Assembly (NCBI GenBank): GCA_050013255.1
Contig: JBEKFP010000001.1
Coordinates: 1,056,001-1,120,000 of the forward strand
Direction of reading: 5' to 3'
DNA length: 64,000 bases
From: Candidatus Bathyarchaeia archaeon
GTDB taxonomy: Archaea; Thermoproteota; Bathyarchaeia; 40CM-2-53-6
Position 1 is the first letter of the stretch. Each line of letters opens with the position of its first letter. Below the pieces are notes generated by a model. It was not told the origin of the DNA, ran no database searches, and saw only the letters and a program-made list of their open reading frames with translations. Of this stretch, positions 1 to 64,000 are shown one piece after another. The position numbers and the translations under genes are program-made.

Positions 1-478
1 AGTACTGAGGCATGTATCCGATCCCAATCGCTAGACCTGTATTAACTATCCCAGGACCGATCATGGCGGCTATCAGGATTGCGATGATCAGAGGTGGTAA
101 GGCGTACAGTGCGTCGAATGCCAGCGACGTTACCCGATCAATTTTCCCGCCGAAGAACCCGGAAAAAGCCCCTGTTACTGACCCAACGCCAACAGATATG
201 ATCACCGAGACGAATGCGACAAGTAGAGAGAAGGTCGTTCCGAAACTTACGCGGGAAAAGATGTCTCGCCCAATTTGGTCTGTGCCCATTACATGTGCAA
301 ATGATGGCGGAGACAGAACTTGATAAGAAGTTGCGAAGGGGTTCAATCCTACTATGTGGGTATAAGCGTCCAAAGCCAAAACGACGACGATTATAACTGT
401 CCCAGCTATGACCATGGATCTCGAGGATTTCGGCCACATCCCAACCCTCGTAAGAAGCAGTTTCAAGAGAGGAGGCAC
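1..478 (-). CDS. dppC: ABC dipeptide/oligopeptide permease DppC/OppC (runs off window start)
   Basis: Not in ORF track. Manual translation from GTG 478: MPPLLKLLLTRVG...LSPPSFAHVMGTDQIGRDIFSRVSFG...GGKIDR, the typical DppC motif. Abuts the dppB stop. Confidence 0.9.
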   Translation of the reverse strand, partial: MPPLLKLLLTRVGMWPKSSRSMVIAGTVIIVVVLALDAYTHIVGLNPFATSYQVLSPPSFAHVMGTDQIGRDIFSRVSFGTTFSLLVAFVSVIISVGVGSVTGAFSGFFGGKIDRVTSLAFDALYALPPLIIAILIAAMIGPGIVNTGLAIGIGYMPQY

Positions 479-1492
479 TTATAGTCTCACTCTTGGGTCG
501 ACCATCGCATAAGAAATGTCCACGATCAAGTTGGCGACGCTAACTACCAACGCGAAGAATATTACGCATCCTTGGATTAGATTGAAGTCACGATAGCCCA
601 CGGCGACAATCAATAACCGGCCCAGTCCGGGCCATGAAAAGACAGTCTCCGTCAGTATTGCACCTTGCAGAAGAACTGCGACTTGCAAACCAGTGTAGGT
701 GAGAATTGGGATCAGCGCATTTGGAAGGGCATGTTTCTGGAAGACTCGTTCATCTGTACAGCCTTTCAGACTCGCAACTTTGATGTAGTCTTCCCCAAGT
801 ACGCCTATGATGTTGGTTCTAGCAATCTGGGTGATTGAGGCTGCCATCGTAGTTCCGAGTGTGAGGACAGGTAGCAATAGATGTAGAAATGCGTCAGCAA
901 GTGCTTGCGGATTGCGTCCCAACACTGCGTCCACAACGTACAAGCCCGTGACATCGGGCACACCGACCATTCTTGAACTAGCTTGACCGGCTATTGGGAA
1001 TGGGAGGCCGTACTGAACCACAAGGATCTGAAGAACGAGGCCGAACCAGAATACCGGCACGCACCATCTGACAAGTGACCCGATTCTGATTGAGGCATCG
1101 ATCTTTCCACCCACATGCTTGGCTGCAACTACGCCGCTGTATATCCCCAACGGGATTGCTAGGAGCATCGACCAAAAAGTCAGTTCGATTGTTGCTGGCA
1201 AAGCAATCGCCAATTCTGTAGTGACCGGATCCAGTCTGACCATAGAATATCCAAAATCACCTCTGAAAAGACCGCCAATATAGCCAAGGTATTGAAGGTA
1301 AAGCGGTTTGTCTAAGCCCAGCTGGTGTCGAAGCGCTTCAATTTGCTGTTCAGAAGCGTTTCTTGAACCGATTACAGCTAGGACAGGATCACCGGGCAGA
1401 ATGCGCATAATGGAAAATACGACTGTAACTAGGATGAGGATCATCGGTATAGTTAGGAGAAGACGAAGGAGGATGAAGGTTCTGAGTCGCAT
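479..1492 (-). CDS. dppB: ABC dipeptide/oligopeptide permease DppB/OppB
   Basis: PGDPV...LGLDKPLYLQY...GDFG and ETVFSWPGLGRLL...DPRVR motifs. Confidence 0.95.
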   Translation of the reverse strand: MRLRTFILLRLLLTIPMILILVTVVFSIMRILPGDPVLAVIGSRNASEQQIEALRHQLGLDKPLYLQYLGYIGGLFRGDFGYSMVRLDPVTTELAIALPATIELTFWSMLLAIPLGIYSGVVAAKHVGGKIDASIRIGSLVRWCVPVFWFGLVLQILVVQYGLPFPIAGQASSRMVGVPDVTGLYVVDAVLGRNPQALADAFLHLLLPVLTLGTTMAASITQIARTNIIGVLGEDYIKVASLKGCTDERVFQKHALPNALIPILTYTGLQVAVLLQGAILTETVFSWPGLGRLLIVAVGYRDFNLIQGCVIFFALVVSVANLIVDISYAMVDPRVRL

Positions 1493-1545
1493 CCATCTTA
1501 CCCACGATGGCTAACTGCAATCTTTCGCTAATTAACAAGTTTTTC

Positions 1546-1566
1546 AAAAATAAAAAAATTGGGGGG
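1546..1566 (-). terminator. Probable oligo-T terminator between dppA and dppB
   Basis: Minus strand reads CCCCCCAATTTTTTTATTTTT just after the dppA stop. Confidence 0.5.
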
Positions 1567-1589
1567 ATTTGCGGATCGTTATTTGGGTG

Positions 1590-3311
1590 TTAAGATGCGG
1601 TACTTTTAACGTTTCCAGTCGAGGTTAACACATTGGCGTACTGCTTGAAGGTGGGGGGACTGAGAGTAACTGTAATGCCGACCACCTGGAGTTCGGACGA
1701 TATGATTTGTGAAGTTTGCCCAGTGGCCTGGAGTGTCCACCATGGAGAGTACTGGAAGTAGTAGGATAGGACACCCGTGACAGATGCTACTCTATAGAAC
1801 CAGTAATTGGCTTGGTGCACAAGAGGCACGTAGACAGCTAGGCCCGCGAGTCGATCTTGTAGGTCGCCGTATATTTTAGCTCGCTGGGCGGGATCGGATG
1901 TGGAAACGCCTTGTTGGACGAGCGTATCTAGTGTCGTGTCGTTGAGGCGAACTCGTTTCGAGTACGACCCGGTTGATGAGGCTATGAATGAAGCTACATT
2001 GTCTGCATCCGGATAGTCTGGCGACATTATGCCTATCGCCATCTCGTAGTTTCCTGCTCTGAAATTCTTGACGAATGATGCTTGTTCGACTGCGTTGAGC
2101 GTAACTCGTATTCCTGCTTTTGCAAGTTGCGCCTGCAGTAAGGCGGCTACGTCAGGAATCTCTTTACCGTAGATTATTGGAGTGAAATAGAGGTTTACGT
2201 CTATTCCGTTAGGATGACCCGCAGCAGTCAACAACTCTTTGGCTTTTGCTATGTTTGTTGGTTTATATTGATCCCAGGATGGTTTCGGATAGAATCCCGG
2301 CAGAAATGGAGTGTCCTGCGAGGGAGGATAGAGGCCGTGATACGCTAGATCGGAGATCTCTTTCTGATCGACGCTGAATTCGATTGCTTTTCGGACGTTT
2401 ACGTCTTCCAGAGGAGATCCGGGGATGCCATCGTTTAGAGTCATCCAGACGTGGTAACCTTCCGCTGCATTAGCATACTTCAAGTTCGGGTCTGCCAGCA
2501 AGCTCTGATAATCCGTCGTGGCAATGTAGTCCCATGCAATGTCAATGTCGCCCTTCTGAAGTGCCAGTTTCATCGCGGCTGAATCTGTGTAGATCTTGTA
2601 AACCAACTTTATTTGGGGTACTCGGCTTTGATTCCAGTAGTCCTCAAATGGCGCTAGAGTGACGTGATCACCTTTCACCCACTCCACATACTTGAAGGGG
2701 CCTGTCCCAACAGCCAGTGCGCCAAACTTCTCGTTGCCCATACTTTGCACAGCTGAAGGACTGACAGGACCGGCGACGGGCATTGTCAGCGCTCCTTCCA
2801 GTGCGGCATTTGGATAATTGAGATTGAATCGGACCGTGTACATATCCACGACATCAACTGAAGCTACGCTGGAAAGTAACCATGCTGAATACGATTGCAC
2901 GGTCGATAATCTGTCGAACGAGAATTTCACCGCCGTTGCATTGAATGGAGTGCCATCTTGGAATTTCACGTTCTGTCTCAAAGGAATTGTCCAATGCAAT
3001 CCATCCGCGCTGACCACCGGGGGACCTGCTGCAAGCCGAGGCTGCAATACCACATCTGGATAAATACCAGGCGGGACCTCATAGAGGGGATCAAACACGA
3101 TGTTGTTCAAGTTCAAGACACCAACTTGGTAGTCTACGCCGGGATCAAGATTTACAGCTACATCGAGTGTTGTCCCTAGGACAATGGTTGGATATTGTTT
3201 CGGCGTGGTGGTAGTAGTGCTCGGAAGGAAATAGTTGTAACCAAAAGATGCGCCAATGATTGCTATGACGACAATAGCAGCGATAATGACGTAAGTTCTT
3301 TTCATTTTCAT
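1590..3311 (-). CDS. dppA: Family 5 peptide ABC substrate-binding protein, N-terminal anchor and Thr-rich linker
   Basis: LRQNVKFQDGTPFNATAVKFSFDR, GTGPFK, VRKAI motifs; hydrophobic N-terminus then PSTTTTTP. Confidence 0.95.
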   Translation of the reverse strand: MKMKRTYVIIAAIVVIAIIGASFGYNYFLPSTTTTTPKQYPTIVLGTTLDVAVNLDPGVDYQVGVLNLNNIVFDPLYEVPPGIYPDVVLQPRLAAGPPVVSADGLHWTIPLRQNVKFQDGTPFNATAVKFSFDRLSTVQSYSAWLLSSVASVDVVDMYTVRFNLNYPNAALEGALTMPVAGPVSPSAVQSMGNEKFGALAVGTGPFKYVEWVKGDHVTLAPFEDYWNQSRVPQIKLVYKIYTDSAAMKLALQKGDIDIAWDYIATTDYQSLLADPNLKYANAAEGYHVWMTLNDGIPGSPLEDVNVRKAIEFSVDQKEISDLAYHGLYPPSQDTPFLPGFYPKPSWDQYKPTNIAKAKELLTAAGHPNGIDVNLYFTPIIYGKEIPDVAALLQAQLAKAGIRVTLNAVEQASFVKNFRAGNYEMAIGIMSPDYPDADNVASFIASSTGSYSKRVRLNDTTLDTLVQQGVSTSDPAQRAKIYGDLQDRLAGLAVYVPLVHQANYWFYRVASVTGVLSYYFQYSPWWTLQATGQTSQIISSELQVVGITVTLSPPTFKQYANVLTSTGNVKSTAS

Positions 3312-3532
3312 CGGCGTAAGGAGACTTAGTTGTGTATTTAAGGTTGAGTATGGAAGAATATGGACGGGTTAATATGTGAATATTTTAAACTTACTACTCT
3401 TACTCAGTCCTCTAGCGTCGCGATTATCTCTGCAAGTTGACCTCAGTTGTCATCGTACCTTGCAGTTGGCTCGACTAAATCGATAACTTCCTTCACTTCT
3501 TGCTGATGCAAGTGTATGTCGATGAATCGCGA

Positions 3533-4606
3533 TCAGTTGCCCCACACTTTCTCGAAAACCCTTAGGAAGTTAGCTCCTAAGATCTTCTTAACGTTCTGCT
3601 CAGAGTACCCTGCTCCCAGTAGCGCGTCGGTAATGACTGGCATCTTAGACATGCTGGTCAACCAAGGCATGTAGAGTTCTCCGAATGATAGTTTCTCGCG
3701 TCCTGATTTTATGAACTCATCCTCCACTTCCTCAACAAACTTCGATGTTATACCTGGCAGCATTCGTCTTTCCTCGAGAATCATGTCAGCGGTTCGATAA
3801 TGTCGTTCAGCGAGATCAAGTCCGATTCCCACGTGGTCAACGCCCACAAGATCCGCCACGTAGTCTATGTGTTTAATGTAGTCACTCACTCCAAGCTGAT
3901 CAGATCTCTTTGAGTCAGACACGAACATCGAGAGAGGAGTAAGTCCGATTACTCCGCCTTTTTCAGCGCACGTCTGTATCTGTTCATCTGCGATGTTACG
4001 CACGTGGTTACAAAGGGCTTTGGGGTTAGAGTGATCGAATACAACGGAGTGCTTGGAGATTTCCATGACTTCCATGCTCGTCTTGTACCCGACATGCGAA
4101 AGAGAGATGACCATACCCAGTTTATTCATCGATTCAACCCAATCTACTCCGAGACGGCTCAATCCGTCATCGTTTCTTTCACCGCATCCGCTTCCGAACT
4201 GGTTCCGCCGTTGGTAGGTTGGTTGCATCGTTCTCATTCCAAGTCTCTGGAAAAAGTCCAAGCTGCTGAGATCTAGGCCTAAGAACCCTGCGCCTTGAGA
4301 ACCAAGAATCACTGCGATTGCACCCTCCTGCTTTGCCTTTCGAAGTTCTTGTACGGTTCTAACCAAACGCATCTTTGATGGTTCCAAAGACCTAAGGCGG
4401 TGGAACCATCCTGCAAGCTCACTAACAACCTGTGACACACTCAAACATTCGACATCAGGGATAGTCACTTTGATTGCGCCAACTCCACCCGCCTTCAAGG
4501 ACCGCCAATACTCCTCATCAAATTCCTTAGGGTAGCAAGCGTTCAAACAATCTACGACAACGGCTTCATCGTGAAGTTTCAAAGCCAACTTGCTCATTAT
4601 ACTCAC
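3533..4606 (-). CDS. Membrane dipeptidase (M19) family amidohydrolase
   Basis: GLSRLG..VESMNKLG..SH, HSN, RNI.DEQI, GVDHVGIG.D, KILGAN motifs. Confidence 0.85.
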   Translation of the reverse strand: MSIMSKLALKLHDEAVVVDCLNACYPKEFDEEYWRSLKAGGVGAIKVTIPDVECLSVSQVVSELAGWFHRLRSLEPSKMRLVRTVQELRKAKQEGAIAVILGSQGAGFLGLDLSSLDFFQRLGMRTMQPTYQRRNQFGSGCGERNDDGLSRLGVDWVESMNKLGMVISLSHVGYKTSMEVMEISKHSVVFDHSNPKALCNHVRNIADEQIQTCAEKGGVIGLTPLSMFVSDSKRSDQLGVSDYIKHIDYVADLVGVDHVGIGLDLAERHYRTADMILEERRMLPGITSKFVEEVEDEFIKSGREKLSFGELYMPWLTSMSKMPVITDALLGAGYSEQNVKKILGANFLRVFEKVWGN

Positions 4607-4725
4607 TTACATAATCGCGTTGGCCGTCGGACTCATCTGGCTTTTCTGGGATACCTTCCAATTCTCACATTGGACATTAGTTAGAAGCGTTAAAATCGGA
4701 TGGAAGGCGGTTGCACCAGAGTTCG

Positions 4726-5202
4726 ATGAACATGACCGAGATTGAGAGAAAACTGAAACAATTGGGATACGATCTCCCAAAAGTCCCAATGGACATGAAA
4801 TTCTGGGCGCGCTGCAGCAGAGTGGGAAAACTTGTATTCATGGGAACAACTGGTCCTTGGCCTATTCTGAACAAGACCGTGGATGGTAAGCTTCGAGGAG
4901 TTATCGGAAAAGATGTCACGGTGGAAGAGGCCAAGCATACGTGTAGATTGGCGGCTCTAAGCATCCTCTCCGGATTGAAAAACGAATTTGGAGATCTCGA
5001 CAAGATTGACAGGATCGTCAAATTGGAGGTATATCTGAGCGGAATGGGTGGATCGCCAGATCCATACGTAGAAGTTGCGGATGCGGCTTCTGAACTCTTC
5101 ATACAACTCTATGGGGACAACGGCAGAGCGACGCGGACGATGACGCCTAACATAAGCGATTACATCGCCGAAATCGACATAGTAGCGTCCCTAAAGGACT
5201 AG
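4726..5202 (+). CDS. Rid (YjgF/YER057c/UK114) family protein, Atu1372-like
   Basis: IERKLKQLGYDLP, G.IGKDVTVEEA, GDLDKI.RIVKL, ASEL..LYG..GR..R; start moved to ATG 4726. Confidence 0.85.
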   Translation: MNMTEIERKLKQLGYDLPKVPMDMKFWARCSRVGKLVFMGTTGPWPILNKTVDGKLRGVIGKDVTVEEAKHTCRLAALSILSGLKNEFGDLDKIDRIVKLEVYLSGMGGSPDPYVEVADAASELFIQLYGDNGRATRTMTPNISDYIAEIDIVASLKD

Positions 5203-5464
5203 CTGCTGTTCATCACCAAGAAACTGAGTAACAAAGTCAGAATGAACCGCGCGCTCTAACAATCATAGCCGATAAATTCTCTTGCTCGTGCGATTAGTCC
5301 ATTACTCATCGGAACAGTGAGCCTCGATTATAGAATAGTGTATCTCTTTACTGGGAGCGAGGTAAAGCAACCCGAAGCGCTGACGTACCTCGTAACCTTG
5401 CTCTCAAATGCTGTCTTGCAAAGAACTCCAAGACGCTTTAGTGAACGTATGTGCCAAGAACCAT

Positions 5465-6895
5465 CTAGTTCGCTTCGAATTGTTTGAAGGGAGGTTTGAG
5501 ACCCGGCGGTAATGGAGACTTGTATTCTCTTCCCTTTTTCCTTCTGTTCAACTCATCCCATGCCTTTTTGATGATTTCTGGTTCGGTGAGTAGGTCGATG
5601 GCTGAGGCCGCCATGCTCTTAGCAGCGAAGACTAGGTTCTTGTGGCCTATGCTCATCCCGGCTATGGCTACGTTAAACCAGGAATGCCCAGGAGCCCCAA
5701 TGATTCTACTGCCGGTGTTCAATTCCACCGAAGGTACGTTCCAACTTATGTCAGCCTCATCCGTTGAGCCACCCTCCACTTCTCCTTCACCCCAAGGATC
5801 TACGATCCTGTTGTCGAGATGCACATCCGCCGGTAGGTCGTCGTGGCCTGGCACACGATAACCCCAAGTTCTTCTCGCCTCAGATGAGATTTCTTTTGCG
5901 ATCTCGCGTGCGAATTCAAGATCGCTCTTAGTGTAAGTTGGCGGACCGACTATTCTCATGTTATTGACTATTAGTTCTGCGATAGTTCGGTTCGGCAGTA
6001 CATTGTAGGTTCCACTTTGCAAGTTCATCTCGCACTCCGTCTTTGTCATCTTCCCCGCGCCTTCGGCGATTTTCAGAACCCAATCATATATCTCCTCAAC
6101 CGTCTCGCGCTCAGGAGCCCTGATGTAGTACCAACTGCTTGCCAGGGCTGGAACAACGTTGGGCTGATCGCCTCCTCTCTGGATTACGTAGTGGATTCGA
6201 GCTTCGGGAACAATATGTTCGCGCATGAAGTTTACCCCAACATTCATCAACTCGACGGCGTCGAGGGCACTCCGTCCCTGCCAGGGGGTACTCCCAGCGT
6301 GAGCCGCAGTACCGTGAAAAACAAATTTGACAGAGATCATAGCGTTTGTGCTTTTTAGTGGGACGGAATTAACGGCGCCAATATGATGCCCCATGACAGC
6401 GCTCACATCTTTGAAGCACCCGTCACGAACCATGAACACTTTACCAATAAGAGTCTCCTCCGCAGGGGTTCCGAAGAACTTCACTGTTCCCTTGATCTTT
6501 CCCTTCTCCATTGCTATCTTCGTGGCTATTGCAGCTCCCATGCCGGAAGAACCGTAGAGATTATGGCCACATCCGTGTCCTGGCGCTTCCTTTTTCAAAG
6601 GCTCCCTATGGGGCACGGCTTTCTGTGATAGCCCCGGCAAGGCGTCGAATTCACCGAGGATACCAATGATGGGGCCGCCAGTACCAAAGGTGGCTACTAA
6701 GGCTGTGGGCATTCCCGCTACGTTCCGCTCAACTTTGAACCCATGCTTCTCAAGAGTGTCCGCAAGTAGTTTCGATGATTTGAACTCCTGCAGTCCAACT
6801 TCAGCGTACTCCCAGATCTGATCACTCACATCAGTCAGGAGAGATTCGTTTTCCGCAACCCAACCTATTGCAGTCTCTTTCAAGGATTTGGACAA
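5465..6895 (-). CDS. M20 amidohydrolase, AbgB (p-aminobenzoyl-glutamate hydrolase B)-like
   Basis: EFDALPGLSQ, GHGCGHN, GTPAEE, GRSALDAVELM, GGSTD, PGHSW. Confidence 0.9.
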   Translation of the reverse strand: MSKSLKETAIGWVAENESLLTDVSDQIWEYAEVGLQEFKSSKLLADTLEKHGFKVERNVAGMPTALVATFGTGGPIIGILGEFDALPGLSQKAVPHREPLKKEAPGHGCGHNLYGSSGMGAAIATKIAMEKGKIKGTVKFFGTPAEETLIGKVFMVRDGCFKDVSAVMGHHIGAVNSVPLKSTNAMISVKFVFHGTAAHAGSTPWQGRSALDAVELMNVGVNFMREHIVPEARIHYVIQRGGDQPNVVPALASSWYYIRAPERETVEEIYDWVLKIAEGAGKMTKTECEMNLQSGTYNVLPNRTIAELIVNNMRIVGPPTYTKSDLEFAREIAKEISSEARRTWGYRVPGHDDLPADVHLDNRIVDPWGEGEVEGGSTDEADISWNVPSVELNTGSRIIGAPGHSWFNVAIAGMSIGHKNLVFAAKSMAASAIDLLTEPEIIKKAWDELNRRKKGREYKSPLPPGLKPPFKQFEAN

Positions 6896-7266
6896 GGTCT
6901 CACTACATAGAAGAACTTGAGGAAGACGCGAGTTAGTTTCCTTTTATCCCTACCTATCGGTAGCCGCCAACGAATTCTAACCAGAACTAGATCGGTCTGG
7001 CGTATCTACGACCTTAATTGTTCAGACTTGGGTGAACATCTTCGATTTGGAATGTCGGTTGACTCCAATATATCCTTCTAATATACAGAATGATCGATTG
7101 CTTGTCTGCTGGTACATCTCGTCAGCGTGGCACATCAATACATATCAATGCTCACAATTCCTAGTAGTCTTCAGCTGCAATGGTCGAAATTCTCCAACCC
7201 CGCGTGGAACGGAAGCATTAATCAATCAAGAAGAAATCGTAACATACGTCGAAGAAGTAGAAGAGT

Positions 7267-8508
7267 TTGACAGCGTTAATAGACGACAGATTATTCAAAC
7301 TAGTTGTGAACCAAATAGAACCGAATAAACTAACTGAAACCGCCCAAGATCTGATATGCATACGCAGCGAGAATCCACCTGGGTCGTATCGAGAGATTGC
7401 AAATTATTTGTCGAAGAAATGGACAAACATAGGACTAAAGACGCGGTTAATCGAAGTTTCACACAACAAACTGAAAGAATTCAAGTTGGAGACACCGAGG
7501 ATAAATCTTGTCGGAACAATAGGAACCGGCAAAGAATCTGCTCTGATTCTGGACGGGCACACCGACACTGTTCCCGTTGGTGAAGGGTGGTCTGTCGATC
7601 CCCTGAAGGGCATCCTCAAAGATTCTCGAATCTATGGACGTGGCGCTTCAGATATGAAGGGTGGCCTAGCGGTGATGACGTCCGTAGCCGAAGCGCTGAT
7701 CCACTCCGATGTTGAACTGAAGGAGAATCTAATTCTAACCGCCACCGTTGACGATGAAATAGCTGGATCACTAGGAATGAAGTATCTACTGGAGAACCAT
7801 TTAGTCAAGGGCCGATGTGCCGTATGCTGCGAAGGCACCTCATCAAGTGAGAACGAAGTTGACATTAACTCGTGTTTCGGGGGACGATTGTGGCTTCGAG
7901 TTACTACAAAGGGGAAATCAGCTCATGGCGCTAAACCAAGCGAAGGCATCAACGCCATCGAAAAAATGTTTCATCTGTACCAGGAACTCCAGAAGATACG
8001 TCTGCCACACCATAAGGTTTACGGGCCTAGCACCATGAATCTTGGTACCATATCAGGAGGAACGAGACCAAACATTGTGCCTGACTCATGTTCTGCAACC
8101 CTCGATATCAGGTTTGGGCCGTCAACCTCTACGCAGGAGGTAATGACGAAACTGAAAGAAACCGCCACGAGCATTAGCCAGTATGATAGTGAATTCACGA
8201 TCAATGATGTTGAGGTAATTGAAAGTCGCGAAGCTTTCGAAATTCCGGCAGATACCAAATTGGTTACTAGCTTAGCAAAGGCGATCAGAATGGTAACGGG
8301 AACCCCAACTAAGTTGACTCATGCCATCGGTTCAGGAAACGCTTATCATCTTTGGCAAACTGGCATTCCCGCAGTGTTCTGCGGACCAGGAAACCCAGCC
8401 AATTTCCACACTGCGAACGAATTTGTTACCCTGCAATCCCTGTTGAATTGCACAAAGATACTCTCCCATTTGGCCTTGCAACTCTGCGCAAGAACAAACG
8501 AAACCTGA
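7267..8508 (+). CDS. M20 ArgE/DapE family deacylase
   Basis: DGHTDTVP, YGRGASDMKGG, GKSAHG, NIVPD, HTANE. Confidence 0.9.
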   Translation: MTALIDDRLFKLVVNQIEPNKLTETAQDLICIRSENPPGSYREIANYLSKKWTNIGLKTRLIEVSHNKLKEFKLETPRINLVGTIGTGKESALILDGHTDTVPVGEGWSVDPLKGILKDSRIYGRGASDMKGGLAVMTSVAEALIHSDVELKENLILTATVDDEIAGSLGMKYLLENHLVKGRCAVCCEGTSSSENEVDINSCFGGRLWLRVTTKGKSAHGAKPSEGINAIEKMFHLYQELQKIRLPHHKVYGPSTMNLGTISGGTRPNIVPDSCSATLDIRFGPSTSTQEVMTKLKETATSISQYDSEFTINDVEVIESREAFEIPADTKLVTSLAKAIRMVTGTPTKLTHAIGSGNAYHLWQTGIPAVFCGPGNPANFHTANEFVTLQSLLNCTKILSHLALQLCARTNET

Positions 8509-8620
8509 TAAGTCGAGTGCAACGAGCGAAACGCGCATTACCTCTTCAGAGAAAACTCGCAGCTCTTTCAAAGCCCACGAACTGGCAAAGAGCTGAGCAG
8601 TCCGACATTGGAGTCAGATA

Positions 8621-9334
8621 TTAGGGAATGTTCGACTTGCCACGAGCAATCTGAATCGCACGAGTCGCCAGTATTTGAGTCGCATCGATGATCGGAACTG
8701 GCAGATCGCCAGTCTTGAGGATGAGTGGGAGTTCTGTACACCCCGCAATGACTGCCTCGGCGCCCATCTTCACCAGCTTTTGTCCTATCTCAATGACATT
8801 AGTCGAGGATTTGGATAGATCGCCTCCTTTCACTGAGTAAATTGCTTGCATAAGTGTTGGTTGGTCGCCATCTGTTGGCAAGACCGTCTTGATCGCCAAG
8901 TTGCGAAATTGCTTCTGATAGAGGCCGGACCGCGCAGTGCCTGTTGCCGCCATAATACCGACCGTTCTTAGGGACGGATACAATCTAACGGTTTCTTTTG
9001 CTGTCTCCTCAATCATGTCAACTATGGGTACCGCTACAGCTTTCCTAATCTCTTCAATCCAATAGTGAGCGGTGTTACAAGGCATCACGATGAAATCCGC
9101 CCCAGCAGCCACAAGATTCTGTGCAGTTACAATGAGCATCCGCGCAGGTGAAGGCCCATTTTCTAGAATGGCCTTCTGCCGATCCGGTACTCTGGGATTA
9201 TTGTCAATTATCAGGTGGAGATGATCCTGATCTCTTGATACTGGAGTCGAGCGTACGATTTTCGAGAAAAGATCGATTGTAGCTTCCGGTCCCATCCCGC
9301 CCAAAATGCCAACGATCATTTCTTGACCCGTCAA
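8621..9334 (-). CDS. Aspartate/glutamate racemase family amino-acid racemase
   Basis: GILGGMGPEAT, PCNTAH and GCTE (both catalytic Cys). Confidence 0.92.
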   Translation of the reverse strand: MTGQEMIVGILGGMGPEATIDLFSKIVRSTPVSRDQDHLHLIIDNNPRVPDRQKAILENGPSPARMLIVTAQNLVAAGADFIVMPCNTAHYWIEEIRKAVAVPIVDMIEETAKETVRLYPSLRTVGIMAATGTARSGLYQKQFRNLAIKTVLPTDGDQPTLMQAIYSVKGGDLSKSSTNVIEIGQKLVKMGAEAVIAGCTELPLILKTGDLPVPIIDATQILATRAIQIARGKSNIP

Positions 9335-9416
9335 ACAAGTCGCCCTGCCCGAGGCATTTCCAAAATAATACTCCCCTCCAGTCCCCTACTTTCGTTTCGA
9401 TGTAAATCGCAAAATG

Positions 9417-10634
9417 TCAGGAACCTCTTGATCTTTGAAACGCGGGCATGATTTCCTGAATTCGTTCAAGAGCCGTCTTCAGCTTTTCTCTGGCTGTTGC
9501 AAACGACAGTCTGATGAACCTTTCATTGCGGATTCCAAAGGCATCTCCTGGTACAACTGCCACCTTAGCTTTGCTTAATAACTCACTCGCGAGTCCCTGG
9601 GATTTCAACGCAAACACTGAGACATTGGGAAACGCGTAGAATGTTCCCTTAGGCGGGTAACATGATATGCCGTCGATTTTTCTTAGTTCTCTCATCACCA
9701 TATCCCGTCGCAGTTGGTACTCAGATACCATTTCTTTAATGGACTTGTCCGTTCTCTCATCGCGTAATGCCAATGCCGCGGCGCGTTGGGCAAAAGTGCA
9801 TGCACTCGTAACTAAATGACTGTGAATTGCAACAACACGTGCCGCGATGCTTTTCGAGGTTATCAAATAGCCGAGTCGCCATCCCGTCATGGCTGTAGCC
9901 TTTGAGAATCCATTGACAACGATGGAAAAGTCCTTCATGCCTGCAAATGACGCTATACTGTAGTGTCTTTCTCCGTCGAAGAGTATCTTTTCATAAAGCT
10001 CGTCTGAAAGAACTAGGAAATGCTTGTGCTTTGCTAAGTCAGCCAATGCATCTAGGTCAGATCTAGCGGCAACGCTTCCTGTCGGATTGTTTGGAGAATT
10101 GAGGATCAGCATCTTTGTTCGCGCAGTGAGAATTTTCTCAACCTGAGAGGCTGAAATTCGAAAGCCTTCAGACTCTTCTAAGGGAAGGTAGACTGGGTGA
10201 CCGCCACAGAGTTCAATGCATGGGACGTAGCTTACCCAATAGGGGTCTGGAACAATCACCTCATCGCCCGGATTGACGGTTGCCATCATTGCACTGTAGA
10301 CGGCCTCCTTTCCACCAACGGTTACAACAATCTCGCTTTTCGGACTAGCCTCAATGCCGTTATCTCGCTTTACCTTCTCTGCGATTGTTTCCCTCAACTC
10401 CATAAGACCTGAAGTGTCCGAATAGAAGGTGTATCCCTCGTCAAGTGCCTGCTTTGCGTACGCTCGTATGTGTTCCGGGGTGACAAAGTCGGGTTCACCG
10501 GCCGAGAGATCTATCACATCTTCTCCGGCGCGCTGCAATTTCCTGACTTGATCCATAATTCCTAGGGTTGCCGAAGATTTGACTTTGGCTCTTTCAGCGA
10601 TAAAGTCCATACCCACCGATTCACTATGCGTCAT
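9417..10634 (-). CDS. PLP aminotransferase class I/II (AspAT-like)
   Basis: GEPDF, NSPNNPTG, SDELY, NGFSK..MTGWRLG. Confidence 0.93.
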   Translation of the reverse strand: MTHSESVGMDFIAERAKVKSSATLGIMDQVRKLQRAGEDVIDLSAGEPDFVTPEHIRAYAKQALDEGYTFYSDTSGLMELRETIAEKVKRDNGIEASPKSEIVVTVGGKEAVYSAMMATVNPGDEVIVPDPYWVSYVPCIELCGGHPVYLPLEESEGFRISASQVEKILTARTKMLILNSPNNPTGSVAARSDLDALADLAKHKHFLVLSDELYEKILFDGERHYSIASFAGMKDFSIVVNGFSKATAMTGWRLGYLITSKSIAARVVAIHSHLVTSACTFAQRAAALALRDERTDKSIKEMVSEYQLRRDMVMRELRKIDGISCYPPKGTFYAFPNVSVFALKSQGLASELLSKAKVAVVPGDAFGIRNERFIRLSFATAREKLKTALERIQEIMPAFQRSRGS

Positions 10635-10808
10635 CTTAAGCCTTCCACGCAGACCTGTCTGGTCTGTACTGAACCTCTGAAATCGTGAGCGAAACTTGTC
10701 ATCGAAAGGACGCGCTCAAGCCATTCGAAAGCCAGATCCTTGTCACCGAGCGCGGTGTACACCTGCGCGCCTTCTCGACGTAGGTGTCATCTCAAGCAAA
10801 AAATAGGG

Positions 10809-11747
10809 CTAACTCCATCGATCCATCACAAAGACCTCGGGCGCGTCGTATGCTGGCTGATTCGGTCTGTGCATTGTCACTTTCAAGAGCGAGACTCGAA
10901 ATCCGTACCGAAGCATAACTCTATAGGCATCCTTGCGGCCGGTGTTGATTCCTGCCATCAGCCTTCCTACGCCCTGTTTTCGTGCATATGCTTCACATGC
11001 TCCAAGAAGCTTCTGGAACGAATTTGGGCTGTGTGACGGGTTGATTCCACCGAACTTTATGTAACATCTGTCGCTTCCCGCCTCGGTATTCTTGCCACAG
11101 TGGCAAACAGCGAAGCACGCTAGCTCGTTCCTATCTGTAATCAGGACGGTATCGCCCAGGCTTTGACTATGAACGGATTCTATTTCCGCCGAAACGTCGA
11201 GACCACGGTAAATGGAATTTGTTAAGTCAATCGTTTGCTCCAAGAATCGCTCACGCTGTTCTACGCTAAGGTTCGAGAATGTCGAGAAGTCGACTGAACC
11301 GTCTTGAGTTTTTACTTGTTTGACTAAAATTGCCGTTAGAAATCTAGGCCAGAAATCGAACTTCTGGTAGAGTTGAATATGTTTGGAACTATCAGGGAAG
11401 GTATCGAGACCGGCAACGGAAACATGCCACTCGTCAAACAGCTTAACGGCCGCCTCGGTGAGTTGCGAAGCTATTCCCCTACCCCAGCAATCGGGTTTGA
11501 CCGCCATTCGCCCGAAGAAACCAATGCTCCCCCATTTCGTAATCACGGTAGTTCCAACGATCGCTCCTTCCTCCTCCGCTACGAGAACTGTGCTTGTTCG
11601 GCCCTTCCAGCGAGCCTTCAACATGTCACGGTCTCCAAAGCTCTGCAGCGGATCCTCAAGACCGTCTTGAGTTCCAAACGCGAGCCTGAGAACCAGATCA
11701 GCAACGTCCAGCTCCTCTTCTTTGACAGGGCGGATGAACATTGACAA
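10809..11747 (-). CDS. Tandem GNAT N-acetyltransferase
   Basis: AVKPDCWGRGIASQL acetyl-CoA motif, LYQKFDF, second GNAT-like half. Confidence 0.85.
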   Translation of the reverse strand: MSMFIRPVKEEELDVADLVLRLAFGTQDGLEDPLQSFGDRDMLKARWKGRTSTVLVAEEEGAIVGTTVITKWGSIGFFGRMAVKPDCWGRGIASQLTEAAVKLFDEWHVSVAGLDTFPDSSKHIQLYQKFDFWPRFLTAILVKQVKTQDGSVDFSTFSNLSVEQRERFLEQTIDLTNSIYRGLDVSAEIESVHSQSLGDTVLITDRNELACFAVCHCGKNTEAGSDRCYIKFGGINPSHSPNSFQKLLGACEAYARKQGVGRLMAGINTGRKDAYRVMLRYGFRVSLLKVTMHRPNQPAYDAPEVFVMDRWS

Positions 11748-11919
11748 CAGAACTTCCTAAGGGGAAAGCACGCTAATGGTCGCTTAAATCATTCCCTACC
11801 TTCCACGAAAAATATTGGTTAAAGTGGGGCTTAGTCATCTTCGTGTTTGCAAACTGAACAAAGAAGATTAATAACGTGAGGCAACTCGGACGGACATATT
11901 TCAATTCAGGTGCAATCAA

Positions 11920-12179
11920 ATGAAGAAGGAACTCAAAGGCGTGATGGCATTAGTGCCAACCCCTCTCACAGAAGATGGGAAGATATTCGATCTGAGATAG
12001 ACTTCGTAATGAAGAACGGTTGCTCTTCCGCTGGCGTCCTCGCAGGGATCGGCGAAGGTTATCTGATGTCCCACCAGGACTGGACGATCGTGGCAAAGAC
12101 AGCTATCGACCACATGAACATGAATGAGTTCACCTACCGGGCACCTGTCCCAAACGGGTCCACGAACGTGTTTTGGTAA
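11920..12179 (+). pseudogene. DapA/NAL (DHDPS-family) N-terminal remnant, frameshifted
   Basis: AGGTG SD, then ATG 11920 MKKELKGVMALVPTPLTEDGKI; continues in another frame as IRSEIDFVMKNG..AGVLAGIGEGYLMS..W..VAK; truncated. Confidence 0.75.
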
Positions 12180-12194
12180 GGTTCTTCAAGATCG

Positions 12195-13352
12195 TCAACA
12201 TCGTGGTAATCGTAACTTGTTTAGGGCTGCCTCGATTCTACGCAATGCTTCCTCCAGAATCTCTCTTGGGCGAGTGAAGCTAAGCTTAATGTATCCTTCT
12301 GACCTCGTTCCAAAGAAACTCTGTCCTGATTCGCTTAGAATATGTGCTTCCTTCAAGAGGTAATCGGAAAAATCCTCAGACGATATTCCGAACTCTGCTA
12401 TATTTGGAAACGCAGCGAAACCCCCCTCTGGTTTCAAGCATCTCATGTTCCCTATTCTGTTCAGTCCATCGACAAATAGGTCTCTTCGCATTCCGTACGC
12501 TCTCACGGCTTCTTCGATCCAACCCTGAGGCCCTTGAAGAGCAGCCAACGCGGCACTTTGCGCTATTTCGCTCACACTGACCGTCATGTGCAACTGTATG
12601 TTAGCCATTTTCTCTATAATCGGCTCTGGCCCGGCCACGTAGCCAACCCTGTATCCTGGCATGTTGTATCCTTTCGCAAAACCATTAACAGTCAGTGTAC
12701 GGCCTTCCATGCTAGGCAGCGATCCAACACTGAAATTCTTCCTTCCATCGTAGACTACTTTCTCGAATATCTCATCCGACAGAACCAGCAGATCGTGCGT
12801 AACAGCTATCTCAGCTATACGCTCAAGATCGCCCTCATCGACGATTGCCCCCGTTGGATTTTCCGGCGACACGATTACTATCATCTTCGTTTTGCCCGTT
12901 ATCGACTTTTCCACAGCCTCAGGATCTATCTTGAATTTCCTCTCCTCACCCGTAGGCACATACACTACTCTGCCTCCAGCCATCATGACGTTCGGTTCAT
13001 ATCCGGCTACATATCCAGGATTGCCCATTATGACCTGGTCGCCCGGATCGATCATCGACCATATAGCCAAGTATATTGCTTCTGACCCTCCGGTAGTTAC
13101 CAACATCTCCGTTTCAGGATCGACCTTGAGCCCATTTTCCCGTTCTAGTTTCTCAGCTATGGCCACTCTCAGCTCTCGCATACCAAAGAATCTGTAGCTA
13201 TGCATTCTATCCACAGCGTCCTTAGCCGCGTCGACTACATGCCTAGGCAGAGGATGTTCGTTTGACCAGTTAGGTCTCAGGTTTATGAGATCCGCGTAGC
13301 CGCTAGCTATTCTCGTGAGCTGATCAAGCCTATTCTTGTGCTTCGCCGCCAT
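12195..13352 (-). CDS. PLP aminotransferase class I/II (second paralog)
   Basis: SPENPTG, SDEIFE, NGFAKGYNMPGYRVGY; start likely ATG 13352 or 13370 rather than 13493. Confidence 0.88.
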   Translation of the reverse strand: MAAKHKNRLDQLTRIASGYADLINLRPNWSNEHPLPRHVVDAAKDAVDRMHSYRFFGMRELRVAIAEKLERENGLKVDPETEMLVTTGGSEAIYLAIWSMIDPGDQVIMGNPGYVAGYEPNVMMAGGRVVYVPTGEERKFKIDPEAVEKSITGKTKMIVIVSPENPTGAIVDEGDLERIAEIAVTHDLLVLSDEIFEKVVYDGRKNFSVGSLPSMEGRTLTVNGFAKGYNMPGYRVGYVAGPEPIIEKMANIQLHMTVSVSEIAQSAALAALQGPQGWIEEAVRAYGMRRDLFVDGLNRIGNMRCLKPEGGFAAFPNIAEFGISSEDFSDYLLKEAHILSESGQSFFGTRSEGYIKLSFTRPREILEEALRRIEAALNKLRLPRC

Positions 13353-13960
13353 TTCCGTCCTTCTTGCCATAACCGTCAGCAAGAAAATCCGACTCGCCAG
13401 AATGGTCACGGTGGATTCCGGCGCGTATTTATGACTTATGTTCATACCTTGAAATCTACGCTTTCGCCACGCTTGGCCATTGCTGGAATCCACGTTTCCC
13501 CAGACTTTGGAATCGAATTGTTAGCTTCACATTGGAGGAGGTTCCTGTGGATGTCTGTGTGGCTGAGACCGCCTTCCTTGTTGTAGTTGTAGGTATCCTA
13601 CGATGCGTCATGATCGCGAATTCCTCGTCCCTCTGAGTTGAAGCGAGAGGCTCTCGGTAGGGTTCGATGGATCGTATTGGGTTTGTGGGATTGACGTCTG
13701 CCTACTATCTTTCTCGCAGATGCGACACTGGCGGTCGATAGTTTTCTCGCTGGTTCTCAATGTTGTTGCAATGTGTTAGACTTGTCTTTCCAATTTTCTG
13801 TTACAATCTAACATAGTCTCTTCTCGGCTCTATCCAACGCACCACTTTCCTCGACTTTCCTCCCCTTCCAAACCACATAGTCCGGAACATATCAGAATGG
13901 TCAAGTTAAATATCCGGCATCGAGGAGGAAGCTTATCTGCTCTAAACAACGCGCCAACAG

Positions 13961-15115
13961 GTGGCTCAGAAGTTGAATACAATCCTTGTCGTTGGTCTTG
14001 GTGATATTGGCGAACACATATTGGAATTCCTAGTCAGGATCCCTGAAATTTCAAAAATATATGGGGCGGATAGAAATGAACCTCGGTTCAGGTCCAAGAT
14101 CTACAGCGCACTCTCCGGCGCAATTCATCAGGGCTTCTATCCCCAAGTCGAGTTCCTGAGCTTGGACCTGAACGACATCGATTCTACAGCAAGGACGTTA
14201 AGTGAAATTGAGCCAGATATAGTGGTGACTTCAGCTGCATTGAAGACTTGGTGGGCTCCCCAGGCGTCCATGCCCTTTGAGGTTTTCCGAAAGCTCGACG
14301 AAGCAGGATTTGGTCCATGGCTACCGCTTCATTTCACATTGGTATACAAACTCATGAAGGCGGTGAGGAAATCAGGGATTGAGACTCATGTGATTAACTG
14401 TAGTTTTCCAGATGCCGTGAATGCGGTGCTGGGAAAACTAGGCATGGCGCCAACAGTGGGCTTAGGTAACTGTGATCTGTTCCTCCCTTGGTTGCGGAAG
14501 ATCGTTGCCGACAGGCTCAGCGTGCCAGTATCGGACGTGCAGCTCTACTTTGTAGGGCACCACTTTCTTGTTCATGCACTAGGTGCATACCAGAGTACAC
14601 TCGGATGCCCGTACCGCATGAACGTGGTCGTCGGTGACAGAGACGTCACGAATCTTTTCAATCCTGATAAGCTATTAATCGACGCAAATGCACATATGCC
14701 AAAGGGAAAGGATGATCACTTCATAGTCGCAGCCTCGGCTGTAAAGAACGTGATGGGAATTCTCCAAGATACGAATCAGCTTGCGTATGCTCCGGGGCCA
14801 GAAGGATTACCTGGAGGGTATCCTATTCGTCTCTCACGAGAAGGAGCTAAAGTGGAGCTTCCAGCTGGACTAGGCAGAAGAGAGGCTATTCGAGTTAACC
14901 AAGACTCTCAACTGCTGGATGGAATCGAAAGAATAGAAGATGACGGCACCGTTGTTTTTTCGGCCAAAGCTAATCAGATAATGTCAGAGTTGCTCGGATA
15001 CCAATGCACTCGACTCGCACCGGAAGAAAATGAAGTGAGGGCGAAAGAACTGCTTGCAGCTTACGATCTATTTGTTGCTAAGTATCGGACCTTATCATCT
15101 GGTCGCGAGCGATAG
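13961..15115 (+). CDS. Uncharacterised NAD(P)-binding Rossmann-fold protein (possibly LDH/MDH-like)
   Basis: N-terminal VVGLGDIG...YGAD; INCSFPDAVN..G.GN; PGP.GLPGGYP. Confidence 0.6.
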   Translation: MAQKLNTILVVGLGDIGEHILEFLVRIPEISKIYGADRNEPRFRSKIYSALSGAIHQGFYPQVEFLSLDLNDIDSTARTLSEIEPDIVVTSAALKTWWAPQASMPFEVFRKLDEAGFGPWLPLHFTLVYKLMKAVRKSGIETHVINCSFPDAVNAVLGKLGMAPTVGLGNCDLFLPWLRKIVADRLSVPVSDVQLYFVGHHFLVHALGAYQSTLGCPYRMNVVVGDRDVTNLFNPDKLLIDANAHMPKGKDDHFIVAASAVKNVMGILQDTNQLAYAPGPEGLPGGYPIRLSREGAKVELPAGLGRREAIRVNQDSQLLDGIERIEDDGTVVFSAKANQIMSELLGYQCTRLAPEENEVRAKELLAAYDLFVAKYRTLSSGRER

Positions 15116-15271
15116 GGCAAGGAACAGCAACTAACGTTTCGCTAGCGTTGTGAAGACTGACAAAGAGGCATCTGGCAGAGTTGATGCTCGAGCACATTGC
15201 AGTGCATACTCTACTTTTAGATCACACTTTATTGTTATATGCGCCCCTTCGAGCTTCGCCCTGTGATTGAA

Positions 15272-16078
15272 ATGGTCAAATTGTATGAGCTGACTTGGAG
15301 ACAAGCGAAAAAAGCCTTCCAGGAAACGAGCACCGCAATAATCCCGACAGGAAGCAATGAACAGCACGGCCCGCATCTGCCACTTGGTACGGATTGGATT
15401 GTCGCTAACGAGATTGCGAACAGACTTTCCGACAAGACAAAAGCAATAGTGCTTCCGGTAGTTCCCTATGGATACGCTGAGTATCACATGGACTTTCCTG
15501 GCACAATCTATCTTGACAAAGAGACGTTTCGTGTCCTACTGATGGATATGTGTAGATCCCTGAACAGATGGGGCATTTCGCGAATCTTGTTTGTGAACGG
15601 GCATGGCGGCAACATGGATACGTTGCACACGGTTAGCATGAAAATAAGAAAGAAATACGGTATGTTGGCAGCGGCTGCTCAGTGGTGGGAAATGCTGCCC
15701 CAGAAAATCGGAGGGGAGATTACAGAGACCCATGGAGGCACAGTAGAGACAGCGATAGTTCGCACAATAAACCCAAACATTGTTGATATGGCCGTTGCAT
15801 TCGTTCCGAAAGTAAAGTCCTTGACGAACAAGATTGAAACCATATCGATCGTGCAGTCTAGATTCGAAGATGGCTTGATGCGAATTTACTATAGGGTGGG
15901 CGACGTATCAGAGGCAGGATCGATGACCGAGACTGAAGGCGCCACCGATGTTAAAGACTTCAGCACAGCGACTCCTGAGTTGGGGAAGGAACTCTTAGAC
16001 AAGGTAGTCAACCAATTAGCGAAATTCATCCCTGAATTCGAAAAGATCGAGGTACCGAAAACGCAAGAGGAACCCTGA
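15272..16078 (+). CDS. Creatininase family amidohydrolase
   Basis: PTGSNEQHGPHLPLGTD, H..FPGTI, NGHGGN, HGG..ET. Confidence 0.92.
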   Translation: MVKLYELTWRQAKKAFQETSTAIIPTGSNEQHGPHLPLGTDWIVANEIANRLSDKTKAIVLPVVPYGYAEYHMDFPGTIYLDKETFRVLLMDMCRSLNRWGISRILFVNGHGGNMDTLHTVSMKIRKKYGMLAAAAQWWEMLPQKIGGEITETHGGTVETAIVRTINPNIVDMAVAFVPKVKSLTNKIETISIVQSRFEDGLMRIYYRVGDVSEAGSMTETEGATDVKDFSTATPELGKELLDKVVNQLAKFIPEFEKIEVPKTQEEP

Positions 16079-16351
16079 ACTTTCCGTGCCTCCTCGTTAT
16101 GCGACAGAAATCGCACTGGATGTTTTCAACTCAGTGGGATACTTTTTGCCCGTGTCCTTGTTCTGAATTCTGTCCCTTGCAGTCCCTGAAGGAGCGACCA
16201 TGTGAAACTCAACGACCGAGAATCGGTCCGTGATGTTGAAAACATCATAGTGATTTCTGTAGCTGATTCCCATTTTAGGCTGCCAATGTGATCGTTCATT
16301 TCGAGCAAAACTTCATCACTGACATTATGCAGACATGATTAGGAGTAGCTC

Positions 16352-17251
16352 ATGAGAGAAACTGCGGTCCGACACGTTGATGTATTCACTGATGAAATTT
16401 TCTCTGGAAATCCCCTGACAGTCATTCCTGAAGCTGAAGGTCTGTCAGATTCTCAGATGCAACAAATCGCTAGTGAGTTTGGAACACCAGAGACAGCTTT
16501 CATTCTTGCAAGTGAAGGGCACGACTATCGACTCCGAATATTCAGTCCGATTAAGGAGATTCCTTTCGCCGGACACCCAATAATCGGAGCTGCACACGTT
16601 TTCGTTTCAGAGATCAGTAAGTCGCACGGGAGAAGGTTGATGCATGAAACCGGCATCGGCGTCCTACAAATCGATGTGATGGGCGACCAACCTCCACATA
16701 AGTTAATCATGGATCAAGGAAAACCAAGAATTTTAGGCAAATTGGACGAAGAGCATCTCAAAGGGCTATGTGACGCCCTCACACTTGACCGTAAAGGAAC
16801 CTCGTCGGACTCATCTCCACAAATAATCAGTACCGGCCTCCCGCAGCTTTTCATTCAAGTGAACGGATTAGGTGACCTATCCCACCTTTCGCCCGATTTT
16901 AACAAGATCACGAAAATCGAAAATGAACTCGGACTGACCGGGGTCGGAGTCTTCACGTTGGAAACAGTGAACAGTGACGCGTCCGCTCACCTGCGGTTCT
17001 TTGTGCCGAGCATAGGAATCAGCGAAGATGCTGCTGCCGGAAGCGCTGCGGGTGGCCTCGGCGCATATATGGCCATTAATGGCCTGGCGACGAAAGAAAG
17101 ATTGCGTGATTTTTCCATTGAGCAAGGCTTCGAGATGGGGAGGCCAAGTAGGCTGTACGTTGAAGTTCAACTCAAAGATGATGCGCCCCAGAACGTGAGA
17201 GTAGGAGGCTACTCGGTTACTGTTTCCAAGGGAGTTATCAACCTCCAATAA
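16352..17251 (+). CDS. PhzF/DAP-epimerase-fold isomerase
   Basis: VDVFT...GNPL, ETAF, LRIFSP..EIPFAGHP, EDAAAGSA, EQG.EMGRPS. Confidence 0.92.
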   Translation: MRETAVRHVDVFTDEIFSGNPLTVIPEAEGLSDSQMQQIASEFGTPETAFILASEGHDYRLRIFSPIKEIPFAGHPIIGAAHVFVSEISKSHGRRLMHETGIGVLQIDVMGDQPPHKLIMDQGKPRILGKLDEEHLKGLCDALTLDRKGTSSDSSPQIISTGLPQLFIQVNGLGDLSHLSPDFNKITKIENELGLTGVGVFTLETVNSDASAHLRFFVPSIGISEDAAAGSAAGGLGAYMAINGLATKERLRDFSIEQGFEMGRPSRLYVEVQLKDDAPQNVRVGGYSVTVSKGVINLQ

Positions 17252-17310
17252 GAGTGGATTTATCGGCGAGAACCAAATAGAAGTTTAAAATTGCACAATT
17301 CGTTCCCTCC

Positions 17311-18417
17311 GTGTTGAGTTCAGCGTTAATGATCACCGATCGCGGAACGAAAGTGGAAGACATTGATACTCCTGCGCTATTGCTAGATTTGGAAAATCTG
17401 GAGCGCAACATCAAGAGGATGGCCGACTACTTTCATGATAAACAAACCAAAATGAGACCACACATCAAAACTCACAAGTGTCCGATCATAGCTCACAAGC
17501 AGATTGCAGCTGGCGCGGAAGGAATTGCATGCCAAAAACTAAGCGAAGCTGAAGTAATGGTTGAATCTGGAATACGTGACGTTCTCATAACTAATCAGGT
17601 GATCGGATGGAACAAAGTACTGCGACTCGCCAAGTTGGCTCACCATAGTACGATTACAGTACTCGTGGACAATACCGAAAACGTGCAACAATTGTCAACA
17701 GCAGCTCAGCAAGAGGGCGTCCAGCTTGGTGTGCTCGAGGAAATAAATGTGGGCATGAATCGTTGCGGAGTCCCTCCTGGCGACGGCGCGGTTGCATTAG
17801 CGCGCGAAATCTCGAATAAGCAAGGTTTGAACTTCAAAGGAATACTCGGCTACGAGGGACATTGTGTATTGATAGACAACTATGAGCACAAGAAAAGTCT
17901 TTGTCTGGAAGCAATGACCAAGAACATCGAGACCAAGAACAAGTTGGAACAATCGGGTCTGCGCGTAGAGAGCGTGCGGGCTGGAGGAACAAGCACGTAC
18001 AATATTACTGGAACATATCCTGGCATAACGGAAGTGCACCCTGGCACATATGCCACAATGGATGCGAAATTCAAGAGCATGGGAATCCCGTTCGATTACG
18101 CAGTCACGCTCTTGACATCGGTGATAAGCAATCCTCAGCCAGGCAGGTTCACGCTAGATGCTGGAATGAAAGCAATCACATCTGAATATGGACTTCCGCA
18201 ACCTAGGAGGGAGGGACTGGAACTGACACACCTATACGAGGAGCATGCTCTCGTGGAAGACAAAAATCTGCAAACCCACCTCGGGCTAGGTGACAAAGTG
18301 GAACTGGTTCCCACCCACGGATGCACTACCATCAACCTGCACGACCAATTTCACTGCGTAAGACACGGGTACTTGGAGTCCGTTTGGAGCATTTCCGCAA
18401 GAGGCAAGGTTTCGTAA
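17311..18417 (+). CDS. DSD1 family PLP enzyme (D-threonine aldolase/D-serine dehydratase-like)
   Basis: DTPALLLD, RPHIKTHK, GYEGH, GGT.TY, EEH, HGCTT.NL. Confidence 0.9.
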   Translation: MLSSALMITDRGTKVEDIDTPALLLDLENLERNIKRMADYFHDKQTKMRPHIKTHKCPIIAHKQIAAGAEGIACQKLSEAEVMVESGIRDVLITNQVIGWNKVLRLAKLAHHSTITVLVDNTENVQQLSTAAQQEGVQLGVLEEINVGMNRCGVPPGDGAVALAREISNKQGLNFKGILGYEGHCVLIDNYEHKKSLCLEAMTKNIETKNKLEQSGLRVESVRAGGTSTYNITGTYPGITEVHPGTYATMDAKFKSMGIPFDYAVTLLTSVISNPQPGRFTLDAGMKAITSEYGLPQPRREGLELTHLYEEHALVEDKNLQTHLGLGDKVELVPTHGCTTINLHDQFHCVRHGYLESVWSISARGKVS

Positions 18418-18424
18418 TAAAGGC

Positions 18425-19354
18425 CTACTTCCCACCGTGAATAGCACGGGATATCGCTAACAGTTTTCGGTCCCGGTCCTTCACTATGTCATCCTGAAGA
18501 TTTCTGTAGTCATAAAACCCTCCACCCGACTTGACACCCATTCTTCCGCTCTCAACCAACCTCTTCAATTTAGCGGGAGGAGTCGAGGAGTTATCCAAGT
18601 CTTTGAAAAGTTCTTCTGACAAATGATAGAAAACATCGAGTCCTCCGAAATCACAAACTCTGAAAGGCCCAAGAATGGGATATCTGAACCCCGGCCCAAA
18701 ACAGACCGCCGTGTCTATGTCTTCGATGCTTGCAACTCCTCTTTCAAGAAGACTAAGTGCTTCACGCAACAACGCGATTTGCAGTCGGTTCCCGACGAAC
18801 CCAGGAATCGGCTTCAGAATTGTTATAGGTTTCTTACCGATTTCGGTCAAAATCCTTCGAGTGCGTTCCAAGGTCTCTCCCGTTGTGTTTTTCCCTGTCA
18901 TGATTTCAACCAGAGGGATAATCTGTGGGGGATTCCACCAATTGGTTCCAATTACCCTGTCTGAGGTTCGCATTTTAGAAGAAATGTCCGTCACGCTTAG
19001 GCCCGAGGTATTTGATGCAAGAACCGCATCTCGAGGTGCCGAGGCCTCTAACAGATTGAAAATCTTCCTCTTAGTTGCCAAGTCTTCAGTAACTGCTTCA
19101 GTAACATAGTCGACACTCTCTACTGCTTGGCGTGGGTCGAGGGTTGTATGGATTCTTGCAATAGTTTTCTCCGACTCCTTTGGTTTCAGGAGATGTACTT
19201 CTTCTAACAAAGACAAGTTCGCTTTGACCTGCTTGAGCGCATGTTGGAGGATATCTTCTCTAACGTCAGCAAGCCAAACTTCGTATCCGCTCTGAGAGAA
19301 GGCTTGTGCTATGCCACGTCCCATCGTACCTGCTCCTATTACGGCGGTCTTCAG
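18425..19354 (-). CDS. 3-hydroxyacyl-CoA dehydrogenase family protein (probable CTG start)
   Basis: KTAVIGAGTMGRGIA needs a start upstream of ATG 19324; ASNTSGLS, PGFVGNRLQ, GVKSG.GFY. Confidence 0.88.
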   Translation of the reverse strand: MKTAVIGAGTMGRGIAQAFSQSGYEVWLADVREDILQHALKQVKANLSLLEEVHLLKPKESEKTIARIHTTLDPRQAVESVDYVTEAVTEDLATKRKIFNLLEASAPRDAVLASNTSGLSVTDISSKMRTSDRVIGTNWWNPPQIIPLVEIMTGKNTTGETLERTRRILTEIGKKPITILKPIPGFVGNRLQIALLREALSLLERGVASIEDIDTAVCFGPGFRYPILGPFRVCDFGGLDVFYHLSEELFKDLDNSSTPPAKLKRLVESGRMGVKSGGGFYDYRNLQDDIVKDRDRKLLAISRAIHGGK

Positions 19355-19633
19355 AGATGATCACTCACATGCTGTTTCAGATTCACCGTCCGATTAGGGT
19401 TTTCGGTGTGTGAATTAACCAAGGACTCCTACTGGAAGATTGCCGAACGTACCTGACCCCGAAGCGAAGTCCTTCTTGTCTGTGCGCACAGACAGGCATT
19501 AATGAGAAACGTCCCGTCACTTACTCTGATTTATGGCAGTTTGTCAGGACTGAGGAAGAATTCAGGGGGAAACAGACTCTAATATAGCTTGGCAAAAAAC
19601 TGGGCAAAAAGCGCTTAAACCGATACAGTCGAT

Positions 19634-20302
19634 TTATCGTCTTAGTATTGCGCCTGAGGGTGATGTTACGAGTATCCACATGGCTTCTTCGGGTATGAGC
19701 ATCGTGGTGCTTGTCGCCCGAATCCATGCTCCGCTAGGGTTATCGTAAATCCACACATTGTTCTCATCGTAACTTCCAGAAATACTTGACAAGTATTGCC
19801 CTACGGTCTCGTTCTGGATGATGGGTTGAGGTTTGAACCCTACAAGATTCCAACCAACTTTGACTTGATATGTAGGTGGTGCTGCGCCAGGCGGGATCAC
19901 GTAACCATCAATGTATAATGTGTCTGCGGTTCGCATGTAAATCAAGTAACCATTCCCGTCAGCCATCGTAGTCAATGTGCTTGGTTTTCCTGGCGTGAAT
20001 ACAAGCCAAGACTTCGACGAGGCTGAATAAGTCCAAACCGAAATAACTTCGTTACTTGCGATTTGTGACCTCAGTAAACTCGGAATTGAAGTGCTGTTGG
20101 GTATGATTGGAAGTGAAATCAGATTCCACCCAGACTTGAGCGTAATTGCGATCAGCGAATGGAAGTTCGCTGTTTCATTCACGGGCCCGTTCATCATGAT
20201 GAAACGTGTATATGATCCACTGCCTGCACCGTTCCATGATGAAAACGCGTATCCTTTAGCCGCGTTGGCCTGAATTGTGCTGGATACTCTGCACCAGTTC
20301 AT
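19634..20302 (-). pseudogene. C-terminal remnant of a large surface protein (degenerate InlB-B-like repeat plus LxxGWNL repeats)
   Basis: GYAFSSWNG.GSGSYT..MNGPVNETANF; LKSGWNLISLP; VGWNLVGF; no signal peptide. Confidence 0.5.
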
Positions 20303-20484
20303 CAGAAAGATGTTATCAACTCATACGAGTACGCAGGCTAGTTCATGGTCGTAAACCTTCTTTCGTGTTCCTTCTAGGTCGTTATACGGCAATACTATCG
20401 TTATCCGCCGTCAAGGCACCAGACTGAGCACTATCAAGAGGATGCTGAACGGTTACATGTAACGTGTCATACCAACCGTGCCAA

Positions 20485-20766
20485 TTAGCTTCGAATTTTC
20501 CGAGCGCCCTCCACTAACGATTGGGCTTTTGACATATCGAATATGGGGAGAAATTCACGATATTTGGTACTCGACGAGCCCTTTCTCTGTTCGAGCCCGC
20601 TCTTCCGAATATTGTCATCCATCTTGTCGTAGTCGTACGTAACATCCAGGTTTTCACCGCAATCTGCGCACATGTATTTGATCTTTCTTGGATCGTATTG
20701 CTTGCCGCATCCTACACATCGAAGATCAACGACGAAACTCAATCCTGTTACGCCAAGAGAATCCAA
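20485..20766 (-). pseudogene. Threonine synthase-like N-terminal (Zn-ribbon) remnant
   Basis: SFVVDLRCVGC..CADCGENLDVTYDY..KYREFLPI..SLVEG, then stop; paralog of the N-terminus of 38245-39492. Confidence 0.8.
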
Positions 20767-20864
20767 TCTACTGGCCTATCTGGGGTTATTTCCATCCTTC
20801 ACGCGAGACAATGAAGCACTTAAATGAAGACCTCAAGCAGAATGTCTCGGAGTGAGCTCGAGTT

Positions 20865-21089
20865 TTGAATCCGGAACGGGTGACTATTGACGACCTCAGA
20901 AAAATCATGAAACTTATGACTGTAAGATTTGATGAAAACCGACTTGATCTAGTGACGGCGGCTCTGAATCAGGCCCTCGAAATGCTTCAACCCCTTGCGA
21001 AGCTTCTTCTTCCGAAAGAGCTCGAACCAACCACTTACCTCGCAAGGATAAAGGACGCTGGAAGGGTGGCGCGCTCTGAAAATATCTGA
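20865..21089 (+). CDS. Small GatC/AtzG-like amidase partner protein
   Basis: 74 aa, VTIDDLRKIMKL...L.QAL..L....LEP pattern; directly upstream of the amidase. Confidence 0.55.
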   Translation: MNPERVTIDDLRKIMKLMTVRFDENRLDLVTAALNQALEMLQPLAKLLLPKELEPTTYLARIKDAGRVARSENI

Positions 21090-21099
21090 ACTGCGGAAA

Positions 21100-22476
21100 A
21101 TGACTCTGCGCGAAATCGCGAAAAAGATCAGAAGCGGTGAGACATCTCCATCAGAGATAGTGAGGCTGCTATTGGAGCAGATCCGGCGTACGGATGACAA
21201 GTTACAAGCATACATAACCGTGTGTGAGGAGAGCTCTCTGAAACTCGCCGAGGCTGCGGAGCTTCAGCTAAAGGCAGGCCATGACCTCGGAGTTCTGCAT
21301 GGAATCCCGGTCTCGATCAAGGATCTGTACGAGACCGAAGGAATTCGCACAACATGCGGCTCCAGACTAATGCAAGACTATGTCCCGAAGAAGGACTCTA
21401 CAGTCGTCGCGCGCTTGAAATCGAAAGGTGCGATAGTTCTAGGGAAACTGAACACGCACGAATTCGCCTTAGGAGCAATGAGTCCTCCAACGAAAAATCC
21501 TTGGGACCTCGGTCGCATCCCAGGAGGTTCAAGCGGCGGTTCTGCGGCAGCTTTGGCTATGGGGTCTGCAATCGCAACGACCGGCTCTGACACGGGTGGA
21601 TCCATCAGAATCCCGGCGTCATTCTGTGGAGTTGTCGGGTTGAAGCCAACTTACGGACGTGTTAGTCGCGCGGGCATATTTCCGGAAAGTTGGTCCCTTG
21701 ATCATGCAGGTCCGCTAACCAAGAGACTTGAGGATGCCGCCTTGCTTCTCAGGATAATGGCTGGAAGAGACGAGTTGGATCCAACTTCCTCAGACCTCCC
21801 GGTACCGGATTATGTCCAAGAACTGGAAACCAATATCGCAGGCCTAAGAGTAGGCGTGCCGACAAACCACTTCTTCGAACACTGCGATTGTGAGATTGCA
21901 AAGGCAGTTAATGCGGCGGTCGAAGTGCTGGAAGGATTGGGTTGCACTAAAGTAGAGTTCGAATTCCCAAGCATTTCCGAGATCATGGCCGCCTACACAA
22001 CAATCGACTTGTGCGAGGCAAGCGCCTATCACGAACGGGAAATCGAACAAAGGGCCGCCGACTTTCAACCGGATGTACGTCTCCTATTGGAACAAGGCCT
22101 TCTCATTCCTGCAAGCTATTACATCCAAGCTCAGAGAGTCAGAGCAATGCTTTTCGCGAAAGTGATGAGCCTGTTCGATCACCTGGATGTGATTGTCACG
22201 CCTTCCGTACCTATTGTATCGCCCCAGGTGAGTCAGACCATCGTAAGAATCGATGATTATGAGGAAAGCGTAGACAGTGCTGCAGTCCGCTACCTCGCGC
22301 CCTTCAACCTAACCGGATTGCCTGCGCTCTCGATTCCCTGTGGCTTCTCGAGCAAAGGCCTACCAATCGGAATGCAGATAGCGGGAAGGGCCTATGATGA
22401 AAGCACGATACTAAGACTCGGCCATGAATATGAAAATGCAACAGAATGGCACATGAGGCTACCTGAGACATCATAA
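21100..22476 (+). CDS. Amidase signature family enzyme
   Basis: SIKD, PGGSSGGSA, GSDTGGSIRIPASFCG. Confidence 0.93.
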   Translation: MTLREIAKKIRSGETSPSEIVRLLLEQIRRTDDKLQAYITVCEESSLKLAEAAELQLKAGHDLGVLHGIPVSIKDLYETEGIRTTCGSRLMQDYVPKKDSTVVARLKSKGAIVLGKLNTHEFALGAMSPPTKNPWDLGRIPGGSSGGSAAALAMGSAIATTGSDTGGSIRIPASFCGVVGLKPTYGRVSRAGIFPESWSLDHAGPLTKRLEDAALLLRIMAGRDELDPTSSDLPVPDYVQELETNIAGLRVGVPTNHFFEHCDCEIAKAVNAAVEVLEGLGCTKVEFEFPSISEIMAAYTTIDLCEASAYHEREIEQRAADFQPDVRLLLEQGLLIPASYYIQAQRVRAMLFAKVMSLFDHLDVIVTPSVPIVSPQVSQTIVRIDDYEESVDSAAVRYLAPFNLTGLPALSIPCGFSSKGLPIGMQIAGRAYDESTILRLGHEYENATEWHMRLPETS

Positions 22477-22616
22477 CCGAAGGGTAATGTCAACTTCATT
22501 CTCGAGTGTAATCGGATTGAACGGACAAAATTCGTCATTCTTCGACAATCGAAAATCCCGCTTGCCGTTCGGCGTGGCAGCCAAAGTATTAAATACTGTT
22601 CGATAAGACCAACAGC

Positions 22617-24233
22617 GTGAGCGTTTTGTCATCTAATCAAAGTTCAAAGAAAGGTGACTTGTATCTTCGACGCGCTAGCGGCCTGGTGAGAACTGCAGGT
22701 CCATGGTCTGGTCTCGCATTCAATGTCATTTGGACTGGAAATGCGGTCGGAATTATCGCGGCCTTCATATTGAACTCATACGTCTTCGTGGCACCTGGCC
22801 AGAACATAGTTGGGCTAATACTTGTTGCCACATTGCTTTCCACCCTGAATGCGGCAACTTACATGTTCTTCTCAATGGCCATGCCACGGTCTGGTGGCGA
22901 CTACCACTACATCGGGAGAACCCTACATCCAGCGCTAGGTTTCATGAGTAGTGTCAACTGGGCGTTGTGGCTTCCCCTCGTGTTGGGCTTCGGTGGCTCA
23001 GCATTTGTTCCAATCGCACTCAACTCAATCGTGAAATCTTGGGGAGTAGCCACCAACAACCCCGTTGCAATTGCTTTTGCAGATACATTGCTTCAACAGA
23101 ATTTCGTATTTCTGACCGGAGCGATTCTGATAATCTTCTTTACGGCGATTACGATTCTGGGCACGAAAGTCTACTTTACCATACAAAACATTTCCTTCAT
23201 GTTCATGATATTGGCTGTCTTAATCACAGTTGCCGCCTTTGTAGTGAATACTCCTAGTACCTTCGCTGCGGCAATAGACCGTTCACTCGGCCAGGGTACC
23301 TATAGCTCAACTATACAGACATTTCAAACGAACTACCCATCAATCAAGCGTCCACCGGTGATCGCGATTTTGAGCGGCATCGCCCTGTGGGCCGGAATTA
23401 ACACTTGGGCGATGGGCACTTCATTGATTGCCGGCGAGGTAAAGGAGGAGAGAAAACTGAAAACGTGGATGATCGCCAACATCTTGGGCACATTGGTCAC
23501 TGGCGGAATAATGGCTTTAACCGCTTATCTCTACTTGTCATCAGTAGGAGAGAAATTCGTCTACGCAATGTCTTACCTGAGCGGTTCCGCTGGCTACAAG
23601 CTGGTATTTCCGCCCTACTACTCCTCATTTATTCCATTTGCGTTCCCGAATGTCATAGTGTTCATCATATTCGGCCTAGGCTTCTTCCTTGGTGGCATCT
23701 TCTTTTTCCCACAGAACCAGATACTCGCAAGCAGAGTCATGCTTGCTTGGTCCTTCGACCGCCTCATGCCTGGACAACTTGGACAAGTAGACAAGAGGTT
23801 CCACGCGCCGATCGTGGCGACCGCGATCTGCGGCATTATCGCGCTCATCTCGCTGTGGGTCTACGTCTATACATCATACCTCGGCTTCTTCTCGCAGCTC
23901 TTCGCCGTCGCATTCAGTTTCCTTCTAACATCAATCGCGGCCATCGTCTTCCCATTCCGCAGGAAAGCTATGTTCGAATCATCCTCAGCCAACATCAAAA
24001 TCGCAGGCCTTCCTCTAATGAGCCTTGTCGGACTCGCAAACGCAATCTTTATGGCCATATTCATTTACCAAAACTGGACAGACAGCACGCTAGGCTCGAA
24101 CAACCCTGTATCACTCGCACTTATTCTCGGAATACTAGTTGTTTCCTTCGCCCTGTTCTTCATAATACGGGCGATCAGGAAACGCCAAGGCATCGACATA
24201 GATGCGCTATTCCGAGAAATCCCGCCTGAGTGA
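22617..24233 (+). CDS. APC superfamily amino-acid permease
   Basis: LRRASGLVR, AMPRSGGDY..R.L.P..GF, SR.MLAWSFDR, multiple TM helices, EIPPE C-terminus. Confidence 0.92.
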   Translation: MSVLSSNQSSKKGDLYLRRASGLVRTAGPWSGLAFNVIWTGNAVGIIAAFILNSYVFVAPGQNIVGLILVATLLSTLNAATYMFFSMAMPRSGGDYHYIGRTLHPALGFMSSVNWALWLPLVLGFGGSAFVPIALNSIVKSWGVATNNPVAIAFADTLLQQNFVFLTGAILIIFFTAITILGTKVYFTIQNISFMFMILAVLITVAAFVVNTPSTFAAAIDRSLGQGTYSSTIQTFQTNYPSIKRPPVIAILSGIALWAGINTWAMGTSLIAGEVKEERKLKTWMIANILGTLVTGGIMALTAYLYLSSVGEKFVYAMSYLSGSAGYKLVFPPYYSSFIPFAFPNVIVFIIFGLGFFLGGIFFFPQNQILASRVMLAWSFDRLMPGQLGQVDKRFHAPIVATAICGIIALISLWVYVYTSYLGFFSQLFAVAFSFLLTSIAAIVFPFRRKAMFESSSANIKIAGLPLMSLVGLANAIFMAIFIYQNWTDSTLGSNNPVSLALILGILVVSFALFFIIRAIRKRQGIDIDALFREIPPE

Positions 24234-24407
24234 CAGCTACTTCTTCCTCCACTTTTTCTCAAACCCGATTTTTACGGGACGATCGAAAACAGAACACGAT
24301 TGTGTGACGAAAAGGTGATTAGGGCACTGCAAATTCACGTCACGCAAGTAGGCTTTAGAGGAGTCTCATTCGACCTGCAATCTGCAACCACGAGAGACGT
24401 GAGGAGC

Positions 24408-25190
24408 TTGTCCGAGAAGGCGACCAACGACGACAAAGACCGAACATTCCTTGATGAGACTTCCAAGATTATCGAAGCGGCAGAGAATAATGATGTGCTC
24501 CTAAGGGTCATGGGCTCTATTGCGTTCAAGCTCCATTGCCCACAGTTCTCTTACATGAGCGACCAGATGAATCGAAAGCTCACTGATATCGACTTCGCCT
24601 CGTACAGTTCTGAGATGAATAGCGTGGATCAGCTTCTGCGAGACCTTGATTACACCACCCAATCCTACGTCCAGCTTGCAGCAGCGTCTGTGGGAAGGTC
24701 GATCTACTGGAAAAAAGACAATTCAGTCCACATCGATGTGTTTTGGGATAAGCTGCAGATGAATCATACCGTCAACTTCCGTGGTAGACTGGAAACGGAT
24801 GAGCCGACAATCCCGCTCCCAGAACTCCTACAAGAGAAGTTCCAGATAGTGAAGATCAACTGGAAGGACATAAAAGATGTCGTTATGCTCCTTCGCGAGC
24901 ATGATGTAGCAGAGAAAGATTCAGGACGCGAAGCCGTCGACCTCTCGATCATTAGCAAAGTGTTGTCGAATGACTGGGGGTACTACTACACGTTCACCCA
25001 AAACATTAAAGAAACTCAAACCCGAATCCAAGAACTCACAATGCTCTCTGAAAACGATAAGGCGACCGTAACTGCTAGGTTAACTAGGGTGCTTGAGACG
25101 ATCGAGAGCGCACGAAAGAGCGCCAAATGGACTTTGAGGTCTAAGATTGGAACCAAGCGTATCTGGTATACCGAGGTGGGTGAAGTATAA
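24408..25190 (+). CDS. Pol-beta-superfamily nucleotidyltransferase-like protein
   Basis: LRVMGS.A...R..TDIDF, third Asp in HIDVF, KD..D helix; TTG start 24408 after GTGAGGAG. Confidence 0.7.
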   Translation: MSEKATNDDKDRTFLDETSKIIEAAENNDVLLRVMGSIAFKLHCPQFSYMSDQMNRKLTDIDFASYSSEMNSVDQLLRDLDYTTQSYVQLAAASVGRSIYWKKDNSVHIDVFWDKLQMNHTVNFRGRLETDEPTIPLPELLQEKFQIVKINWKDIKDVVMLLREHDVAEKDSGREAVDLSIISKVLSNDWGYYYTFTQNIKETQTRIQELTMLSENDKATVTARLTRVLETIESARKSAKWTLRSKIGTKRIWYTEVGEV

Positions 25191-26140
25191 TGGCTTCAAC
25201 CAAGATTTTCTTCACCTCAGATGTGCATGGATCTGACCTTGTCTTCAAGAAATTTCTAAACGCGGGCAAAGCGTACAAGGCAAGCTACCTCATTCTTGGA
25301 GGAGATATTACAGGCAAAGGCCTTGTGCTCGTCTCGAAGGACGCAAATGGCTACAAGGCGAATTTCCTTGGAAAGGACGTCATGGCGACGAACGAAGCTG
25401 ATTTTGAGCGACTTAAAGGGCAAATCGTGAAGAACGGTTTCTACGTATACGTGGGCGACCCGAGCACCATAAGTGAAATGAGAGAGTCCACTGACAAGTC
25501 GGAAAAAGTTCTGATGGAATGCATGAAGGAAAGGCTCGAGTTTTGGCTGAACCTTGCAGAAGAACGGCTAAAGGGAACTGGCATTGAGTGTTACATCTCC
25601 CCCGGCAATGACGATGGGTACGAAATCGATTCAATCCTGAACTCGAGCAGCATCGTTGTCAATCCAGAGGAAAAAGTAGTCTCGCTGGCGGGGGATTACG
25701 AGATGATAACAATGGGGAAAGTCAACATGACCCCTTGGAAATGCCCACGCGACGTGACTGAGGAAGAGGTTGAGAACACGCTCGAGCACATGGTATCTCA
25801 GGTCCATGATTTTGGCAAGGCTATCTTCAACCTCCACGTACCACCCTATGACACTCTGCTCGATATCGCACCAGAACTTGACAGCGAACTAAGAGTTGTG
25901 AACCGCGGGGGGCAACCGAGTATGGTGCATGTGGGTTCTGCTTCAGTTAGGCGAGCAATAGAGAAGTATCAACCGATGCTCGGGTTACATGGGCACATAC
26001 ATGAATCAAAAGGAGTCGAGAAGATCGGGCAGTCCCTCTGTCTCAACCCCGGAAGCGAATACCAGGAAGGAATCCTGAGGGGCGCACTAATCACTCTCGA
26101 TTCGGGCAAGCTAAAGAACTATCTGCTGACATCGGCATAG
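25190..26140 (+). CDS. Calcineurin-like metallophosphoesterase
   Basis: SDVHG, GGDI, PGNDD, HVPP, HGHIHE, NPGS; TAATG overlap with the upstream gene. Confidence 0.9.
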   Translation: MASTKIFFTSDVHGSDLVFKKFLNAGKAYKASYLILGGDITGKGLVLVSKDANGYKANFLGKDVMATNEADFERLKGQIVKNGFYVYVGDPSTISEMRESTDKSEKVLMECMKERLEFWLNLAEERLKGTGIECYISPGNDDGYEIDSILNSSSIVVNPEEKVVSLAGDYEMITMGKVNMTPWKCPRDVTEEEVENTLEHMVSQVHDFGKAIFNLHVPPYDTLLDIAPELDSELRVVNRGGQPSMVHVGSASVRRAIEKYQPMLGLHGHIHESKGVEKIGQSLCLNPGSEYQEGILRGALITLDSGKLKNYLLTSA

Positions 26141-26186
26141 ACCCGGCTGTAACTGTGCAATCGCTTCAGATACAAGCGCGACACTT

Positions 26187-26456
26187 TTGCCTTCATTAGG
26201 TCATAAGAAAATGAACGTTGCAGGTCAACGGCTTGGAGTTAGACGTTTATCGGTGGTAGACACCCATACCGTGGGAGAACCCACGAGTGTTGTGACCGGA
26301 TTTCCATTGGTTCGCGGAGGGTCCCTGACAGAAATCAAGAATGACATGCAGGAAAACCATTATTGGTTGAGGCGCTTCATCCTTCACGGAAGTGTGCTCT
26401 TCGACAGCACAGAGCCCCACTTGTCCCAGTGTCGATCTTTTTCGATTCTGATATAG
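26187..26456 (+). pseudogene. Proline racemase family N-terminal remnant
   Basis: SVVDTHTVGEPTSVVTGFP...KNDMQENHYWLRRFIL, similar to the N-terminus of 26661-27653; homology ends about 26387. Confidence 0.8.
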
Positions 26457-26660
26457 TTTCGTTTCATCGCGATTGTACCATTAGCCATTAGCAAAGGGGT
26501 AACGCAACGTGAGAGCTTCTCCCACATGATGGACCATTTGCATAACACTCGCGAGGTTAGGCGAAAGATTCCTTAGCTAAATTCCTCTTTTCTCTCATGC
26601 TTGGCTCGCAATTGTCCAATAACTTAACTTCAGAAAACCTTGCTCACATTCCTGTTATGT

Positions 26661-27653
26661 TCATTCAAGCAAGAAGCCGTTTACTAACGGGTCATTCTCA
26701 TCAAAAACGAGTTTGTTGAAACCTGTGATGTAGGCAGAGCCCGTGATTTCTGGAACAATCGCGTCATAATCACCTACCCTCGTTTCGCTGATAATTCTGC
26801 CTTTGAACTTAGTTCGGAGTATGCTTTCATGAACGAATGCGTCCCCGACTCGAAGCTCCCCTTCTGAATGAAGCAACGCCATTTTAGCACAGGTTCCTGT
26901 TCCGCATGGTGATCGGTCCAATTGCCCTCGTCCGAAAACAACAGCATTTTGTGCATGCGCGTCCTTGCTCTTAGGAGGGCCCGCGAATTCTACGAGTTCC
27001 ACCCGATTGATGTGTGGAAGGTTTGGATGGACGACCTTCTCTTGAGCATTCACGATCTTCTTGATTTCTATGCCCAAATCAATTAGAACGGTTTTGTTCC
27101 AAGGCTCCAAATCAACACCAAGTTCCTTTGCCTTCACATGCGCGAAAAAGTCTCCGCCGAAGAGCAGATCCACACTGATCAATTTGCGTCCCAGTGTTAC
27201 GTTTACGGTTCGAAGTCTGAATGCGGGAACGTTTTCGAAACTTACTGTTTGGACGCCGTTCCCTTGGTACCGCACTCTTGTCTTCACGACACCTGCTGAA
27301 GTGTCAATCAAGATTTCCTCTTTGGGTTCAATGATTTTCGTTTGGACAGCATAGGTGACAACACCTATCAGGCCATGCCCGCACATGTCCAGATAGCCTC
27401 CATTGTGCATCCAAAAGGCCCCAAGATCGCACCCTTTCCGTTTTGGAGGGCAAAGAATGGCTCCGAACATGTCGCTGTGCCCCCTTGGTTCTTCCAGTAC
27501 GAAGCGCCTAAACCAATCATGATTTGTTTGCATGTCGTCCTTGAGTTGCGCAATCGTTTCGCCACGGAGCGGGAAATCCGTCACGATCCGGGTAGGTTCC
27601 CCAGCAGTGTGCGTATCCACGACAGAATATTCGCGTTGGGACAAAAGCATCAA
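26661..27653 (-). CDS. Proline racemase (Cys/Cys type; possibly also hydroxyproline epimerase)
   Basis: EPRGHSDMFG, MCGH, DRSPCGTG. Confidence 0.92.
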   Translation of the reverse strand: MMLLSQREYSVVDTHTAGEPTRIVTDFPLRGETIAQLKDDMQTNHDWFRRFVLEEPRGHSDMFGAILCPPKRKGCDLGAFWMHNGGYLDMCGHGLIGVVTYAVQTKIIEPKEEILIDTSAGVVKTRVRYQGNGVQTVSFENVPAFRLRTVNVTLGRKLISVDLLFGGDFFAHVKAKELGVDLEPWNKTVLIDLGIEIKKIVNAQEKVVHPNLPHINRVELVEFAGPPKSKDAHAQNAVVFGRGQLDRSPCGTGTCAKMALLHSEGELRVGDAFVHESILRTKFKGRIISETRVGDYDAIVPEITGSAYITGFNKLVFDENDPLVNGFLLE

Positions 27654-28074
27654 GACACCTAATCGTTTACCTTCCTGAAAATCCTTGCGTCAACTCATTT
27701 TTCGGACGTGTCGGATTTCCTGCCCTGGACCACCAGTCTATCAGAATTCTATGCTGCGGTCGTGGAAAGAGGGATATCTACTAATCTTGCACCTCTAATC
27801 GGGCATTCTTGTGATTATTCTCATCATTGGGTTCATGTTCATATTGGGACTTAGGCTCCTCATTCAGACTGTATCTCTTCCGCTGATCCATTAGTTATTA
27901 GCAACCGACCTCCTGCTCTGCTGAGGCACCGGTCGAGGGTGATCTCGCTTACCGAGCCGAATCAAGACTGGAAGTCAGTTTTCTTCTGAGCCTCCTTAGC
28001 GGATGGCTGGCCAGCTCTTTCTTTTCTTTCTCACGCTGGGTTCTGCGGTTGGGATTGCTATCTTCGTCTAATAA

Positions 28075-29391
28075 TTAGTGGCGAGTTTGGACGTATTGTT
28101 CCACAGTAGACAGCAACTTCCGTATGTCCTCTACTGAATGCGCATAAGAGATTGCGCCGTGCAGCATTTCAGGTATGAGTACCAAGATGCCATTAGCAAG
28201 GAGGTGATTGAACAAGGTCTTTGATTGTTGATGGTCGCTCATAGCATGGCCGGTTACGTCTCGTAGAGGTTTCTTATTGATCATGTGTATAGAGACGAGG
28301 GAGCCGACGCCTGCTGCCTGTGCTGGGAATGCGTTCTTTTCGAAGATTGCGTTGAGGCCGTCTCGGGACATCTTCCCTAGTTCGTCAATATGGTCATGGA
28401 CTGGCTGATGTTCGAGCACATTAATAGTAGCGAGGCCTGCGGCTAAGCTGAGTGCGTTTCCCGCGAATGTTCCGCCATGATAAGCGTAATCCAAACCTGA
28501 ATACTTCAGGTGATCCATATGCTCCATAACGTCACGCCTTCCACAAACGGCGCCAATGGGAAGACCACCGCCGATGATCTTACCGAGAACCGTCAAATCC
28601 GGCATCACACCAAGAAAGCCCTGCGCTCCACTTAGACCAAGGCGGAAGCCAGTGACTACCTCATCATAGATTAGAAGAGTTCTAGTTCGGTCACAGTATC
28701 CTCTCAATGCCTTGAGGAAATCCATTTCAGCCGAAATGCCCCCTCCAGCTGACAAGACTGGCTCAAGAAGCACGCACGCTAGCTGTTCATCTCTGACGCG
28801 GTTCTTGAAACCTTCAAAATCATTGTACGGCACGACAACAGTATCTCGTTGCGAACCTTGCGTGATTCCTCCAGAAGGTGGTTGACCGTACGGAGGCTTT
28901 GTGGCCAAATGCAATGGGTCGTATGCGCCGTGCCACCCTCCTTCAAACTTTGCAATCTTAGAGCGCTTCGTGAAAGTTCTGGCAAGCCGGATGGCGAAGA
29001 GGTTCGCCTCGCTCCCGGAGCTTGTGTAGCGAACGAGCTCCGCGCTGGGCACGTGTTTTGTTATAGTTTCAGAAAGCGTAACTTCCAGTTCGTGGGCTAC
29101 ACCGAAGTGCCAACCCTTCTCAGCCTGCGCTTTGATGGCTTCCATGACAGTTGGATATGCGTGTCCGAGTATCATCGCGAAATGCGTACACCAGTAATCA
29201 GTGTATGTGTTGCCGTCGATGTCAACGAGTTTAGCCCCTCTGGCTTCCTTGGCGAAGAAGGGGTATGGTTCGAACCACCTAATGCCGTATGAGACGCCAG
29301 CCGGTTCAACTTTTTTGGCGCGTTCAAACATTGCGTGGGATTTCGGAGTTCGCGAAGCATATTCCGACTCTTTCAAAACTACGCTGTCCAA
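28075..29391 (-). CDS. Class III PLP aminotransferase, GSA-aminomutase (HemL)-like
   Basis: DIDGN.Y.DY, SGSEA, FEGGWHG, DEVVTGFR, GKIIGGGLP, GTFAGN. Confidence 0.88.
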   Translation of the reverse strand: MDSVVLKESEYASRTPKSHAMFERAKKVEPAGVSYGIRWFEPYPFFAKEARGAKLVDIDGNTYTDYWCTHFAMILGHAYPTVMEAIKAQAEKGWHFGVAHELEVTLSETITKHVPSAELVRYTSSGSEANLFAIRLARTFTKRSKIAKFEGGWHGAYDPLHLATKPPYGQPPSGGITQGSQRDTVVVPYNDFEGFKNRVRDEQLACVLLEPVLSAGGGISAEMDFLKALRGYCDRTRTLLIYDEVVTGFRLGLSGAQGFLGVMPDLTVLGKIIGGGLPIGAVCGRRDVMEHMDHLKYSGLDYAYHGGTFAGNALSLAAGLATINVLEHQPVHDHIDELGKMSRDGLNAIFEKNAFPAQAAGVGSLVSIHMINKKPLRDVTGHAMSDHQQSKTLFNHLLANGILVLIPEMLHGAISYAHSVEDIRKLLSTVEQYVQTRH

Positions 29392-29714
29392 GCTTACGGC
29401 ACGAAAATGCTGTTTGAAAGGTAGCTAATTTCAGCTTTTCCCTCTGGAGTGGCCATAATGGGCGTGGCTGATGAAGAGGTGCGGAATCATCGGATCGCCC
29501 TCTACGGGGTCGAACAGGACCTAAGAGGACTGGGGGATGATTATGACAAGCGGGGCGAGCTCATTCGTGACAAGCTGTATGCTCTTGCCGGCGACCCACA
29601 CAATCCAGCAATTTCACCAATACGCGAAAGATTTGATTAGAGGTATCGCTTTAAAACTTGAACACACAACACTGATCGAGGGTAGAGCCGAAACGGTCCC
29701 AAGGTGACAGAGCC

Positions 29715-30152
29715 TTGACGAGAACACATGAAGCATTGAAGAGTGACCATCTCAATTTGCTGATTAATGGCACCTGGGTTGAGTCTCAATCTGAGGAGCT
29801 CCTCCCTGTGATGGATCCGGGGAGGGGAGAGGAGATTTGCAAAGTTCCCCTCGCTTTGGGAGAAGAGATTGACGCCGCCGCTATTTCATCTCAGAATGCG
29901 TTCGAGAAGTGGAGACTGGTTCCCCTTACAGAACGCATGCAATACTTGTTCAAGATGAAATATGTTTTCGAAGAGCGCTTCGAAGAACTGGCTCGAATCA
30001 ACACTCGGAATCATGGAAAGACGATTAAAGAGAGCAGAGGCGACGTAAGGCGCACCATTGAGAACGTTGAAGCTGCGATCGCCGCGGGTTACACTCTACT
30101 GAAGGGTGAACATCTAGATCAGATCGCTCAGGACATCGACGAAGGAACCGTG
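29715..30152 (+). pseudogene. Methylmalonate-semialdehyde/aldehyde dehydrogenase N-terminal remnant
   Basis: INGTWVES..V.DP..GE..AF.KW..R...HGKT..ESRGDVRRTIENVE..GE.LDQIAQDID, then loss of homology; catalytic domain absent. Confidence 0.8.
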
Positions 30153-30229
30153 AACACCAACATCAAGCATGAATTTCGGTCCATTGCAACGAGGCGGGAT
30201 GTCTTAGATCGGCAAGAGTTGGATTTCAG

Positions 30230-31312
30230 TCAAACTGTATACCGTACGAACTCGTTCTCGCAGGGATTACCATGGGATATCCAGGCCTCCCTTTTCTCAG
30301 GGATGTATATCATGCCATCAAGAGTTCTGCTATGATGGGCCTTGGGTTTCGCAGGGTTTACGTGCGCGCATATCATGTTAGGTCTGTTTGCATGATCTCT
30401 GAGGAACTCTTGAAAGGTGTTCAGGTTGAGTTTCCCTTCGTTACTTTGTAGGAGTTCCAACATCCTATCGCATCTTGCTTCGCTGTTCACGCGAGAATCA
30501 CCACTCTTTGGATCAGTGAAACCCTCGGTTCCGTAAACGTAATGATTAGCGTGATGTAGGAAAACGTTGGACCTCGTTGCCGTTACTTTGAGCGGATTAG
30601 CCTCAACGTCAACTATGCCCTTATTGTCCCCAAGCATGAAGTTCAGAGCGTATGCTCTGTCGGCCCTTTCGATTGCGGCGACTGCCCCATCAAGGTCCTT
30701 CTGGTTAAGCACCTCTCTAACAATACAAAGCATAGGAACTCCCACCTTCGTCTTCTCGAAACCTAACGCGTTAATGCACACGCTCAGTCCGCTAGAGTTC
30801 ATGCCCATCATGGCCGGAGCGCCAGCGTAGCTATAGATCAACGCGTCGGGGCCATCTTTCTGCACATACTTGGTGAGCGTAACGCAGTCACCGTCTAGCC
30901 ATGGATCTATTCCTTCATCGTTGTTCTGCCCAACGTATGTTAATCCATCTGAAGTGGCCTTGTCTCTTGCGGCAAAAGACGTACACGCCTTGCTCAGTTT
31001 CGGGTAAAAGACCTCGTTAAACGCGGCAACCAGTAAGACTTCATTAGGTTGAATATCGGCTCCATCAGCCGTGCCCCTAATTTCTTCAGCAATTTCCTCC
31101 GAGTAGTCTCGGATAGGTCTCTCATACTGTGAAGCTTCTCGCAGGGCGTCTTCTCTGGAAGTTTGCAGATAGCGAACATAGAAGTCGTAGTGCGAATCAA
31201 TTAAACGCCTAATTAGAGGCTTGTAGCGAACGCCGTACGCGTACCCTCTCTCAAAAGCGCTTCCCCGCGCCTCGAGTACGTCCAACGTGTTGACGCTCAG
31301 TAGTTTTGCCAT
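30230..31312 (-). CDS. C45 family Ntn-hydrolase/acyltransferase
   Basis: GSAFERG..YG, ACTSFA nucleophile Cys, GQNND, GMNSSGL..N, HANHY, GNPC. Confidence 0.88.
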   Translation of the reverse strand: MAKLLSVNTLDVLEARGSAFERGYAYGVRYKPLIRRLIDSHYDFYVRYLQTSREDALREASQYERPIRDYSEEIAEEIRGTADGADIQPNEVLLVAAFNEVFYPKLSKACTSFAARDKATSDGLTYVGQNNDEGIDPWLDGDCVTLTKYVQKDGPDALIYSYAGAPAMMGMNSSGLSVCINALGFEKTKVGVPMLCIVREVLNQKDLDGAVAAIERADRAYALNFMLGDNKGIVDVEANPLKVTATRSNVFLHHANHYVYGTEGFTDPKSGDSRVNSEARCDRMLELLQSNEGKLNLNTFQEFLRDHANRPNMICAHVNPAKPKAHHSRTLDGMIYIPEKREAWISHGNPCENEFVRYTV

Positions 31313-31427
31313 GACAACCAGACACGACCTGACCTCTTGGGACCCTATACGCATTTACACCGACTATCGGCAGCGACACTATGCTGCTTGCCCTTCATCT
31401 GCTTTCCTAGCGGGGTCGTCGATCCGG

Positions 31428-32456
31428 TCAACGAAGTATGAACCCTTCCTTTAATGGATCATCGGGGGAAATTAAGAATTCATTTCGACCTGTAATCCAG
31501 GCTCGCCCTTCAACTTGCGGTATTACTGCATCGTATTTTCCCTGTCTTGTAGTTTCTTTCACCCTTCCGGTGAATCGCGTGCCAAGTATACTCTCGACGA
31601 TAAAGGGTTCACCTTGTCTTAGACGCCCTCGCGCGGTTTCCAAAGCGAGTCTCGCACTGACACCAGTTCCAGTTGGGGAACGGTCCACTTCGCCATTAGC
31701 GAAAATGCACATATTTCGTGAATGTGCGTCCTGCGAGAATGCTGGGCCGACGAAAATTGTTCCATAAAGGAAAGAGAGAGCGTCTTCGAATGGGTGTTGG
31801 ACTTTTATGGACTCCATTACGGCACGCTTGATTTGCATACCATACTCGATTAGACGAGAAAAGGCGCGTGGGCTCAGTTCGACACCGATGTCGGCGGCTT
31901 GCACAAATGCGTAGAATGCTCCACCGAATGCTATGTCGTATCGGACCCGACCGAGTCCCTGCAGCTCTATGGTCTGGTCTAACGCGTAGACGAATGAAGG
32001 TACATTCTCGAAGGCAACGCTTTCCACGTAATGACCTTTGTCAGTACCCTTACGCAACCGGGCCTGCGCGGCAATTGTTCCTGCTGGTGTATCTATCTTT
32101 AGATTCTCTCGAGCCGCCACAATACCGGTTTCGATTACCACGGTACTGAGCGCGATAATGCCATGCCCACACATCGTGCTCCAGCCTTCATTGTGCATGA
32201 AAAGAACGCCTATGTCAGAATCACTCTGAACAGGTTCCGTCATAATCGTGCCGTACATATCGGCGTGTCCGCGGGACTCAAACATCAAGGCGCGGCGCAA
32301 TCCATCTAGATGCTTCTGTGCGTAACGCCGCTTTTCGACGATGGTATCGCCAGGCACTTGATCAACACCGCTCGTTACCACGCGGAGTGGTTCCCCTTCC
32401 GCGTGTGCGTCGATTGTGCTGATACGTTGCCAGTCCGATGGCGGTCTCCAGTTCAT
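31428..32456 (-). CDS. Proline racemase superfamily, Cys/Thr type (trans-3-hydroxy-L-proline dehydratase-like)
   Basis: DAHAEGEPLR, RGHADMYG, STMCGH, DRSPTGTG (Thr in place of the second Cys); start ATG 32456. Confidence 0.85.
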   Translation of the reverse strand: MNWRPPSDWQRISTIDAHAEGEPLRVVTSGVDQVPGDTIVEKRRYAQKHLDGLRRALMFESRGHADMYGTIMTEPVQSDSDIGVLFMHNEGWSTMCGHGIIALSTVVIETGIVAARENLKIDTPAGTIAAQARLRKGTDKGHYVESVAFENVPSFVYALDQTIELQGLGRVRYDIAFGGAFYAFVQAADIGVELSPRAFSRLIEYGMQIKRAVMESIKVQHPFEDALSFLYGTIFVGPAFSQDAHSRNMCIFANGEVDRSPTGTGVSARLALETARGRLRQGEPFIVESILGTRFTGRVKETTRQGKYDAVIPQVEGRAWITGRNEFLISPDDPLKEGFILR

Positions 32457-32508
32457 GTTCCTTCGCGTCGCCCAGCAGGTACAGAGTATTTTATGCTTCG
32501 GCTGCTCG

Positions 32509-32597
32509 GTTCGAATCGGAAACAGATTCACTCATGAGAGTATATTGCATATCAAGTTCAAAGGCAGAATCATCAGCGAAACGAAGATAGTGATTAC
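32509..32597 (+). pseudogene. Proline racemase C-terminal fragment
   Basis: RIGNRFTHESILHIKFKGRIISETKI versus RVGDAFVHESILRTKFKGRIISETRV in 26661-27653; shared DNA aagttcaaaggcagaat.atcagcgaaacga. Confidence 0.75.
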
Positions 32598-32614
32598 TTA
32601 GTCGCAAAGATGGA

Positions 32615-32809
32615 CTACTTGGCGCGGAATCTCAACTTGTAGTCACGGTATAACCCTTCAGATAGCAAAGCACTTGTGAGAAATGAGAGAACAGTCCAAA
32701 AGATATTTCCCTTCCAAGCGAAGTAGATTGCACCGAAAACTAATACCACCACTAAAAGGACTGAACTAATTATAGTCGTGTTCTTGCCCATTTTGAACCG
32801 ATGTCTCAA
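32615..32809 (-). CDS. Small two-TM membrane protein
   Basis: Two hydrophobic segments, basic C-terminus. Confidence 0.55.
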   Translation of the reverse strand: MRHRFKMGKNTTIISSVLLVVVLVFGAIYFAWKGNIFWTVLSFLTSALLSEGLYRDYKLRFRAK

Positions 32810-33129
32810 TTCTCTTTCCTCACGGCGGCAACGCAGAAGATTCGAGTCATGAAAGAAGAACTACGTTATTGCATTAATCAATATTGAGATGATTTCAGAG
32901 TGAACTATAATCGTATTCTTTCTTGTTATGACTCGTGGACTCGAAATTAGGCAAAGCTCAGGCTCTGAAGTCCTCGTATATTATCCACTAGTAATCGAGT
33001 CGCTCGCATAGAATTTTCCCTCGTCAGAGTCGTCAAGAGAATGAGGAATTGGGGCTATGGCCGGTCTTGGACCTAGTCCCCGTGCGCTACGTCAATGATG
33101 GATTATTGGGAGGACGCTCTCACGCTGAG

Positions 33130-33900
33130 TTACTTCCTAGCTATCTCGCCGATGAATTCGGCAGCTCTGTCAACAACGGCTGAAAGCAATTTCTCACCTT
33201 TCCCTTTGGTCGCCTTGGATGGATCGCCAACGGATCCGGTGCTTGTTAACTTGTTCATTGGTGGAGTGGCGGCTTGTACCTTAGGACCACCAGCAAGGAA
33301 GTCGTACTTAACGAAAGTGGGCTTAAGGTGTGGTATCTCACCTTTGAGTTTGCTTTTGTCGACGCGTTGGTCTAATGCGTAAGCTACGGAGGTTTCAGTG
33401 TCGCAAGCATGGAAGAATGGGGGATCACATGTCTTCTTGATTTCATCTATTATGAGCTCCCACCAGTTTATGACGTAGACTTCGCTAGCGATCTGCTCAG
33501 CTAGGTCATGTAGCGCTACACTTAGAGCGGCGTCGTTTCCGCCGTGGCCGTTGAATATCACGATCTTCTTGAAACCGTGCTTACTGAGACTTACACAAAT
33601 GTCCTTTATGACATCAACGAATGTTTGGATTTGCAGTGTTATGGTGCCTGGGAAGACCATGTGGTGTTGTGAAACGCCGAAGGCTACGGGATGTGTCACG
33701 ACGACGCTGATATTCCTCTCCGATACTTTGTCGGCAGTTCGTTTGGCTATTTCGTTAGCAGTCCACCAATCATTGTCTACTGGCAGATGCATTCCGTGTT
33801 GTTCCGTCGATCCAACCGGGACAAACGCAATATTCGATTTCTCCAAGTAGCTTTTGACTTCCGGCCATGTCATCTGGTCTAACTGCACTGTCAAATTCAC
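33130..33900 (-). CDS. Creatininase family amidohydrolase (second paralog)
   Basis: PVGSTEQHGMHLPVDND, HH..FPGTI, NGHGGN, HAC..ETS, G.VGDP..AT..KG. Confidence 0.92.
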   Translation of the reverse strand: MNLTVQLDQMTWPEVKSYLEKSNIAFVPVGSTEQHGMHLPVDNDWWTANEIAKRTADKVSERNISVVVTHPVAFGVSQHHMVFPGTITLQIQTFVDVIKDICVSLSKHGFKKIVIFNGHGGNDAALSVALHDLAEQIASEVYVINWWELIIDEIKKTCDPPFFHACDTETSVAYALDQRVDKSKLKGEIPHLKPTFVKYDFLAGGPKVQAATPPMNKLTSTGSVGDPSKATKGKGEKLLSAVVDRAAEFIGEIARK

Positions 33901-33949
33901 CTCCTAATGAGAAATTGATCACAAGAAAAAAAGGGGAGTAACGGACGTG

Positions 33950-34204
33950 TCACTTTTTGCTCTTGCTTGTTCTTCGTTGCACGAAAACTAGGGCGATGAT
34001 GCCTACAGCAATCAGGACAACCATCAGTGCGTACTGAACTATATCAGAGAGATACAACAGGGCAGGTCTAGTCTTTGGCAAGTAGTTGTTAAGGAACGGT
34101 GTCCATTGCAGTCCTTGCAGGCTCGATCGAAGAATAATGATCACGAAGGCGATGACAAACATTAGCACGAGAATACCGTAGAGTTTTCCTTTGCTCATGG
34201 TCAC
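33950..34204 (-). CDS. Small two-TM membrane protein linked to the ECF S-component
   Basis: Two TM segments; 9 nt downstream of the S-component-like gene. Confidence 0.7.
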   Translation of the reverse strand: MTMSKGKLYGILVLMFVIAFVIIILRSSLQGLQWTPFLNNYLPKTRPALLYLSDIVQYALMVVLIAVGIIALVFVQRRTSKSKK

Positions 34205-34213
34205 ACCGTCTCC

Positions 34214-34807
34214 TTATTCTACTTCTTCTCCGCCCGACCATCGCCAGCGTGGTTTCATGAAGTCTGGGAACAATCGTAGTACTATGACCATCGGTATCCA
34301 TTGCTGCAGTACGTAGACGAGATAGGTTCCACCTGCGAATGTTGCGACCATTTCCGGCCAGAAGGGCACTATTTGCAGACCGAACGACATAGCAGCAGTG
34401 TAGAGAGTCAGCCCGACGCCTTCAGCGACTAAGGATGTCACAAGGAGAAGGCCATATCCAATCGGGCCGCGATGGTTCCATACCGTCTTTGTCACAAGGC
34501 AGAAGATTAGGCCGACGAGCGGATAGTACCAAGGATCTAGCATTGGTAGCGACGATGGAAGACCAATCAGGATACCGCTTGCGATGGCGACGTAAGGTCC
34601 TCCTGCAAATGCCACTATTGCGATGATCGTCTCCCTAACATCGAGGACGAAGGGGGGATAGAGGGGGATTACGAGCCCCAGTGCTCTCCAAGCAAATCCG
34701 AGTCCGCCTAGGGCCGCTACCATTCCAACTTGTCTAGCTGTTAGCTTAGGTGGCTTCGATGTAGAACTTTTTGTCGTTTCGCTTTTGGTCAACGTTTTTC
34801 GGGTCAA
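34214..34807 (-). CDS. ECF transporter S-component-like membrane protein
   Basis: About 190 aa, about 6 TM, LTARQVG..AAL, GGP..A..SG; divergent from ecfA/ecfT. Confidence 0.7.
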   Translation of the reverse strand: MTRKTLTKSETTKSSTSKPPKLTARQVGMVAALGGLGFAWRALGLVIPLYPPFVLDVRETIIAIVAFAGGPYVAIASGILIGLPSSLPMLDPWYYPLVGLIFCLVTKTVWNHRGPIGYGLLLVTSLVAEGVGLTLYTAAMSFGLQIVPFWPEMVATFAGGTYLVYVLQQWIPMVIVLRLFPDFMKPRWRWSGGEEVE

Positions 34808-35021
34808 GCGTTATCGACTACGCGAGTTAAGGCTTGGCTAATGATTGTATATAGTGGGTTGACGTAACCCATTCACTGTGAAGAAGAATTCATTGTAACG
34901 TAAATTTCGACTCCAATTTTGTACTGCTGTCTCGCGGTCACCTGGGCGAATGACTACCACTTTCTGGTCACCAGTAATCGAGCTTAAAGGTCAGCTTAAC
35001 CCAACTCGCCGCGTGCTGACC

Positions 35022-36758
35022 GTGGCTGACAAAGTAGTTTTCCAGAATGTCAGTTTCACCTACGCAGGCGATTCGAAACCTGCGTTGAACCACATCTCAC
35101 TCACAATTCATCAAGGGGAGACCGTGCTGATCGCGGGACCAGCAGGAGCGGGCAAGACGACCTTATGTCGTTGTATTAACGGGCTCGTCCCCCATTATTT
35201 TCGTGGACACGTTGAGGGGAAAGTGCTGGTCGGAGATATCGATACGAAAGTTTCTTCGATATCTGCACTATCGCATGTGGCGGCCATGCTCTTTCAAGAC
35301 CCGTCCAGCCAACTCGTCAACCCCACGGTCTTCGACGAGATCGCCTTTGGACCTGAGAATTATGGTGTTCCTCGCGACGAGATTCTAGTCCGAGTGAAAG
35401 AGTCGATCCAGTCGATGCGACTGGATGGGTATGAGGAGAGAAATCCTCATTCCTTGTCAGGTGGAGAGCAGCAAGCGTGTGGGCTGGCTGCAATCGTCTC
35501 TATGCGGCCTGATGTGTACGTCTTGGATGAGCCCACATCTAATCTTGATCCCATCGGAAGCATGAGGGTTCTCACCCATCTTGCCGAATTGTCGAGGACC
35601 GAGAATGCAACTACGATAATAGTCGAGCACAAGCTTGAGGAACTCCTGCCTCTTGTGGACCGTCTCATCGTTATGCAAGACGGCGGAATCGTCGCTGAAG
35701 GAGAGCCTCGAAGGATGTTTGAAGACGCAGAATCGATGACTAAGCTCGGGTTAAAAACGCCTCAAACGGCTCTCCTATTCTCAAGGCTCAGAAGGTTCGA
35801 CCCGTCCCTGAAAATTCCTATCACGTTTGATGAAGCTGTCTCGGAAATGTCCCCGTTTCTAAAGCCCCGTATGAAAGGTGACGCAAGGCCCACGCCGCGA
35901 GAACCCTCTGATCCGAAGAATGCTGATCATGGAGACACGGTAATTCATACTGAAGATCTTGTGCATGTATACGATGCGGGTACCGTCGCTCTTCAAGGAG
36001 TGACTGTAGATATACGAAAGAAAGACTTCTTGGCCATCATAGGTCAGAACGGTTCGGGGAAGACAACGCTTGTGAAGCATTTTGATGGTCTGCTTCGCCC
36101 CACTAAAGGAAAAGTCTTGGTTTTCGGACTTGACGCTTCGCAAGCTAGCATTCGACAACTATCGACCAAGGTCGGATACTGCTTTCAGAATCCCGATCAC
36201 CAAATTTGCACCGACAGCGTAAGAAAGGAATTGGAATTCGGACCTAGAAATCTTGAATTGCCCGAGAGTGAAATACAGAAACGAGTAGACGAAGTAACCG
36301 AAGCCATCGGCCTACGAGAAATGTTGAACGATAACCCGTTCAATCGGAGCAAGGGGGAGAGGCAGCGAATTGCCGTCGCATCGGTTCTCACCATGAAACC
36401 GGATGTCTTGGTGGTTGACGAACCAACAACTGGACAGGACGACCGAATGGCCAGGCAAATGATGGAGTTCTATAGGAAACTGCATGATGAAGATGGTAAG
36501 ACCATCATTGTGATCACCCATGACATGAACCTGGCCGCGGAATACGCAAACAGGGTCTTTGTCATGTGGAACGGTCAAATCTTGCTAAGCGGTTCACCTC
36601 GCGAAGTGTTCGCTAAATCAGAAGAGATTGAGAAGACCTACCTTAAAGCCCCACAGATCACGCGGTTCGCGCAAGCACTCAAGTCCTTCGGTTTCCCGCC
36701 AGACGTGTTGACTGTAGATGAGATGTATCATGAGGTTGCTAAGAGAATAGGAGGTTAA
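35022..36758 (+). CDS. ECF transporter fused double ATPase (EcfA-A')
   Basis: Two Walker A motifs (GPAGAGKT, GQNGSGKT), FQDP/FQNP, DEPT; start likely GTG 35022. Confidence 0.93.
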   Translation: MADKVVFQNVSFTYAGDSKPALNHISLTIHQGETVLIAGPAGAGKTTLCRCINGLVPHYFRGHVEGKVLVGDIDTKVSSISALSHVAAMLFQDPSSQLVNPTVFDEIAFGPENYGVPRDEILVRVKESIQSMRLDGYEERNPHSLSGGEQQACGLAAIVSMRPDVYVLDEPTSNLDPIGSMRVLTHLAELSRTENATTIIVEHKLEELLPLVDRLIVMQDGGIVAEGEPRRMFEDAESMTKLGLKTPQTALLFSRLRRFDPSLKIPITFDEAVSEMSPFLKPRMKGDARPTPREPSDPKNADHGDTVIHTEDLVHVYDAGTVALQGVTVDIRKKDFLAIIGQNGSGKTTLVKHFDGLLRPTKGKVLVFGLDASQASIRQLSTKVGYCFQNPDHQICTDSVRKELEFGPRNLELPESEIQKRVDEVTEAIGLREMLNDNPFNRSKGERQRIAVASVLTMKPDVLVVDEPTTGQDDRMARQMMEFYRKLHDEDGKTIIVITHDMNLAAEYANRVFVMWNGQILLSGSPREVFAKSEEIEKTYLKAPQITRFAQALKSFGFPPDVLTVDEMYHEVAKRIGG

Positions 36759-36762
36759 GAGC

Positions 36763-37620
36763 TTGGCATTTGAGTATGTCCCGGGTAACACTTTCTTCCA
36801 CAAACTCGACCCTCGGGTAAAATTCCTCTGGTGGATAGTTGTAATGATTATGGCGGTCGGATTGGGGACAGATCCAATTTACTTAGGAGTCGTGTTCATC
36901 TCAATCTTTGTGGTTATGCGACTCGCGAACATACCGTTCAATAAAGTAACCTCGTTCCTAAAAGGGATGGCACCAGTTGTCGCCATGTACGCGATCTTTA
37001 ACCTTCTCTTTCCGCCCATAGCTACAGACGTTAAGAACCCATACATTTTCTTCTATTTGATTCCGGCGAGGACACTTCCCGTGTCACTTGAAGCGTGCAT
37101 CTGGACGGCCGGCGCGGTTCTTCGGTTCCTGATGATTCTTCTCGTGATAAGAACGATTTTGATGATTACGCCTATCCGCGACATCATAATCACTTTCGTG
37201 AAGCTAAAGCTACCAGCCGATTTCGCTCTTGCATTGAGCATCGGCTTGGCTTACGTGCCAGTGCTAATTGACGAGAACAATAAGATCAAAGAGGCTCAGC
37301 AAGCGCGAGGGTGGAGATACGAATATAGGAACCCAGCTAAGAGGTTCAATGCTCTCCTAAAGCAAATGTTCGTGCCAGCAATCTTCAACTCTATGCGTCG
37401 AACGGGCGATATAGCAATCGCCATAGAATCACGAGGTTTCAGTCACGATATCGCGAGGCGTACGTATGTTCGTCAGCTGAAGTATACTCGAAGCGACTAT
37501 ATTGTTACAGCCGTGCTTCTTCTGGCTATGTTGGTTGGGCTAGCAGTAGGAACCTGGGGACTTCACTGGGCATCTTATGTTAATGTTGCAAGAATGATTA
37601 GACAATTCCTGCCCTCTTAA
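36763..37620 (+). CDS. ecfT: ECF transporter T component
   Basis: HKLDPRVK, EAQQARG, AIESRGF. Confidence 0.93.
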   Translation: MAFEYVPGNTFFHKLDPRVKFLWWIVVMIMAVGLGTDPIYLGVVFISIFVVMRLANIPFNKVTSFLKGMAPVVAMYAIFNLLFPPIATDVKNPYIFFYLIPARTLPVSLEACIWTAGAVLRFLMILLVIRTILMITPIRDIIITFVKLKLPADFALALSIGLAYVPVLIDENNKIKEAQQARGWRYEYRNPAKRFNALLKQMFVPAIFNSMRRTGDIAIAIESRGFSHDIARRTYVRQLKYTRSDYIVTAVLLLAMLVGLAVGTWGLHWASYVNVARMIRQFLPS

Positions 37621-38244
37621 CATGATTATAACGCATCCCGAACCATCGGCTCCCAGTTCTGACCTTTCTGGTCGTGATCGACGAAATGAAAACAAACTAT
37701 GCTAGATTGCTGGCGCCAACTCAAAGCGTGATTATGCACCTCCTTCCAGGAACCCCGGTAAGCTTTGACGACGACGGTTCTTGGGAACTTCATAGCCCTG
37801 GGTTTGAAGCGATCAAAACTCTTGGAGACTTATGAGTTTGAGACTCAACTCACTCACACCTGCGGCTTATTCAGTGGTGAGTCGCTTTTCTCTTAGCACA
37901 TTCGATATGAAATCTATTTCTATGAAATACAGAAAGGAAGCTCTGCGTCTTCGCCACCTGCAGAACAGGTTCAACAAGCCTTTGACACCCAGATTCTAAT
38001 CGCCTTCAGCTCAGTGACGCCTAAGAAAATTCAGTGACAAATCAAGAAGAACTCTCTCCTCTTTTTTCAGCGCTCCAAGATTCATACATAGTATGCTATA
38101 CCCATCAGTCTTTGGCGTTGACTTTGCTTTGCTTAGGCGTGCCCTAGTTACACTCGACTCACGCAAACTGAAAAGCTATCAGCTAACCTCGGGTTAACGC
38201 GCCCGGTTCGAGACTCCTCCATGCCTTGTAGACTTCTGAAGCAT

Positions 38245-39492
38245 TCACATGTTTAGAATAGTGGATCGCAATGCCTGCACCGTCGGTTCAATGAGGCTCG
38301 GGTGAGGAGCATGTCGCAGGGGCGCCTCCGAGTCCTTCAGGCCGTTTCCAGTTATTACACAGCATATTCTATCATTCTTGTCTATTACGCCAGCTTTAAC
38401 CAGCTTTATCATGCCGGCTACTGGGGCAGCACCCCCTGGCTCAGCGAATATACCCTCCTTCGCACCTAGCAAGGATTGGGCATCAAGTATTTCATCGTCA
38501 GTCACAGTCTCAACGACTCCATTCGATTCATGCAGGCTCATGAAACTCTTGAGATAATTGCGAGGCTTGCCGACGGCGAGTGCTCCTGCTATCGTGTTCG
38601 GTATGACTGGTTCAATCGACCGGCTCCCCTTCTTATATGCCGATACAACCGGGCTGGATCCCTCGGGTTGAATTCCAACCATTCTCGGTTTTCTGGATAT
38701 AAACCCCAGTTGATAGAACTCTTTGAGTCCTTTCCACACGCCTGCTAGATTGCACCCGTTGCCAACCGGGACGATTACCCAGTCTGGTGGATGCCAGCTG
38801 AATTGTTCACATAGTTCGTAGGCAAGCGTTTTTTTTCCTTCTGTCCTAAAGGGGTTTGTCGCTGGATTGCAGTTGTACCACCCGAACGTTGCACATGCTT
38901 CATTGGCCAGATCGTATGCTTGATCGTAGTTTCCCTTTACTTTGATGACTTTCGCGCCATATGAAATCGATTGAGATAGTTTTCCTATCGGTGTCGATTC
39001 GGGAACAAAAACGTAACATTGTAATCCTGCTTTGGCCGCGTGTGCGGCCATTGACGCTGCAGCGTTTCCTGTGGACGCGATTGCTGTCACATTTTGTTCG
39101 AATTCAAGTGCCTTGTTGGAGGCCATGATAGATGCTCTGTCTTTGAAGACACCGGTGGGATTGCGCGTTTCATCTTTTCCGTACAATTGCTTCAACCCAA
39201 GCTCCTCTCCCAGCCTTCGGCAATGAATCAAAGGAGTGCCGCCTTCCTCCAGGGACGGAACTTGCTTAATGTCGAATATTGGAAGCAACTCGTGATACCT
39301 CAGGCACGCGGGTCCCCGCCTGTTTTCTAGGTCTGTAATAGTTATCTCGCTCCCTATGGTATCATAATCATAGACTACGTCGAGCTTCTCTCCGCAATTG
39401 TCGCAAATGAAAATCTGTGCTCTTGGGTGGAATTCCTTCTGACAACTAACGCATCGGAGAGTGCGTACGAAGCTTCTGTTTACAGTCGTGAG
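38245..39492 (-). CDS. thrC: Threonine synthase-like PLP enzyme (no canonical start codon)
   Basis: Frame open from 39492 through CVSC/CDNC Zn ribbon, KDETRNPTGVFKDR, ASTGN, PVGNG, TGNGLK. Confidence 0.85.
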   Translation of the reverse strand, partial: LTTVNRSFVRTLRCVSCQKEFHPRAQIFICDNCGEKLDVVYDYDTIGSEITITDLENRRGPACLRYHELLPIFDIKQVPSLEEGGTPLIHCRRLGEELGLKQLYGKDETRNPTGVFKDRASIMASNKALEFEQNVTAIASTGNAAASMAAHAAKAGLQCYVFVPESTPIGKLSQSISYGAKVIKVKGNYDQAYDLANEACATFGWYNCNPATNPFRTEGKKTLAYELCEQFSWHPPDWVIVPVGNGCNLAGVWKGLKEFYQLGFISRKPRMVGIQPEGSSPVVSAYKKGSRSIEPVIPNTIAGALAVGKPRNYLKSFMSLHESNGVVETVTDDEILDAQSLLGAKEGIFAEPGGAAPVAGMIKLVKAGVIDKNDRICCVITGNGLKDSEAPLRHAPHPSLIEPTVQALRSTILNM

Positions 39493-39564
39493 CTATAACC
39501 CACCTCCGTCTGGTTTTGATTGAGTCTTAAAAAAATGCTGGTTAATTCACACACCGGCAATTCG

Positions 39565-39705
39565 CTAGTTACCATCGTTCCGCTTTGCGTTTTGAATCAG
39601 CGTCAGCCATTTGTTTGAGCCCTCGACTTTGATTCCTGTAACTTCGGCGGAGGTTCTGTCGTCTAGTGCGATGTGTGGTCGTATGTAGTAACGGATACGC
39701 TGAAT
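39565..39705 (-). mobile_element. C-terminal relic of an archaeal DDE transposase
   Basis: Manual translation IRYYIRPHIALDDRTSAEVTGIKVEGSNKWLTLIQNA*, resembling the YN.IRPH.AL.G.TPAE..GI...G.NKW.TLIQNA tail of TACK transposases (recalled pattern). Confidence 0.7.
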
Positions 39706-40103
39706 TGCGCGGAGTTGCAAGTACTGTCACGGTGAAGGACACCAAGTGCGGGTGTGTTTCATCAAACATAAGGAAGGCTGGAACGGCCAACTTTTCGGAG
39801 CGAACCCATCTGAGAGCGCGACCACCGCTGTAACCCTGCAGAATAGACGAAGACTCGAAAATTCTTCCACCCCAAAACTCGCTAAATTACAGGCGTGATC
39901 AAGGGAACTTCCAATCGATGAGCGCGCACTGGAGGCGGCGACCAAGCCAAAATAGCACAGCGGAAAATGGTACAAGTTCCCTACCGTTTCACGTAGCGGC
40001 CCTATCTAGGAACTTACGTAAAAGACATTCAACGACCGCACATACAATAAACGCGAAACTTCTTTTAGCAGTACTAGGGCCGTCGCATTCTGGTGGTATC
40101 CCG

Positions 40104-42137
40104 TTGCTTGAGCCACTGTTGGATTTACCCCACCGCATGAACTATGACCTTATGCCCGTCTTCACAGCTGTTTTCATGTACTCAATTCTCACATTGTTCG
40201 CCGCAGTTTTCCTCTACGGGGTCTACAGGCGCTTGCGGATCTACTTCAGGGGAACTTCTCCACCAAGGTTTGACCACCTAAAAGAAAGAGCCCTCAAGGC
40301 AATAGCAAACGCATTCATGCAACGAAAGGTTTTGAAGAAGAAATACCCCGGCATCATGCACCTTCTCATTTACTCTGGAATAATCGTCCTTTTGATAGGT
40401 ACGACTTTGGTGTTCATTGATTCTGACCTTTGGCAGACCATCTTTCATAGCCAAATCTTGGTCGGCAACTTCTACCTCTTCTTTGAACTCTTTTTGGACG
40501 CTTTTGGCCTTGTCGCCATAGCGGGCCTGCTAATCGCGATCTTCAGAAGAACGGTCTCTAGGCCACCGAATCTCCCCACGTCCCGGGATGACATCTACAT
40601 TTTTTCAGTTCTCTTAGTCATCCTGACAACAGGGTACGTCTTAGAAGCCATACGGCTTGCGGTTGATAAGCCAACTTGGGCGCAATGGTCATTCGTCGGA
40701 TACCAACTTTCCTTGTTGCTGATAAGCCATGGGCTCGACACCGAAGGAATCATAACCTTCTACCGTGGGCTGTGGTGGTTCCACGCGCTCCTCGCGTTCA
40801 CTGCCGTTGCGAGCATTCCGTACACGAAACTCTTTCACCTAATCACTTCGCCTCTTAATGCCCTCTTCGCGCACTTGCGACCAAAAGGTCAACTCAGCAC
40901 ACCGTTTGACCTGAAACAGCTCTTAGCTTCAGGCAACTTCGACATCAAAGTTGGAGCCGCGGCTATCACTGACTTCTCGTGGCAACAGAGGCTAACCTTT
41001 GACTCATGCACGTCGTGTGGGCGGTGTACAAACGCCTGTCCCGCAACCGCCGCTGGAACGCTTCTCTCACCAATGCACCTCATACTAAAGCTCAGAGGCC
41101 TGATGCTAACACAAACTGCGACTGATGGCGGAACCACAGCGGTCACCAATGTCGTGAACCCCGAGGAACTCTGGGCATGCACAACCTGCAGGGCATGCGT
41201 TAGCGAGTGCCCTGTTCTCATCGATCACATCGACGCAATAATCGACATGAGGCGGCACCTAGTCGGCGAAGGAAAACTTGACCGTGGCAAACGGGACCTA
41301 CTCACAAACCTGACTAACGTTTCCAACCCCTACGGCTTACCACCAGCGGACCGCATGAAATGGGCGGAAGGCCTTGATGTAAAGACTGTGAACGAGCAAC
41401 CGGAATTTGACCTCCTCTACTGGGTTGGCTGCTCAGGATCGTACGATCCCAGAAACCAGAACGTATCCAGAGCTATCGTCAAGATATTGAAAACAACAGG
41501 AATTCGTTTTGCAGTCCTTGGAAACGAAGAGAAATGTAACTGCGAAGTTGCTCGGAGACTCGGGGAGGAAGGGCGTTTTCAACAAGCAGCCATAGAGCTA
41601 GTCGACCTATTCAAGAAATATAACGTCAAAACTATTCTCACCCAATGCCCACATTGCTTCAACACCTTCAGGACCGAATATCCACAATTCGGCGCTGACT
41701 TACAGGTCATGCACCATTCACAACTCATCGCTCAACTCATCGCTGTAGGAAAGTTGAAACTCAAGAAAGGGTTGCAGGGGAACATTACGTTTCATGACCC
41801 ATGCTACCTGGGAAGGTACAATGGCGTCTATGATTCACCTAGAAAAATCCTAACCTCTCTCAGCACCGAAGGGATTAAAGAGATGCCTAGGTCCCGCGAG
41901 AACAGTTTCTGCTGTGGTGCGGGAGGAGCGAACTTCTGGTATAAAGTCGAGCAGAAGAAGAAAATAGGAGTGATACGTTTCGAGGAAGCACAACAAACTA
42001 AAGCAGGCACATTAGCAACTGCCTGCCCCTTCTGCACCTCGATGCTCGAAGACGCGTCGGTTGCCCTAGGAGCAAAAGGGTCGGTCGCGGTGCTGGATAT
42101 CGCCGAACTTGTTGAAGGCCAAATCGAATCTTCCTAA
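40104..42137 (+). CDS. Membrane Fe-S oxidoreductase (FadF/HdrD-related; probable ETF:quinone oxidoreductase)
   Basis: NarI-like TM domain with His, CxxCxxCxxxCP twice, two CCG domains; next to etfBA; start likely TTG 40104. Confidence 0.88.
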   Translation: MLEPLLDLPHRMNYDLMPVFTAVFMYSILTLFAAVFLYGVYRRLRIYFRGTSPPRFDHLKERALKAIANAFMQRKVLKKKYPGIMHLLIYSGIIVLLIGTTLVFIDSDLWQTIFHSQILVGNFYLFFELFLDAFGLVAIAGLLIAIFRRTVSRPPNLPTSRDDIYIFSVLLVILTTGYVLEAIRLAVDKPTWAQWSFVGYQLSLLLISHGLDTEGIITFYRGLWWFHALLAFTAVASIPYTKLFHLITSPLNALFAHLRPKGQLSTPFDLKQLLASGNFDIKVGAAAITDFSWQQRLTFDSCTSCGRCTNACPATAAGTLLSPMHLILKLRGLMLTQTATDGGTTAVTNVVNPEELWACTTCRACVSECPVLIDHIDAIIDMRRHLVGEGKLDRGKRDLLTNLTNVSNPYGLPPADRMKWAEGLDVKTVNEQPEFDLLYWVGCSGSYDPRNQNVSRAIVKILKTTGIRFAVLGNEEKCNCEVARRLGEEGRFQQAAIELVDLFKKYNVKTILTQCPHCFNTFRTEYPQFGADLQVMHHSQLIAQLIAVGKLKLKKGLQGNITFHDPCYLGRYNGVYDSPRKILTSLSTEGIKEMPRSRENSFCCGAGGANFWYKVEQKKKIGVIRFEEAQQTKAGTLATACPFCTSMLEDASVALGAKGSVAVLDIAELVEGQIESS

Positions 42138-42189
42138 CTTTTTAATCCGATAGCAAATTGAGGGAAACCAAGTCATCCAGTGATCGGCG

Positions 42190-42984
42190 ATGGTAAACAT
42201 CCTCGTACTCGTAAAACAGGTTCTTCAAACTGCAGAGTTGAAGGTTGACAAAAACACTAAGACCATGATCACTCAGGGTGTTCCTCGGGTCATTAGTGAA
42301 ACCGACAAGAACGCCATTGAGGAAGCAGTCAGGATCAAAGAGAAACACGGCGGAAAAATCACCGCAATAAGCCTCGGCCCGCCCGAGGCGAAAGAAGCAC
42401 TGAGGGAGGCCCTGGCAATGGGCGCCGACGAAGCCTGCCTTATAACCGACCCACTCTTCGAAGGATCCGACGCCCACGCAACCGCCAACGTCTTGGTCGC
42501 TGCAGTCACCAAGATACTTGATTACGACCTAATCCTCTGCGGAGCATACTCAGAGGATCTCTTCGCATTCCAAATCGGAGCAAGACTTGCGGAGATGTGT
42601 AACCTTCCCCAAATTACCTATGCCGCAAAAATCGCCCTCGAAAAAGGGAAAGTTGTTGTCGAAAGAGATCTAGAGAACGAACGCCAAATTGTAGAGGGCA
42701 CACTCCCATGCTTGATCAGTGTTGTGAGGGAGATTAATGAACCACGGCTTCCCACGCTGATGGCGATAATGGCTGCCTCCAAGAAGCCCACGAACATATG
42801 GTCGGCCGAAGACCTCAGCCTTGGCGCGGAGGAGCTAGGCTTCAACGGCTCACTTGTCGAAGTCTTACGCAGCACTGTTTCCGTGGGAGAAAGAAAGCAC
42901 ATAATGCTCCAAGGAGACGCGAAGGAAATCGGCCCGAAACTTGTCAAGGCTCTACTCCAAGAAGGGGTCCTGAAGGCGAACTAA
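42190..42984 (+). CDS. etfB: Electron transfer flavoprotein beta subunit
   Basis: VLVKQV, D.NAIEEA, ALAMGAD, INEPRLP. Confidence 0.95.
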   Translation: MVNILVLVKQVLQTAELKVDKNTKTMITQGVPRVISETDKNAIEEAVRIKEKHGGKITAISLGPPEAKEALREALAMGADEACLITDPLFEGSDAHATANVLVAAVTKILDYDLILCGAYSEDLFAFQIGARLAEMCNLPQITYAAKIALEKGKVVVERDLENERQIVEGTLPCLISVVREINEPRLPTLMAIMAASKKPTNIWSAEDLSLGAEELGFNGSLVEVLRSTVSVGERKHIMLQGDAKEIGPKLVKALLQEGVLKAN

Positions 42985-42986
42985 GC

Positions 42987-43964
42987 ATGGCGCAAGAAAA
43001 CAAAGGCGTTTGGGTGTTCTCAGAATTACCGCAGTTAACACTCGAACTCTTAGGAAAAGGAAGAAGCCTCGCTGACCAACTCGGAACGAACGTAACCGTT
43101 GTGTCGACAACAGTCGGCGAAGACGCCCAAAGGCTCATTCAGAATGGCGCTGACAAAGTCCTCTCAATTCCAGATCCTACCTTGAAGACCTTTCATGTTG
43201 ACACATATACTGATGCCCTTGCCTCGCTCGTCACCGAACACAAACCTGACATTCTACTCATAGGCGCAACTCGAAGCGGACTAGAGTTGGCACCCCGACT
43301 AGCTGAGCGGTTGAAGACTGGTTGCGTAACCGAAGCAACAAAATTAGAACCAGACGCCGAGAAGAACTACGTACTCATGGACAGAGTTACTCTGGGCGGC
43401 AATTTAGTGGAGACGCAAATATCAAGGTCGAAACCACAAATTGCAACAATTCCAAAGGGCTTATTCTCCCCGATTGCTCCTGATGCTTCGCGCAAAGGGG
43501 AAGTTATCAAGGTTGAACCAAAGATCAAACCCCCAAGCACAAAGCTCATCGAGACTAAGCCGAAACCCGCAAAAGGTGTGAAGCTTGTTGATGCTTCCGT
43601 GATTGTATCGTTTGGGCGCGGAGTACGCAAGAAAGAGGACATGGCGTTAATCGAACAGTTCGCCCAAACAGTTGGTGGTGTCGTTGGTTGTTCCCGGCCA
43701 ATTGCTGAAGACTTAGGCTGGCTCCCCGAGGGGCAATACATAGGCCTCTCCGGCCAGAAAGTTAGTCCGAAACTATACTTTGCCTTCGGAATTTCAGGGC
43801 AAATACAACACTTGACTGGAATAAGAAACAGCAGAATCATCGTTGCCGTGAACAACGATCCGAAGGCCCCGATTTTCGAGTTCAGCGACTACGGCATCGT
43901 GGCCGACCTGTACCAAATAATCCCAGCCTTCACAGAAGCCCTCAAGCAATTGGGGAAATCCTAA
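42987..43964 (+). CDS. etfA: Electron transfer flavoprotein alpha subunit
   Basis: GRG, GCSRP, IGLSG..V.PKLY..GISG.IQH..G, NNDP.APIF; start ATG 42987. Confidence 0.95.
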   Translation: MAQENKGVWVFSELPQLTLELLGKGRSLADQLGTNVTVVSTTVGEDAQRLIQNGADKVLSIPDPTLKTFHVDTYTDALASLVTEHKPDILLIGATRSGLELAPRLAERLKTGCVTEATKLEPDAEKNYVLMDRVTLGGNLVETQISRSKPQIATIPKGLFSPIAPDASRKGEVIKVEPKIKPPSTKLIETKPKPAKGVKLVDASVIVSFGRGVRKKEDMALIEQFAQTVGGVVGCSRPIAEDLGWLPEGQYIGLSGQKVSPKLYFAFGISGQIQHLTGIRNSRIIVAVNNDPKAPIFEFSDYGIVADLYQIIPAFTEALKQLGKS

Positions 43965-44072
43965 CCAGAGAATTACGGGCTAAAGAAGCACCGTTATTTT
44001 CGCTGAGAATACGTGTCTAACCCTTCTAGGGAATTGAAGCACAACAATGCCATCGAATGCGCATTGAAGAGA

Positions 44073-45329
44073 CTAGGTGCTATGGCTTCCTCTGCGAGAC
44101 CCCGTCCCAAGTAGTGAGGGAACTGAAAGAACGGATGCCGAAACGAGGGTTATGAAGAGGCGAGGGTCCCGAGCCAAAGATAGTAGAGTTCTGCCTTGGA
44201 AGTCAATGTCCGCCGTTCTGTTGAGAATGTCATCCGCCCTTAACTCCGCTGAAATTCTAAAGATGCGGTTTAGCTGCTGGTCGGGTAATCTGTAGAGCAG
44301 CCTACGGAGCCACGACATGGCGGTTAGGTCGAGCCCTATTAATCGCCGCCACGCGTTCTCATAGGTTCTAAGGTTAGACGCAGACACGTCTCCTTCTTCC
44401 ACGGCTCCTGCGGAGGTCTCACCAGCAATCCGTCCGCAGGCTAGGCCAAACACGATGCCACCTCCCGTCGTTGGCTTAACTTGCGATGCCGCGTCTCCCA
44501 CAGTTAGTATGTTGTCAGCGTACGTGCGACTTCGCGCGCCGCCTACGGGGATGAGGTGGTACATAGGGGCAGTTGTAGGTTTCGCGTGCTTGAGCTTCAC
44601 TGATACCACACGGTGCCTGTGAATGAAGCGCTCGAAACATTCCCGAACGTTAGCACGCCCCCCGGCTGCTATCCCAACCTTAGCCGAACCATCGCGGCGG
44701 GGTATGATCCAACCAAAGAAACCCGGCGCAAAGCCTTGCCCGAAATAAACCTCAACAAAGTCTTCATCTACGTCAGTCAGATTCTCCACATTAAACTGGG
44801 CTGAATTCACAAGCATTCCTCTCCCGGACTTCGCGAGGCCAACGTATTTTGAAATAGACGCCCGACAACCACTGGCGTCAATTAACATCTTGCAAGAGAA
44901 GTCTCCAGCATTCCGACCACCTGCCTTGAGCCTAACTCCTCCTCCAGAACGTTCGAAACTCTCGACACGGGAACCCAGCCGGAGGGACGCCCCGCTTTCA
45001 ATTGCTAGAGAAGCTAGGTGCTTATCAAATTCAGCCCGGTTCAGAACCCATGTGACCGGTTTCGGCCTATAGAGTGTTAGGGGCCTTCCGTTTGGTGGGT
45101 GGAGGACTGCGCCTTTGATCTCATTCTCTATGATCCTTGTTGGCATCTCAGGGGCGAATTGTTTGAAGGCGAGAATGCCCACGTGGCCAGAGCAGTGAGA
45201 AGGTTCTCCCACCTGTTCGTGTTCTTCAAAGATTGATACCGAGAGGCCCCGCTGCGCGGCGGCGATAGCTGCGCTTGCTCCGCTTACCCCACATCCAACG
45301 ATCGCTATATCAGCTGAGTATGCGTGCAA
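44073..45329 (-). CDS. Geranylgeranyl reductase family (archaeal lipid saturation)
   Basis: VGCGVSG FAD motif, R.EFD, PGFFGWIIP, GDAA.QVKP.TGGGI. Confidence 0.88.
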   Translation of the reverse strand: MHAYSADIAIVGCGVSGASAAIAAAQRGLSVSIFEEHEQVGEPSHCSGHVGILAFKQFAPEMPTRIIENEIKGAVLHPPNGRPLTLYRPKPVTWVLNRAEFDKHLASLAIESGASLRLGSRVESFERSGGGVRLKAGGRNAGDFSCKMLIDASGCRASISKYVGLAKSGRGMLVNSAQFNVENLTDVDEDFVEVYFGQGFAPGFFGWIIPRRDGSAKVGIAAGGRANVRECFERFIHRHRVVSVKLKHAKPTTAPMYHLIPVGGARSRTYADNILTVGDAASQVKPTTGGGIVFGLACGRIAGETSAGAVEEGDVSASNLRTYENAWRRLIGLDLTAMSWLRRLLYRLPDQQLNRIFRISAELRADDILNRTADIDFQGRTLLSLARDPRLFITLVSASVLSVPSLLGTGSRRGSHST

Positions 45330-45402
45330 GTTTCCTTTTCACAGCAATGCCGTGCCAGTGCACGGTTCAGGAGGGACAAAGAGATGAACTTGATGGAAGC
45401 AG

Positions 45403-45642
45403 TTAGGCTTGTGTCTGTGGTTCTGCTAATTCTACTCGCCGTTTGCCCTTCGTTTGCCGAGATACCCTTACTATTCCGGTAACTTCCAGTTTCAAGAGGA
45501 TTCGATTCAGCTCGCGAAAGCTGAGGTCCTCTTTGCCGTTCCGGATCTCTCGAAGCAATTCGTCGTCCGTCATTGCGCCTTTTCGTGTTATGACGTCTAG
45601 TACTAAGAGTTGTAGGGGGCGGGGACCCCAGACTTTTTCCAA
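45403..45642 (-). CDS. Small winged-helix protein downstream of cdc48
   Basis: KGAMTDDELL...LS.RELN..L.KLE..GIV.V wHTH pattern. Confidence 0.7.
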   Translation of the reverse strand: MEKVWGPRPLQLLVLDVITRKGAMTDDELLREIRNGKEDLSFRELNRILLKLEVTGIVRVSRQTKGKRRVELAEPQTQA

Positions 45643-45669
45643 GGATTTTGCACCGTCAGTTTCCTTGCT

Positions 45670-47850
45670 TTACGCGATGGGTGTGGGGGCTGATGCTCGC
45701 TCTCTTCTAAGTCGCTTCGAGAACTTCTGGTACCACGCGTCGTCTTCCGAGGTTATGCTTGGGCCGACCCTCTCCATCGCAACATCAAAGTCGCGCCTTG
45801 AAACCTCCGTGCACTCAATGTCCTCCCTCAATGCGTTCATGGCTGCCTCCCGGCAGATTCCTTCAATGTCCGCGCCGGAATATCCTTGGGCTTTCCTGGC
45901 CAACTCGTCAAGCACCACGTCTCTAGACAACGGCATTCCAGTTGTATGAATCTTGAAGATTTCCTTCAGAGAGTCGAAGTCTGGCGAGGGCACGAAGATT
46001 AATCGGTCGAACCTGCCCGGTCTCATGACAGCTGGGTCTAGCATGTCGGGGCGGTTCGTCGCAGCTATTACTAGCACGTTTTGGAGAGTTTCGATGCCGT
46101 CAATTTCAGTCAGCAGCTGGCTGATGACGCGTTCGCTAGCACCCGAGTCACCGTAACCCAAGCCACGTCTCGGCACTATTGCGTCGAGTTCGTCGAAGAA
46201 AATTATGGCGGGTGCTGCGGTCCGGCCTTTCCTAAAGACTTCGCGAATTGCTTTCTCCGACTCGCCTACCCATTTCGAGAATATTTCGGGGCCCTTTATG
46301 GAGATGAAGTTCGCTTCGCTTTCCGTCGCCACTGCCCTTGCCAAGAGTGTCTTTCCGCATCCAGGGGGCCCGTAGAGTAAGATTCCACGTGGGGGTTTAA
46401 TGCCCATTTTCTTGAATACTTCTGGCTTCTTGAGAGGCCACTCGACTGATTCCATAAGTTCCTGCTTAACCTGTTTCAAGCCGCCGACTTCATTCCAGTG
46501 AACCTGCGGGACTTCTACGTACACTTCACGCATAGCGGTCGGTGTTATCTCCCTGTACGCCGAGAGGAAGTCGTCCATCTTGACTATCATTTTCTCCAAG
46601 GTTTCAGGCGGTATCCGTTCCTCCTCAAGGTTGAACTCAGGTATGTATCGCCTCAGCGCTTTCATTGCTGCCTCCCGACAGAGAGAAGCCATGTCGGCTC
46701 CCGTGTACCCGTGGGTGACATCAGACAGCCGCTTCAAGTCAACATCTTCTGCTAACGGCATGTTACGTGTGTGAATCTGCAGAACTTCATAGCGTCCTGC
46801 TTTATCTGGGACGCCAATTTCTATTTCACGGTCGAATCTTCCCGGCCTGCGGAGAGCTGGGTCTATTGCGTTAGGTCGGTTTGTGGCTCCGATAACAATG
46901 ATGTTCCCTCGAGAACCCATACCATCCATTAGTGAGAGTAGTTGTGCGACGACTCGACGTTCAACTTCTCCAGTGACTTCTTCGCGTTTGGGTGCTATGG
47001 CATCCATTTCATCTATGAAAATGATGCTTGGCGACGTTTCTTGGGCTTTCTGGAAGATTTCCCGCAACCTCGCCTCTGATTCGCCGTAGAACTTCGACAT
47101 AATCTCCGGTCCGGAGATCACATAGAAGTTGGCGTCGGATTCGTTGGCGACAGCCTTGGCTAGCAAGGTTTTACCGCATCCCGGAGGGCCGTATAGGAAA
47201 ACACCACGAGGCGGCTCGATGCCTAACCGTTGGAAGAGTTCAGGGTGCCTGAGAGGGAGTTCTACCATTTCACGGATGCGTTGAATCTCCTCGTGTAAGC
47301 CGCCTATGTCTTCATAGGTGACTATTGGAATACCTTTCTTCTCGGGGGTCGGTTCGCTAAGTACTTGCACGTGAGCTGCTTCAGTGATCTTTACGGCGCC
47401 ATGCGGCCTAGTCCTAGTAACGATTAGTGGGACAGCGCTACCGAATATTGACAGTAGCGTCATGTCGCCTTCGATAAAGGGCATATCCATGAATCGGCGT
47501 TTTACGAAGCTGACGAACTCTTCATCCACGCTTAGTCTGACGTCGGTCGGCGCGAAGATTATGGCTTGAGCGTCTTTCACGTCCGCTTTTCTAACGCTAA
47601 CGTATTCATTGAGGGCTACCCCGGCGTTTCTTCGAATCAAACCGTCCATTCTAATGATTTCCTGGCCTTGGTCTTCAGCGTAGGCTGGCCAGGCTACGGC
47701 GACGGTCATCTTCTTACCGTGTATCTCGACGAAGTCACCGGCTGTAATGCCGAGTTTCTGCATCGTATCGTTGTCTATGCGGACCTTACCGTGACCAACA
47801 TCACGTTGTCTGGCGTCGGCAACTCTCAACGAAGATTCTTTACTGCTCAT
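45670..47850 (-). CDS. cdc48: Cdc48/VCP AAA+ ATPase
   Basis: N domain plus two AAA modules (GPPGCGKT, DE, RPGRFDR). Confidence 0.97.
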   Translation of the reverse strand: MSSKESSLRVADARQRDVGHGKVRIDNDTMQKLGITAGDFVEIHGKKMTVAVAWPAYAEDQGQEIIRMDGLIRRNAGVALNEYVSVRKADVKDAQAIIFAPTDVRLSVDEEFVSFVKRRFMDMPFIEGDMTLLSIFGSAVPLIVTRTRPHGAVKITEAAHVQVLSEPTPEKKGIPIVTYEDIGGLHEEIQRIREMVELPLRHPELFQRLGIEPPRGVFLYGPPGCGKTLLAKAVANESDANFYVISGPEIMSKFYGESEARLREIFQKAQETSPSIIFIDEMDAIAPKREEVTGEVERRVVAQLLSLMDGMGSRGNIIVIGATNRPNAIDPALRRPGRFDREIEIGVPDKAGRYEVLQIHTRNMPLAEDVDLKRLSDVTHGYTGADMASLCREAAMKALRRYIPEFNLEEERIPPETLEKMIVKMDDFLSAYREITPTAMREVYVEVPQVHWNEVGGLKQVKQELMESVEWPLKKPEVFKKMGIKPPRGILLYGPPGCGKTLLARAVATESEANFISIKGPEIFSKWVGESEKAIREVFRKGRTAAPAIIFFDELDAIVPRRGLGYGDSGASERVISQLLTEIDGIETLQNVLVIAATNRPDMLDPAVMRPGRFDRLIFVPSPDFDSLKEIFKIHTTGMPLSRDVVLDELARKAQGYSGADIEGICREAAMNALREDIECTEVSRRDFDVAMERVGPSITSEDDAWYQKFSKRLRRERASAPTPIA

Positions 47851-48007
47851 CGTTTGACACCTTCAATAGGATTCCAGCACGAGTCGTGCTGGTCAGACCT
47901 TGACTTTTGATATTAAAATCCCTTGTGTAATATCCATCATCTGCCCTTACATTACTCGGCAAGATGGTCTGGCGTGTAGATTCATTCATGGGGAATCCAC
48001 CAAAGAT

Positions 48008-48057
48008 TTTGTTACGTATGGTAACAAACTACGGATATAAACGTTACTTACAGTAAC
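48008..48057. promoter_or_regulatory. cdc48 promoter with two GTTAC-N5-GTAAC palindromes flanking the TATA box
   Basis: TTTGTTAC-GTATG-GTAACAAA (48008-48028), TTTATATC on the minus strand (48034-48041), GTTAC-TTACA-GTAAC (48043-48057). Confidence 0.65.
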
Positions 48058-48061
48058 AGTT

Positions 48062-48331
48062 TTAGTAGCGAACGACTCGTTGGACTTGTATTTCGCTCAC
48101 CAATTCCACCGAACGTATAGCTTCTTCGACCTGATCCATTTTCCCCTCAACGTCTTCCGGAAGTAGAACATGCGCAATCAATGCGACTAAGCCAAAAGCG
48201 ATAGGCTCTTCCTCGAATCTTTGAACGGTAGAGTCAGCTGGTAGAGACGCTTGAATCTTGGCCTTCAAGCCGTCTAGGTCGATATTTGCATCGGATGGAA
48301 AGATCTTGATTGATGCAAGTACCTTCGCCAT
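48062..48331 (-). CDS. ef1b: Translation elongation factor aEF-1beta
   Basis: EEPIAFGLVAL motif, 89 aa. Confidence 0.95.
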   Translation of the reverse strand: MAKVLASIKIFPSDANIDLDGLKAKIQASLPADSTVQRFEEEPIAFGLVALIAHVLLPEDVEGKMDQVEEAIRSVELVSEIQVQRVVRY

Positions 48332-48355
48332 GAGCTCTCAACTAGCAAAAAAGTC

Positions 48356-48559
48356 TCATGGGCCGGTGAAACCGCATTTAACGCAGCGGTAAGGTCGGCC
48401 GAACATTCGGCATTTCTCACACCGCCAGATGGTCACTTCGCCGCAACTGGGACATGGAAACTTTACAGCCCCCTCGCCTGGGAGGATGGTTCGCGCGCAC
48501 CACGTACACGTGGGCATACGAATACCCTTTTCGCTCGACATCGTGGCAGTAGCACTCAT
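48356..48559 (-). CDS. Zn-ribbon protein, HVO_2753/DUF1610 family
   Basis: C..C...F.CP.CGE..I.RC.KCR....Y.C.KCGFTGP; conserved position upstream of EF-1beta. Confidence 0.92.
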   Translation of the reverse strand: MSATATMSSEKGIRMPTCTWCARTILPGEGAVKFPCPSCGEVTIWRCEKCRMFGRPYRCVKCGFTGP

Positions 48560-48741
48560 CTAATCGCACTTCGGGTTCCCACACGCACGGCTCTGAAGGT
48601 TATAAATTGATTGCTAGCTTCACGCGCCTTGGTAGGTCCAAAGCCCGGTTTGACGTCAACGATTGGAAGAACCGACAAATTCAAACAGCAGCTTTGTAAC
48701 ACTTCTAGTAGCCTATTCCAGCTTACCCTAGGGACACAACA

Positions 48742-49200
48742 TTGGTCAAAATAGACTCAGTTTGCGATCTCGATCGTTTCCGCCGTTTCATGATCATGAG
48801 CACCTGCCAATCATACATTCCACTAGACATGGACGAAGACGAGACCATATACCCCGAAAGGTCCTCAGAAAAAGGGACAATGTATGTTGAGGCCGAAGAT
48901 AAGGAGACTCTTCAACAAATACGCGAGATCAGGTTCACAAGGGTGTCGAATGTGTTGGGAATAATTTACAACTCCAAAAGCGGCCGAACCCAATTGAAGT
49001 GGCGGCACCTGAAAGGCAGGGTCGGCCGACTGAGCGGTGAGGCGAGCCCAAACACACTGGTCAACCTATTCGCCTCCCAGGCCCTGTCAGAGTCCTATGC
49101 AATAGCTGGCCGTGAAGGAGAAACTGAAACCGAAACGGAACCAGAATCAGTCAGGGAAGAGGCTTCAAACTCTATACATGAAGCTTTCGCAGACACGTGA
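48742..49200 (+). CDS. Conserved hypothetical protein
   Basis: 152 aa ORF, TC.SYIP..YPER..YVEAEDK..I.F....VLGIIY.SKSG. Confidence 0.7.
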   Translation: MVKIDSVCDLDRFRRFMIMSTCQSYIPLDMDEDETIYPERSSEKGTMYVEAEDKETLQQIREIRFTRVSNVLGIIYNSKSGRTQLKWRHLKGRVGRLSGEASPNTLVNLFASQALSESYAIAGREGETETETEPESVREEASNSIHEAFADT

Positions 49201-49557
49201 AAGCCAACCACAACAGTGCACCTACCTTCCGAGCCAGATTCCCAGGTTTGCCTTGTGGAAGTCTAAACGGCTAATCTAGCATCGGCAGGCATCTCTATGC
49301 AAGGCGCAAACGGCCCAATGCGACTTGAATCAGAAGTACGTCGGTCAGAAGTGTTAGAGCAGCACTTCGTTCATGGTAAATGGGCCATTGTCAAGGTCTA
49401 CATTAGAGGAGAGCTTCGCGAAATCGTCGTCAGGATCAGGGAAGGCCACAATTCCTAGATGCAATTCTCAATCTCAATTACCCCTCGACTCTCCATACAA
49501 ATTTTGTAATAGTAGGAAGCAAGTACAACCAAGGGCTGGGGGAGGTAGGGATAAGCC

Positions 49558-50592
49558 TTGGGTGTTGACCTAGCGGGTATCATACCCGAGCAGGCAATTA
49601 CCCTCGACAGTTTATCGAATAAGACACTTGCAGTGGACGCATACAACGCGCTATTCCAGTTCCTGGCTATAATTCGTCAACCAGACGGAACGCCACTGAA
49701 GGACCGGCGTGGGAGAATTACAAGCCATCTTAGTGGTTTATTGTATAGGACGGCAAACCTTGCGGAGAAAGGAATCAAGCTCGTCTTCGTGTTTGATGGG
49801 AAACCGCCGGAACTGAAGGAAGAGGAAATCCGTAGGCGGCGGCAGGTGAAAGAGGAAGCGGTGGTGCGCTACGAACGGGCATTGAAAGAAGGAAGGATGG
49901 AAGAGGCGAGAACATACGCCCAAGCAACCTCACGGCTGAAAGATGATATGGTCGACGACGCCAAGAAACTTCTCGTCGCGCTAGGCGTTGCTTGGATTCA
50001 GGCCCCCTCAGAGGGAGAAGCCCAAGCATCATTCATAGCGTCACGTGGAGATGTCTGGGCGGTTGCATCTCAGGACCACGACTCACTACTCTTTGGGGCG
50101 CCAAGAATGGTGAAGAACCTTGCTATTACAGGACGCAGAAAACTGCCACGCAGGAATGCCTACGTTGAGGTCGAACCCAAGATAATTGAATTGGCAAAAG
50201 TACTCGAGGAACTCTCTCTGACGAGAGAGCAACTTGTTGATGTGGGCATACTGATTGGAACTGATTTCGATCCAGATGGTGTCAAGGGTATCGGTCCTAA
50301 GACCGCCGTAAAACTGATCCGTGAGCACGGTAATCTCGAAAAAGTGATGGCTAACAACCCTGAAGTAAAGATCTATCCTGCGCCTGAAAACATACGAAAG
50401 ATATTCCTACAACCGGACGTAACCCCTGACTACTTGCTAAAATGGTCGAGACCTGACGAAGAGAAAGTAGTATCCTTCCTATGCGGTGAACGTGATTTTT
50501 CCGAGGACCGCGTGCGAAAAGCTGTGTCAAGAATGATCACAGTTGCAACGCCTTCGCCTCCGAAAACGACACTTGAGTCTTACTTCGGCTAG
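49558..50592 (+). CDS. fen: Flap endonuclease 1
   Basis: DAYNALFQFL.IIRQPDG, SEGEAQ, GTDF, C-terminal PIP-like KTTLESYF. Confidence 0.97.
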   Translation: MGVDLAGIIPEQAITLDSLSNKTLAVDAYNALFQFLAIIRQPDGTPLKDRRGRITSHLSGLLYRTANLAEKGIKLVFVFDGKPPELKEEEIRRRRQVKEEAVVRYERALKEGRMEEARTYAQATSRLKDDMVDDAKKLLVALGVAWIQAPSEGEAQASFIASRGDVWAVASQDHDSLLFGAPRMVKNLAITGRRKLPRRNAYVEVEPKIIELAKVLEELSLTREQLVDVGILIGTDFDPDGVKGIGPKTAVKLIREHGNLEKVMANNPEVKIYPAPENIRKIFLQPDVTPDYLLKWSRPDEEKVVSFLCGERDFSEDRVRKAVSRMITVATPSPPKTTLESYFG

Positions 50593-50625
50593 TCAAGTGT
50601 TCATGTCGGCGAAAGGCGCATCTAC

Positions 50626-51342
50626 CTATCTATTCCAACCGCGCCTTCCCCTCATAGGCACGAAGGCAACTCCTCCCATGCTTTCACGCGAAAAGCCGCC
50701 GTTCTTGTTCTTCCTTATCCTCATTAGTTCCTGGTAGAACTGAGGCCCGCCCACGGGAATGAGAAGAATGCCCCCGGGTTTAACCTGGTCTGTGAGTTCG
50801 GACGGGATCTCGGGGGCCGCACTAGTCACTATGATTAAGTCGAACGGTGCTTGGCCTTTCAAACCTTCAGAGGCATCTGTTTCTATGAAGGTCACTTTAG
50901 CAGCGTATCCAAGGCGTTCAACATTCCTCTTCCCAAACTCTGCCAACTGTGGCACAATCTCCGCCGACCACACATGCCCCCAGGTCTCCTTCGGTTGTTC
51001 CGAAGGTGCGACCACTTCGGCGTAAACGCAGCTCATGTAGCCGCAACCGCCACCCACCTCCAAGACACGCTGGCCCAATGTCATTTCGCCAAATTCGCAA
51101 AATAGGGCGGTCATGTGGAGAGCGCTGGTCGTCTGGCCGTACCCAATGGGGATAGGAGAATCGGTGTAGGCATATGATCTAACCTCATGGGGTAGGAATT
51201 CCTCGCGTGGAACCTTGCTCATTGCCCTAATTATTTCCGGGTTCCGGAGAATCCTCTCATGCCTGAGGTCGTCAACAGCTTGCCGCCTTAACTCGGCGAA
51301 GTCCGTCAATTGTTTCGTGTCGTAACCACCGGAACGAGCCAA
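50626..51342 (-). CDS. pcm: Protein-L-isoaspartate O-methyltransferase
   Basis: VPREEF..AY.DSPIPIG.GQT.SA.HM, VLEVGGG.GY, APFD.I, FVPM; start likely TTG 51342. Confidence 0.9.
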   Translation of the reverse strand: MARSGGYDTKQLTDFAELRRQAVDDLRHERILRNPEIIRAMSKVPREEFLPHEVRSYAYTDSPIPIGYGQTTSALHMTALFCEFGEMTLGQRVLEVGGGCGYMSCVYAEVVAPSEQPKETWGHVWSAEIVPQLAEFGKRNVERLGYAAKVTFIETDASEGLKGQAPFDLIIVTSAAPEIPSELTDQVKPGGILLIPVGGPQFYQELMRIRKNKNGGFSRESMGGVAFVPMRGRRGWNR

Positions 51343-51383
51343 TAAAGATTCAAAGGATTGTTTCCAATCGTTCTTGGGCCCCT

Positions 51384-51809
51384 TTGAGAAGTGTTGAGGT
51401 ACTATTTGCGCAAGGACATCCAAACGTAATGGCTACGCACCCAACCACCTTCGAAATCACAAAAGACACGGAGCTGACACGCCGCGGGAATTGTGTCATC
51501 GGCGTCAACGCTAACAAGGGCCCACTCGACTTATCAGATAATTTCAAGGAGCTGTGTAAACATGATGAATCCACAATACGAGTCGAACTTGAAGCGGCCG
51601 GAATCACTGAGTCCATCGAGGGAAACGGTAGCCCCAAACTTTCATTCAACCATCAAACGGAGTTAGTTGGTAGAAAGTCATCTTATGTTTCGAGTCGCAC
51701 CATTATGCTTAGAGCTGATAAAGCTGCAAACGACCTTAACAGGGAACTTATCGATGCTCTGACTCGTTCGGATAGAAGATTGTTGGTACGTATTATCGTG
51801 GAGCTCTAG
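51384..51809 (+). CDS. DUF371 family protein
   Basis: A.GHPNV.ATH.TTFEITKD..LT.RG.C.IGV, RKS.Y..RT..ADKAA.DL. Confidence 0.9.
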   Translation: MRSVEVLFAQGHPNVMATHPTTFEITKDTELTRRGNCVIGVNANKGPLDLSDNFKELCKHDESTIRVELEAAGITESIEGNGSPKLSFNHQTELVGRKSSYVSSRTIMLRADKAANDLNRELIDALTRSDRRLLVRIIVEL

Positions 51810-52875
51810 CGCTCAAGAGCGCATCAATAGCCACCTGAACTCGGTTTGGTGCAACTTCTTTGATCACCTTACAGAAACGCACCGATTTTATCCGCCTATT
51901 CTGTGCTTCCACAGTCGACCGGAATGAGCTAAGGACCGAATCTATGCTTTCGTCTCGCTGCGCGAACGCGTAGAAGTGGACCATACCCCCCTCGTCCTTG
52001 AGTATCTGAGAAGCGGCAGGAAGGTAATTCACAGCTTCAGAAGGAAGGTTCATAATAACGCGGTTAGCGAGTCCGCGCAAATCTTTTCCCACTAGCTCTT
52101 TCACGTCACCGTACATTGGAATTACCCGGTCGGCAACACCGTTCGCAAAGGCGTTCTCGCTAAGATACTTCACAGCCGCTGGATTAATGTCCACAGAATA
52201 GACAGTCGACTTTGGTTGGAGTTTCGCGATCAGTACGGAGTATGGGCCCACGCCAGCAAACATGTCAACAACAAACTCATCAGGCATAACCTGTTGAGCG
52301 ATTCGCATCCGCTCACGGGAAAGTCTTGGGCTAAAGTAGACCGTTGAAACGTCGAGATGGTACCGACATGAAAACTCCCGATAGAATGTTTCAGTCCCGC
52401 CAACCCCTGCCATGACTTTGAACTTTCGAGTTCTGAATGGGCCCTCAACTTGGCTAGATCTTCTTAACGCGAGTCGGATGTGGGGGTTTGTTTCTATGAT
52501 TCCTCGTCCAATAACTGCTGAGAACTGTTCCATGCTTTCGGGTAATTCGATAACGGCAATGTCCCCAATCGCGTCGAAAGACCGAGGCAATTTTGATATC
52601 AATTCATCCGGAATTTTGCCTCGAAGATATGCATCAAGTCTTCTGGGTTTCTTCTCGATTTCTCCGAAGAAGCCGCGTTGACTCCTAAAGTCACCAACTT
52701 GCACTTTCATTAGTCGGGTTTCGTTTTCTGTCAACTCACGGAGCAGGGGCACGTGGATGGCCCTATCTGTCCGAAGAAATTGGCGGCTGTTATCAACGAG
52801 CTCAAGCTCTCGCAATAGCCGGAGTCCTTTTTCCGCCATGCTCAAGGGTAAGAGTATTCCGTCTTGTTCCTTCAA
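51793..52875 (-). CDS. trm5: tRNA m1G37 methyltransferase Trm5 family
   Basis: SFDAIGDIA, YFSPRLS.ER, DMFAGVGPY, DINP, MNLP. Confidence 0.9.
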   Translation of the reverse strand: MKEQDGILLPLSMAEKGLRLLRELELVDNSRQFLRTDRAIHVPLLRELTENETRLMKVQVGDFRSQRGFFGEIEKKPRRLDAYLRGKIPDELISKLPRSFDAIGDIAVIELPESMEQFSAVIGRGIIETNPHIRLALRRSSQVEGPFRTRKFKVMAGVGGTETFYREFSCRYHLDVSTVYFSPRLSRERMRIAQQVMPDEFVVDMFAGVGPYSVLIAKLQPKSTVYSVDINPAAVKYLSENAFANGVADRVIPMYGDVKELVGKDLRGLANRVIMNLPSEAVNYLPAASQILKDEGGMVHFYAFAQRDESIDSVLSSFRSTVEAQNRRIKSVRFCKVIKEVAPNRVQVAIDALLSARAPR

Positions 52876-52977
52876 AGTTCATCCCATCCAGCTTGAGGGG
52901 TACTACCTGCGCATTGAGCTGCACAATGCTAAATACTCAAGCAGCCCACTAACAAAAACGCAAGTGAGGCTTTAGCT

Positions 52978-53319
52978 TTGGTGCAATGGCGAAGGCGGGA
53001 AGAAGTCATAGGCAAAGAAGTAGTCGATAGCGAAGCAAAGAAGTTGGGTGTTACGAAGGATTTCGCATGGTCATCTGACGGCCGGCTAGCGTTGGTTATT
53101 GAGGCAGGGGAGGAGGAAGAATCGTTCCTTTCCTTCGACGACATAGAAAAGATCGGTGATGTTGTCTTCGTGAAAGCCAAGTCTGCGTTAGTGGTTGCGC
53201 CGTCAGTTATTTGCCCTGTGTGTAAGAACAAGAACTTGGTCGAAGCGAAGTTCTGCGCCAAATGTGGCCGAGTTTTGGAAAACAGGGATGAAAAGAAAGA
53301 GAGGAAACGTCCCGCTTAG
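52978..53319 (+). CDS. PRC-barrel protein with C-terminal Zn ribbon
   Basis: IGKEVVD..A..LG..KD...I.KIGDVV; CPVC..N...AKFC.KCG. Confidence 0.85.
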   Translation: MVQWRRREEVIGKEVVDSEAKKLGVTKDFAWSSDGRLALVIEAGEEEESFLSFDDIEKIGDVVFVKAKSALVVAPSVICPVCKNKNLVEAKFCAKCGRVLENRDEKKERKRPA

Positions 53320-53440
53320 CAGACCCATTGGCTATTCTATGACGCCATGCCGTGGCTTTCATCGAACTTGTCTTAGGGTAGCTTGCTTTCCATTCCACAG
53401 AGGCCATTGTTTGCTTCATATCTACTTGGAATCTCCATAG

Positions 53441-56389
53441 ATGGCAAAAACACTTTTATTCGCACCAAAGCATGCCCAGCGAGTGCCCTGGATGTCCTTA
53501 AAGAGGCCAACGGGGGATTTAAGGAGAAAAATCATCCCCGCCATCGCCTTAATGGTCGTAGTTCTGTTCTCCGGAACTGGTTACACTACGAACGTTTTCG
53601 CCCACACGGGAAACCTTTCGCCTGGTCTTTACGTTGCAGCTGTCACTCCCATACCCCAGCTCAGACTAACCGAGTGGGCTGTGCCATCAACGTCTGGTGG
53701 TCCAGTTGGAATCGGAATAGATAACTTCGGGAAAGTCTGGATAACCGAGAACGTGACTGGCAAACTCGCTAGTTTCGACCCCTCCAATAATGATTTCACT
53801 GAATGGAACACGCCTTCAACCCAAAGTCAGCCACGGAACCTGTTCATTAAAGAGGTCAGCATCTCAGGTGTTAATTATACTCAGGTTTTCTTCACAGAAT
53901 ATGCGGCGAATGCTATCGCTCGTTTCAACGTAGCCAACAACACCTTTACCGAATGGCACCTCGCGCCTGGGGGTAACCCTGTTGGAATCTACGTCGACGA
54001 GAACAATGATATCTGGTTCACCGAGTCTGGAAGAGACGCAATAGGTAGAATCCGCACTAGCAATAACAATCTAACAGAGTGGACTCTACCAGGGGCGACC
54101 ACAACTCCAGGCTCGCCACTCCTGAAACCTTGGGGCATTTACGTTCAGGTGGTTACGTCTCCGAATGCTGGAACTAACCGATTCGTATGGTTCACTGAAA
54201 CCACAGGTGACATGATTGGCCGGTTAGAGGCAACCAGTAATCGCCTGACCCTGTGGAACCTTAACACCCTAGGCGCTTCATACCAGCCGACGGACATAAC
54301 TTACGGTTCGGTAACCTCAGTTCCCTCAATAATTTTCTCAAATGCTAACGCCAATCGGATCTCGATTCTCTGGAATGACACGGGTGGAGCATTATCAACC
54401 TATAGAGACTCCCTTATCCCAACCGTTGCTTCAGGGCCGACAGGCGTAACATTCGACTCTTCTCGAAGTGCGGTATGGTTCGCAGAAATCAACGCGGGGA
54501 AAATTGCGAACTTGAACACAACAACTGTTTTCGCCCCCGTAAGCCTAACTGCGGATTACTGCACAATCCCACCACCTATAGGAGTACCCTCCTGTCCCTC
54601 TCCCGCAACAATGACTTCGAACATCTTGTCGTCGACAGTTACGGCCAATGTACCGGCGAGTTCCTCAACTGAAGCTCCTCTCCAAACCTCAAACGTAGGA
54701 ATATCTCAGGGTCCTGTGAACGGTTTTACTGAGTATAGCCTTCCGAACCAGACCGCGAGACCGGACCAAATGGCTATAGACTCAGCTGATAATCTCTGGT
54801 TTACGGAGAGTAATGCTACTGTAAACCGGATAGGGCGGCTCAGCGTTCCTTATGTTTTTCAAGTTTCTGCCTCTCCAACTTCGCAGACTGTTAACAAGGG
54901 ACAAACAGCAACTTACGATGTGAAGGTGACCTTGACCGGCGGCAGCCCACTGCCCACTCAACTTTCACTTGCGAATGTTCCTCCAAACGTAAATGCCCTG
55001 TTCAACCCACAGACTCAAAACCCACCATTTACGTCGACGCTCACTATTGCCACAACAAATGCGACGTTAACGGGAACTTACCAAATGAATGTTCAAGCCA
55101 AAAGCGGAGGCCAGAACCAGACTACCCCGATTACCCTAACAGTGCAAATCGGGCCACCGCCACCCCCACCAGCATTTGACTACAGAATCAATATGACCAG
55201 TACGACACCTGTGACAATTTCGCAGGGAGGATCAGCTTCTTTTGCCGTGGTGGTCACGCTCACGAGTGGAACTCCCAAGTCTGTAAGCCTAAACTACAGT
55301 GGCCTGCCGCCTCTCGCGACTGCTTCGTTCACCGTTCCCAGCGGGATGCCAACGTTTACTTCTGAACTTGACATCCAGACTAATGCGGATACCCCAGCCG
55401 GCTCATACCCAATAACGATTACAGGAATGTCCAGCGGTGGATCACCCCAACATCCGGCCAAGACCCCGGTTTTAGTAATTACTGAATTGTTCAGAGACTT
55501 CAACATAACCTCGCATGTCAGCCAGGTCATTTTGGTGCAGGGGTCTCGAGTCGATATCCCGATCACTGTAACCTCCGCCGGATCCTTCGACAGCACGGTG
55601 AACCTCGCCGGGTCATTCTCACCGAAGGAAGTTGGTCTAGGTGTTGGTTTCTCGCCAGCGAACTTGCAACTCCTGCCGGGAGAGGTTGGGTCAACGACCA
55701 TGGAAATTATTGCGTTCAAGGATACAACTGGAACCTACCAGCTGACAATTACTGGAACAAGCTCGAACCCATCTAGAACGCATCAAATAGTCATCAGCGT
55801 TCGCGTATCACCTTGCATTATCGCAACGGCCACGTTTGGCTCAGAGCTTGCGCCTGAAGTTCAGTTTCTACGGGGCTTCCGGGACCAACAGATAATGCAA
55901 ACATTCGCTGGCTCAAACTTCATGACGGTTTTTAATGCATGGTATTACTCCTTCAGTCCCGCAGTCGCACAATATGAGTACACGCATTCGACAACTCGGT
56001 TTATGATCAAGCAAGCACTATACCCGTTGATGGGTATCCTACACCTCGCATCCTCAACCTACGCCTTGCTCGGGTTTGAACCAGAAGCGGCTGCTTTAGT
56101 GGCTGGCATAATCGCTAGTTCCCTCATCGGGGTCGCATACCTTGGCCTCCCACTCTCAGGGGTACTTTGGCTTGAGAGAAAAAGAATCAGCGCCAAAACA
56201 AAAGGCAGAGTTGCGAAATGGATGGCCATTGCTTTTGTAACACTTTTAGCAGGGTTTGTTGTTTCAGAGTTATTCGCGATACCTGTTCTGATGATGGCTG
56301 CGAGTGCGGCGCTCGTTCTGACAGCTTTGCTGGCAGGAAGCATCGTGCCAGCGCTTGAGCTATTTGAATACGCCAAGCGTCGAGCCTAA
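53441..56389 (+). CDS. Large surface protein: Vgb-like beta-propeller, Ig-like repeats, CFI-box-CTERM
   Basis: Repeated WFTE..IG.., TEW motifs; GTY.I.I.G repeats; CIIATATFGSELAPEVQFLR.FRD..YYSFSP; C-terminal TMs. Confidence 0.85.
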   Translation: MAKTLLFAPKHAQRVPWMSLKRPTGDLRRKIIPAIALMVVVLFSGTGYTTNVFAHTGNLSPGLYVAAVTPIPQLRLTEWAVPSTSGGPVGIGIDNFGKVWITENVTGKLASFDPSNNDFTEWNTPSTQSQPRNLFIKEVSISGVNYTQVFFTEYAANAIARFNVANNTFTEWHLAPGGNPVGIYVDENNDIWFTESGRDAIGRIRTSNNNLTEWTLPGATTTPGSPLLKPWGIYVQVVTSPNAGTNRFVWFTETTGDMIGRLEATSNRLTLWNLNTLGASYQPTDITYGSVTSVPSIIFSNANANRISILWNDTGGALSTYRDSLIPTVASGPTGVTFDSSRSAVWFAEINAGKIANLNTTTVFAPVSLTADYCTIPPPIGVPSCPSPATMTSNILSSTVTANVPASSSTEAPLQTSNVGISQGPVNGFTEYSLPNQTARPDQMAIDSADNLWFTESNATVNRIGRLSVPYVFQVSASPTSQTVNKGQTATYDVKVTLTGGSPLPTQLSLANVPPNVNALFNPQTQNPPFTSTLTIATTNATLTGTYQMNVQAKSGGQNQTTPITLTVQIGPPPPPPAFDYRINMTSTTPVTISQGGSASFAVVVTLTSGTPKSVSLNYSGLPPLATASFTVPSGMPTFTSELDIQTNADTPAGSYPITITGMSSGGSPQHPAKTPVLVITELFRDFNITSHVSQVILVQGSRVDIPITVTSAGSFDSTVNLAGSFSPKEVGLGVGFSPANLQLLPGEVGSTTMEIIAFKDTTGTYQLTITGTSSNPSRTHQIVISVRVSPCIIATATFGSELAPEVQFLRGFRDQQIMQTFAGSNFMTVFNAWYYSFSPAVAQYEYTHSTTRFMIKQALYPLMGILHLASSTYALLGFEPEAAALVAGIIASSLIGVAYLGLPLSGVLWLERKRISAKTKGRVAKWMAIAFVTLLAGFVVSELFAIPVLMMAASAALVLTALLAGSIVPALELFEYAKRRA

Positions 56390-57642
56390 ACACCACTTTT
56401 TCTACGTGCTTCCGATTGCATTGCTTCTCGCATCACCATATCTGATACTTCTCGGGCGGGGATGGAGAGCACCTCAGCTATCGCACGAATATCTTCGAAT
56501 TCCGGTTTTACTCTTACAATTTTGCCGAATCCGTCCCTAGCGACTTTCATCCTCACATCAAAGATCTTGCCCGATACGTGTAATTTAATTTTTTCAATCT
56601 CCCTTTGCAAAGTGATGCGATTCCATAATTGAAATCTGACGCCGAGCGTTCCCGTTTCTTGAATCATAATCTCGGCGATCTTCTGTGCATCACGTGGTTC
56701 ACAAATCGCATGTAGAACTTGACCGGGGCGTGTCTTCTTGAACAGTGCTGGGGTAATCCAGGCATCCATTGCACCGGACTCAAGAATCCGTTGTAAGGCG
56801 TAACCTAGTGTCTCACCCGGTACGTCGTCAAGGTTTGTCTCAAGGACTTGAACCGTTTCAGACTCGAACCCTCCGGACACAGCGCGTCCAATGACGACCC
56901 TGAGTAAATTCGGTGTCTTAGCCAGCTCATTCTTGCCAGCACCATACCCTACGTTTTCGGGGACCATTGGCGGATAAGATTCGAGAAATTTCGTCGTCAA
57001 GGCGGCAAGCATAGAAACGCCTGTGGGGGTCGCAAGTTCCCCAGCTTCAGGGCCGCCGATAATTGGGATTCCACTTCGGGTAGCTATCTCCAGAACGGCT
57101 GGCGCCGGGCTTGCGACGGTTCCATGGGAAAAAGCAATTGGGCCGCCTCCAACAGCTACCGCAGATGAACATATTTCACCATCAAAAACTCCTAGGGAGT
57201 CGCAGGCAGCTGCCGCGCCGAAAATGTCCGCCAAAGTGTCTGTCGAACCGGCCTCATGCAGATGTGCCTCCGAAATCTGAACACCGTGCAGTTTACTCTC
57301 AGCTTTGGTTAGGGCTCGGATCGTAGCCCGCGCGAAAGACTTCGCTCTTTCGCTTAGGTTTGATGCATCTGCTATTGCATCAGTTGCCTGAATGAGTTCT
57401 TGGGCGGGGGTTTCTTCATCCTTCTCGGAAATTGTGAAATCCACTGAACACGATCGAAATTCATGTTTCTTGACCTCTCTGGTCACAAGGTGAAGTGACT
57501 TGCATCTGGGATAATGTTTCGGGATTAGTTCTAGGATTTCTTGAATTCTGCCGATATCCGCTCCGGCATCGATCAAAGCGGCTAACAGCATGTCTCCTGA
57601 TATGCCTGCAGTCTGACAGTCAATGAAAGTTAGCTTGGGCAA
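56386..57642 (-). CDS. larC: Nickel pincer cofactor insertase LarC family
   Basis: AGISGDM.LAAL, HLHE.G..D, SHG..PAPA, TPTG, ETNLDD, KPEFED. Confidence 0.92.
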   Translation of the reverse strand: MPKLTFIDCQTAGISGDMLLAALIDAGADIGRIQEILELIPKHYPRCKSLHLVTREVKKHEFRSCSVDFTISEKDEETPAQELIQATDAIADASNLSERAKSFARATIRALTKAESKLHGVQISEAHLHEAGSTDTLADIFGAAAACDSLGVFDGEICSSAVAVGGGPIAFSHGTVASPAPAVLEIATRSGIPIIGGPEAGELATPTGVSMLAALTTKFLESYPPMVPENVGYGAGKNELAKTPNLLRVVIGRAVSGGFESETVQVLETNLDDVPGETLGYALQRILESGAMDAWITPALFKKTRPGQVLHAICEPRDAQKIAEIMIQETGTLGVRFQLWNRITLQREIEKIKLHVSGKIFDVRMKVARDGFGKIVRVKPEFEDIRAIAEVLSIPAREVSDMVMREAMQSEARRKSGV

Positions 57643-57720
57643 GGCTTTGATTTTCCTGCATCATATCTAAATGCCCTAGAGAAATAAGTCATTGCGGTAA
57701 CCATTGAGAAGTTCAGCCAT

Positions 57721-58716
57721 TTAGATTGCCATTCGCGTTCCCACGCCACGTTTCAACGCGAGCTCGTAGACCTTGCTAGCTGTTGAGACGTCTTGGATTG
57801 CGAGCCCTAAGGATTTGAAAATAGTTATTTCATGATCACTTATTCTGCCCACTTTCTTGTTCGTTACAATCTCGCCGAGTTCAGCGTAGATTTGATCAGG
57901 GGTGATAAGGCCCTGCGAAATTGGAATCATTATGTCTCCAGCTTCTTTTAATGCGGCTTCTCTTGAATCGACGACTAATTTCGCTCGTTTTATGGATGTG
58001 GCGTCGAGTTCTCGGGTATCCGGCGTATGAGAGCCGATCGCGTTCACATGGGTCCCTTCTTCTAGCCAGTCGCCGTTCAAAGTCGGCGTTTTTGAAGTGC
58101 TGGTTGTAATGACTATGTCGGATCCCCTTACAGCCTTCTCGGCGCTATCAACCGGCGCGATTTGAATGTCAAGCTCCTTCGAGAGCTGCTTGCAGAAGAG
58201 TTCGCACCTATCGCGGGCGACGTCGTAGGCCTTTACTTTCTCCACTCTCCTGACCTTGGAGACTGCAATGATCTGGGTTCTTCCCTGAACCCCGGCGCCC
58301 AGTATTCCAACTTTCTTTGCGTCCTTTCTAGCCAAGTATTTGGCCGCAACTCCTCCCGCAGCACCCGTTCGCATAGCCGTCAGAAAAGTTCCATCCATTA
58401 TTGCAAGTAACTCACCATTCTTCGGATCTATAAGGAGGACTACGCCAAGGGTTGTTGGCAGAGCGTATCTTGAGGGGTTGTCGGGATACACGGACACTAC
58501 TTTTATTCCGATTGCACCCATTGTCTCCATGTAGGCGGGCATGAAGAGAGTTGTTCCCTTAGCCTTCTCAAGCCTGATGCCGGACCTGACAGGCATGTTT
58601 GTGGTTCCTTGCCCATGTTCCTTGAATGCTGTTTCAACGGCCTCCAGCGTGTCATCCATGGTGAGGCATGCTTCAACATCTTTTCTGGTCAGAAAGAGCG
58701 CCATTACTGACGGCAC
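57721..58716 (-). CDS. Ornithine cyclodeaminase/mu-crystallin family (archaeal AlaDH or Pyr2C reductase-like)
   Basis: MPAY..KVVSV..N, LTAMRTGAA, GAGVQ, FKSLGLAIQD. Confidence 0.9.
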   Translation of the reverse strand: MPSVMALFLTRKDVEACLTMDDTLEAVETAFKEHGQGTTNMPVRSGIRLEKAKGTTLFMPAYMETMGAIGIKVVSVYPDNPSRYALPTTLGVVLLIDPKNGELLAIMDGTFLTAMRTGAAGGVAAKYLARKDAKKVGILGAGVQGRTQIIAVSKVRRVEKVKAYDVARDRCELFCKQLSKELDIQIAPVDSAEKAVRGSDIVITTSTSKTPTLNGDWLEEGTHVNAIGSHTPDTRELDATSIKRAKLVVDSREAALKEAGDIMIPISQGLITPDQIYAELGEIVTNKKVGRISDHEITIFKSLGLAIQDVSTASKVYELALKRGVGTRMAI

Positions 58717-58762
58717 CGTTTTGCTTTTGCAAGGCTTTGCTCGATAAACCTATTTCACGAAA

Positions 58763-59152
58763 TCATTCCCTATATGCAATGGCTTCAATCTCAATGAGCA
58801 TGCCTTGTGCAGGTAGTTTAGCCTCGACGGTAGTTCTTGCTGGGGGGTCCTCGGGAAAGAACGTCTTGTAGACTTCGTTCGCCTTCTTGAAATCATCCAT
58901 GTTCTTGAGAAAAATTGATACCTTTACCACGTCGCGCATTGAAAAGCCCGAGGCCTCAACGATGCCTTTGATATTCGCTAATGTCTGACGAGTTTGAGTC
59001 TCTATTCCCTCAGCCATCTGCCCCGTCTTAGGGTCGGCTGCTCCTTGCCCGGCCACGAACAGAAGATTACCTGCTTTGACACCCTGAGAGTAAGGCCCCA
59101 AGGGCTGCGGGGCATTAGGTGTTCGAACGAGCTGCTTCAACGCACTCCCCAC
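58763..59152 (-). CDS. ridA: RidA enamine/imine deaminase
   Basis: GPYSQ, PART.V...LP..LIEIEA. Confidence 0.93.
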   Translation of the reverse strand: MGSALKQLVRTPNAPQPLGPYSQGVKAGNLLFVAGQGAADPKTGQMAEGIETQTRQTLANIKGIVEASGFSMRDVVKVSIFLKNMDDFKKANEVYKTFFPEDPPARTTVEAKLPAQGMLIEIEAIAYRE

Positions 59153-59182
59153 CTTTCAGGTTCATTTTGCCTTCTAAAGTGT

Positions 59183-59461
59183 TCATCCGGGTGGTTTAAG
59201 GCTGAAAGGCTTGCCTTCTGTGAGAACTTTTTCGGGAATCTTGCTTCTCCATTTCTCAAGGAATTTCAGATCTTCATCTCGCTCTCTTAGCTCGTCGGGA
59301 AGCATGTGCGGAATCTCGTCAATTATCGGGTAGTATCGGTTGCATTTTAAGCATGTGATTATTCCTGAGCTGATTTCTTCTTTTTCCTCGAAGACGAGCA
59401 GCTCAAGCGGATAGGATTTGTCTATTGGGCAGGCGAGTATATCCATCAATTTCCGTTTCAA
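59183..59461 (-). CDS. trm112: Trm112 family methyltransferase activator
   Basis: MKRKLMDILACP..C..C.RYYPI.DEIP.MLP. Confidence 0.9.
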   Translation of the reverse strand: MKRKLMDILACPIDKSYPLELLVFEEKEEISSGIITCLKCNRYYPIIDEIPHMLPDELRERDEDLKFLEKWRSKIPEKVLTEGKPFSLKPPG

Positions 59462-59535
59462 CGCAGGATCATCCGTGTTTTATCAACCTTTCAACTGAAA
59501 TATACCACTTTCGAGTCTCCTCCGCCGGTTGCCCA

Positions 59536-59916
59536 ATGAATCCACAGGCCCCTGATGGGTCGGAGCAGCTGTTCCGCGCGAAAGTGGTCGGTCTCATAAT
59601 CGATGGACGGGCCGAGCTTGCTTTGAAGCTCCTTTCAAAGTACTACGCAATTAGCGAACCAGCCTTGAAGGTGGGTACAGTGAAGCGGCATAGACGAGTT
59701 TTAGCTTGCTACTTGGAGAAAGAGAGGCGGATCTACTTGTCGAAGAGTGAATACATAACAAATCCCTTCGTGATCTTGCACGAGTTCTACCACCATCTCA
59801 GGTCTTCGCAGATCATGAGAAAGGGACAAGTAGAGAAACGCGCTGACCTATTCGCTACAAACTTCATTCGTGATTTCGTATCTCAACATCAGTTAACTCG
59901 CGGAGGGAACCGTTAG
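59536..59916 (+). CDS. Small HExxH zincin-like protein
   Basis: ILHEFYHH..E..AD.FA; start likely ATG 59536. Confidence 0.7.
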   Translation: MNPQAPDGSEQLFRAKVVGLIIDGRAELALKLLSKYYAISEPALKVGTVKRHRRVLACYLEKERRIYLSKSEYITNPFVILHEFYHHLRSSQIMRKGQVEKRADLFATNFIRDFVSQHQLTRGGNR

Positions 59917-60861
59917 CGTGACCGTCCGCCCCAAGATACCGGATTGAAGAATAACTTCACAGATTTCGACGGCACGTAACCCGTCCTCGGCGTTTGCACG
60001 AAATGGTTGGTCATTCAGCACAGAGGTGCAAAAATGTGCAAGTTCGGCTCGTAGAGGTTCTTTTCTTTCCAAATTCGGTTTGAAAGATGTGTTAGAATTC
60101 TCGACGAGGACTTCCTGGGTAATGTAATCCAGCAGCACGGTGGCTTCGCTTCCAGTTACGACCAGTGTGCGTGTTTTTCTGGGTGTTAACCAGTTCGCAT
60201 CAATGAAAGCTGTCCCACCGCTCTGAAATTGGAGCATAATTTCGGCATAATCTTCCTTTGTGTGTCTGATGCTGCCCGTTCTCGCGTGAACCGAACTGAC
60301 GTTATCATTGAAGACATACCTCGCCAAGTCGACATCATGGATGGCCGTGTCTCTCACAACACCAACATCACCAATCCTTTCCGGCCACCTTCCCACACGC
60401 CTTGCGAGAAAGAGCATAACCGTCCCGAGTTTTTCATCATCAAGCAAGGATTTCAGGTAATCAACCGCGGGGTTGAACCGTTCAATGTGACCGGGCATTA
60501 ACCTGAGGCTCTCTCGTTTTGCAAGGGAGAGTAGTTCACGAGCTTCCGCAACTGTGTTTGTCATCGGTTTCTCGACGAGGGCATGCTTCCCCGCCAACAA
60601 GGCCTGTGTTGCGATTTGCTTGTGGGTTGTGGTTGGGGTGCAAACCGTTACGGCGTCTAGGTCTTTGCGTGAGAGTACTTCGTCGAGGTGCGTAGAGTAA
60701 GGTACTTTGAATTCTGCTCCCACACTCTTTGCGCTGGCTTCGTTGATGTCGCAGACGCAGACGAGTTCCGCAACGTCCAACTGAGATAGCACGCGCGCCT
60801 GGTTTTTTCCCCAGAAACCTGTCCCGATAACTGCTGTCCTAAGCTTCTTCAACGTGTCCAC
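59893..60861 (-). CDS. Gfo/Idh/MocA oxidoreductase (UDP-GlcNAc(A) 3-dehydrogenase-like)
   Basis: IGTGFWG, EKP, GHIERFNP, D.AIHD.D, EPL..EL. Confidence 0.88.
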   Translation of the reverse strand: MDTLKKLRTAVIGTGFWGKNQARVLSQLDVAELVCVCDINEASAKSVGAEFKVPYSTHLDEVLSRKDLDAVTVCTPTTTHKQIATQALLAGKHALVEKPMTNTVAEARELLSLAKRESLRLMPGHIERFNPAVDYLKSLLDDEKLGTVMLFLARRVGRWPERIGDVGVVRDTAIHDVDLARYVFNDNVSSVHARTGSIRHTKEDYAEIMLQFQSGGTAFIDANWLTPRKTRTLVVTGSEATVLLDYITQEVLVENSNTSFKPNLERKEPLRAELAHFCTSVLNDQPFRANAEDGLRAVEICEVILQSGILGRTVTLTVPSAS

Positions 60862-62252
60862 AGACCCCTCCCGACACCTCTGTAGACGAGCCCGCTCTTC
60901 TCTACACTTGTCGGGTCAAGGATTCCTGTACAATCAATAATCAGCCCCTTCTTCGACATGTGCGCGGCGAGCTCAACGGTGTCCATGTTCTTGAAATCGT
61001 CGTGTGCGACCGTCAATATCACGCAGTCTGCTTTCTCAACGGCCTTGCGCAGGGTTTGTTCAGACGTGAGTCCGAGTGATTCCATGTCGGATGCGTTGAA
61101 GAGAGGATCGAAGGCTGTGACTCGGGCCCCACGTTTCCTTAGGATCGCTATGAGGTCGAGAGATGGGGAATAACGTGCCTCTTTGACGTTGGGCCGGTAA
61201 CTAATTCCGAGGACAACCACCTTTGCTCTTTTGAGTGATTTGCCTGAAACCCGCATGCCATCGGAAGCAAGCTTGGTGACGTGGCGGGGCATGAGGTCGT
61301 TTATCTTCCGCCCCTCTAGGACTAACCTGAGCCGAGCGTCGAGAGCGTAAGTTTCGCTCGCCAGTAAGTAGGGGTAGACTGGTAAGCAGTGGCCTCCCAC
61401 GCCAACGCCGGTTGAATGAAGATGGGAATAGGGTTGGCTGTTGGCGGTTCTCATAGTCTCCAGGTAGTCCACACCCACCTCCTCGCAGAGAAGTGCGAAC
61501 TCGTTGGCGAGCGCAATGTTAACGTCTCTGTAGATCGTCTCAAAGAGTTTTGATAATTCTGCAGTCCTAATGTCTCGGACGCGGATTAGTTCACCTTTCA
61601 CTATTACTGAGATTGCGGCGCAAGCTGCTTCAAGGCTTTTCTTGTCAACGGCTCCAACAATTTTGCTATAGCTCTGCAGGTCTTGGAGCGCTCTTCCGCC
61701 CATGGCGCGAATAGGACTATAGGCTAGACCGAAGCCTTGGCCTGCGACGAGTCCAGAATATTTCTCAATTGTCGCCTTTACTACACGTTCGGTTACACCG
61801 GGCCCACAAGTGCTCATGAATATCACTAGGCTACCATTCCTCAACCCCTTCCCAATGCTTACGCAGGCGTCTTCGACGGCGGAGTAATCTGCCCGTTTCT
61901 GTCTGTCGATCATTGTTGGAACGACGATGAATAGAATGTCCGAGTCGGCCGCGGCTTCTTCTGTGCTCGTAGTCGCCGTAAATTTGCCAGACCTCGTCGC
62001 TTTCTTCAACATAACGGGGAGGCCTGTCTCATCGATTGGGGGGTCCCCTTTGCTTACCCGTTCGACAACCTTAGGGTTCATATCCACACCGATGACTCGG
62101 GCGCCTGCATCAGCGTAGAGGCATGCTGTCGGTAACCCCATCCAACCTAGCCCGACTACTCCGATGGTTAGTGCGCCAGCACGAATTCTAACAGCAATTT
62201 CACCGGGCTCAAGGGACATAAGTGTCTGAGGCGATGGTGTAAGTGATGACAT
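60849..62252 (-). CDS. UDP-N-acetylhexosamine 6-dehydrogenase (WecC/WbpA family)
   Basis: VGLGWMGLP, K..E..YRDVNIALANE, GVGGHCLP. Confidence 0.9.
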   Translation of the reverse strand: MSSLTPSPQTLMSLEPGEIAVRIRAGALTIGVVGLGWMGLPTACLYADAGARVIGVDMNPKVVERVSKGDPPIDETGLPVMLKKATRSGKFTATTSTEEAAADSDILFIVVPTMIDRQKRADYSAVEDACVSIGKGLRNGSLVIFMSTCGPGVTERVVKATIEKYSGLVAGQGFGLAYSPIRAMGGRALQDLQSYSKIVGAVDKKSLEAACAAISVIVKGELIRVRDIRTAELSKLFETIYRDVNIALANEFALLCEEVGVDYLETMRTANSQPYSHLHSTGVGVGGHCLPVYPYLLASETYALDARLRLVLEGRKINDLMPRHVTKLASDGMRVSGKSLKRAKVVVLGISYRPNVKEARYSPSLDLIAILRKRGARVTAFDPLFNASDMESLGLTSEQTLRKAVEKADCVILTVAHDDFKNMDTVELAAHMSKKGLIIDCTGILDPTSVEKSGLVYRGVGRGLWTR

Positions 62253-62298
62253 TGAGCGAACCTTGCGTAGGGGCCGCCATAGAAATATTTAACTGTTT

Positions 62299-62317
62299 TT
62301 AACTCTACACGAGTTAA
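62299..62317. promoter_or_regulatory. Perfect inverted repeat TTAACTC-N5-GAGTTAA, candidate TrmB operator
   Basis: Ends 2 nt before the trmB ATG, in the divergent gap with the UDP-sugar genes. Confidence 0.55.
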
Positions 62318-62319
62318 CC

Positions 62320-63153
62320 ATGTCCGCTCCACGCATCACGGAATCTTTGCGAAGCATTGGCCTAACCTCCTATGAATCAGAGGCGTATCTTGCGCTTTTG
62401 AAAAGCCGAGAATTAACCGCGGAAGAAATCTCCAAAATGACTTCAGTACCGATAACGCGGGTTTATGGAACCCTTGAGCGACTAATGCAGAAGGGTTTCG
62501 CGAGAATAGTGGAGAGCAGGCCGAAAAAGTTTCATGCCATTTCCCCCGAGGAAGCCAAGCGCGAATACCTAACGCATGTGCGTAGGAATTTTGAAAGGAA
62601 CCTACTCACGATGGAGGAAACTATGGGAGGTCTGCAAAGACAGGTTGAGCCGATATATGTGGAAAGCCATCTCCAAGTGAAGGCCGAGGAACTGCTTGAG
62701 TCATTGGAAGATCTAAGAGTGATGGAAAAGAGAACCAGCGAGTATACTCAAGGAGCATCTAAAGAGATCTTGATATCCACTGCGTTGTTCTCTTGGCTTC
62801 CCAAGCTGAAACCTCAACTTAGGAACGCTTTGGCGAGGGGTGTGAGTGTTAAGATCCTGATGCAGTTCGCCGACAGCCAAGTTAAACGGCATCTAGATGA
62901 TCTAAGAAATATGGGGGCACAAATCAGAGACACGCCCGACCCATGGCATCCCGTTCGCGGAACCCTAGTCGACGATAGAGATCTAATTTTCGTGATATGG
63001 GCGGCTGAAGAAGCGGAGCGACATTGGAATCCCATTGTGTACACTCCAAATCATACGAAGAACCCTGGGTTGATCAGGATTTTTCGTGAATCGTTTCTAT
63101 ACCGATGGAGTGATTCCAGGAAATTGCCAAAGGCGAGGTTGATGGTCAAATGA
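62320..63153 (+). CDS. trmB: TrmB family transcriptional regulator
   Basis: GLTSYE..AY.ALL..A.EIS..VP..RVY..L..L..KG..RP wHTH plus PLD-like effector domain. Confidence 0.9.
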   Translation: MSAPRITESLRSIGLTSYESEAYLALLKSRELTAEEISKMTSVPITRVYGTLERLMQKGFARIVESRPKKFHAISPEEAKREYLTHVRRNFERNLLTMEETMGGLQRQVEPIYVESHLQVKAEELLESLEDLRVMEKRTSEYTQGASKEILISTALFSWLPKLKPQLRNALARGVSVKILMQFADSQVKRHLDDLRNMGAQIRDTPDPWHPVRGTLVDDRDLIFVIWAAEEAERHWNPIVYTPNHTKNPGLIRIFRESFLYRWSDSRKLPKARLMVK

Positions 63154-64000
63154 AGGTTTGGTTAGACGTACTTACACCAAAGCAAGCCAATTTCCTAGGC
63201 GAACTGCAACACCGTCTTATTGCCAAAGGTTTCAAGACAGTCTTGACGACACGACAATATCGAGAAGTAAATGAACTGCTGGAACTCAAAGGGACTAAAG
63301 CCATTCAAGTCGGGCGCCATGGCGGCGGAGAACTCAAGGACAAACTCCTCGAAAGTTCCAGGCGGGTTTCAGATCTAACTCAAATCATAGAAGACCTAAA
63401 GCCAGATGTGGCAATTTCCTTTTCATCGCCGGAGGCAGCCAGAGTCGCATTCGGCCTAAAGGTCCCTCACTTTTGCGTCAGTGATTCACCTCATGCTGAC
63501 GCAGTCTGCAGGCTGACGATACCCCTTTCACAAAAACTGTTCACGCCTTGGGTAATTCCAATATACGCTTGGTCGCGGTACGGTGCAGCTCCGAGGGATG
63601 TTGTTAGGTACAAGGCTCTGGACCCAATAGTATGGTTGAGTAGCTACAAGAGTAGCAAAGAGGCATTCGACGGTCTAAAATTAGATCCGAACAAGCCTAT
63701 ACTTGTGGTTAGAACCCCTGAAGAGTTCGCCGCGTACCTTACTGAAAGGTCATCAACTTTGTCGAGTAAGGTGACGGACGTTATCGGGAAACTCTTGGAA
63801 ATCAACGGTGGCGGCATGCAGATTGTGATCTTGCCGAGGTACGATGTGCAACGTGACAGGCTTAAGAAGCGCTTCGGAGACCGCGTAATTGTTCCTGAAC
63901 ATGTTATCGACGCTATCCCTCTCGTACGTGCCTCATCTGTGTTCGTCGGAGGCGGTGGGACGATGACCGCAGAGGCCGCCTTGCTTGGGATTCCAGTGAT
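63150..64000 (+). CDS. DUF354 family glycosyltransferase-like protein (runs off window end)
   Basis: Not in ORF track. ATG 63150 overlaps the trmB stop: MKVWLDVLTPKQ...GRHGG...SPEAARVAFGL...DSPHA...GGGGTMTAEAALLG.P. Confidence 0.88.
   Translation, partial: MKVWLDVLTPKQANFLGELQHRLIAKGFKTVLTTRQYREVNELLELKGTKAIQVGRHGGGELKDKLLESSRRVSDLTQIIEDLKPDVAISFSSPEAARVAFGLKVPHFCVSDSPHADAVCRLTIPLSQKLFTPWVIPIYAWSRYGAAPRDVVRYKALDPIVWLSSYKSSKEAFDGLKLDPNKPILVVRTPEEFAAYLTERSSTLSSKVTDVIGKLLEINGGGMQIVILPRYDVQRDRLKKRFGDRVIVPEHVIDAIPLVRASSVFVGGGGTMTAEAALLGIPV

Follow-up and report, generated by a model that had tools for sequence, protein, structure and literature searches.

The window analysed here is a stretch of 64,000 nucleotides from the genome of a Candidatus Bathyarchaeia archaeon (GenBank assembly GCA_050013255.1, contig JBEKFP010000001.1). 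In it three genes lie head to tail on the + strand: a permease of 538 amino acids belonging to the APC superfamily (22617..24233), a protein of ~260 amino acids with a nucleotidyltransferase fold (24408..25190; NT), and a calcineurin-like metallophosphoesterase of 316 amino acids (25190..26140; MPE). An earlier note on this DNA had placed both enzymes 3' of the permease and on the same strand, and all three open reading frames were indeed found at these coordinates. The NT stop codon TAA (25188-25190) has one base in common with the ATG of MPE (25190-25192), so that the TAATG overlap previously described (25188..25192, + strand) is real, and translational coupling of the two enzymes is implied. 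An A/T-rich, TATA-like box (tattaaata, 22587..22595, + strand), seen by eye 22-30 nt 5' of the permease GTG, is a possible archaeal promoter for a leaderless or short-leader transcript, a suggestion we make with low confidence.

Immediately 5' of the permease lies a gene for an amidase-signature enzyme (21100..22476, + strand; Pfam Amidase 1e-120). Further neighbours include D-Ser-dehydratase-like, proline-racemase-like, and class III aminotransferase genes, in agreement with the proposed amino-acid catabolic setting, which can be read as amino-acid or amine catabolic. As the partners vary at other copies and in other taxa, the amidase falls outside the constant trio; from context, it is probably the copy-specific catabolic partner of this locus.

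The permease matches Pfam PF13520 (AA_permease_2) with 70.2 bits (2e-19), well above the cut-off of 27 bits, and its hydropathy plot has 12 peaks; together these place it in the APC superfamily as an SLC7/CAT-like member. Profile matches to GkApcT (5.6e-24) and CAT1 (1.9e-20) agree. By profile it shares the fold family of the SLC7/CAT-type transporters (GkApcT, human CAT1, LAT1) and has a similar basic motif before TM1, but core identity to them is low. Two cytoplasmic segments stand out by their conservation. The N-terminal motif (LYLRRASGLVR, residues 15-25; 22659..22691, + strand) follows the family pattern F-x-R-[KRE]-A-[ST]-G-L-x-R, with R18, S21, G22, and L23 invariant in 30 sequences. 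The C-terminal tail (residues 522-538; 24180..24230, + strand) ends in ...G-I-D-x4-F-x-E-I-P-P-E, with G525 and P536 invariant across 30 sequences. Mean pairwise identity is 0.70 in the N-terminal motif and 0.47 in the tail, against 0.26 in the permease core. The tail was found in every long, motif-bearing permease of this genome and in that of Halobellus limi, and it gave no alignment to solved APC structures. Judged by sequence, the ...EIPPE tail is a specific hallmark of the trio permease subfamily. The N-terminal motif, in contrast, aligns with the segment that precedes TM1 in GkApcT and human CAT1 and may thus belong to the inner gate instead of being a modification site; we have therefore downgraded the N-terminal RKASGL as a candidate for a unique modification site.

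The open frame of NT extends from 24300 to 25190. Given that its homologs are ~260 amino acids long, the true start is most likely the TTG at 24408, as had been assumed, or else the GTG at 24399; the TTG at 24300 is a further alternative. With residues counted from 24408, the GS, DxD, third Asp, and KDxxD motifs recognised earlier are all present, and they are invariant in an alignment of 41 sequences: G36-S37, D60-x-D62 (DIDFA), D110 (DVF), and K153-D154-x-x-D157. The protein has a nucleotide-binding-type motif, EK..Q...KDxxD, and other fully conserved motifs are DWG, PKS-x-x-W-K-x-R, and KWY. Pfam PF14907 (NTP_transf_5) reaches 18.5 bits (E 0.0017), under its gathering cut-off of 31.2 bits; a precomputed PF14907 label is found on a minority of homologs, all homologs are named "hypothetical," and NCBIfam holds no family for NT. 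A sequence search with the NT profile against PDB chains returned nothing meaningful, and Foldseek alone, run on the AlphaFold2 model (pLDDT 91), reached an E value of only ~3e-3, so VIA-align was needed to assign the fold.

With VIA-align, the NT model matched ANT(2'')-Ia (4xje) with Z 12.8 (rmsd 3.2, 154 residues aligned), MenT1 (8an4) with Z 12.0, LnuA (4wh5) with Z 10.6, and TglT with Z 10.1; MenT1, TglT, and MenT4 are among the best matches (Z 9.6-12.0), and RelA/SpoT-type synthetases follow at a lower Z of 7-8. The catalytic motifs and the modelled core fold thus assign NT to the Pol-beta-fold nucleotidyltransferase superfamily, which agrees with the fold predicted for 24408-25190. The closest folds, ANT(2'')-Ia/LnuA and MenT/AbiEii (DUF1814), at Z 10-12.8, share with NT the G[GS], the DxD, the third Asp, and a C-terminal helical domain with an EK...[KR]DxxD-type motif. 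However, sequence identity to them is only 12-17%, and NT differs in having no antitoxin partner, no resistance context, and distinct extra motifs. One premise of the earlier note needs correction: it took NT for a minimal nucleotidyltransferase lacking its usual HEPN or AbiEi partner, whereas NT is a two-domain protein of ~260 amino acids in the ANT/MenT/AbiEii-like branch. The best 150 representatives are all ~250-300 amino acids long except for one winged-helix (wHTH)-NT fusion of 396 amino acids; neither the search with NT by itself nor that with the 41-sequence alignment turned up longer, fused proteins, which is weak evidence of their absence.

MPE proved to be the intact calcineurin-like phosphoesterase that had been described. 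Pfam Metallophos scores 27.1 bits (cut-off 21.5 bits), and the dinuclear metal site is complete, with all five motifs kept (D11-x-H13, G38-D39, G139-N140-D141-D142, H216, and G268-H269-x-H271); these motifs place it in the calcineurin-like metallophosphoesterase superfamily, with motif III a variant in which GNDD stands for the usual GNH[DE] and the His is replaced. The model (pLDDT 95.8) was matched by VIA-align to aq_1956 (2YVT, Z 24.5), TT1561 (1UF3, Z 23.5), MPPED2 (Z 21.0), Mre11 (~Z 20), Rv0805 (Z 18.5), and GpdQ (Z 17.6). Its resemblance to aq_1956, TT1561, MPPED2, Mre11, and Rv0805, with which it shares the dinuclear metal site, suggests a phosphodiesterase-like enzyme. The best 50 VIA-align matches are phosphodiesterases, nucleases, and nucleotidases; the PPP-type protein Ser/Thr phosphatases PP1, PP2B, and lambda phosphatase are not among the matches listed, an absence that does not by itself set MPE apart from that family. 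The nearest relatives with known activity (MPPED2, Rv0805, and Mre11) cleave nucleotide phosphodiesters; aq_1956 and TT1561 are themselves uncharacterised, and a full-text literature search found no paper on their function. Compared with its closest folds, MPE has the GNDD motif and is 60-90 amino acids longer through an inserted cap (about residues 44-128), in which identity drops to 0.29 from 0.46-0.58 in the core. In sequence, MPE is also weakly similar to LpxH, an NDP-sugar pyrophosphatase.

The three genes recur together far beyond chance. This 2.46 Mb genome alone carries ~8 trios, in all gene orders and orientations. Of 121 Bathyarchaeia genomes, 88 lack every one of the three genes and 28 carry the full set; the permease subfamily occurs in 30, the same set as NT and MPE, and the totals are 93 permeases, 87 NT, and 89 MPE. 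Parity extends to single genomes, with permease/NT/MPE counts such as 10/9/9, 12/14/14, 7/6/6, and 5/5/5. The neighbourhood survey proposed in the earlier note showed the APC-NTase-MPE linkage to be conserved both within the genome and across phyla, with the full trio within 6 kb at 54 of the 80 loci from Bathyarchaeia, Chloroflexota, Thermoleophilia, Alphaproteobacteria, and others; the cultured haloarchaeon Halobellus limi has it too. NT and MPE are often parted by the permease, on opposite strands, or 6-8 kb apart. In five Anaerolineales genomes where MPE seemed absent, it was found 6-8 kb away on the same contig, at a ratio of 1:1. Across 45 complete trios the three proteins co-diverge (Mantel r 0.79-0.87), with conservation of 0.46 for NT, 0.44 for MPE, and 0.29 for the permease. 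Co-inheritance is obligate. To our knowledge, no characterised APC transporter travels with an NT/MPE pair; our literature search returned nothing on one, and at full-text level no paper on the trio or on PF14907-type enzymes beside permeases. With the linkage conserved, the nucleotidyltransferase fold confirmed, and no characterised ortholog pair found, the description of an undescribed module stands: the trio is a widespread, unstudied unit of three genes that many archaea and bacteria inherit as a set.

What surrounds the trio is far less constant. Elsewhere its neighbours include class III aminotransferases, MttB with a corrinoid protein, a glutamine-synthetase-like gene (only in alphaproteobacterial loci), a choline-kinase-like gene (only in Chloroflexota) with DMGDH-like and aldolase genes, and an FGGY kinase with GalT; in Halobellus limi they are Fe-alcohol and aldehyde dehydrogenases. 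Because these catabolic neighbours are chemically unrelated, the NT/MPE pair appears to follow the permease, not any single chemistry. A stand-alone protein with four CBS domains directly follows NT in 22 Chloroflexota loci; four-CBS proteins of this kind bind adenine nucleotides elsewhere. We also looked for a hidden small partner (e.g., PII-like) and for a riboswitch: no conserved ORF of 35-90 amino acids recurs in the trios, and eight Chloroflexota loci gave no Rfam match. In these Chloroflexota, the conserved stretch 5' of NT proved to be an ordinary promoter (TTGCAA...TATAAT) with TGAAGGAA repeats.

The earlier note offered two readings, a writer/eraser pair and a route that activates and then hydrolyses the import. 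The sequence evidence leans towards a pair acting in the service of the permease and not on what it imports. Since the catabolic neighbours differ, the permease core is less conserved than the two enzymes, and the C-terminal tail is conserved and subfamily-specific, we favour a writer/eraser nucleotidylylation switch on the permease over chemistry on the substrate, although we hold this preference tentatively and at something short of an even chance. The three genes would then form a self-contained uptake unit. The permease would import an organic nitrogen compound that varies among copies (at this locus it is probably what the amidase upstream acts on), and NT and MPE would leave that compound unprocessed. 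NT would instead transfer an NMP from an NTP to a hydroxyl on the cytoplasmic face of the permease, or on a factor bound there, and the phosphodiesterase-type MPE would take the NMP off again. The outcome would be controlled uptake, with transport activity set by the state of the cell. A working analogy, and no more than that, is GlnD/GlnE (PII-GlnK, AmtB), where a Pol-beta-superfamily NMP writer and a hydrolytic eraser act over nitrogen assimilation and uptake. The trio differs from it in several ways: Pfam and NCBIfam detect no GlnD/GlnE domains, there is no HD or second NT eraser and no ACT sensor, PII and GS genes are neither part of the unit nor recurrent in its neighbourhoods, the candidate eraser is a metallophosphoesterase, and the two enzymes are bound to an APC permease at 1:1:1.

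A switch of this kind fits the obligate, copy-matched coupling to one permease subfamily, the fixing of the NT:MPE ratio by the TAATG overlap, and the contrast between a permease core only 26% conserved and its conserved cytoplasmic ends, the tail being subfamily-specific. It also fits a complete set of NT catalytic carboxylates and an MPE whose relatives act on nucleotide phosphodiesters. Several observations pull the other way. The ANT/Lnu/MenT branch is known to modify small molecules (ANT, Lnu) or the 3' ends of tRNA (MenT), proteins not being among its known acceptors, and the best NT match is itself a small-molecule enzyme. The permease N-terminal motif may simply form part of a gate. 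Were the tails alike in all permeases, the nine cognate pairs within one genome would cross-talk, and substrate-specific enzymes, one pair for each permease, fit better. The most variable part of MPE is its inserted cap, where specificity usually resides; such variation would be expected if the substrates differ. ChoK/APH and FGGY kinases recur beside bacterial trios, hinting at phospho-ester chemistry on the substrate, and in this genome a few permeases, those at C3:19.7 kb and C3:43.5 kb, stand without NT or MPE in their vicinity. In the resulting alternative, which the weak similarity of MPE to LpxH also suits, NT would attach a nucleotide to a hydroxyl or phosphate on the import or on a common derivative of it, and MPE would then cleave the phosphodiester or pyrophosphate, for activation, trapping, or two-step phosphorylation inside the cell. 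We consider it possible but on balance unlikely: several of the neighbouring pathways (MttB with corrinoid protein, aminotransferases, alcohol with aldehyde dehydrogenase) look free of a nucleotidyl step, some of the likely substrates (e.g., betaines and simple amines) lack a hydroxyl that could be modified, and many invariant residues of the better-conserved enzymes lie outside the catalytic centre. In addition, adding a nucleotide at the cost of an NTP and then hydrolysing the product achieves nothing if the intermediate is not used in between, and trio neighbourhoods contain no conserved gene that would use it. Lic-type choline activation (LicB transporter, LicA kinase, LicC cytidylyltransferase) was rejected, as LicC is GlmU-like, NT has a Pol-beta fold instead, and choline-kinase-like genes are restricted as noted above.

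It is improbable, in our judgement, that NT makes and MPE degrades a local nucleotide signal reporting substrate availability at the permease to readers such as the CBS-pair protein that in Chloroflexota always comes after NT, in the way that phosphodiesterases oppose cyclases or alarmone synthetases. The activities of MPPED2 and Rv0805, the alignment of NT to RelA/SpoT-type synthetases, the four-CBS gene, and the NT homolog fused to a winged-helix DNA-binding domain are in keeping with such a signal. However, a diffusible signal needs no synthase and hydrolase for each permease, at a parity of up to 14 per genome, the CBS partner is absent from archaeal and alphaproteobacterial trios, and the best NT matches transfer to an acceptor hydroxyl and are not cyclases or pyrophosphokinases. 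More remote still is a nucleotide-powered transporter, in which nucleotidylylation of the tail by NT would drive each transport cycle or gating step and MPE would reset it, so that in energy-poor anaerobes a secondary-carrier fold would work as a pump coupled to NTP. Such a mechanism would account for the 1:1:1 parity and for the near absence of subfamily permeases that lack the two enzymes, as an optional regulator would be lost more often; even so, we rate it as very improbable. A toxin-antitoxin-like system, with a MenT/AbiEii-like NTase blocking tRNA 3' ends, MPE trimming the added nucleotides, and the pair hitch-hiking beside permeases, seems to us barely credible. The MenT and TglT matches suit it, and many copies per genome are typical of such expansions, but no AbiEi/MenA-type partner is adjacent (the neighbours of NT are the permease and MPE), such a pair would not tolerate separation, opposite strands, or gaps of 6-8 kb, and strict parity with one permease subfamily is unexpected for hitch-hikers. 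A defence or toxin-antitoxin reading was also rejected with the PADLOC models, which gave no match for NT or the permease and only a weak, partial PDC-S10 match at the MPE C-terminus.

In every domain of life, APC/SLC7-type permeases are a major route by which amino acids and amines are taken up, and we know of none that has its own nucleotidyltransferase and phosphodiesterase. The unit is large and widespread, with 949 NT clusters (50% identity, E<1e-30, in a representative library), up to 14 copies per genome, and a distribution over Bathyarchaeia, Chloroflexota, Actinomycetota, Alphaproteobacteria, and one haloarchaeon. Its trios adjoin pathways for quaternary amines, amides, and amino compounds, which count in the carbon and nitrogen turnover of peat, soil, and sediment. 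Nucleotide marking of the permease, if that is what the pair does, would represent a new type of transporter control; action on the cargo would instead give organic-nitrogen catabolism a new entry step. In both cases the trio offers a handle on ~1% of the genes of these uncultured archaea.

Positions 22617-26140 are filled by three open reading frames (ORFs), all in one direction on the forward strand. These encode an APC-superfamily permease of 538 aa (22617-24233), a nucleotidyltransferase (NT), and a calcineurin-like metallophosphoesterase (MPE) of 316 aa (25190-26140). The NT frame is open from 24300; since its homologs are only ~260 aa long, translation most likely begins later, at TTG 24408, the start used in the earlier note and favored here, or alternatively at GTG 24399. 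Within the TAATG at 25188-25192, one base is common to the NT stop and the MPE ATG, and the APC-NT-MPE arrangement described in that note is confirmed. Immediately 5' of the trio, on the same strand, is an amidase gene (21100-22476), and the wider region carries enzymes of amino-acid and amine catabolism.

Two short ORFs nearby deserve comment. Just 3' of the MPE gene, an 89 aa ORF (26187-26456, +) matches only the first 45 positions of a proline-racemase profile, and a full-length proline-racemase-like gene (26661-27653, -) stands 200 bp beyond it on the opposite strand; the short ORF looks like the remnant of a duplicated or rearranged gene. Further along, a 206 aa ORF (29715-30335, +) that covers only the first 115 of the 461 positions of an aldehyde dehydrogenase profile, and whose 3' end is overlapped by an opposite-strand peptidase-C45/AAT-like gene (30230-31354), is probably a truncated pseudogene.

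NT is a new family inside the ANT/MenT/AbiEii-like branch of nucleotidyltransferases: it falls within that branch, yet its match to Pfam NTP_transf_5 (E 0.0017) is under the cut-off. An NCBIfam search matched no family, and all homologs with any database name are called “hypothetical protein.” In an alignment of 41 NT sequences (residues numbered from TTG 24408), the nucleotidyltransferase motifs G36, D60, D62, D110, K153, D154, and D157, those listed in the earlier note, are invariant. The list of further invariant residues is unusually long (R56, R97, R127, K144, Q146, W190, G191, T195, N199, W241, R244, G248, and W253). AlphaFold2 gave a confident model (pLDDT 91, pTM 0.89), which VIA-align matched to ANT(2'')-Ia (Z 12.8, rmsd 3.2, 154 aligned), MenT1 (Z 12.0), 5uvd (Z 11.5), LnuA (Z 10.6), JHP933 (Z 10.2), TglT (Z 10.1), and MenT4 (Z 9.6); Foldseek returned the same families with weak E-values. 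Model, alignments, and invariant motifs together bear out the nucleotidyltransferase fold that the earlier note had read from the sequence, with an intact catalytic center. Structural alignment places the predicted fold among two-domain nucleotidyltransferases, and we rejected the “minimal” MNT-type description on that basis. Searches for fused forms gave no NT-MPE fusion. The sole NT fusion found is a metagenomic homolog of 396 aa (P0161), in which an N-terminal IclR/MarR-type winged helix (~18-70) precedes a complete NT domain (144-395); as one case, it could be a gene-calling artifact.

The MPE scores 27.1 bits against Pfam Metallophos (cut-off 21.5) and keeps all metal ligands (D11, H13, D39, N140, H216, H269, and H271); its motif reads GNDD, and GNH[DE] in most relatives. 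Its very confident model (pLDDT 95.8) groups with the uncharacterized aq_1956 (Z 24.5) and TT1561 (Z 23.5) in VIA-align, followed by MPPED2 (Z 21.0), Mre11 (~Z 20), Rv0805 (Z 18.5), GpdQ (Z 17.6), and 5'-nucleotidases. The 50 best rows include no PPP protein phosphatase. By its matches the modeled enzyme looks like a phosphodiesterase, and the closest relatives whose activity is known cleave phosphodiester bonds of nucleotides. The cap, usually the specificity element, is the most variable part (identity 0.29).

The permease is an SLC7/CAT-like APC transporter with its own tail. It scores 70 bits against Pfam AA_permease_2 (cut-off 27), shows 12 hydropathy peaks, and its profile matches GkApcT (5.6e-24) and CAT1 (1.9e-20). 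The membrane core is 26% identical across the subfamily, and both cytoplasmic ends are far more conserved. The N-motif, F-x-R-[KRE]-A-[ST]-G-L-x-R, reaches 70% identity and never varies at R18, S21, G22, and L23; the motif at the extreme C-terminus, G-[IV]-D-x(3-4)-[FY]-x-E-[IV]-P-P-[ELIV], reaches 47% and never varies at G525 and P536. As both human CAT1 (at “REESRLSR”) and GkApcT (at its pre-TM1 segment) align with the N-motif, it is probably, at least in part, a family-wide inner-gate element. No solved APC structure extends over the C-tail, and of the two ends this one is the stronger candidate for a trio-specific docking site.

Four independent lines show that the linkage of permease, NT, and MPE exceeds chance. 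Searching the 2.46 Mb assembly with the three proteins (tblastn) gave ~8 trios, which between them show all gene orders and orientations, and a few genes on their own. Among species-representative genomes, tblastn confirmed 481 NT relatives, in Bathyarchaeia, Nitrososphaeria, Hadesarchaea, Chloroflexota, Thermoleophilia, Alphaproteobacteria, Methylomirabilota, and others; at the best 80 of these 481 loci, many of which a contig end truncates, the permease lies within 6 kb of NT in 56/80, the MPE in 58/80, and both in 54/80. Five Anaerolineales genomes with a seemingly lone NT have the MPE on the same contig 6-8 kb off, in equal copy number. Across 121 evenly sampled Bathyarchaeia genomes, NT and MPE each occur in 31 and the permease subfamily in 30, essentially one genome set (all three in 28, none in 88). 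Gene totals are 87, 89, and 93, respectively, and permease/NT/MPE counts per genome include 10/9/9, 12/14/14, 7/6/6, 5/5/5, and 4/4/4; the few mismatches involve incomplete genomes or a pseudogene. Over 45 complete trios the proteins co-diverge (Mantel r 0.79-0.87, values inflated by genome relatedness), with mean identities of 0.46 for NT, 0.44 for MPE, and 0.29 for the permease. A plasmid of Halobellus limi, a haloarchaeon available in culture, carries a distant trio (NZ_CP031312.1, 386259-389795), annotated “metallophosphoesterase,” “hypothetical protein,” and “APC family permease”; its NT is 25% identical, and its permease has both the N-motif and the C-tail.

Some individual loci should be recorded. 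The closest ortholog of the window copy, in a Bathyarchaeota MAG (L017:4257-5844), has the same APC-NT-MPE order and a 65% identical NT; its permease match is split over two frames at ~5436-5440, either by a frameshift or an assembly error. In the genome of the window, two tail-motif permeases (contig C3:19665-21200 and C3:41792-43513) have neither NT nor MPE in their vicinity, and two NT genes (C1:138249-139004 and C3:271547-272308), one with an in-frame TAG, likewise lack a permease and an MPE close by. All of these may depend on partners acting in trans, or they may be copies in decay.

Neighbor genes vary with lineage. Where the window has the amidase, other Bathyarchaeia have class III aminotransferases, luciferase-like oxygenases, and MttB together with its corrinoid protein. 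Alphaproteobacterial trios lie beside a glutamine-synthetase-like enzyme and an alpha/beta hydrolase, those of Chloroflexia beside an FGGY kinase and GalT, and the Halobellus limi trio beside an IclR regulator, an iron alcohol dehydrogenase, and an aldehyde dehydrogenase. In Anaerolineales the trio belongs to a large island under DeoR control that also encodes a pair of choline-kinase-like kinases, DMGDH-like oxidases, aldolases, and an aminotransferase. These sets have organic nitrogen compounds in common and differ in chemistry; several of them look like pathways that can do without a nucleotidyl step.

In Chloroflexota loci (e.g., L048, L095, L073, and L039) the island is conserved: its aldolase is a transaldolase or of class II, its aminotransferase is of class I/II, MttB is present too, and its substrate may be a choline-type or Amadori-type compound. 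A DeoR-NT intergenic stretch conserved in Anaerolineales (L039:5780-6000, and the same place in L045, L048, L068, L076, L081, L090, and L095) contains a TTGCAA...TATAAT promoter; the TGAAGGAA repeats in front of it are likely the DeoR operator. Rfam gave no match to this stretch.

We tentatively favor, at rather less than even confidence, a reading in which NT and MPE are a writer/eraser pair serving the permease: NT would attach an NMP to a hydroxyl on the cytoplasmic side of the permease, or to a factor bound to it, the phosphodiesterase-type MPE would take it off again, and this cycle would tune uptake. Several points argue for it. The pair is obligately coupled, 1:1:1, to one permease subfamily; the catabolic partners change; NT and MPE are better conserved than the part of the permease that binds cargo; the cytoplasmic tails are conserved; the MPE has affinities to nucleotide phosphodiesterases; and NT and MPE are translationally coupled. 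The nearest working analogy would be GlnD/GlnE with PII and AmtB; the trio is not a member of that system, since every defining domain is absent.

The counterarguments are serious, and substrate-level chemistry by NT and MPE therefore stays a strong, if less probable, rival. Enzymes of this nucleotidyltransferase branch are known to act on small molecules or on tRNA; with conserved tails, the nine pairs of one cell would be prone to cross-talk; the MPE cap is variable; and kinases recur in bacterial trio contexts. The earlier note, which had offered either a writer/eraser pair or an activate-then-hydrolyze route, is partly supported: we favor the former and keep the latter as a rival. A local nucleotide signal read by a CBS protein is possible at a distinctly lower probability; in Anaerolineales a four-CBS protein always directly follows NT. 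A toxin-antitoxin pair is very unlikely: NT and MPE often have the permease between them or are separated by kilobases, and neither an antitoxin nor a defense model fits.

Full-text literature searches returned no paper on the permease-NT-MPE combination. The trio is a real, widespread, and uncharacterized three-gene unit, for which Halobellus limi offers an experimental host.
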